From Promethearchaeota archaeon (lineage in GTDB: Archaea > Asgardarchaeota > Lokiarchaeia > Sigyniarchaeales > SOKP01): a DNA stretch of 32,000 nucleotides. The stretch lies in contig JAUWGH010000002.1 in the NCBI GenBank assembly GCA_030606485.1, positions 210,001-242,000 of the forward strand. Direction: 5' to 3'. This document shows, one piece after another, positions 1 to 32,000 of the stretch (its first letter is position 1; each line of letters opens with the position of its first letter). The notes under the pieces are model-generated. The model had not been told where the DNA came from. It made no database searches and saw nothing but the letters and a program-made list of their open reading frames with translations. The translations under genes and the position numbers were made by a program.

Positions 1-80
1 GTGATTTGTGAGTTTGTAATAAAAAATAAAAAATAATTTTTTTATTTAAAAATTTCGTTAATTTGCTCGTTAAACTTGAA

Positions 81-1217
81 TCAAGGGTTATTTTTTCGAC
101 GCTTTAGAACTACATAGAGTGAAACCGTCAATCCAAATAGTATAAATCCTAACATCCATACAAAAGGATAACCCGGGATAACTCCATCGGTCGCAGCTCC
201 AGTACAATCGTCGTTATCGTGAATGTCATTATCACTTCCCAAATCGTTAATATTACCTTGTTCGTTGTAACAGACAATATTCTGGTAGACTTCGTTATTA
301 TCCGATTCTTCACTTAAGCCAATACCATATGGACTATTATATGACGCGTAATTGCCCGAAAGAGTGTTGTTTACTGAATATCTTAAGAAAATACCATATA
401 GATCATTATATGACGCGTTATTGCCCGAAAGAGTGTTATTGTCTGAATAACAAAGTTTAATACCAAAATCTTCATTATGCGAGGCGTTATTGCCCGAAAT
501 GATATTATTACAACAATCAAATACCAACCAAATACCATGTTCACCATTATGCAAAACGATGTTGCCCGAAATAGTGTTATAATTCGAAAAATAACTCAAA
601 CTAATACCCGCATTAGAATCATTCATGGCTTTATTGTCAGAAATAATGTTATAATTCGAATTATCAGTGCAAATTCCTCCGCGTCTATTATTCGATACAA
701 TATTATCCGAAATAATGTTATAACTCCCATCCTTCAAGGCAATTCCGTAAAAATTATAATTCACATCACACTCAGTTATTTTTACATTTTTAACCGAGTC
801 TAAAAAGATTCCGGAATCCCCCAATCGATAAGACACCACTGCCACCAAATACCTCTCATTTCCAGAGTTTATAATAGTACAGCGTCTTATAATTAAAAAT
901 CTATCCGTATTTCTGATATCCATCCCGCAACCAACCCCTCCCGCATCAATTTCAAGGTCCTCAATCACGTGAGCCGTATCCCATGACAGACCGTCCGTGC
1001 CCTTCCCCGAACAAAAAGCGTCTAATGCGGCATTCCCATCGATGGAAATTGGTGAGTGCGATACCGATGCCACTGGGTCGGAAATATATGTATAGTTAGT
1101 TTCTACCTGATACCATGAAAAAACAAACGAATTCAAGAACGCCCCTAGAAACAGTATACAAATCGTCTTTCTTAAAAGATTTGTTTTATGTTTTAAATTA
1201 TATTTATTGTTTTTCAT
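81..1217 (-). CDS. Surface protein with NosD/right-handed parallel beta-helix repeats and a C-terminal Loki-CTERM-like sorting/TM tail
   Basis: N-terminal hydrophobic signal; repeated NxISGNxxxxN-xxGIxL units; C-terminal IPGY motif + TM helix + basic KRRK tail. Confidence 0.85.
   Translation of the reverse strand: MKNNKYNLKHKTNLLRKTICILFLGAFLNSFVFSWYQVETNYTYISDPVASVSHSPISIDGNAALDAFCSGKGTDGLSWDTAHVIEDLEIDAGGVGCGMDIRNTDRFLIIRRCTIINSGNERYLVAVVSYRLGDSGIFLDSVKNVKITECDVNYNFYGIALKDGSYNIISDNIVSNNRRGGICTDNSNYNIISDNKAMNDSNAGISLSYFSNYNTISGNIVLHNGEHGIWLVFDCCNNIISGNNASHNEDFGIKLCYSDNNTLSGNNASYNDLYGIFLRYSVNNTLSGNYASYNSPYGIGLSEESDNNEVYQNIVCYNEQGNINDLGSDNDIHDNDDCTGAATDGVIPGYPFVWMLGFILFGLTVSLYVVLKRRKNNP
336..449. 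repeat. Intragenic direct repeat with 69-bp period (23-aa beta-helix coil); 45-bp copies at 336-380 and 405-449
   Basis: attatatgacgcgt(a/t)attgcccgaaagagtgtt...ctgaata, 4 mismatches in 45 bp; more diverged ttgcccgaaa copies near 490 and 563. Confidence 0.85.
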
Positions 1218-1580
1218 TAAAATTCCCTTCTCATATTAAATTGTATTTTTTATTTTTGTTAAATCTTATATTTTCGTTTAAAAAAAAAATCATCTAATAT
1301 TTAAAAATATATCTATTTATCAAACTGCTACAGTTTAGACACAAAATACGAGAAACTATTCACCACAAATTTCTTTTGTGTTGCGAAACATAAGAAGCAA
1401 ATAGAATTATTAAACATGTAATTTTAACATGGCATTTTAGTATATTTAAAATCTATATCGCTTTGTCTTCCATTCCTTTAAGATTTAAAATTCAAATTTC
1501 AAACAAGAATTAATAAATTGAAAAAATAATTAAAAACTCGGAATATATTCTAATTTAATTATATTTAGAAATTTGATAAT

Positions 1581-2912
1581 TTAATATGTATAAGAAAGAG
1601 AATCATTTTCATACATCACTTTTTTTTCCTTCTTACTTTTACCGGTTTTTATGAAGATATAAATTATGACTAAAAAAGTTATTAGGATAATTAATCCAAC
1701 TATAATAGGTAATATAGTATTATCTTCTATTAGATTTACTTCAAGAACTTCGACATGTATTAAAGTTTCATATTTGAAAACCCCATTGGCTTGATATACA
1801 GGACTAGGAAGAACAGAATATTCACTAACATAGTATGTTAAAGAAGGGATTTCAAACCAAGCACCGATATTTGCTGTTAAATGAATGAAGTCCATATAAT
1901 TAAAATAATTATATCCGGTGCTGCCCCATGTAGGATCCGATGGGACCCACCCGATGTTGGGCACATAATATTCCAACCAAGCATGAAGTAATGTATTGGA
2001 ATCAAGTATTCCTGCGGAAGATGATGGTGAATTTTTGGTAAAATTGCTATAATAATCCCATTCGGCGCCTACTCTGAAATTATTATTTGGTGTAGCAACA
2101 CCAGCTGCGGTAGCATTACTTAAAATCAAACCAGTACATTTCCTAGCTGGAATTCCTTGAATTCTTAATAAAGTAATCATTAAATTAGAAAATTCACTAC
2201 AATCTCCCTCTTTATTTTGATATGCCCACAGAGCCCCCCTTTCTACGGCTTGTCCTACATATTCAATGTTTTCAGAAATATAATCGTAGATTGTTTTAGC
2301 TTTATCAATTGGGTTGGTTAATCCCTCAACAAGGCTATTAGAAAGAGATATCAAAGTAGGATCATTCATTTCAAAGAGTGGTTCTGCTTGACAATATAGC
2401 TCATGAATTATATCTGAAGTGTTGTATATACCAATATTTTCCATAGGGATATTATTATCAAAAGAAATTTCACTCAATGTTATGACATATTTTTGATTAA
2501 TCAAAATTGGAGCACTATTTAAATTGTTAATTATGCGATTAAATAAACAGTAATGATTACCAAATTCATCTGTTTGAGTAATTATTTCAGTTTCATTACC
2601 TTCAATTGAATGATATTCTAATGAAGATACTTGTATTGGGGGAGTAAATTCATATTCACTGGGGATACGATTATCAAAAAGAGAATATTTTAAATAAAAT
2701 GCATAAGGATTTGGACCTAAACGAGTTAAAGTCCAATTTAGAGTAATTTCGTAAGTAACATTTTGAATCATATTATAATGTGTTATTCCTGGGTATTCTG
2801 ATTTAATCGAAACTTGTTCTAACCCTTTCACAAAATTAAAGTGAATAAATGAGATATGACAGAAAGTTAATTCAAATAAAATAAATGTTAATATAATAGT
2901 TTTTTTTTGCAT
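1581..2912 (-). CDS. Secreted, membrane-anchored transglutaminase-like (Transglut_core) protein
   Basis: GDCSEF (Cys), HAWLEYY (His) and GWVPSDPTW (Asp) motifs; N-terminal signal and C-terminal TM + basic tail. Confidence 0.85.
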   Translation of the reverse strand: MQKKTIILTFILFELTFCHISFIHFNFVKGLEQVSIKSEYPGITHYNMIQNVTYEITLNWTLTRLGPNPYAFYLKYSLFDNRIPSEYEFTPPIQVSSLEYHSIEGNETEIITQTDEFGNHYCLFNRIINNLNSAPILINQKYVITLSEISFDNNIPMENIGIYNTSDIIHELYCQAEPLFEMNDPTLISLSNSLVEGLTNPIDKAKTIYDYISENIEYVGQAVERGALWAYQNKEGDCSEFSNLMITLLRIQGIPARKCTGLILSNATAAGVATPNNNFRVGAEWDYYSNFTKNSPSSSAGILDSNTLLHAWLEYYVPNIGWVPSDPTWGSTGYNYFNYMDFIHLTANIGAWFEIPSLTYYVSEYSVLPSPVYQANGVFKYETLIHVEVLEVNLIEDNTILPIIVGLIILITFLVIIYIFIKTGKSKKEKKVMYENDSLSYTY

Positions 2913-3026
2913 AATATTATCAATTCTTAATTTTATCCAAATAATAAAGTCTTAAAATATAAAATTGATTATTTAAAGTTGGAAAATTCGTTTTAAAGTA
3001 TATATTAATCGGAAAGAGGCTTATCT

Positions 3027-3671
3027 TTGATTTATAAAGTATTTTTGATTGATGGGGATGCTGGAATTCTTATTTTAGAAAAATCTTTTAAAGAATTTAA
3101 TAAAAGTAAAAATTTAAAAACACAATTATTAACTGATTTCTTTAAAGAAGTAAATAAGATGGTTGATGATATACAAGATGCCATGACTAAGGGAAAGGGG
3201 GTAGGTGATACAAATAGGATTATTTCTGGAGAATACTCCACGATAATAATGTACTACCATCCATTGTCTCATGTGCTATTTTGTTCGATATCTGATGAGG
3301 ATGATGATAAAGAAAAATTAATCGAAATATTACAAAATTTTGGCTTAAAATTTTATGAAAAACATGAAAAGGATTTAAAGAAATTTAGAAAAACCTCAGA
3401 GAAAAATTATTTTTTAAGTTTTATTGATGAGATAGATGTATTATCAGTTGGAGGTCGTGGAGCAGAAATTTTACCAAAACTAATTATTGCAAAAAATATA
3501 CTTGAACGTATCAAAAATATGGGTATAATAAATAATAAAGAATTAAAAATTGCTCTAGAATGTAATGGAAAAAAATCCCCACTCCGAATTTCAAGAATTT
3601 TTAATACAATAGAAAGCAAAATAAGAGAGAGCCTTAAAAAATTGGAAAATCTAGAAATTATTAAATTATAA
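3027..3671 (+). CDS. Longin-like domain protein with a C-terminal winged-helix-like domain
   Basis: Beta-beta-alpha-beta-beta-beta-alpha-alpha pattern (KVFLIDGDAGILIL...VLFCSISDEDDD...KFYEKH) typical of Asgard longin-like proteins; C-terminal ECNGKKSPLRISRIFN...LKKLENLEII resembles a wHTH; TTG start with an upstream purine-rich RBS-like site. Confidence 0.55.
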   Translation: MIYKVFLIDGDAGILILEKSFKEFNKSKNLKTQLLTDFFKEVNKMVDDIQDAMTKGKGVGDTNRIISGEYSTIIMYYHPLSHVLFCSISDEDDDKEKLIEILQNFGLKFYEKHEKDLKKFRKTSEKNYFLSFIDEIDVLSVGGRGAEILPKLIIAKNILERIKNMGIINNKELKIALECNGKKSPLRISRIFNTIESKIRESLKKLENLEIIKL

Positions 3672-3778
3672 AAACTCAAATTGAGGAAAAAAAAAGAAAA
3701 TTTCAAAAATTCATTTTAATTAATAAACTCAAAATAATAATTTCATAATTTTTGAAAAACAGGAAAAATCGAATTATC

Positions 3779-4246
3779 ATGATACAAAAACCTACAGTTA
3801 TATCACCAAGTAGAGAAAAGCATTTTAAAAAAGGCACTGGATTTTCACTTAAAGAAGTTAGAAAATCAAATAAAACATTGCAAGATTTAAAAAGCGCAAA
3901 AATAAAGATTGATTTTCGCAGAAAAACAGAATATCAACAAAATATTGAATACTTAAATAATTTAAAATTAGATTTGAAGGAAAAACCAAAACGTGAGCCC
4001 TATAGGAAAAAGGAAGAAAAACCTAAAAAAATAACAAAAAAGAAAGTAATTAAGAAACCTCCAATAAAACTAACTGTGTTAGAAAAATTAGGACCATCTA
4101 CAGAAAAAAAAATGATGGAAATTGGAATTCCTGATGTTCAAACATTAATTAAAGAGGATCCTAAGGAAGTTGCTAGCTTAGTTTCAGGGTGTTCAGAAGA
4201 ACGAGTAATTAAATGGATTGAAGCAGGTAAGAAATTAGTTGAGTAA
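3779..4246 (+). CDS. rpl13e: Ribosomal protein L13e (short archaeal type) fused via a Lys-rich linker to a C-terminal helix-hairpin-helix domain
   Basis: KGTGFSLKEV...KIDFRRKT...NIEYL matches the L13e core (GRGFSxxEL...VDxRRKS...NV); C-terminal LEKLGPSTEKKMMEIGI is HhH-like; ATG at 3779 preferred over the track's TTG at 3752. Confidence 0.75.
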   Translation: MIQKPTVISPSREKHFKKGTGFSLKEVRKSNKTLQDLKSAKIKIDFRRKTEYQQNIEYLNNLKLDLKEKPKREPYRKKEEKPKKITKKKVIKKPPIKLTVLEKLGPSTEKKMMEIGIPDVQTLIKEDPKEVASLVSGCSEERVIKWIEAGKKLVE

Positions 4247-4279
4247 TTATACTTAATAAAGAAAGTTAGTGGAATAACA

Positions 4280-4771
4280 TTGCAAAAAAATTATTATGTT
4301 TATTCTAACGACAAATGTAAAATAGTAGTAAATAAAACCCCAATCTGGTTTGAAGAAGTAAAAGTAGAAGGGAATCATGAAAAAGGAACAATATTCTTCG
4401 AATCTCATGATGAATTTGACGAAAATTTTGGTAAAAGTGTAAAAATTGAATTATCCTGGTACCAAAAGGTAAGAGAAGAGTATTATCACGCTAGAGAAGT
4501 ACAAGATTCTATTGATACATATAATAGCATTAATATTGTAGTTACAAAAAAAGAAAACATTTGGCTCTTAAGTCATGAATGCACATATTGGTTTGGAACA
4601 AGGACTAAAATGATAAGAAAAGGTTATTACCCTTCAAAAATCATTCACTCAGTATTTTTTTGTGAAATTACTGGGCGAGTTATAACTATTCATTTTGAAG
4701 TGATTAGAAAATATTACTTAAACTATGAGAAATTTATAATTGAAATGCTTCAATCGATTATATGCCATTAA
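4280..4771 (+). CDS. Hypothetical protein with Cys/His motifs, C-terminal ICH
   Basis: 163-aa ORF 33 bp downstream of rpl13e; SHEC, HSVFFC and terminal CH motifs. Confidence 0.6.
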   Translation: MQKNYYVYSNDKCKIVVNKTPIWFEEVKVEGNHEKGTIFFESHDEFDENFGKSVKIELSWYQKVREEYYHAREVQDSIDTYNSINIVVTKKENIWLLSHECTYWFGTRTKMIRKGYYPSKIIHSVFFCEITGRVITIHFEVIRKYYLNYEKFIIEMLQSIICH

Positions 4772-4791
4772 ATAATAAATAGATTCTTATT

Positions 4792-5544
4792 TTACTGATT
4801 TTCTTTTCGCAGCCAAATAAAGAAATTATCCTTATTTCCCGGTCCTCCTAAGATTGAGAATTTTCGGATTTTAAAGTGTTTAGTTAATTTTTTAACTTCT
4901 TTTTCTGAAAATAAGTGATAATAACGAGTGTAAGATCCTTTATTATTCGATTTTTTCCAAGGTATAATTATATCACCAAATTCTTGCAACCCTTTGCTAT
5001 ATTGAGACTTCCTATATTTGAGAGAGAACTTTCTTTTTAACCAATCTTTTATGAAATATTTTCGAAACCTTTTTTGCCATTTTCGCCATACAGATAAGAT
5101 AAACGAACCATTTTCTATCATTAAATTTGGGATATCATGCATAAAATCTAAACGAACTTTTTTGCTATATAAGTGGTGAATCGAAGCGATTGCAAAGATA
5201 TGGTCAAATACATCTTTTCTAAATGGAAGGTAAATTAGATCAGATAATATTATTTCGATTTTTCTCGTTTTTAAGCGATTATTTCCATGTCTAATCAATT
5301 CATCTCTTTGATTTTTAATAATTTTCAATAATTCGATCGAATTATCTAATCCGATTATTCGAAAATCATTTTGGTTACCTCCAATAATTGACATATTCCT
5401 ACCATTTCCACATCCAGCATCTAGAATTGTTCCGCTGATGTCAAGACCGCCCTTCATTATGGATTCATAAAACTCTATAAAGGCTTTCCAGGGCTTCCTC
5501 CTTTTTTGATCAAAGTCTTTTGCAAAACAATCATAAAAACCCAT
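4792..5544 (-). CDS. Class I SAM-dependent methyltransferase, Trm9/ALKBH8-like
   Basis: ILDAGCGNGRN, GLDNS, SDLIYLPF, IASIHHL, ILSVW, PW and RYYHLF motifs plus N-terminal FDQKRRKPW. Confidence 0.8.
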   Translation of the reverse strand: MGFYDCFAKDFDQKRRKPWKAFIEFYESIMKGGLDISGTILDAGCGNGRNMSIIGGNQNDFRIIGLDNSIELLKIIKNQRDELIRHGNNRLKTRKIEIILSDLIYLPFRKDVFDHIFAIASIHHLYSKKVRLDFMHDIPNLMIENGSFILSVWRKWQKRFRKYFIKDWLKRKFSLKYRKSQYSKGLQEFGDIIIPWKKSNNKGSYTRYYHLFSEKEVKKLTKHFKIRKFSILGGPGNKDNFFIWLRKENQ

Positions 5545-5604
5545 TAAATCTCAATAAAAAAAAATATACTAAAATATAAAAAAATATAGATCTTTCTATA
5601 AATT

Positions 5605-7275
5605 ATGGAAAATGTTGATTATTTCTTTCAAACTTTTAATGAAGTGCTTGGAGAAGATATTTTAACTTTTTTTGGAAGATTTTATGATTATTTATCTGAT
5701 TTATTTGTAGAGGCTTATATTAAATTAGAAAATGAGATTAAAAATGATGATTTTACAACTTATAAAAAAAATATTGAAAATATTTTTGAGGTCGTTTCAT
5801 TAGGATTAAGAACAATTGGTGTTCCAAGAGATGAGATTATCTCATTTAAAAATGATTTTCTAAATTCGATTAAAGATAAATATGAAAATATTGAGAAGTA
5901 TAGTCAAATAGTAGATTTAATTTTACGACCGATTATAGAGGCTTCCCTTATTGAAATTATTATCCAATATTTTATAAGTAAAAACAAAACCCAACTTTTA
6001 AATCTCAATGTTTTCAATTTACTTCCAAGAGGATTTATAGAGAAAGTTGAGAATTTCAAAGAATCTTATGTTTCACCTACAATTACTGATTTTTTAAAAA
6101 GTGATAAAATTAAAAAGGAACCTACTCCTGTTTCAGTTGAAGTTAGGGAAATACCGGCAAGATATATTAAACCTGCAGAAAAAGCTATAATGGTTCTTTT
6201 AGAAAAACTTAAACAACAAAGAATTGATAGTGAAATCATTCTACGTAAAGAGACTCCTATCGAAAACAAAGATGAAGCCACAGAGATTTTAAATAAAATT
6301 AGCAAAATTCGAGCTGAAGATCTCTCTCTTATTGAATCAACAGAAGTTAAACAACCAATCGAGGAAATTAAAATAAAAAAAACTTTAGATATTGAAAGTG
6401 AAAAATTTATTGAATTTTTTGGTGATTTTCCTCAATTATCTTCAATTATTAGAAATAGTATAAAAATTAATATTGAAAATTTACAACAACATAATTTTAA
6501 ACAGTTTCAAGATTTAGAGACATTCTATTATTTCATATGTTCTTTAAAAATGATGGGGTTAAATTTACCTTATTCTAGAAACGAGATCGTTAATAGATTA
6601 CAAAATTTTATCTCTAATAAAGTTTTTTGTGCAGGAATTGGTTCAGCCCCTGATCCTTTAAACGTTTTTTTTGGAACTGCAATTTTTTCCGAGTTTAATT
6701 TATTATCACATGAAAGCATTGACATCGGAAAGATAAAAAAATTTATTTTTGGAGAGCTTTCTGATTTTATTCCCTGGAAATTACATCTAAATACATACTC
6801 TTTATTAACTCTTAAAATTTTAGAAAAAAATGGAGTTTCTACCCAAAAATATTCCCAATTAGAATCCAATTTATTAAAATATGATATCACAACAGCTGAA
6901 GACTATTATCCAAATATTGATTTATTTGATAAAATTCTTTCTCTTAAACTATTAAATAATTTTGGTGATTTAAGCGATATTTCTCAAGAATTTCTCAGAC
7001 AACTCAAACAAAATATTACAATAAATGGATCTATTAATGACAATCTTACTGATACTGCTAAATTTTTGTTAATGGCATCTCTATTGAATTTAAATAATGA
7101 GATAAAAGATGAAATAAATAAAATAAAAAATTACATTCTAAATGAAACAATACTCTTTCATAATCCAAAAGGTCTTAAAAAGTTAAATTGGAATCTCGAT
7201 AATCTTGGATATAAAATAGAAATTAGGATATTATACTGGGTTTTATTAGCACTCTCTCAATTCCCAAATAATTAA
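5605..7275 (+). CDS. Large hypothetical helical protein; C-terminal half resembles degenerate prenyltransferase/squalene-oxidase-type alpha-toroid repeats
   Basis: 556-aa ORF; segments DLETFYYFICSLKMMG, PDPLNVFFGTAIF, DLFDKILSLKLL, NLTDTAKFLLM repeat a DxxxTYYxxxxLxxL-like pattern. The ORF is solid; the fold call is weak. Confidence 0.6.
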   Translation: MENVDYFFQTFNEVLGEDILTFFGRFYDYLSDLFVEAYIKLENEIKNDDFTTYKKNIENIFEVVSLGLRTIGVPRDEIISFKNDFLNSIKDKYENIEKYSQIVDLILRPIIEASLIEIIIQYFISKNKTQLLNLNVFNLLPRGFIEKVENFKESYVSPTITDFLKSDKIKKEPTPVSVEVREIPARYIKPAEKAIMVLLEKLKQQRIDSEIILRKETPIENKDEATEILNKISKIRAEDLSLIESTEVKQPIEEIKIKKTLDIESEKFIEFFGDFPQLSSIIRNSIKINIENLQQHNFKQFQDLETFYYFICSLKMMGLNLPYSRNEIVNRLQNFISNKVFCAGIGSAPDPLNVFFGTAIFSEFNLLSHESIDIGKIKKFIFGELSDFIPWKLHLNTYSLLTLKILEKNGVSTQKYSQLESNLLKYDITTAEDYYPNIDLFDKILSLKLLNNFGDLSDISQEFLRQLKQNITINGSINDNLTDTAKFLLMASLLNLNNEIKDEINKIKNYILNETILFHNPKGLKKLNWNLDNLGYKIEIRILYWVLLALSQFPNN

Positions 7276-7299
7276 TCTTCTATCATCCATTTTTTCATC

Positions 7300-7905
7300 T
7301 TATATTTTTAAGATAGTTTTTATAAAATTTTGTGCTGTAGGTTTAATTCTTCCTTTCTTAACATTCATGTTCCAAATTTCAATAAATTTATTGTTTTCCT
7401 TTAATTCTTCTACAACTTTCTTGCCAATTTTTACCCATTTTTTATTACTAATATATGGAGCATTATCTGAAATGCCTTTACAATATTCTTTTGCTTTTAT
7501 CGCATAGAACATCTGGACATTGATTTTCAAATTAGATCTTCTTAGATTTAATACTTTAAATGTAAATGGAAATGTTCGACAAAACATAGGGCGTAAATTA
7601 TAAATTTTGCACTTTTTTTTTTCATCTAAAAAGATACATGCCCCAGTAGATTTTTTTAATAGTCCAACAAAAGCGTTTCCTTTTTCAGTAATTATCGGCG
7701 GAATTACCATTTTTTTAATAAAATCATTTGAGAAATTTTTTTCATAGATATAAAAACCCAAAATTTCTAAAATTTCATTAAAAGTTAAATTTAATCCTTT
7801 AGTTATTCTTAAAATATCAAGATAAGTTGCATTAACTATTGTTTTTTTATCGGAACAGCAATTCGCGCAATAAATACATCGAAATTTGAAACGATCCTTT
7901 TGCAT
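7300..7905 (-). CDS. YkgJ family cysteine-cluster (putative Fe-S/Zn) protein
   Basis: CIYCANCC, CIFL...CKIYNLRPMFCRTFPF and a late CxG motif. Confidence 0.85.
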   Translation of the reverse strand: MQKDRFKFRCIYCANCCSDKKTIVNATYLDILRITKGLNLTFNEILEILGFYIYEKNFSNDFIKKMVIPPIITEKGNAFVGLLKKSTGACIFLDEKKKCKIYNLRPMFCRTFPFTFKVLNLRRSNLKINVQMFYAIKAKEYCKGISDNAPYISNKKWVKIGKKVVEELKENNKFIEIWNMNVKKGRIKPTAQNFIKTILKI

Positions 7906-7940
7906 TTTAATATAATAAAATAAGAAAGAATAGTTTTTAA

Positions 7941-8267
7941 TTAATCTAGAAATTCTTTTTTCAACATACTAATAATATCGTCGCGATCTGAATTATCAAT
8001 ATTTTTTGCGTCTTTACCCATTGTATTATATCTATCAGGAGGTATATCATGAAATAATGATAAGATTAGGATTATGGCGTTCTCAACGAGCTTGTAGTTT
8101 TGGTACAAGTTCTCAATTTCTTTCTTTTTTTTCAAGAAACCCATTAAGTTTATGTAGGTTTGGTCTTCAAATACCTCTGTTTCTCTATCAGTTCTATCCT
8201 TTTTATTAAAGAATTTAAGAATTTGGTTATAAGCTTCCAGTTCTTTACCGCTGTTAATAGTACTCAA
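7941..8267 (-). CDS. Small hypothetical protein, probably co-transcribed with the YkgJ gene
   Basis: 108-aa ORF, 35 bp upstream of and co-oriented with YkgJ; no recognisable motif. Confidence 0.6.
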   Translation of the reverse strand: MSTINSGKELEAYNQILKFFNKKDRTDRETEVFEDQTYINLMGFLKKKKEIENLYQNYKLVENAIILILSLFHDIPPDRYNTMGKDAKNIDNSDRDDIISMLKKEFLD

Positions 8268-8569
8268 ACCTTTTAATATTTTTTAATATTATCGAAAATT
8301 ACTTAATAATAAGTTCTTATATTTCAAATTTTTAAAACTCCTAAAAAAAAAATATAATATGCTCATATTATGTTCTGTGGGTTGAAATTCTTCATAACGA
8401 TTCTATTTTTGTCGTATGGTTTTCTTACTGCTTGGAAGTTTGTTATTTTTGTCGGTACATATAAAAATTAAATCTTTTAAAATTGCTCTTATTGGTATCT
8501 AATTATTAAAAAAACATTTTTTTTCAAAATAGTAACCTTTAATTAATTTCTAAGCTAATTTTTAAAAAA

Positions 8570-9409
8570 ATGGAATCAGAAACTAATAAGAAAAAAATAA
8601 AGTATCATAGTATCTTTCTTTATGCAATAAGTTTTTTTCTAATTTATTTTGTTTCATTTGGTATTCCAGGAATTATATTATGTACATTTATCAATTTTTT
8701 TTTAATTCCTAAAGTATTTAATGCTTCAAATTTTCTGGATCTTTTTACGAATCTAGACTCTCTTATTATTTTAATTTTTACTCCAATAATTATAATTGTT
8801 TGTTATTTATTACATTTATTCATAATAGCAATCAATTTAAAGATAGTTTTTTATTATACAGAAAAAAAGGAGCCTACTAGAGATGGTATAATTCCAAGAG
8901 ATTTCCCTAATAAAGCCTTAAAGTTTTATCATGTAAGATCATTTATATTAAAGTATCCGAAATGGGCTTTTTCAAAAAGTCCATTCCCTTGGCTTACCAT
9001 TAAATTATTTAATTTTATTGGTGCAAACCAGATGGGAAAAGGCACAACACTTGAAGAACAAGTTGTTGGTGATAAATTAATTAAAACGGGAAAAAATTGC
9101 TATTTTGGAGTAAATAGTGCTTTAGCTAGCCATTTAGTAGAAGGGATTTCTGGAAATGTAAATTTCTTTACTATTAAAATAGGAAATAATGTTACATTTT
9201 CAGCATTTGGAATGGCAGGTCCAGGCACGGAGATAGGTGATAACGTAGCCATGCTTCCAATTTCTGCTGCGCCAAAGCATAACCAATTGAGAAGTAATAA
9301 TTATTATTTTGGATTACCCGTAAGAAAAATATTTAAAAAAAAAATAAAAGAATGTACTGGATTAACCGAAGACCAAATCATAATCAAAAAGAAATCAAGA
9401 GATGCATAA
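8570..9409 (+). CDS. Membrane-anchored (2 TM) left-handed beta-helix acyltransferase-like protein, paralog 1 (retains His motif)
   Basis: Two N-terminal hydrophobic segments; hexapeptide repeats (MGKGTT, TGKNCYFG, IGNNVT, IGDNVA); ASHLVEG motif; terminal YFGLPVRK. Confidence 0.8.
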   Translation: MESETNKKKIKYHSIFLYAISFFLIYFVSFGIPGIILCTFINFFLIPKVFNASNFLDLFTNLDSLIILIFTPIIIIVCYLLHLFIIAINLKIVFYYTEKKEPTRDGIIPRDFPNKALKFYHVRSFILKYPKWAFSKSPFPWLTIKLFNFIGANQMGKGTTLEEQVVGDKLIKTGKNCYFGVNSALASHLVEGISGNVNFFTIKIGNNVTFSAFGMAGPGTEIGDNVAMLPISAAPKHNQLRSNNYYFGLPVRKIFKKKIKECTGLTEDQIIIKKKSRDA

Positions 9410-10280
9410 AGATATGAAAGAATCTACGGAATCTACGGAATCTACGGAATCTATGGAATTAACTATTGACGTTCTTACAGGAAGCGGAATGCCTAAGGAT
9501 GCTTTGAAATTTTTATGGCTTTATATTCCGATTATCTGGTTTGCCGGAACAATAACTTTAATACAATTCACATCCTTTTGGAAGGATTTTTTTGGTATAC
9601 CTATACTTTTTTACTTATTATTACCATTTGTGATATTTGGCGATATTTATATCTTCCTTGGTTGCTCATTGTTTTTTACTAAACTATTATTAATTTTTAT
9701 AAATCTTATTCATAAACCAAAAGAAGGAATTTTTCATATTAGAGAAGATAGAAGAGTTTATCTTTTTTGGTGTATCAGAAAATTACTAAAAAAATTTGTA
9801 ATATGGTTTGCAAGAAATACCCCTCTCCCATATGTTGATACTATAGCTTTTAGATGTTTGGGAGTGAAAGTGAATTTTTCAAATTCAATATTAGACAGCT
9901 GGTTAGATTTAGAATTTATTGAAGCTGGAAAAAAGGTTTTTATTGGACAAGGTTCAACGGTTTGTAGTGGCATCGTTGTTGGAAATTATTTAATAATAAA
10001 AAAAATAATATTTGAAGATCTCGCTATAGTTGGGGGTCAATCTGTTGTTTCTCCAGGAACAATTATCCGAAAAAACGCAATATTGGGTGCTGCATCAATT
10101 ACTAGCTTTAACCAAGAATTAGAAAAAGATTGGGTATATATGGGTATTCCAGCAAGAAAATTTAAACTAAATAAATATGCCGAAAGTAATAGAGAGATTA
10201 TTATAAAAAAGGACGTCGAATTAAAAGAGACATCTATAGTTAAATATGAAAAAATAGAAAATAAAGAAGGTGAAAAATAA
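9402..10280 (+). CDS. Membrane-anchored left-handed beta-helix acyltransferase-like protein, paralog 2
   Basis: 2 TM, PKEG..YLFW, hexapeptides (AGKKVFIGQG, VGGQSVVSPGTII), terminal VYMGIPARK; overlaps paralog 1 by 8 bp; alternative start ATG at 9453. Confidence 0.8.
   Translation: MHKDMKESTESTESTESMELTIDVLTGSGMPKDALKFLWLYIPIIWFAGTITLIQFTSFWKDFFGIPILFYLLLPFVIFGDIYIFLGCSLFFTKLLLIFINLIHKPKEGIFHIREDRRVYLFWCIRKLLKKFVIWFARNTPLPYVDTIAFRCLGVKVNFSNSILDSWLDLEFIEAGKKVFIGQGSTVCSGIVVGNYLIIKKIIFEDLAIVGGQSVVSPGTIIRKNAILGAASITSFNQELEKDWVYMGIPARKFKLNKYAESNREIIIKKDVELKETSIVKYEKIENKEGEK
9420..9460 (+). repeat. 9-bp tandem repeat (GAATCTACG)x3 + GAATCTATG + GAATT encoding ESTESTESTESME
   Basis: Read directly from 9420-9460. 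Confidence 0.95.
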
Positions 10281-10303
10281 CGGCGACTCCTATATCTTTA
10301 AAA

Positions 10304-11110
10304 ATGGCTCCTTTTACGGCAAGTGTTATAGCTAAAAAGAGATATTTTATTATATATTTTATTTTAATATGGGGGAGTTGCATTCCTCCCATTTTACAAT
10401 TTTGGTTTTTTTGGAAAATTCTAAATATTAATGAATTATTATTTTTTGCTCTTTTGCCATTAGAATTTCTTCTTTTTTATTTAATTTTAGTTTTTAGTTC
10501 AATATTTTTTGCAAAAATAATCTTAATTTATGTAAATTTATTTCATAAACCTCGAGAAGGTGTGTTCAAAAGAGATCCTAAAAATAGAGATTATTGTTAT
10601 TGGAGCCTTCGATCAATGATTATAAAATGGCCAGCATGGATAAGTCATTCATTCCCCGTTCCTTGGCATGATGTAATTTTAATGAAAGTATTTGGAGTAA
10701 AAACAAATTTTTCAAATATAACTTTTGATGGATGGGTAAATTGTGAATTTATTGAATTTGGAAGTAATATATCGGTTGGTCAAGCTGCGATAATATTATC
10801 TTCAATGATTATTGGCGATTATCTAATCATTAAAAAAGTAAAAATAGGAGACAATGTAATCATTGGCTCGCATTCAGTCATTTCACCTGGAACAATTATT
10901 GGAAAAGATTGTATCCTTTCTGCATTTTCTTATACTATGGTTGACCAAGAATTAGAAGAAGGTTGGGTTTATATAGGAGTTCCAGCAAAAAAATATAAAG
11001 AAAATAAATTTATAAAAACTGAAAAAGATTTAAAGATTAAAAAAAAATTAAAGGAATCAGAAAAATGGGATAGTTTCATCGAAAAAAGAGAGAGTATTAC
11101 TTCAAAATAA
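10304..11110 (+). CDS. Membrane-anchored left-handed beta-helix acyltransferase-like protein, paralog 3
   Basis: 2 TM, PREG..YCYW, hexapeptides (FGSNISVGQA, IGDNVIIGSHSVISPGTIIGKDCI), terminal VYIGVPAKK; 23 bp after paralog 2. Confidence 0.8.
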   Translation: MAPFTASVIAKKRYFIIYFILIWGSCIPPILQFWFFWKILNINELLFFALLPLEFLLFYLILVFSSIFFAKIILIYVNLFHKPREGVFKRDPKNRDYCYWSLRSMIIKWPAWISHSFPVPWHDVILMKVFGVKTNFSNITFDGWVNCEFIEFGSNISVGQAAIILSSMIIGDYLIIKKVKIGDNVIIGSHSVISPGTIIGKDCILSAFSYTMVDQELEEGWVYIGVPAKKYKENKFIKTEKDLKIKKKLKESEKWDSFIEKRESITSK

Positions 11111-11153
11111 GAAAAAATTAAGATAAATTAAATTAAAAAAAATCCTCTATAAG

Positions 11154-12134
11154 TTAATCTAATTCCTTTGGAATATATCCATAGGTTTCTTTAAATTTGG
11201 TTTTAACATCTTCAAGAGTATATACTTGAGATTGACCCCCCATTGATTGAACAATAAAAGAACCGATAACGGATCCTAATTTACAAGCATCTTCTAAAGA
11301 CATTCCCTTGACTAATCCCGATAAAAAACCAGAACGATAGCCATCCCCTGCTCCCGTTGGATCAATAACTTTATCAACATGAGCACAAGAAATTACAGAA
11401 TTAATGTTTTGCTCCTTAGAATGTACAAAAGAACCTTTTTCACCTTTTGTTATTATTACAATTGGTACCAAATCAAAAAGTTCTTCTTTAGATAATTGAG
11501 TTTTTTCTTTTATAATATCAAATTCATTTTCATTAGAAATTAAAATTTTAGCTTTCCTAATGACCCTGATCAAATCCACAGAAGAAAACAATGGAAGGAC
11601 TTGTCCGGGATCAAACATGAAAGGTATATTTAATTCTTCTAATTCTTCTGCAAAATGAACCATAGCAGGAACATTCTGAACTGAATTGATAGCAAAAAAG
11701 TAGTTGTTAGGATCTTTAATTTTAGATTTTAGTGAAAACTCAACATTTTTATCTAGAGCTCCGCCATGAAAGGTTATCATTTGATTTTTTGAATTATCAT
11801 TTACGACAAAACATGCTGCAGTATATAAATCATCGTATATTTCAATAATTTGATTTATATTATCAAATTTATCTAAATGCTGTTTATAACCTAGACTTAT
11901 AAAATCCTTTCCGACGGAACCACATATATCACAATGAACACCCAATTTACTAATATGATAAGAAATATTGCCTGCAGTCCCTCCGAATTGACAAACCCTA
12001 GAACTGGCAGTTACAACTGATTGATATTTTCGATTCTCTACATCAATACTAACAGCATCTAGGAAGTTTTTATCGAAATCCATAATATGATCATATGCAA
12101 TAGAACCTAAAACCAGAATTTTTTTCTTGTTCAT
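11154..12134 (-). CDS. PfkB family carbohydrate/nucleoside kinase
   Basis: GSIAYD, GGTAGN, FDPGQ, NENE, ITKGEKG, DPTGAGDGY signature. Confidence 0.9.
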   Translation of the reverse strand: MNKKKILVLGSIAYDHIMDFDKNFLDAVSIDVENRKYQSVVTASSRVCQFGGTAGNISYHISKLGVHCDICGSVGKDFISLGYKQHLDKFDNINQIIEIYDDLYTAACFVVNDNSKNQMITFHGGALDKNVEFSLKSKIKDPNNYFFAINSVQNVPAMVHFAEELEELNIPFMFDPGQVLPLFSSVDLIRVIRKAKILISNENEFDIIKEKTQLSKEELFDLVPIVIITKGEKGSFVHSKEQNINSVISCAHVDKVIDPTGAGDGYRSGFLSGLVKGMSLEDACKLGSVIGSFIVQSMGGQSQVYTLEDVKTKFKETYGYIPKELD

Positions 12135-12362
12135 ACTTATTTCTAAATTAAAAATAATTAATATTAAAAATTAATCTTACGTTCAATCTAAAAAAAAGAA
12201 GTAGAAATTAAAATTTAATATATATAATTTCGGATTTCTTTATTTTTTTTTATCTTTTCTATTTTTACATATAGTATTCAAATATGATTTATATAAGATT
12301 AATATTAACAGCATTAATTCAAAATCAAAAGACATAAAAGATTTCTAATTTTTTCTTACTCA

Positions 12363-13793
12363 ATGGTTGATGATCAACAAGACTTTGACAAATTTGATAC
12401 TTTATTCCATCCTAAACATATAGCTTTTATTGGAGCTTCAGAAAAATCCGCTCTCGGATCTATGCTTTTTTTGAGATCTTTTAAAAACTCTCAATGGTCA
12501 GAAACTTTTTATCCAATTAACCCAAGAAGTGAAAAAATTCTTGATTGGAAATGTTATCCCTCTGTTCTAGATGTTCCATATCCTATTGATACGGCTTATA
12601 TTTCCACAAAGATAAAATATATCCCAAAAATAATGAAGGAATGTGTTGATAAAAGAATTCCTTGGGTGATAATTTTTTCCTCTGGATTTTCTGAGACAGG
12701 AGATCCTGAGAGAAAAAAATTAGAAAGGGAAATAGTTGAGATAATTAAAAGAACTGATACAAGAGTTATCGGCCCCAATTGTTTAGGACCTTTTAATGGA
12801 GAAACGGGGATGGCTTTTACTTTTTCTACTCCATTTGGAGTTCCTGGCTCAGTTTCTTTTATGAGCCAATCTGGAGGGCACCTCACTCAATTAGTTGATG
12901 TGGGTTTCAAACGTGATTTGCGATTTCGATATGGTGTTTCATTCGGTAATCAGATAGATTTAAATTGTTTAGATTTCTTAAGGCATTTCCGTAGAGATAT
13001 TAAAACAAAAGTAATTGCTATATATTTAGAATCTTTTGGATCCGCAGATGGTCATGAATTTTATTTGGAATTAAGAAAGACAACCAAAACTAAGCCAGTT
13101 ATAATTTGGAAAGGTGGATTTACAGAAGATGGTTCTCGTGCGGCCTTTTCACATACAGGAGCTATAGCTTCAAATCAAAAATTATGGGATTCAATGGTAA
13201 AGCAAACAGGGGCAATCTTAGTAAAAAATAATGATGAATTTTGGAATATAATAAAAACTATAGAATTATTATTTTCAAATCATCTTCCTAATGGAAGAAA
13301 TGTAGGAATTATCACCCCTGGTGGTGGATTATCGGTAAATGTTACTGATTTATTTGCATTTCACAATCTAAAGGTTCCTATGTTAACACCGAGGTCTCAA
13401 GAAAAAATTGCAAATATTCTGCCAGATGTTAATGTGAATATCAAGAATCCGATAGACTTAGGGGCTTCCGGGTTTGTCGTAGATATTTTTGCAGATTGTA
13501 TAGAGATTGTAGTTGATGACCCAAATATTGATATAGTTATCGTTCCATTATGGCCAGATCATTTGTATCGACATGTTTTCAATAGAATGATTAAAATTCA
13601 AAAAAGAATTTCAAAACCATTTGCTTTTTGCCTGCCTAGCATTGCAGATTCTATTGAAATGGCAAAAAGATTTAATGGTGTTAAGAAAAAATTACATAAA
13701 AACCGTGTTCTTTACTTCTTTTCTTTAAAAGAGGCTGCAAAAAGTATTTCTTTATTTTGTGATTATTGTGATTATTTAAATTTTGGAAGATAA
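12363..13793 (+). CDS. Acyl-CoA synthetase (NDP-forming) alpha-type subunit / CoA-binding protein
   Basis: AFIGAS, IGPNCLG, SQSGG, SFGNQIDL, KGG...SHTGAIA (phospho-His), NPIDL; no ATP-grasp domain. Confidence 0.9.
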   Translation: MVDDQQDFDKFDTLFHPKHIAFIGASEKSALGSMLFLRSFKNSQWSETFYPINPRSEKILDWKCYPSVLDVPYPIDTAYISTKIKYIPKIMKECVDKRIPWVIIFSSGFSETGDPERKKLEREIVEIIKRTDTRVIGPNCLGPFNGETGMAFTFSTPFGVPGSVSFMSQSGGHLTQLVDVGFKRDLRFRYGVSFGNQIDLNCLDFLRHFRRDIKTKVIAIYLESFGSADGHEFYLELRKTTKTKPVIIWKGGFTEDGSRAAFSHTGAIASNQKLWDSMVKQTGAILVKNNDEFWNIIKTIELLFSNHLPNGRNVGIITPGGGLSVNVTDLFAFHNLKVPMLTPRSQEKIANILPDVNVNIKNPIDLGASGFVVDIFADCIEIVVDDPNIDIVIVPLWPDHLYRHVFNRMIKIQKRISKPFAFCLPSIADSIEMAKRFNGVKKKLHKNRVLYFFSLKEAAKSISLFCDYCDYLNFGR

Positions 13794-15097
13794 TCTTTTT
13801 GCAGCTCAACCATTTCGTTAAATATTGATTCAGCCATTTCGGCATTTCCCACATTTGGATCGATGGTTAGACATTGTAATGCAATTTCACGGGATCTTTT
13901 CATGATAGCATCAATACATAAATCCTGTACACATGCTTCGATACGAAGTAATGCTGCTATACCTTTAGGCAAATTACCGATTTTTATACCATGAACCCCA
14001 TCACCATCAATCCACACAGGTCCTTCGATTATTAAATCTTGAGGTAAATTATCTATAAATCCATCATTCGGTATATTTACTGAACTTTCATAACTCTTTT
14101 TGCCTGTAATAATTGCTTCAATTATCGGAATCGCACGCTCACCAGTAGAATGTTTTGGTAATAACCTCATCCTTTTAAATGTTCCTTTTTTAAAACGTCT
14201 ATGAAATCTCATAATGCGATCGTAAATTGCCTTTCCGCCTTGGTCGGTATGATCAATCCAATCAATCATATCTTGAGTTTCTGTAAATTCCTCTCCAAAT
14301 TGTAGATACTCACCTAGATGATTATCACAAGCATAAGAGAAGTATCCAAATCTCTTAAATACCTCAAATGTTAATTCAGAATATTCAAATCGATTTTTAA
14401 CCTTATTAAGATATTTCAACGCTTTATTATTAAATTCAGGCATTAAACTTTTACCAGTTTTGAAATCCTCTAACCCAATTAAAAACCCAAAGTGATTTAA
14501 TCCAACAGCAGTTATTTTGAAATCTTCGATTTTTTTATTAAACATCTTAGGGAGAAATCTATTTAAATAACCAATTTGATGACATAGACCAATAAATTTC
14601 AGATTTTTCGTGCTTCTTTTAATTGCTAAACATACCCTTGACATAGGATTTGAGAAATTAATAAAAAATGCATTAGGACAAATCTTTTCAACGTCTTTTA
14701 CAATTTCTATGATCGGTGGAATTATTCTGAATGCGTGAAAAGTCCCTCCAGGACCTCCACATTCCCCCAGAATCTGGGTTGAGCCATGATTTCTCGGTAT
14801 TTCATAATCTTGTCTCCATAATTCCATTCGATCACCAACTTCAATGGAATTTATAACAAAATTAGCACCTTTAAGAGATTTTTGACGATTTGTTGTACGC
14901 TCTATGATAAAATTCTTTCTCAATTTTTCATTTTCATCGATTATCAAATCATAGATTATTTCTAATTTCTCTTTATCAATATCGTGTAATATAATTGTTG
15001 AACCTTGTAAAATTTCGCTTGAAAAGATATCAGTAAGCATAGAAGGACCAAATGAAGTACTTCCTGCTCCAATTAATACAATACGATAATTCCCCAT
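13772..15097 (-). CDS. Glycoside hydrolase family 4 (NAD+/Mn2+-dependent alpha-galactosidase/glucosidase)
   Basis: IGAGSTSF, GECGGPGG, NFSNPM, GLCH, GLNH motifs; 22-bp convergent 3' overlap with the upstream synthetase gene. Confidence 0.9.
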   Translation of the reverse strand: MGNYRIVLIGAGSTSFGPSMLTDIFSSEILQGSTIILHDIDKEKLEIIYDLIIDENEKLRKNFIIERTTNRQKSLKGANFVINSIEVGDRMELWRQDYEIPRNHGSTQILGECGGPGGTFHAFRIIPPIIEIVKDVEKICPNAFFINFSNPMSRVCLAIKRSTKNLKFIGLCHQIGYLNRFLPKMFNKKIEDFKITAVGLNHFGFLIGLEDFKTGKSLMPEFNNKALKYLNKVKNRFEYSELTFEVFKRFGYFSYACDNHLGEYLQFGEEFTETQDMIDWIDHTDQGGKAIYDRIMRFHRRFKKGTFKRMRLLPKHSTGERAIPIIEAIITGKKSYESSVNIPNDGFIDNLPQDLIIEGPVWIDGDGVHGIKIGNLPKGIAALLRIEACVQDLCIDAIMKRSREIALQCLTIDPNVGNAEMAESIFNEMVELQKDYLPKFK

Positions 15098-15238
15098 GAT
15101 GATTCATTCTTAAATAGAATTATTAAAAATCTTTTATTTTTTTAATAAATATTAAAAATAATGACAACAATATGATTTTATATTAATTAATTAATTATAC
15201 AAATAACTAATTGTTTAAAATTTTGATGAGGGTTTAAA

Positions 15239-16669
15239 TTGACACAAATGTTTGGTACTTCCGGAATCAGAAAGGTTTTTAAAAATTACGGGGGAACTGA
15301 AGCTCATTTTACTCCAGAAATGGCGTTAAAGTTAGGATTAGCTATAGGTTCATATATTAATGGAGGTGTTGTAATAATGGGCAAAGATATCCGCACTGCC
15401 GCATTACCAATTGAACACGCGTTAATCGCTGGTCTTATTAGCACAGGATGTAAGGTTAAGACCGTTGGCATAGTTACAACACCAACTCTTGCAATGTCTT
15501 GCAAAATTCTTAATGGAGATTGCGGAATCATGATAACTGCATCACATAACACTCCTGAATATATTGGTGTCAAGCTATGGAACCCATCCGGCTTAGGGTT
15601 TTCGGCCCAGCAAGAAGAAGTAATTGAGGAAATATATAATAAAGAAAAGTTTAACAAGACCGATTGGAGAGGAATTGGCAGCGCTACGCCAATATATGAT
15701 TTAAACGAGTTTCATGTTAATGATATTTTAGAAAAGATTAAAATCCCAAGAGATAATCATCTTCATTTAATTGTAGACCCCGGGCATGGTTCCTCGTGTG
15801 AGATACTCCCAATAATTCTTAATAAATATAATATTAAATATATGACAATTAATGCACAAATGGATGGATCATTTCCAGGAAGATTATCTGAACCTAACAA
15901 AGAAAATTTAAACCAATTAAGTAAATTTGTTAAAATCTCAGATGTACAAGACATAGGAATTGCTCTTGATGGTGATGCAGACAGAGTTATTTTTATTGCT
16001 GAAGATGGTAAGTTAGTTGATCCAATTAGATTACTTGCTTTATGTGCAAAAGACATACTGACAGAAAATGGCGGAATACCCGAAAAAGATCGAAAAATAG
16101 CAACCCCAATTAATAGTTCCAGCCTGCTTGAAAGATTACTAGAACCATTAGGTTATGAAGTAATTAGAACTGAGGTTGGAGACATTAAAGTTGCAACAGC
16201 ATTAAAGGAAAAGGGAGGTATTCTTGGTGGCGAAACCAGTGGTACATATATCTGGCCAAAATACCACTACGGACCAGACTCTCTTTTAACTATAGCGTAT
16301 ATTTTAGAGATGATAAATAGAAAAGGAAAACCATTAAGAGAATTGTTAGAAGAGATACCGGACTTTCCATTTGTTAGAAATAGTTTTGAACTTACAAAAG
16401 ATATTCCATTTACCGATGAGATAAATGAAAAAATAATAACAGAAATGGATAATTTGTTTCAAAATTTGGGCAAAGATCATGTTAAAATAAATAAATTAGA
16501 TGGCGTTAGATTTGATTATCAAGAAGGTTGGGTGATGGTGAGAAGATCAGGAACATCTCCTAAATTAAGAATTTCTGTTGAATCAACAATAGATATCCCT
16601 CATGCTCAAGAGATACTTCAGATGACTCAAGAAAGAATGGATAAATTAGGTTTGATAAGGGAAAATTAA
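15239..16669 (+). CDS. Alpha-D-phosphohexomutase (phosphoglucosamine mutase / PMM-PGM family)
   Basis: FGTSGIR, TASHN (catalytic Ser), DGDADR (metal loop), GGETSG, RRSGTSP; start TTG 15239 or ATG 15248. Confidence 0.92.
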   Translation: MTQMFGTSGIRKVFKNYGGTEAHFTPEMALKLGLAIGSYINGGVVIMGKDIRTAALPIEHALIAGLISTGCKVKTVGIVTTPTLAMSCKILNGDCGIMITASHNTPEYIGVKLWNPSGLGFSAQQEEVIEEIYNKEKFNKTDWRGIGSATPIYDLNEFHVNDILEKIKIPRDNHLHLIVDPGHGSSCEILPIILNKYNIKYMTINAQMDGSFPGRLSEPNKENLNQLSKFVKISDVQDIGIALDGDADRVIFIAEDGKLVDPIRLLALCAKDILTENGGIPEKDRKIATPINSSSLLERLLEPLGYEVIRTEVGDIKVATALKEKGGILGGETSGTYIWPKYHYGPDSLLTIAYILEMINRKGKPLRELLEEIPDFPFVRNSFELTKDIPFTDEINEKIITEMDNLFQNLGKDHVKINKLDGVRFDYQEGWVMVRRSGTSPKLRISVESTIDIPHAQEILQMTQERMDKLGLIREN

Positions 16670-16692
16670 AAAAATTGTATTATCTCTTAAAT

Positions 16693-17793
16693 TTAAGGTT
16701 TTAATAATTCCCAATTGATATATTTTTCTATAATTTCTAAAGCAATCTGTTTTTCTTCTGGTTGAATTCCTGGTTTAATTCTTTCTATATTATATAAGGT
16801 CGTGTACGTATCACTGGGGCTTAACAAAAGCGGAATTCCTAATTCATCTGCTCTTACTTTAACTGAAATGTCTGGTTGGATATAGCCAGTTAGGATGATT
16901 ACAGAAACATTAGATTCGAGAGTGGCTAAAATTAACTCACTTCTATCTCCACCAGTAATACAAGCAGCATTTACACTCTGTCTAACATACTTCATAGCGC
17001 TAGGAACATCCATAGCTCCAATTAATATTGATTTAACATTTTTATTCATAGATTCGTCTGGTGGATTGTTTATTAATTCAGCACCAATGCCTTCCATAAT
17101 TTCTAAAACTGTAGGTTCTGATAATGAGGGATCTTTTTGAATTATACCTACTAAAGGGATGTCATATTTTTCGATATGTTTTTTCTGTAATTCTTTGACT
17201 CTTTCTACATAGTCAAAATCGATTTGGTTCATAATAAGCCCATTTATTTTCATATCTCTAAAATCGAGGTACTTCTTTGTAAAAAGTAATGTATCTACAA
17301 AATTATCAGTAGAGTTATCTAATATAAAATATATTCCATCGATTCCTAATTCTTTTGCAATTGTAACATCATCTAGTCCAACTCGGCAATAATATCTAAA
17401 ATTAGGCGTTCCCTCAATAATAACCATATCGCAATCTTGTTTAATTTTCTCATAAGCCTTTTTAATTTTCTCTGTATATTCAGTTCTTTGTTCAATATCT
17501 ATATTATCAATATAATAATTAGGAGTAATTGATACAGGACAAATCGTATCTATATCATGCTCAGATTCAATAATATTCATAAAAATAAACGAAACATCGC
17601 GATCAGCCTTGTTGGTTAATGCTCCAATTGGTTTACCCACAGGTTTGAAATATTTAACATTATAGCCTTCTTTCTTGAATTTTTGGAGCAACCCTATAGC
17701 AATTAGAGTCTTACCAGCTCTTTCATTAAATGAACTCAAATATATTGTTTTTACCAATTTTTCTCTCACATGCATTTTTAATTTTTTATTCAA
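16693..17793 (-). CDS. BioD-like P-loop + DRTGG domain protein (phosphotransacetylase N-terminal family)
   Basis: AGKT P-loop, YFKPVG, IIEG, IMNQ, ITGGDRSEL (DRTGG), ILTG; true start may be slightly downstream of 17793. Confidence 0.88.
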   Translation of the reverse strand: MNKKLKMHVREKLVKTIYLSSFNERAGKTLIAIGLLQKFKKEGYNVKYFKPVGKPIGALTNKADRDVSFIFMNIIESEHDIDTICPVSITPNYYIDNIDIEQRTEYTEKIKKAYEKIKQDCDMVIIEGTPNFRYYCRVGLDDVTIAKELGIDGIYFILDNSTDNFVDTLLFTKKYLDFRDMKINGLIMNQIDFDYVERVKELQKKHIEKYDIPLVGIIQKDPSLSEPTVLEIMEGIGAELINNPPDESMNKNVKSILIGAMDVPSAMKYVRQSVNAACITGGDRSELILATLESNVSVIILTGYIQPDISVKVRADELGIPLLLSPSDTYTTLYNIERIKPGIQPEEKQIALEIIEKYINWELLKP

Positions 17794-17829
17794 ATAAATT
17801 TTAATTTTTTTCTTTTTCTGTTTATTATT

Positions 17830-20016
17830 TTAAGATTTAATTGTAATTTTAATATCAACAGCGGAACATTCTTTAACAAATGATAATAGAGGATTTATAT
17901 CCAATTCTACTATCTCAGGAAAATCATTTACTAATTGAGAGAGTTTTAAAAGTACATCAATAACTGCATCGATATCTGATGGAGGTTCGCCACGAACTCC
18001 TTGGAGTAAAGCAAAAATTTTAGTCTGAGATAATAAATTAACTGCATCTTCTCTTGTAAATTTATATGTTAATGAAAATGCAACATCTTTAATGAAATTG
18101 GCATAAATACCACCTGTGCCTACCATAATCATTGGTCCGAAAGTAGGATCTTTACTCATTCCTAAAATTAACTCACTTACTTTAGGTTGAGCCTTAAAAT
18201 CTATCATTTCTTGAATTTCTATACCATAAATCTTTGCATTTCTAGGTCCAAATTTTTTTACTTTTATCATAATTTGAGTATAAGCTTCTCTAGCTTGTTT
18301 TTGGTCAAGAATATTCAATAAAACACCTCCCACATCAGTTTTATGTAAAATCTGAGGGCTTACAACTTTTGCTACTAAGGGAAAACCTATATCATTGCTT
18401 ATGTCAAAAGCTTGGATTGGAGAGCGAACTATTTTAGATTTTGGTGATGGAATTCCATAAATTTGAAATATTTCATTATTTTCATAACTTAATAATACTG
18501 AGCGATTATCTTCACGAACCTCTTCAAAAATCTCATTAACTCTATTCTTATTAACATTAAATTTCTTAATATTAATACTTTTTAAGGATTGTCTTTTCTT
18601 ATTTTCACAATACTTTACTAACACTTTTAAAGTTTGAGCAGCTCGACTTGGAAAATAATAACATGGTATATGATTGTCATTTAATAATTTTTGTCCTTCC
18701 GCTATATTTTTTCCACCAATAAAAGAACAAACCATTGGTATATCAGGAATTTTTTTTGATGTTTCAAGAACTAAGCTTGCAACATCGGTTGGTCTTGTTA
18801 ACGCTTGAGGTGCAAGAATAAGGCAACATCCATTAGGAGTCTCCTGATTTGGCATATCTTCTTTAGTGGATTTACTAATAGTATTTTTATCAAAATTGGA
18901 ATCTAATCTAAAAATAGTATTAAGTGCAAATCTATATCTTTCTGGTGTTGCATCTCCTACTATATCAACAGGATTAAATATACTTGCCTCTGCCGGTAAA
19001 TTTTTTCTCAATTTATGAAGTATATCTTCTGGAAATTTTGCAAACTTTAAACCTTCCCGTGAAAAAGCATCAGCTGCTACAATTCCAGGGCCTCCAGCAT
19101 TACTTATAATAACAAAAGAATTTTTTTTTGGTAAAGGTTGAAATGCAAAAATTTCTCCGAAATCGAATAAATCTTCAATAGTTTTTGCTCTAATTACACC
19201 TGTCTTTTCAAATGATAAATCATATGCCCTATCAGAACCTGCTAAAGCCCCTGTATGACTTGATGCTGCTTTTGCACCTTGTTCAGATATACCAGATTTC
19301 AGAATTACAACCGGTTTCTCTCTTGTAATTTCAGATACAACCTCTAAAAAACGATCTCCATCAATTACATTTTCTAAATAAGCTAGAATGACTTTTGTAT
19401 TATCATCATCAGCTAAATATTTTAAAAAATCGACAAGTGTTAAATCTGCTTTATTACCCAAGGATATGCAACAAGAAAAGCCAAAAGTACGACCCATCGA
19501 ATAATCTAACATCCCTGTAAGCATTGCACCTGATTGTGATATGATTGCTATGTTTCCTTTTTTAGGTTGATCAGCTGCAAAGGTTGCATTATAATTAAGA
19601 CCCATAAAGCCCAAACAATTAGGACCTAAGACACGAATATTATTTTCGCTACATATTTTAGCCAATTCTAACTCTCTTTCAACCCCATCTCCACCAACTT
19701 CTTTAAATCCTGCAGTAATTACGATTAATCCTTTAATTTTTTTTTGTGCGCATTCTTTTACTACATTAACAACATACTTTGCAGGAATAACAATAACGCC
19801 AATGTCAATATCTTCTTTTACATCTAAAACGCTTTTATAACATTTATATCCAAGAATTTCACTGGCTGAAGGATTAATTGGATATAATTTTCCTTTATAT
19901 CCTGAATTTTTTATATTTTTTACCACACTATTTCCAATTTTAGTTTCATTTGCGCTTGCTCCTATAACTGCAATACTATCAGGATTAAAAAAATAACCTA
20001 AATCACTTTCCGCCAT
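17830..20016 (-). CDS. Acetate/acyl-CoA ligase (ADP-forming), fused alpha-beta
   Basis: AVIGAS, LGPNCLG, SQSGA, SLGNKAD, SHTGALAG, SNAGGPG, NPVD, then ATP-grasp (KVVSPQILHKTDVGGV, DPTFGPMIMVGTGG, ELDINPL). Confidence 0.93.
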   Translation of the reverse strand: MAESDLGYFFNPDSIAVIGASANETKIGNSVVKNIKNSGYKGKLYPINPSASEILGYKCYKSVLDVKEDIDIGVIVIPAKYVVNVVKECAQKKIKGLIVITAGFKEVGGDGVERELELAKICSENNIRVLGPNCLGFMGLNYNATFAADQPKKGNIAIISQSGAMLTGMLDYSMGRTFGFSCCISLGNKADLTLVDFLKYLADDDNTKVILAYLENVIDGDRFLEVVSEITREKPVVILKSGISEQGAKAASSHTGALAGSDRAYDLSFEKTGVIRAKTIEDLFDFGEIFAFQPLPKKNSFVIISNAGGPGIVAADAFSREGLKFAKFPEDILHKLRKNLPAEASIFNPVDIVGDATPERYRFALNTIFRLDSNFDKNTISKSTKEDMPNQETPNGCCLILAPQALTRPTDVASLVLETSKKIPDIPMVCSFIGGKNIAEGQKLLNDNHIPCYYFPSRAAQTLKVLVKYCENKKRQSLKSINIKKFNVNKNRVNEIFEEVREDNRSVLLSYENNEIFQIYGIPSPKSKIVRSPIQAFDISNDIGFPLVAKVVSPQILHKTDVGGVLLNILDQKQAREAYTQIMIKVKKFGPRNAKIYGIEIQEMIDFKAQPKVSELILGMSKDPTFGPMIMVGTGGIYANFIKDVAFSLTYKFTREDAVNLLSQTKIFALLQGVRGEPPSDIDAVIDVLLKLSQLVNDFPEIVELDINPLLSFVKECSAVDIKITIKS

Positions 20017-20121
20017 TATTTATCGATTTATATTGATAAACCTATGTTTTTATTTAACTAATTTAAATTTCTTATTAATTAATTGTTTTTTCTGTATAAT
20101 ATTATGAAATAATTAAATCCT

Positions 20122-20129
20122 TTTATATA
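20122..20129 (+). promoter_or_regulatory. Putative archaeal TATA box (TTTATATA) for a leaderless cyclophilin transcript
   Basis: Centred about 26 bp upstream of ATG 20152; low specificity in such AT-rich DNA. Confidence 0.4.
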
Positions 20130-20151
20130 TGTCAATAATTTCTTATTAAAT

Positions 20152-20628
20152 ATGACTAATCTCGTGATTAAAACAAATAAAGGGGATATTAATTTACAGC
20201 TTTTTGACGAGGATGCACCTTTAACCGTCGCATCTTTTTTATACCTAATAAGAAAAGGTTTCTATAACAAACTTAAATTTCATCGAGTTATTGAAAATTT
20301 CATGGTTCAAGGAGGTTGCCCATTGGGAACTGGTACTGGTGGTCCTAAAAACGTAGGGATTAACGCGTTTGAATATCAAGGTCAGATGGTTTCTTATCCA
20401 TTCAAGGATGAATTTCAAAGTGGCAGAGTATTTGATAAACCTGGCTTATTGGCCATGGCAAATGCAGGACTAAATACAAATGGCTCTCAGTTTTTTATAA
20501 CTCATATAGTCACCGACTGGCTAACTAACAAGCATACAATTTTCGGTGAAGTTAAATCTGATATTGATCAAGGAATTGTTAATTCAATTATTACAGGAGA
20601 TAAAATCTTAGAAATACAAATTCTTTAA
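20152..20628 (+). CDS. Cyclophilin-type peptidyl-prolyl cis-trans isomerase
   Basis: FHRVIENFMVQGGCP, MANAG, TNGSQFFITH, WLTNKHTIFG. Confidence 0.95.
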   Translation: MTNLVIKTNKGDINLQLFDEDAPLTVASFLYLIRKGFYNKLKFHRVIENFMVQGGCPLGTGTGGPKNVGINAFEYQGQMVSYPFKDEFQSGRVFDKPGLLAMANAGLNTNGSQFFITHIVTDWLTNKHTIFGEVKSDIDQGIVNSIITGDKILEIQIL

Positions 20629-20758
20629 TTTTTCTTCTTTTTATTCTTTTGTTATTACTTATAAATTATAATATCTTAACTGTATTAATCCTTAATATGA
20701 AAATTTCCATATATTACAGTAATTTTTTGGCTTCTGATTATTGAATTAAATAAATCAT

Positions 20759-21265
20759 CTAGAGAGGTTGCCCACATTCATCACAAAATTTCGCATCTTC
20801 ATCATTTAATGTTCCGCAAGCTCGACATTTAATCATAATTTTCTGTGGCGAGGTCGTTTTTACATCTAATTTTATTCCACCGGCTCTACCAATTCCCGTT
20901 GCAGCCGCCTCAGTACCTATACTAATTACTCTTCCATACCCATCCAGCGCTTGTTCATCAGCTGTACCGAGTGCCATACCAGTTTCTTCTACTGTATATC
21001 TTAAAATTTCTCTTTGATGTGCAACAGCTAGTAAAAATAATGCGGGAATTATCATAAACATACCTGGTGTAAGTAATACCATACCTATAGTAGAAAGTCT
21101 ACTTAATTCACTCATCGGTAGCTCGAAAAAGTACATACTATGATATACCAATATTACAGCACCAAAAGTAACAAGAGTAATACCAATTACCAATAACATA
21201 ATTGCAATAATTTTTAATTTTTTTCTAGGTTTAACATTAACATCATTTTCTTGATTATTTTTCAT
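20759..21265 (-). CDS. 2-TM membrane protein with C-terminal zinc ribbon
   Basis: Two hydrophobic helices; CRACGTLNDEDAKFCDECG. Confidence 0.8.
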   Translation of the reverse strand: MKNNQENDVNVKPRKKLKIIAIMLLVIGITLVTFGAVILVYHSMYFFELPMSELSRLSTIGMVLLTPGMFMIIPALFLLAVAHQREILRYTVEETGMALGTADEQALDGYGRVISIGTEAAATGIGRAGGIKLDVKTTSPQKIMIKCRACGTLNDEDAKFCDECGQPL

Positions 21266-21345
21266 TTTATTTCACCTAAATAGAAATTATTTTTTTAATA
21301 TAAATATCTTTATTTAAAATCAAAATTCTTTAATTAACTTTTTTT

Positions 21346-21537
21346 TTATTCTCTTTTTTCCTTACTGAAGGTTTCAATATGATCGCAAATTATTTGGATT
21401 GTTTTCTCAACGATAATTTTTTCTTCGCTATTTAATTCATTTTTAAGAAACTCTAAATATTTTAGAGTTTTCTCTGCCATTGCCATATTTTTAAGATATT
21501 GACTTCCGTCTTTATCTATAAAACCTCCCCATGCCAT
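21346..21537 (-). CDS. Small hypothetical protein
   Basis: 63-aa ORF between two co-oriented genes, helical composition. Confidence 0.5.
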   Translation of the reverse strand: MAWGGFIDKDGSQYLKNMAMAEKTLKYLEFLKNELNSEEKIIVEKTIQIICDHIETFSKEKRE

Positions 21538-21561
21538 GAAAATCCTTTTTTTTGCCTTATT

Positions 21562-22020
21562 TTATAGAGTCATCATTTTTCCAACAAAATAAAATATTAA
21601 CATTAGAATAAATCCAATAAGATATACTGTGTAGGTAATGTATGCGCTTTTCATTTCTCCTGGTTTAATTAGAAGCTTCCATAATAATAAATAAAATGCT
21701 GCAGCTAGTGTGACAAAAATAATGTCCATAGAAGCATTCAATAATGAATCTTGTCTACCCTCAAATTTCAAGCCCCAACTCCATAATACAAAATTCTCAA
21801 AGAATTCCCAGAAAATCCCTATTATCACTGTAATTAAAAATGCTAACCAAATTGGAAATTTATCGTTCTGCTTCACGTATTTAAAATAACCGTGAAGCAA
21901 TGAAAATAGGGCAAAAAATCCAAACCCCATTGCGATGTGGGCCCAAGTGAAGAAATCCATTGCCGAGTTACCAACTTCAGCAATTGTTTCTGCTATAATA
22001 TCATTTTGAATTCCAATCAT
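21562..22020 (-). CDS. Four-TM membrane protein with H...WExxE...DSxxNxxxD motif (DUF2238/DUF2585-like)
   Basis: WAHIAMG, FWEFFEN, QDSLLNASMD within hydrophobic helices. Confidence 0.65.
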   Translation of the reverse strand: MIGIQNDIIAETIAEVGNSAMDFFTWAHIAMGFGFFALFSLLHGYFKYVKQNDKFPIWLAFLITVIIGIFWEFFENFVLWSWGLKFEGRQDSLLNASMDIIFVTLAAAFYLLLWKLLIKPGEMKSAYITYTVYLIGFILMLIFYFVGKMMTL

Positions 22021-22193
22021 TTCTTATTTCATTTTTTTTTGAATTTCTTATAATATATGATAAGTTGAGTTGCTTTTTAATGTTATATTCTGATACATAT
22101 CTATACAAATTGAGAATAAATAAAATTTATTTTAACATTTAAATATTTAATTAATTTATTCAATCGATTGATAATAGACCATTTTAAAAAAAA

Positions 22194-22856
22194 ATGAGCA
22201 CTGAAATTCCTTTTGTAATTTTAATCGGTGGAAAGAGTAAAAGATTTGGTTTGGATAAAGGTTTGATAAAAGTATCCGGTAAATCATTTATTGTTCATCA
22301 AATTGAAATATTAAAAAAAATTAGTAAAAATATTTTTCTTTCTGCGTATGATAATTTTCAAATTCAAACTTACAAAAAAGCATTAACAAAATTTGATTTT
22401 TTATTCTTTATTTTAGATGATTATTCAATACTGGAAGGAGAAACAATTCGAAGTCCTCTACTTGGAATATATTCATCCTTCAAATATCTTTTAAGAACTA
22501 AATTTAAAAAAGTTTTTATAATCTCTTGCGATTTGCCGCTAATAAAATACGAAGTTCTAATTTTTATGTTAAAAGAATCCTTAAATTTCGATTGTTGTAT
22601 CCCTCGATGGAAAAATAGATACCTAGAACCACTTTTCGCTGTATATCCTATAGAAAAAGGATATCTTATGGCAAAACAAAATTTAAAACTTAAGAAATTT
22701 AGGTTAAGAGAACTTCTAAATGAAGATTGGAAGATAAATTTTGTATCGATTGAGGATAAAATTAAAAATTTTGATAATGAATTAAAAAGTTTCTTGAATA
22801 TCAATAGTGAGGAAGATTTGGAACACCTCGGGAAATTGTTTAGAAAAAAAGATTAA
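22194..22856 (+). CDS. mobA: Molybdenum/tungsten cofactor guanylyltransferase
   Basis: LIGGKSKRFGLDKG, SPLLGI, SCDLP, EPLFAVY, FLNINSEEDL. Confidence 0.88.
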   Translation: MSTEIPFVILIGGKSKRFGLDKGLIKVSGKSFIVHQIEILKKISKNIFLSAYDNFQIQTYKKALTKFDFLFFILDDYSILEGETIRSPLLGIYSSFKYLLRTKFKKVFIISCDLPLIKYEVLIFMLKESLNFDCCIPRWKNRYLEPLFAVYPIEKGYLMAKQNLKLKKFRLRELLNEDWKINFVSIEDKIKNFDNELKSFLNINSEEDLEHLGKLFRKKD

Positions 22857-22997
22857 TTCTATCTCTTAAAAAAAAGAGTTATTAAGATATAGTCTTCAGA
22901 CATTCTTGTTAATAGAATTAAATCTAAACTTTTTTAATATATATAATTTTTAACTAATTAAGATTCAATAGAAGAGAGAAGAAAAAAAATCAAGAAA

Positions 22998-24389
22998 ATG
23001 CCCGTTCAAGTAGCATTCATGCAGCTTTCTAGTTGTTGGGGTTGCCACCAGAGTCTCCTTAATGCACACTTAGGGTTATTGGGTATTCTCCCAGAGTTAG
23101 AAATTGTATATTGGCCAACTGTTGTGGATTTCAAACATGATTCACTTGAAGCAAGAGAAGATAGTTCAATTGTCCTGGGATTTATTGAGGGTTTAATCCG
23201 AACCCATGAAGATTTAGAAAATACTAAATTAATTAGAAAGAAATGTCAAATTATAATTGCTTTTGGTGCATGTGCTTGCTATGGAGGCATTCCTGGACTA
23301 AGTAATCTTTACAAAAAAGATGAGCTTTTACAAAGGAAATTTATTGAAGCGGAATCAATTACAGAGTCTAGAATTCCTGACCAGCATGTTCCACCTATTG
23401 AAGACTATATTGTTAATGTTAAAGAAATTATTAATGTTGATATTTTTATTCCTGGTTGCCCCCCAACCACTGATAATATTATTGCTTCAATTTCATATCT
23501 ATTAAGTTTTTTATCACCCGATCCAGAAAAGAAAGATATAAATAAATGTGTATGCGAACAATGTTCATTACTTAAAGAAGGGTGTCTCATTGAAAAAGGA
23601 AAGTTGTGTTTTGGACCGATTACCGCTAGTGGATGTGATTTAAAATGCCCGGAAAACGGTAGTCCTTGTGTAGGTTGTTTTAAAGCAAGTTCAAAAGTTG
23701 GTGATAAGGGAAAGGATCTAATAAATTTAATAGGCTCAATTGGTGAAATTGATACGCCCACCGGATTAGATATTAAAAAATTTCTCGAATTATATTTTGG
23801 ATTATCTAATTTGGAATTTATGTATTTCAAAGGAGATTTATTGCAACGATTGGCCAAAGAACCTGAGACCTTTTCTGAAAAATTAATTTCAACCTTTAAT
23901 GGGAAACAAAAAGTTTTAGAAGTCAAACAGACGGGAAATGAATTAATTGATAATATTATTGGATTACTTCTCTACAAATTAAGAGATAGCCCAGAATTTA
24001 AATTTAGCCAAAAAACCGTTTGTAGTACATGCGACAGAGAAGTCATTGATAAAGTTTTTACTGAAATAAAAAGGGATTATGAAGGCTTACCTACAATGGA
24101 TACCTGCTTTTTAGAACAAGGATATGTATGTCTAGGACCAGTAACTAAAGCTGGATGTGGAACAATTTGTCCAAATAAAGCAAATGCTCCTTGCTTGGGC
24201 TGCTATGGGCCTCCCGAAAGTATAAAAGATGCAGGAGCTAAATTTTTATCTACTTACTGTTCTATTGCACAAAATGAACCCGAAGAGATTTCTCAATTAA
24301 TTAAAGATCCTGCTGGACTCTTTTATAGATTTACGCTCCCAAGTAGTATTTTAAGTCGAAAACGCGATGATTTTAAGGAGGATAAATAA
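22998..24389 (+). CDS. mvhG: F420-non-reducing (group 3c) hydrogenase small subunit MvhG/VhuG-like, extended with a second Fe-S module
   Basis: SSCWGC, EG..R, GACACYGG, IPGCPP; C-terminal VCSTC...CFLEQG..CLGPVTKAGC...CP...PCLGCYGP...DPAG.FY.F.LP. Confidence 0.85.
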   Translation: MPVQVAFMQLSSCWGCHQSLLNAHLGLLGILPELEIVYWPTVVDFKHDSLEAREDSSIVLGFIEGLIRTHEDLENTKLIRKKCQIIIAFGACACYGGIPGLSNLYKKDELLQRKFIEAESITESRIPDQHVPPIEDYIVNVKEIINVDIFIPGCPPTTDNIIASISYLLSFLSPDPEKKDINKCVCEQCSLLKEGCLIEKGKLCFGPITASGCDLKCPENGSPCVGCFKASSKVGDKGKDLINLIGSIGEIDTPTGLDIKKFLELYFGLSNLEFMYFKGDLLQRLAKEPETFSEKLISTFNGKQKVLEVKQTGNELIDNIIGLLLYKLRDSPEFKFSQKTVCSTCDREVIDKVFTEIKRDYEGLPTMDTCFLEQGYVCLGPVTKAGCGTICPNKANAPCLGCYGPPESIKDAGAKFLSTYCSIAQNEPEEISQLIKDPAGLFYRFTLPSSILSRKRDDFKEDK

Positions 24390-24456
24390 TCTTATAAAAA
24401 ATAAGATAAAAAGATATATTAAATATTACTATTAAAAATTCGATAATGAATAAAAA

Positions 24457-26190
24457 ATGTCAAAATCAATAATAATAAAAAACGGTCGTGTGTATGACCC
24501 CAAAAATGGGATCGATGGAGATAAAATCCAAATTCACATTCAAGATGGAAAAATTGTAGAAAAAGTTAATGAAAAAGACGCAAAAGTCATCGATGCATCT
24601 GGAATGGTTGTTTTTCCAGGTGGAGTAGATATCCATACACACATAGCTGGACCTAAAATAAATACCGGTAGAGCCTTTAGACCAGAAGATCATGCAAAAG
24701 ACCCCGTTCCAAGAACTAAAATCACAAGAGGTGGATCTGGATATTCTTGTCCATCAACATTTGTCACTGCATATAGATATGCACAATTAGGTTATACAAC
24801 TTTAGTAGAACCAGCTATGGCTCCACTGGAGGCGAAACATACACATGAGGAATTCATGGATATGCCTATAGTTGATAAATTAACCTTTCCTGTATTTGGA
24901 AATAATTGGTTTGTACTGCAATATGTTAAAACAAATGATATAGACAAATTATCAGCTTATATTGCTTGGTTATTAGAAACTACAAAAGGATATGCCGTAA
25001 AGATTGTGAATCCTGGCGGTGTCGAGTCATGGGCTTGGGGAAAGAATTGTGAATCTTTAGATGATCCAGTACTTTATTGGGATGTTACTCCCAGACAAAT
25101 TCTTGAGGGATTATCTACTGCTAATGAAAAGTTAGGTTTACCTCATACAATTCATGTTCATGCAAATAATTTAGGTCATCCAGGAAATTACACACATACT
25201 CTTGAGACCTTTAAAACTCTAGAGAAAATTAATCCAACTGCAGGAAGAAAAAAAGTAATGCACTTAACCCATTGTCAATTTAATTGTTATGGTGGTACTA
25301 ATTGGGGGAATTTTGAATCAGCCGCTGATAAGGTAGCAGAATATCTTAATTCTCATAACCATATAACTATTGATATTGGACAAGTAATTTTTACAAATAC
25401 TACAACTATGACAGGTGATGGACCTTGGGAATATGCATTACATCATATATCTGGAATGTCTCCATGGGGTGCAAAACCTGGATGCAAATGGATAAATGGA
25501 CAAGTAGAAGCAGAATGCGGTGCAGGTCTTGTTCCATACATTTTTAATCCAAAAGTTGCCGTGAATGCAATTCAATGGGCAATAGGATTAGAACTTCTCT
25601 TATCCATTAAAAATAAAGACCAAATTTTCTTAACTACGGATCATCCTAATGGGGGACCTTTCACGTTTTATCCAAGAGTTTTAAAATGGCTTATGGATAG
25701 AAAATCAAGAGTTAATATGCTAGAAAAGATAGTCTCTCCTAAAGCAGATTCTCAAACAGGGTTAAAAGCTATTGATGCAGAACTTTCACTTTATGAACTT
25801 GTTCAATGTACTCGTTCAGGCACAGCTAAATGTTTAGGGTTGGAAGATAAGGGTCATTTAGGAATTGGAGCTGATGGTGATGTTTCTATATACAAATTTA
25901 ATCCAGATGCTGAAAATAAAGGAGATGAAATTGAAAAGGCTTTTACACTTGCAGCATATACAATTAAAAGAGGGGAGATAGTCGTCAAAAACGGTGAAAT
26001 CATGGCTACTCCAATGGGTGATACTATTTGGACTAAAGCATATGTTAAAGAAAATCTAATGGATGCTGTGATACAAGATATTAAAGCAAAATGGAGAGAC
26101 CATTATTCAATTAATTTTAATAATTATCCCGTTCAAGAAGCATATCTTCCTAAACAAAAAATTATGACTAATGAGGGTAATGGTGGTTAA
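24457..26190 (+). CDS. fwdA: Formylmethanofuran dehydrogenase subunit A (amidohydrolase)
   Basis: PGGVDIHTHIAG, GRAFRPEDH, LGYTT..EPA, KIVNPGG, HVHANNLGHPGN, TTDHPNGGPF..YP. Confidence 0.95.
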   Translation: MSKSIIIKNGRVYDPKNGIDGDKIQIHIQDGKIVEKVNEKDAKVIDASGMVVFPGGVDIHTHIAGPKINTGRAFRPEDHAKDPVPRTKITRGGSGYSCPSTFVTAYRYAQLGYTTLVEPAMAPLEAKHTHEEFMDMPIVDKLTFPVFGNNWFVLQYVKTNDIDKLSAYIAWLLETTKGYAVKIVNPGGVESWAWGKNCESLDDPVLYWDVTPRQILEGLSTANEKLGLPHTIHVHANNLGHPGNYTHTLETFKTLEKINPTAGRKKVMHLTHCQFNCYGGTNWGNFESAADKVAEYLNSHNHITIDIGQVIFTNTTTMTGDGPWEYALHHISGMSPWGAKPGCKWINGQVEAECGAGLVPYIFNPKVAVNAIQWAIGLELLLSIKNKDQIFLTTDHPNGGPFTFYPRVLKWLMDRKSRVNMLEKIVSPKADSQTGLKAIDAELSLYELVQCTRSGTAKCLGLEDKGHLGIGADGDVSIYKFNPDAENKGDEIEKAFTLAAYTIKRGEIVVKNGEIMATPMGDTIWTKAYVKENLMDAVIQDIKAKWRDHYSINFNNYPVQEAYLPKQKIMTNEGNGG

Positions 26191-26193
26191 AAA

Positions 26194-26754
26194 GTGGAAG
26201 ATTTAAAATCTGATCGAATTTTAGAGATTAAAGATGATATTATTGATGAACTTAGAAAAGCGGGCTATGCAGAAATTGGTTCTTGCATTCAGTGCGGAAA
26301 TTGTACAGCTAGTTGTCCTTCCGGAAGAAGGACGGCAATGCGAACGCGCTCTATAGTTAGAGAAGCAATTTTAGGCCTTGATGAAGTTCTCTCAGATAAA
26401 GAGCTCTGGCTTTGTACAACTTGTTATACTTGTTTCGAAAGATGTCCGCGTAATATACCAATTACAGATATTATTATATTCTTAAGAAATTTAGCGGTTC
26501 AAAGAGGGTATATTTTACCAAATCATCTCAATTTATGCAGGATGTTCTATGATACAGGTCATGGAGTTCCCATTAATGATGAAAAATGGAACATTATGAG
26601 AGAATCCTACGGAGTCAGCAGAGTTCCTCCAACAGTCCATACGCATCCTAAATACGTTAAAGAAGTGCAAGAACTAATTAGTAGTGTGGGTTTTGATAAA
26701 ACTATTGCTTGGGGAAAATACGCTAAAAAAGAAGAAAAATCGGAAAAAAAATAA
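26194..26754 (+). CDS. hdrC: Heterodisulfide reductase subunit C (2x[4Fe-4S])
   Basis: CIQCGNCTASCPSGR and LWLCTTCYTCFERCPR; GTG start 3 bp after the fwdA stop, with GGTGGT upstream. Confidence 0.92.
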   Translation: MEDLKSDRILEIKDDIIDELRKAGYAEIGSCIQCGNCTASCPSGRRTAMRTRSIVREAILGLDEVLSDKELWLCTTCYTCFERCPRNIPITDIIIFLRNLAVQRGYILPNHLNLCRMFYDTGHGVPINDEKWNIMRESYGVSRVPPTVHTHPKYVKEVQELISSVGFDKTIAWGKYAKKEEKSEKK

Positions 26755-26872
26755 ATTACACTTTAAATATTGCTACTAAGGGCATCCTTTTCTTCTTTAT
26801 AATAAAAAGAAAAAAAGAATTCTTTCTTCTGTGTATTGATATTAAATATTTAAACCACATATCTAAATTTAA

Positions 26873-28132
26873 GTGAATAAAATGAAAGCAGTAAATAATC
26901 TAATATATCTTTTTGGGTATTTAGTCCAAGGACTCCTTTTAGTGTTTTTCAATACTTTTTTACCTGTTCTACTAATTTCGGTTTTGGGAATTCCTGAATT
27001 AGAAATTGCTTTTGCTCAATTAATTTCATATACTGCATTTTTAATTAAACCGATATTCGCACTAATATCCGATAAAACTTATGAAAAAACTGGTCAACAT
27101 CCAAAAAGAAAAATTTACATATTTTTGGGCAGTATTGGCTTATTTATCAGTTTTCTGTTAATGATTATTTCAATTCAAATTATGATTATTTTTGGTATTT
27201 TTTGGAGTATAAACTATTTCTGCATATCAATAATCGATGTTGCAATTGATGGAGATATTATCGATACTTCACCGAATATTCAAACGAAAAAAAGAAAAAT
27301 TGTCTTAATACAAATTGGAAATTCATTAGGCAATATTTTAGCTTATTTATCCTATATTTTAATTATTAATAATATTTATAACATAAACGATTGGAATAAT
27401 CTCTTTACTTTCCAATTATTAACACTTTTTCCATTAATAATTCTTTCTTATTTTATATATGATAAAACCATTAATGAAAGAAATAGAAAAGAAAACCTTG
27501 AAGAAAAAGGTATAAGGCAAGAAATCTCTAAAAAGAAAAGTATGAAAACATTAGATCAATCAAATTTAAAACTTAGTTTCATTTGTATAAGTGTATTCTT
27601 GCTCCTTTTCTTCTCAGAAGCACTTGTGCAAGTTCCCTACGAACCATGGTTAGTGGAAAGATTTGGTCAAGAAGGTTTTGAAATATTTTTGTTCTTTCTG
27701 ATTTTTGCACCTTTCATTAATATTATTGGGTATCTCTTAATAAATACCGCACTTAGATATAGTGATAGAAAGAAAATTCTTTATTTTTCAATAATTATTG
27801 TTGGTTTATTTGATATGTGTATTCCACTGATGGATCTTTGGACTTTAATCATATTAGGAATGTTTGTATTAATTCCAAATGCAATAGCCTATATTGCATT
27901 TGTTTCTTTAATGATGGAGTTTGCAGGAAATAAATTTAGCTATAAATATCAGATGCTTGCACTAATGGTAATTATTTCCATGCTTATTTTCGGACCATTA
28001 GGTACTTTTCTTTCTGGATTCATAGATACGGGTATTCTACTTATTATCGTAGGAATACTTACTCTGAGTTCAATTATTCCGATAATATTCATAAAAATGC
28101 AAAAAGTTGATAATCGAAATTATTTTTTTTGA
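26873..28132 (+). CDS. MFS transporter
   Basis: About 12 hydrophobic segments; KPIFALISDK...KRK loop motif; DVAIDG; start may be ATG 26882. Confidence 0.85.
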   Translation: MNKMKAVNNLIYLFGYLVQGLLLVFFNTFLPVLLISVLGIPELEIAFAQLISYTAFLIKPIFALISDKTYEKTGQHPKRKIYIFLGSIGLFISFLLMIISIQIMIIFGIFWSINYFCISIIDVAIDGDIIDTSPNIQTKKRKIVLIQIGNSLGNILAYLSYILIINNIYNINDWNNLFTFQLLTLFPLIILSYFIYDKTINERNRKENLEEKGIRQEISKKKSMKTLDQSNLKLSFICISVFLLLFFSEALVQVPYEPWLVERFGQEGFEIFLFFLIFAPFINIIGYLLINTALRYSDRKKILYFSIIIVGLFDMCIPLMDLWTLIILGMFVLIPNAIAYIAFVSLMMEFAGNKFSYKYQMLALMVIISMLIFGPLGTFLSGFIDTGILLIIVGILTLSSIIPIIFIKMQKVDNRNYFF

Positions 28133-28202
28133 ATAAATCAGAAATTTTTAATACTTTTTTAAATAAAATTAGCATAATTTCTTAGAGAGGCATTTGTAAT
28201 TG

Positions 28203-28611
28203 ATGATTAAATCCAGAATTGGTTCCGAATAAACGGAAAAACTTCTTGATTTAAAGAAGGACGAGTTCTTAATTCCGTTTAAGGTCGTACTGGGGTCCAG
28301 GTGAGTCGGGAAAAACAACAAATTTTAATAGGTTAAAAGAAAGGTTCAGTAAGGTCAAAATAACTCAGGGATATTCGATCGAGACGACCAATGGAAGGAC
28401 GCTCTGGCAAGATTCCGTGTTTTTAATGTTGGGATGCGAATTAGGAGGTAAAAAATATAGAATTATCGTACAGATAGTTACCTGCACAGTTCAGGAAAGA
28501 TTTTTATCTACTAGAGAATACGTAATTGACGGAGCTGACGGAGTTGTGTTTATTGGGGATTCAGACCCTGAAAAAATCGAGGAAAATACCAGTTTGTTCC
28601 CTTATCTCTAG
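28203..28611 (+). pseudogene. Degraded MglA/Arf-like small GTPase
   Basis: ATG 28203, in-frame TAA at 28230, then ...FLIPFKVV; frameshift near 28287 into YWGPGESGKTTN (G1), ETTNGRTLW (G2 region), TCTVQERF (G3), GADGVVFIGDS; ends at TAG 28611 with no NKxD. The ORF-track 28417..28611 is only its tail. Confidence 0.8.
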
Positions 28612-28651
28612 TTTTACTATTGAAAATTTGTTGGTAAGTATTTCTTTCAAT

Positions 28652-28999
28652 TCAATAATCCTTGGATCGAATTACATGAAACCATTGATTCCAAACATTT
28701 AATAATTTTGCAAATTGTTCTCTGGAAATTGAGTATTCTTTGAATTTACCTTTCTTAGAACTATGAATAAATTTATGTTTCTCCAAAATTCTAATATGAT
28801 GGGAGATAGAAGGTTGACTTTTATTCAAGCTTTTTTCAATATCAGATAATAAACATGGTTTATTATTTAATAGATTTAAAATTAAAAATCTGTCTTTATT
28901 ACCTATGATTCCCATACATTCTCGTAAGAACTTATAGGAGTTATTCTTCTTGATTTCTTTTTTTATAGTTTTAATTTTATTCTTTGAGAATTCTTCCAT
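28652..28999 (-). CDS. ArsR/SmtB family winged-helix transcriptional regulator
   Basis: GNKDRFLILNLL...SQPSISHHIRILE...KKGKFKEYS. Confidence 0.88.
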   Translation of the reverse strand: MEEFSKNKIKTIKKEIKKNNSYKFLRECMGIIGNKDRFLILNLLNNKPCLLSDIEKSLNKSQPSISHHIRILEKHKFIHSSKKGKFKEYSISREQFAKLLNVWNQWFHVIRSKDY

Positions 29000-29041
29000 G
29001 TTTTTCTTAATATTCTCTTTTTTCTATTCTTTTCTAAAGAA

Positions 29042-29881
29042 TTAAGATGAGAGATTTTTAATCCAATTCTCCCATAAATGCACAAATTCCATTATTTTTG
29101 GCTTATTTAATGAATAATAAATATATTTTCCATTTTTCCATCCTTTAATGAATCCTGTTTCCTCTAATTTCTTAATATGATGTGAAGATGTAGATTGAGA
29201 TTTACCAATCAACATCTCTATTTCTTCCAACTTTAATGGTTGAGATTTTATTACTTCCAGCATTAAAAATCTTTCAGGATTTGAAAACGATTTTAACCAT
29301 TCAATTAAGTTAATTTTTTCATTAATAACGGCTATTTCAAGTATAGGTTCTATGTCGTCATTTCCTTGTTCAAGATAATTTCCTTTTTCTAAAGAATTAT
29401 TAATTTGGGAGGGTAAAACATTTTTATCTGATTGGATTAAATGTTTAATCTGTTTAAATGTTTCATTATTTTTCTTAAGTTTATTTTTCACTTGATGATT
29501 ATACATTGCGAGTTCTATTGTAGGTAGAAGCTCATCTTCACTCGTTATAGGTTTTACTATATATCCATAAGGTTCCGATAATTTGGCTCTATTTAATGTT
29601 TTTTTATCTCCGTATGCAGTTATAAATATAATAGGAATATTATATTTTGCATTAATAATTTTCGCTGTTTCAATTCCATCCATAGACCCAGCTAGAATTA
29701 TATCCATTAATATCAAATCAAGATTTAAATTCTTGATTTTGGAAATTGCTTTTTCTCCAGAAGAAACAATGGCTATTGGATTATAGTTTAATTTTTTTAA
29801 AAGAATCGCTATTGCTTCAGCGGTAATTAATTCATCTTCAACAATCATGACTTTTATTTGCGACATTTTACTAATTCTCAT
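29042..29881 (-). CDS. Response regulator: receiver domain fused to an ArsR-type wHTH
   Basis: MIVEDE, LILMDI, MDG, IFITAY, YIVKP (complete REC); C-terminal SNPERFLML...SQSTSSHHIKKLE...GKYIYYSL; start may be the second Met (MSQIKV). Confidence 0.9.
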   Translation of the reverse strand: MRISKMSQIKVMIVEDELITAEAIAILLKKLNYNPIAIVSSGEKAISKIKNLNLDLILMDIILAGSMDGIETAKIINAKYNIPIIFITAYGDKKTLNRAKLSEPYGYIVKPITSEDELLPTIELAMYNHQVKNKLKKNNETFKQIKHLIQSDKNVLPSQINNSLEKGNYLEQGNDDIEPILEIAVINEKINLIEWLKSFSNPERFLMLEVIKSQPLKLEEIEMLIGKSQSTSSHHIKKLEETGFIKGWKNGKYIYYSLNKPKIMEFVHLWENWIKNLSS

Positions 29882-29889
29882 AATAATTT

Positions 29890-32000
29890 TTATAATTTCC
29901 AGGTGATTATAAAATGAGTTCCATTATTTCTTTCAATAGTAATATTTCCATCCATTTGTTTGGTTATAGTGTATATAAGTTTTAACCCAATTGTATCTGA
30001 ATTTCTATAATCTACATCTTTGGGAAAACCTATTCCATTATCATACACATCTAATAATATTCTATTGTTTTTGGTTTTTTTCAGTGTAACAATGATTTTT
30101 CCAACATCATTTTTAGAAAATGCATGTATTAATGAGTTAGATACAAGTTCATTTACAATTAAACCACAAGAAATGGCTTTATTTAGGTTGAAATCAATAT
30201 TTTCAATGTTCAATTGTAATTTAATTTGTTTGGAATTTGCTGAATAAGCTTTAAATAGATTATTAACAAGGTTTTTCATGTATTTTGAAAGATCTATCTT
30301 ATTTAAGTTTTCGGATTTGTATAATATTTCGTGTATTAGCGCCATAGCTTTAATACGATTTTGGAAATCCTTAAAAATATGAAGAATTCTTTCATCTTTT
30401 ACATAATGATCTTGTAGTACTATTAAACTTGAAATTATTTGTAAATTATTTTTTACTCTATGATGGATTTCTTTTAGGAGTATTTCTTTTTCTGCTAGGG
30501 AAGATTCCAATAGTGATTCATTCTTTTTTTGCTCGGTTATATCAATTATATTTATATGTAGATCAAAGGTTCCTTGAAATTGAATCCTTTTTAAATATTG
30601 TCGGATATACAAATAATTTTCATTTTTTTTCTTCATTCGTATTTCGGATTGAAATGAGGATATATCTTCGTTTAAAATTTTATTATATTTTTCAATAGTC
30701 ATTTGTAAGTCTTCAGGATGAATATGCTGGCTTATAGTGTTTAGATCCCAAGATAGTAGTTCATTTATCGAAAATCCTAAAATATCAGATATACCTTTGT
30801 TTGCAAAAATTATGCGTTCATTAGCAATGATAAGAGTACCCAACAAGGATTGTTCTGTGAGTGTTCGATATTTTTCTTCACTTTCTCTTAACTCTTTTTC
30901 AGTATAATCACGAACAATAACACTTGCAAGAATATTTGCTATAGATTGTAAAAAATTGATATCATCTTTTAAAAATTTCCGATATTTTTTTGTATGAGCT
31001 CCTAAAATACCAAATGGTGCGTTTATTCCTTGAATAATAACACTCATTCCACTAATGACATCATGATCCGCAAGAAGTTTTGGTGCATAAAATCTCGTTT
31101 CATTTTTCAAGTTTTCCACAATTACTGGCGTAGTTTTTAGTAATGTATAACCTGCTTGCGAATTTATATTATTTTCAACAGTTGCATTTCCAACTAATCC
31201 TTTATGCCAACCAGATCCTGCCCTTAATTTTAAAAATTTGTTATTCGGAAGAAGTTCAAGTACTTTCGTAAACTCAACATCCAATATTTTTGCAAGTAAA
31301 GATGTTGCTTTTTTAAACAATTTATCAATTTGTTTTTCCGTAATAGCTTCTAAGCCAAATTTTGCAATCATTGCTTGTCTATGGATACGATTTTCAATGA
31401 ACTCTCGGATTGTTCTGTATCTCGTTAAGTCTTCGGAAACACAGAGAATTCCGACAATTTTATTTTGGTTATTGAAAATTGGTCCCAGATTAGATGAAAA
31501 TTGTATATCACTTCCATTCTTTTTTTTTAATCGATATTTAATATTTGTAACAAATTTACCTTCCAATACTTTCTTAATTCCTTTGGTAAGAATCATTTCA
31601 TCATTTGGATGAATTAATTTATAAACGCTTAATGAATCAAGGATTTCTTCTTTGTTATATCCTAGAATATCAGTAAAAACATTATTTATTTCAAGAAAAT
31701 TTATGTTTAGATCTAATTTATAAATCATAAATTTAGAAATTTTAAGCAATGTTTGAAATTTCTCTTCAGCTAAATATTGAGAAAAATAAGAATTTTTTAG
31801 TTTATTGAAGTGTTTTGTATTTTTTATCTCTCGTATAATAGTAGGAATTAAGCGATTTAGATCATCTTCTTTGATATAATCATTTATTCCGGTTTTTATC
31901 AAGGAAATCATCCCTTTTTCATCTATTTCTTGTCCAATAACAATATAGGGAATTATTAATTCTTTTTCTTTGATAATTCTTAATATTTCTATTCCGTATC
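29890..32000 (-). CDS. Sensor histidine kinase REC-PAS-GAF-PAS-HisKA_2/HATPase, 5' end truncated by the window edge
   Basis: EIHHRVKNNLQ (HisKA_2 H-box), NELVSNS, DNGIGFP, GLKLI; two PAS/PAC (IHPND, IHPED), GAF (RAGSGW..GLVG...SQAGYTL). The frame stays open upstream of 31911 to the edge (YGIEILRIIKEKELIIPYIVIGQEIDEKG), so the track's start is internal. Confidence 0.9.
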   Translation of the reverse strand, partial: YGIEILRIIKEKELIIPYIVIGQEIDEKGMISLIKTGINDYIKEDDLNRLIPTIIREIKNTKHFNKLKNSYFSQYLAEEKFQTLLKISKFMIYKLDLNINFLEINNVFTDILGYNKEEILDSLSVYKLIHPNDEMILTKGIKKVLEGKFVTNIKYRLKKKNGSDIQFSSNLGPIFNNQNKIVGILCVSEDLTRYRTIREFIENRIHRQAMIAKFGLEAITEKQIDKLFKKATSLLAKILDVEFTKVLELLPNNKFLKLRAGSGWHKGLVGNATVENNINSQAGYTLLKTTPVIVENLKNETRFYAPKLLADHDVISGMSVIIQGINAPFGILGAHTKKYRKFLKDDINFLQSIANILASVIVRDYTEKELRESEEKYRTLTEQSLLGTLIIANERIIFANKGISDILGFSINELLSWDLNTISQHIHPEDLQMTIEKYNKILNEDISSFQSEIRMKKKNENYLYIRQYLKRIQFQGTFDLHINIIDITEQKKNESLLESSLAEKEILLKEIHHRVKNNLQIISSLIVLQDHYVKDERILHIFKDFQNRIKAMALIHEILYKSENLNKIDLSKYMKNLVNNLFKAYSANSKQIKLQLNIENIDFNLNKAISCGLIVNELVSNSLIHAFSKNDVGKIIVTLKKTKNNRILLDVYDNGIGFPKDVDYRNSDTIGLKLIYTITKQMDGNITIERNNGTHFIITWKL

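Follow-up and report, generated by a model that had tools for sequence, protein, structure and literature searches.

A split Pls-type membrane unit in Asgard archaea: three paralogous genes with one candidate catalytic histidine

Introduction

Three adjacent paralogous genes in a 32,000-nucleotide stretch of a Promethearchaeota genome (hereafter the window) raise the question of whether their products, here called A, B and C, work as a single membrane enzyme built like the terminal domain of the Pls and PosA synthetases. Of all the parts of Pls/PosA enzymes, the C-terminal membrane domain is understood least. Its architecture has been modelled (PMC10522769), and this was the only model found in the literature; an experimental structure of the Pls/PosA membrane domain was not found there, nor, in open papers, a split or archaeal form of TIGR02353 or a catalytic-residue map of the Pls C domain. 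We favour, with a probability of roughly 0.65, the reading that A, B and C form a 1:1:1 pseudo-threefold membrane acyltransferase ring with one active site and a Pls-like architecture. A Pls-type module occurs free-standing and naturally split in Asgard archaea, usually in several copies and in every genome of one taxonomic family. With just three small genes and a single candidate catalytic His, it offers a tractable system for studying how acyl transfer is coupled to the membrane in this fold. It also points to a membrane enzyme family that is abundant yet uncharacterised in the closest archaeal relatives of eukaryotes.

The locus and its neighbourhood

The features of the window discussed here are as follows.

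7300..7905, minus strand: CxxCxxCC (PF03692, YkgJ-type) gene, divergent from A; Pfam E=4e-13
8570..9409, plus strand: gene of subunit A, ORF of 279 aa; hairpin, two helices and left-handed beta-helix; the sole His-bearing and presumably catalytic subunit
9131..9133, plus strand: codon of His188 in A (motif S-H-L-V-E-G), candidate general base
9402..10280, plus strand: gene of subunit B, ORF of 292 aa; A-like fold; catalytic column without His
10304..11110, plus strand: gene of subunit C, ORF of 268 aa; A-like fold; catalytic column without His
12363-13793: gene of the NDP-forming acetyl-CoA-synthetase type, without an ATP-grasp domain
17830-20016: gene of the NDP-forming acetyl-CoA-synthetase type, complete

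The three ORFs are tightly coupled on the plus strand, with an overlap of 8 nt between A and B and a gap of 23 nt between B and C. Their products are paralogous, with identities of 22-28% between A and the other two and of approx. 41% between B and C. Invariant residues are common to all three and include the terminal Y246-x-G248-x-P250-x-x-K253. ORFs, paralogy and motifs all agree with the initial annotation, which had described three coupled paralogs with a His-bearing loop in A only.

The CxxCxxCC gene adjoins the A-B/C unit at 14 fetched loci of other genomes and is absent from the other loci of the unit in the source genome; as a recurrent neighbour, it is possibly an accessory factor. 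The initial annotation had also pointed to two acyl-CoA synthetases within 9 kb. Both are present and belong to the NDP-forming acetyl-CoA-synthetase type, which has approx. 13 paralogs in the source genome, but they are not conserved neighbours: none of the paralogs of the 12363-13793 gene lies at the other unit loci of that genome. Similarly, no conserved activating-enzyme neighbour of the unit was found at the source genome's loci, and no conserved neighbour pointing to a substrate was found among the unit loci compared. The ORF at 5605-7275 (556 aa, no Pfam match) is a singleton in the source genome; it was considered as a counterpart of a 550-aa ORF, likewise without a Pfam match, that stands beside units in L045, and the two proved to be unrelated. 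A scan for sigma-70 promoters and terminators gave nothing above the shuffled background, and the sigma-70 model does not apply to archaea.

Fold and relation to the Pls/PosA terminal domain

A, B and C carry the hexapeptide left-handed beta-helix (LbH), a fold of the PF00132-type superfamily; the Pfam Hexapep profile gives C 34 bits, above its cutoff of 27, and both A and B fall below that cutoff. In the AlphaFold2 model of A (pLDDT 87.3), helices 15-50 and 62-100 form a hydrophobic hairpin, followed by a strand (106-108), two further helices (115-135 and 142-150) and the beta-helix (approx. 160-250). This order of elements matches that described for each PosA repeat (PMC10522769). In an atlas shape search with A, Pls/PosA clusters match residues 1-263 with TM scores of 0.63-0.68, whereas soluble LbH enzymes match only residues 98-276 (TM 0.47). 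Outside Asgard archaea, whole-unit fold matches are confined to Pls/PosA synthetases. The single-chain model of a natural triple fusion (pTM 0.77) aligns over approx. 500 residues with Pls/PosA models at a TM score of approx. 0.5. Foldseek also matches MAT, LacA, VCA0836, AntD and SAT at a probability of 1.0, and sequence and Foldseek searches of the PDB returned just soluble LbH enzymes and gamma-carbonic anhydrases, with no solved Pls-type membrane domain among them.

TIGR02353 is the best NCBIfam profile match of each protein (A 25.2, B 31.6 and C 48.1 bits). The curated cutoff of this profile is 423.1 bits, and even the natural Asgard triple fusions P0121 (83.8 bits) and P0151 (54.3 bits) remain far under it; true members reach 471 bits (P0281, which also has an adenylation domain) and 580 bits (P0286). 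A mixed A+B+C profile retrieves both of these Pls proteins (P0281, E=5e-33; P0286, E=7e-32), and tblastn of C against plasmids gave three weak LbH matches and no Pls. The similarity to Pls that had been posited from the window alone is therefore real, resting on the top NCBIfam match, the whole-unit fold matches and this retrieval, and by their sequences A, B and C are homologous to the Pls domain. Membership of TIGR02353 did not hold up: with scores below the cutoff, no adenylation or carrier (A/T) domain and a clade of its own, the A/B/C unit is a relative outside this family. The arrangement of three tandem TM hairpin plus LbH units that characterises TIGR02353 is found at the operon level and in natural fusions.

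Both the Asgard unit and Pls/PosA (repeats C1-C2-C3) are built from three repeats of hairpin, two helices and LbH, with a single unit that carries His (H-x-x-E) and a downstream Lys. Unlike Pls/PosA, the Asgard unit is spread over three genes (two where a fusion has occurred) and is free of adenylation and carrier domains; its His unit leads the gene order, whereas that of Pls/PosA comes last. In the unit tree, a clade of Asgard A, B and C (support 97) stands apart from a clade of the three Pls repeats (97). One-to-one orthology of A with repeat C3 was considered and rejected by this tree; HMM scores of the Asgard units against C1, C2 and C3 likewise give no consistent pairing. The proposed equivalence to the Pls condensation module consequently holds for architecture and fails for orthology. 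Given this tree, the single-His pattern may be independent in origin, unless composition bias distorts the tree, and any mechanism carried over from Pls to the Asgard unit is an analogy only.

One histidine among three units at the catalytic column

The loop that reads ASHLVEG in A (His188) reads CSGIVVG in B and LSSMIIG in C. At the His188 column, His is present in 121/121 A orthologs and in 43/43 A-type sequences, in 0/40 B sequences (36 Ser, 4 Gly) and in 0/32 C sequences (19 Ser, 12 Ala, 1 Val), so that both the invariance of His188 and the single-His pattern, first seen in one genome, extend to its relatives. The residues invariant in the 121 A orthologs are G106, R110, Y129, E162, E163, G180, H188, G192, G195, G219, P230, K236, G248 and P250. 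His188 aligns with the catalytic-His region (H-P-x-H) of maltose O-acetyltransferase and, in Pls/PosA repeat 3, with the His that is invariant within H-x-x-E-D-R. The THLFEDR motif that the initial annotation had cited does exist, in one of the three Pls repeats only: among 119 Pls/PosA proteins the His is found in all, in C3 alone, accompanied in that repeat by E (115), D (119), R (119) and the downstream K (119). Among A, B and C, only A has H188-x-x-E191 together with K236; it does not keep the D-R of the Pls motif, and these positions read G-I.

Although B and C are without the catalytic His, their conservation equals or exceeds that of A, with mean column identities of 59% for B (40 orthologs) and 63% for C (31 orthologs). 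Both have a conserved His of a different kind, in the motif that follows TM2 (HKPKEG in B, HKPREG in C), which the Pls repeats do not have. A pattern of one presumably catalytic unit and two degenerate ones recurs in the Asgard complexes, in the bacterial stand-alone proteins described below and in all Pls/PosA examined.

The acyl donor and possible products

As initially noted, the window encodes no adenylation or carrier domain, and no A/T gene lies at the paralogous loci of the source genome either. A search of that genome for stand-alone A and T domains, which had been proposed along with the annotation, detected one stand-alone carrier, one adenylation enzyme and one PPTase-like gene. The sole carrier gene is located on C10 at approx. 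517 kb in a sugar cluster, and the A-T pair belongs to this NeuB/CMP-sugar (nonulosonic-acid) cluster, unlinked to all five unit loci. Carrier proteins (PF00550) were found in 8 of the 68 genomes of the family, all of which bear the unit; the other three genomes of the genus gave no match. Because carriers are this rare, supply from an unlinked A-T enzyme, which the initial annotation had envisaged, is improbable as a general route. Since most unit-bearing genomes are without any carrier protein, the acyl donor is probably a CoA thioester.

These findings bear on the alternative that the A/B/C ring is a true Pls-like polymerase. Such an enzyme would link aminoacyl or other acyl units into a chain, of isopeptide or polyamide type, and extrude it via its six-helix bundle; an adenylation/carrier pair acting in trans, or some other aminoacyl donor, would supply the activated monomer. 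The architecture is that of the only characterised members of the fold class, A and Pls repeat 3 both have H-x-x-E, an acid at position 162 and K236, and the bacterial stand-alone relatives with a sugar context are without that acid and Lys. In one genus, moreover, a carbon-nitrogen hydrolase gene follows C; the source genome has all three stand-alone genes named above; and there is precedent for a true TIGR02353 domain encoded apart from its A-T gene. We nevertheless regard a polymerase as unlikely, given the scarcity of carriers, the location of the source genome's A-T pair, the absence of the Pls D-R from A and the separation of the Asgard units from the Pls repeats in the tree.

A broader and rather speculative version of this idea is that the order carries several paralogous, carrier-independent Pls-type polymerases, in which exchangeable catalytic A-B modules share C and whose products are polyamides or acylated polymers, exported, or modifications of an envelope lipid or glycan. 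If true, this would amount to a diversified, undescribed layer of Asgard surface chemistry, and the natural division into separate genes would allow the poorly understood mechanism of Pls polymerisation to be taken apart one subunit at a time.

Gene order, fusions and assembly

All 68 genomes of the taxonomic family (68/68) have the unit, most often in several copies per genome, as do 7/7 further genomes of the order, so that conservation of the triplet across Asgard genomes, which the initial annotation had put forward for testing, is borne out. At more than 30 loci the gene order is A→B→C without exception. Five unit loci occur in the source genome, which has a second triplet (59-64% identity) as well as a locus of two genes and an A-like gene that stands alone. 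Natural fusions join A to B (576-639 aa), C to A (approx. 485-541 aa, one of them in the source genome) or all three as C-A-B (P0121 and P0151), and all of them keep one cyclic order. Fixed order, presence in every genome of the family and fusions in one cyclic order contradict a simple recent duplication, which had been named as a possible refutation of the initial proposal; A→B→C is, on this comparative evidence, a conserved unit. Some gene arrays hold several A-B fusions per one C, an arrangement that fits poorly with simple 1:1:1 gene dosage.

Because of the fixed gene order and the A-B, C-A and C-A-B fusions, a 1:1:1 hetero-assembly is strongly suggested; the heterotrimer of the initial annotation stands as a proposal with indirect support, to which the pTM of 0.77 for the single-chain triple-fusion model also contributes. 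A complex prediction for A+B+C, with a separate alignment for each chain and C as the scored partner, gave 0.84, and a control with B swapped for an unrelated protein gave 0.83, a pair of values that bears neither way on binding. Alternatively, A, B and C could be independent membrane-anchored homotrimeric acetyltransferases that became adjacent by duplication, with A alone active. Classical LbH acyltransferases are homotrimers, and the two-gene locus, the solo A-like gene and the arrays with several A-B genes per C would suit such an arrangement. This reading is nonetheless very unlikely in view of the invariable gene order, the single cyclic order of the fusions, the conservation of B and C despite their missing His, and the presence of one His among the three repeats of single-chain Pls.

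In the favoured acyltransferase ring, A, B and C would be ancient paralogous subunits, each contributing a hairpin in the membrane, a pair of short helices and, on the cytoplasmic side, a left-handed beta-helix. The three would assemble 1:1:1 in the cyclic order A-B-C, placing six TM helices under a bundle of three beta-helices. Since only A keeps the catalytic His, the ring would have one active site, presumably at the interface of A with a neighbour and formed by His188 with E191 and K236, and B and C would serve as conserved non-catalytic partners. The acyl group would most likely move from a cytoplasmic thioester, probably acyl-CoA, to a membrane-proximal or exported acceptor. Counting against this reading are the separate clades of the unit tree, the TIGR02353 scores far under the cutoff, the lack of a conserved neighbour that hints at a substrate, the arrays with several A-B fusions per C, and the HKP(K/R)EG His that sets B and C apart from the Pls repeats.

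Comparison with other LbH systems

A membrane-attached LbH heterotrimer, as proposed for A/B/C, has a parallel in the CA/CAL module of mitochondrial complex I, which is found among the PDB matches. Active-site residues are not kept in all subunits of this module. Unlike A/B/C, CA/CAL has a zinc site from three His and no such TM hairpin, so it is an analogy for subunit degeneration only. That the A/B/C assembly is not an acyltransferase and functions instead as a channel, a scaffold or another LbH device, such as a membrane-attached gamma-carbonic-anhydrase-like module, is highly improbable: sequence and fold searches also match gamma-carbonic anhydrases, including CA/CAL, but A is without their three-His zinc site, its sole invariant His falls, when aligned, at the catalytic position of acyltransferases and Pls, and its best profile matches are acyltransferases.

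Soluble hexapeptide acyltransferases (maltose/galactoside O-acetyltransferase, VCA0836, AntD, PglD/NeuD and YvoF, the last being heptaprenylglyceryl-phosphate O-acetyltransferase, NF058585) share with A the beta-helix fold and the position of the catalytic His. They use acyl-CoA and differ from A in having no membrane hairpin or helical linker and in forming homotrimers with three active sites.

The bacterial stand-alone three-unit proteins (such as P0237, P0229 and P0287, from Elusimicrobiota, and P0268, which is fused to an SDR) resemble the Asgard unit in having no A/T domains, three TM-plus-LbH units and a single His-bearing unit. They differ in being single chains with the His in unit 2, in forming a clade separate from the Asgard one and in not having the acidic residue and Lys common to A and Pls. 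One such bacterial relative sits in a dTDP-sugar/glycosyltransferase (GT1) operon.

Three coupled genes and their fold

The window carries three paralogous genes, each encoding a transmembrane (TM) hairpin, two helices, and a left-handed beta-helix (LbH):

8570-9409, plus strand: A, ORF of 279 aa
9402-10280, plus strand: B, ORF of 292 aa
10304-11110, plus strand: C, ORF of 268 aa

The first two ORFs share 8 nt, and a gap of 23 nt separates B from C. A shares 22-28% identity with B and C, which are approx. 41% identical to each other; positions invariant in all three include the terminal Y-x-G-x-P-x-x-K. At the loop, A has ASHLVEG, with His188 encoded by codon 9131-9133; B has CSGIVVG, and C has LSSMIIG. 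In the AlphaFold2 model of A (pLDDT 87.3, pTM 0.80, from a 61-row alignment), long hydrophobic helices span residues 15-50 and 62-100; a short strand (106-108) comes next, then helices at 115-135 and 142-150, and lastly a beta-helix at approx. 160-250. [quoted passage not shown] The ORFs, alignment, and model thus bear out every element seen in the initial annotation, namely the ORFs, their coupling and paralogy, the loop residues, and the helices with a beta-helix.

With a probability of roughly 65%, we propose that A, B, and C assemble as a membrane heterotrimer with one active site centred on His188 of A, B and C being non-catalytic partners. The complex would have the Pls-type TM-plus-LbH architecture, divided among separate chains and lacking a carrier, and its acyl donor would probably be a CoA thioester rather than a carrier-bound substrate. 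A literature search found no published description of this family. Newly established here are the one-His-in-three rule, measured across 119 Pls/PosA proteins, the phyletic mismatch between carriers and the unit, and a unit tree that speaks against the subunits being orthologous to Pls repeats.

Relationship to Pls/PosA synthetases

The best NCBIfam match of A, B, and C is TIGR02353, the three-repeat terminal domain of Pls/PosA synthetases (25, 32, and 48 bits, respectively). With the A model as shape query in the ESM Atlas, Pls/PosA NRPS clusters with PP-binding and Hexapep domains come first outside Asgard; the alignments span residues 1-263, including the membrane hairpin, with TM scores of 0.63-0.68. 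For ordinary soluble LbH acetyltransferases, the match is confined to residues 98-276 (TM score 0.47). The model of a natural triple fusion (pLDDT 78.8, pTM 0.77) aligns with Pls/PosA models over approx. 500 residues at a TM score of about 0.5. Moreover, when a profile combining A, B, and C units was used for an exhaustive HMM search, 145 representatives came up at E≤1e-30. Two of these are P0281, a 1713-aa protein with an adenylation domain whose TIGR02353 score of 471 bits exceeds the cutoff, and P0286, a 764-aa protein that scores 580 bits against TIGR02353. The likeness to the Pls terminal domain that had been proposed from the sequence is therefore real.

The A/B/C set nevertheless lies outside TIGR02353 membership, as even natural triple fusions reach only 54-84 bits, where the cutoff is 423. 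One-to-one matching of A, B, and C to the Pls repeats by HMM scores is inconsistent. In a maximum-likelihood unit tree (186 columns, LG+G4, 1000 ultrafast bootstraps), support was 100 for Asgard A, 90 for B, 96 for C, 100 for B+C, and 97 for A+B+C; the three Pls repeats grouped together (97), as did the bacterial stand-alone units (100). In this topology, A is not grouped with Pls repeat 3. Either each lineage triplicated its unit and lost two active sites on its own, or lineage-specific composition attracts the sequences (the source genome has a G+C content of about 29%). Judged from these sequences, kinship to Pls appears to lie in a common unit architecture and catalytic signature, not in subunit orthology.

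At locus L048:3522-7506, the TIGR02353 domain of P0286 is a separate ORF that overlaps the preceding 576-aa adenylation-carrier gene by 41 nt; the arrangement reflects either a natural split of a Pls-type synthetase or a frameshift in the assembly concerned.

Proposed acyl donor

No fused or adjacent adenylation or carrier domain was found at any A/B/C locus of the source genome. This genome encodes 18 AMP-binding enzymes and only one carrier protein (79 aa), whose gene is translationally coupled to that of a 506-aa AMP-binding enzyme beside a weak Sfp-like PPTase (L047:8158-10941; contig 10, approx. 516-519 kb). The trio belongs to a NeuB/CMP-sugar cluster (two cytidylyltransferases, an aminotransferase, and a GNAT) unlinked to any A/B/C locus, which probably serves aminoacyl or acyl decoration of nonulosonic acid, unusual for an archaeon. 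Carriers occur in 8/68 genomes of the family and 0/3 other genomes of the genus, whereas the unit is present in 68/68; a carrier-bound donor is therefore unlikely as a general mechanism, and so is the suggested supply from an unlinked adenylation-carrier enzyme. A Pls-like polymerase is an unlikely reading of these loci.

As to CoA thioesters, positive charges flanking the hairpin suggest that the beta-helices face the cytoplasm, which would place them on the side where acyl-CoA can be drawn on. Both acyl-CoA synthetases noted within 9 kb are present and of the NDP-forming acetyl-CoA-synthetase type (about 13 paralogs in the genome), but they are not conserved neighbours of A/B/C. One of them is:

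12363-13793, plus strand: NDP-forming acyl-CoA-synthetase alpha-type protein (CoA_binding and Succ_CoA_lig, without ATP-grasp)

One putative catalytic unit in three

His188 is present in 121/121 A-type proteins, at identities down to 43%, together with invariant G106, R110, Y129, E162, E163, K236, and others. The corresponding column holds Ser or Gly in B (His 0/40) and Ser, Ala, or Val in C (His 0/32). Mean column identity is 53% for A, 59% for B, and 63% for C; since B and C are conserved at least as well as A despite the missing His, they appear to be kept as non-catalytic partners and do not decay. In true Pls/PosA proteins, per-repeat alignment places the His solely in repeat 3, within Q-T-H-L-F-E-D-R; among 120 proteins (one gap), repeat 3 carries His in 119/119, E in 115, and D, R, and a downstream Lys in 119 each; repeats 1 and 2 never carry His. 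The THLFEDR motif named in the initial annotation is thus genuine and confined to one repeat. K236, the acidic character of residue 162, and the H-x-x-E motif of A all recur in Pls repeat 3. Restriction of the His to repeat 3 in Pls/PosA and to A in the Asgard set indicates that one catalytic unit per three applies to this fold class in general.

Conservation, copies, and fusions

The source genome (3.75 Mb, 13 contigs) has several loci of the family. A second triplet, A'-B'-C', on contig 2 has the same order (59-64% identity), and on contig 10 a B/C-like gene comes after the gene for a 535-aa C-A fusion. A divergent pair of B/C-like genes (contig 10, 170100-171670) and an unlinked solo A-like gene (contig 12, 69446-70270; approx. 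35% identity to A) might be a fourth, dispersed set. In a 300-genome phylum sample, B-like genes occur in 68/68 genomes of the source's family and in the other genomes of its order (7/7), most with at least 8 scored matches each; the rest of the phylum gives mostly weak matches (E about 1e-11 to 1e-14). Every named homolog belongs to a Promethearchaeota or Lokiarchaeota genome and carries the annotation "hypothetical". A/B/C is a conserved unit rather than a recent duplication.

The order A→B→C holds without exception in 37 loci from >25 genomes, with A and B either separate or fused (576-639 aa) and C as a gene of its own. Some genomes have two or three A-B fusion genes in an array before a single C (L043, L044, and L045; L044:8484-15738 and others), which suggests alternative catalytic modules on a common C subunit. 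About 20 C-A fusions occur in a large protein collection, as do C-A-B triple fusions from Promethearchaeota metagenome-assembled genomes (P0121, N-terminally truncated, and P0151, 797 aa). One cyclic order, A→B→C→A, fits every fusion type, as expected if the chains form a ring with each C-terminus near the next N-terminus. Three independent homotrimers, each built from one of the paralogs, are improbable beside such a ring.

Genomic neighbourhood and relatives

Neighbourhood evidence on function provides hints only. Aligned pairwise with maltose O-acetyltransferase, His188 lies within the catalytic-His region of that enzyme. A role other than acyltransferase is very improbable. Two genes lie upstream of the triplet in the window:

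5605-7275, plus strand: 556-aa ORF, no Pfam match, no paralog in the genome
7300-7905, minus strand: small CxxCxxCC gene (PF03692, YkgJ-type), adjoining the unit

The CxxCxxCC gene adjoins the A-B/C unit at 14 other loci (including L043:17466-17879, L044:12351-12746, and L045:14431-14826), mostly divergent and immediately upstream, and is absent from the other four A/B/C loci of the source genome. The 556-aa ORF was rejected as the counterpart of a 550-aa ORF without a Pfam match near units in L045, as the sequences are unrelated.

In one related Asgard genus, a carbon-nitrogen hydrolase gene lies directly 3' of the triplet with a heliorhodopsin gene adjacent, and a sugar epimerase/dehydratase occurs near A-B arrays:

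L043:5560-6399 and L045:4810-5628: carbon-nitrogen hydrolase (PF00795)
L043:12737-13537, L044:4078-4872, and L045:3990-4778: heliorhodopsin

Bacterial stand-alone three-unit proteins without adenylation or carrier domains are unannotated; P0237 is encoded in a dTDP-sugar/GT1/GMC-oxidoreductase operon (L049:6001-14043, GCA_964572155.1), and P0268 is a fusion with a short-chain dehydrogenase. The shape matches of the triple-fusion model in the atlas also include a plant (Streptophyta) cluster whose approx. 796-aa proteins have a catalase domain and hexapeptide repeats (TM score 0.42).
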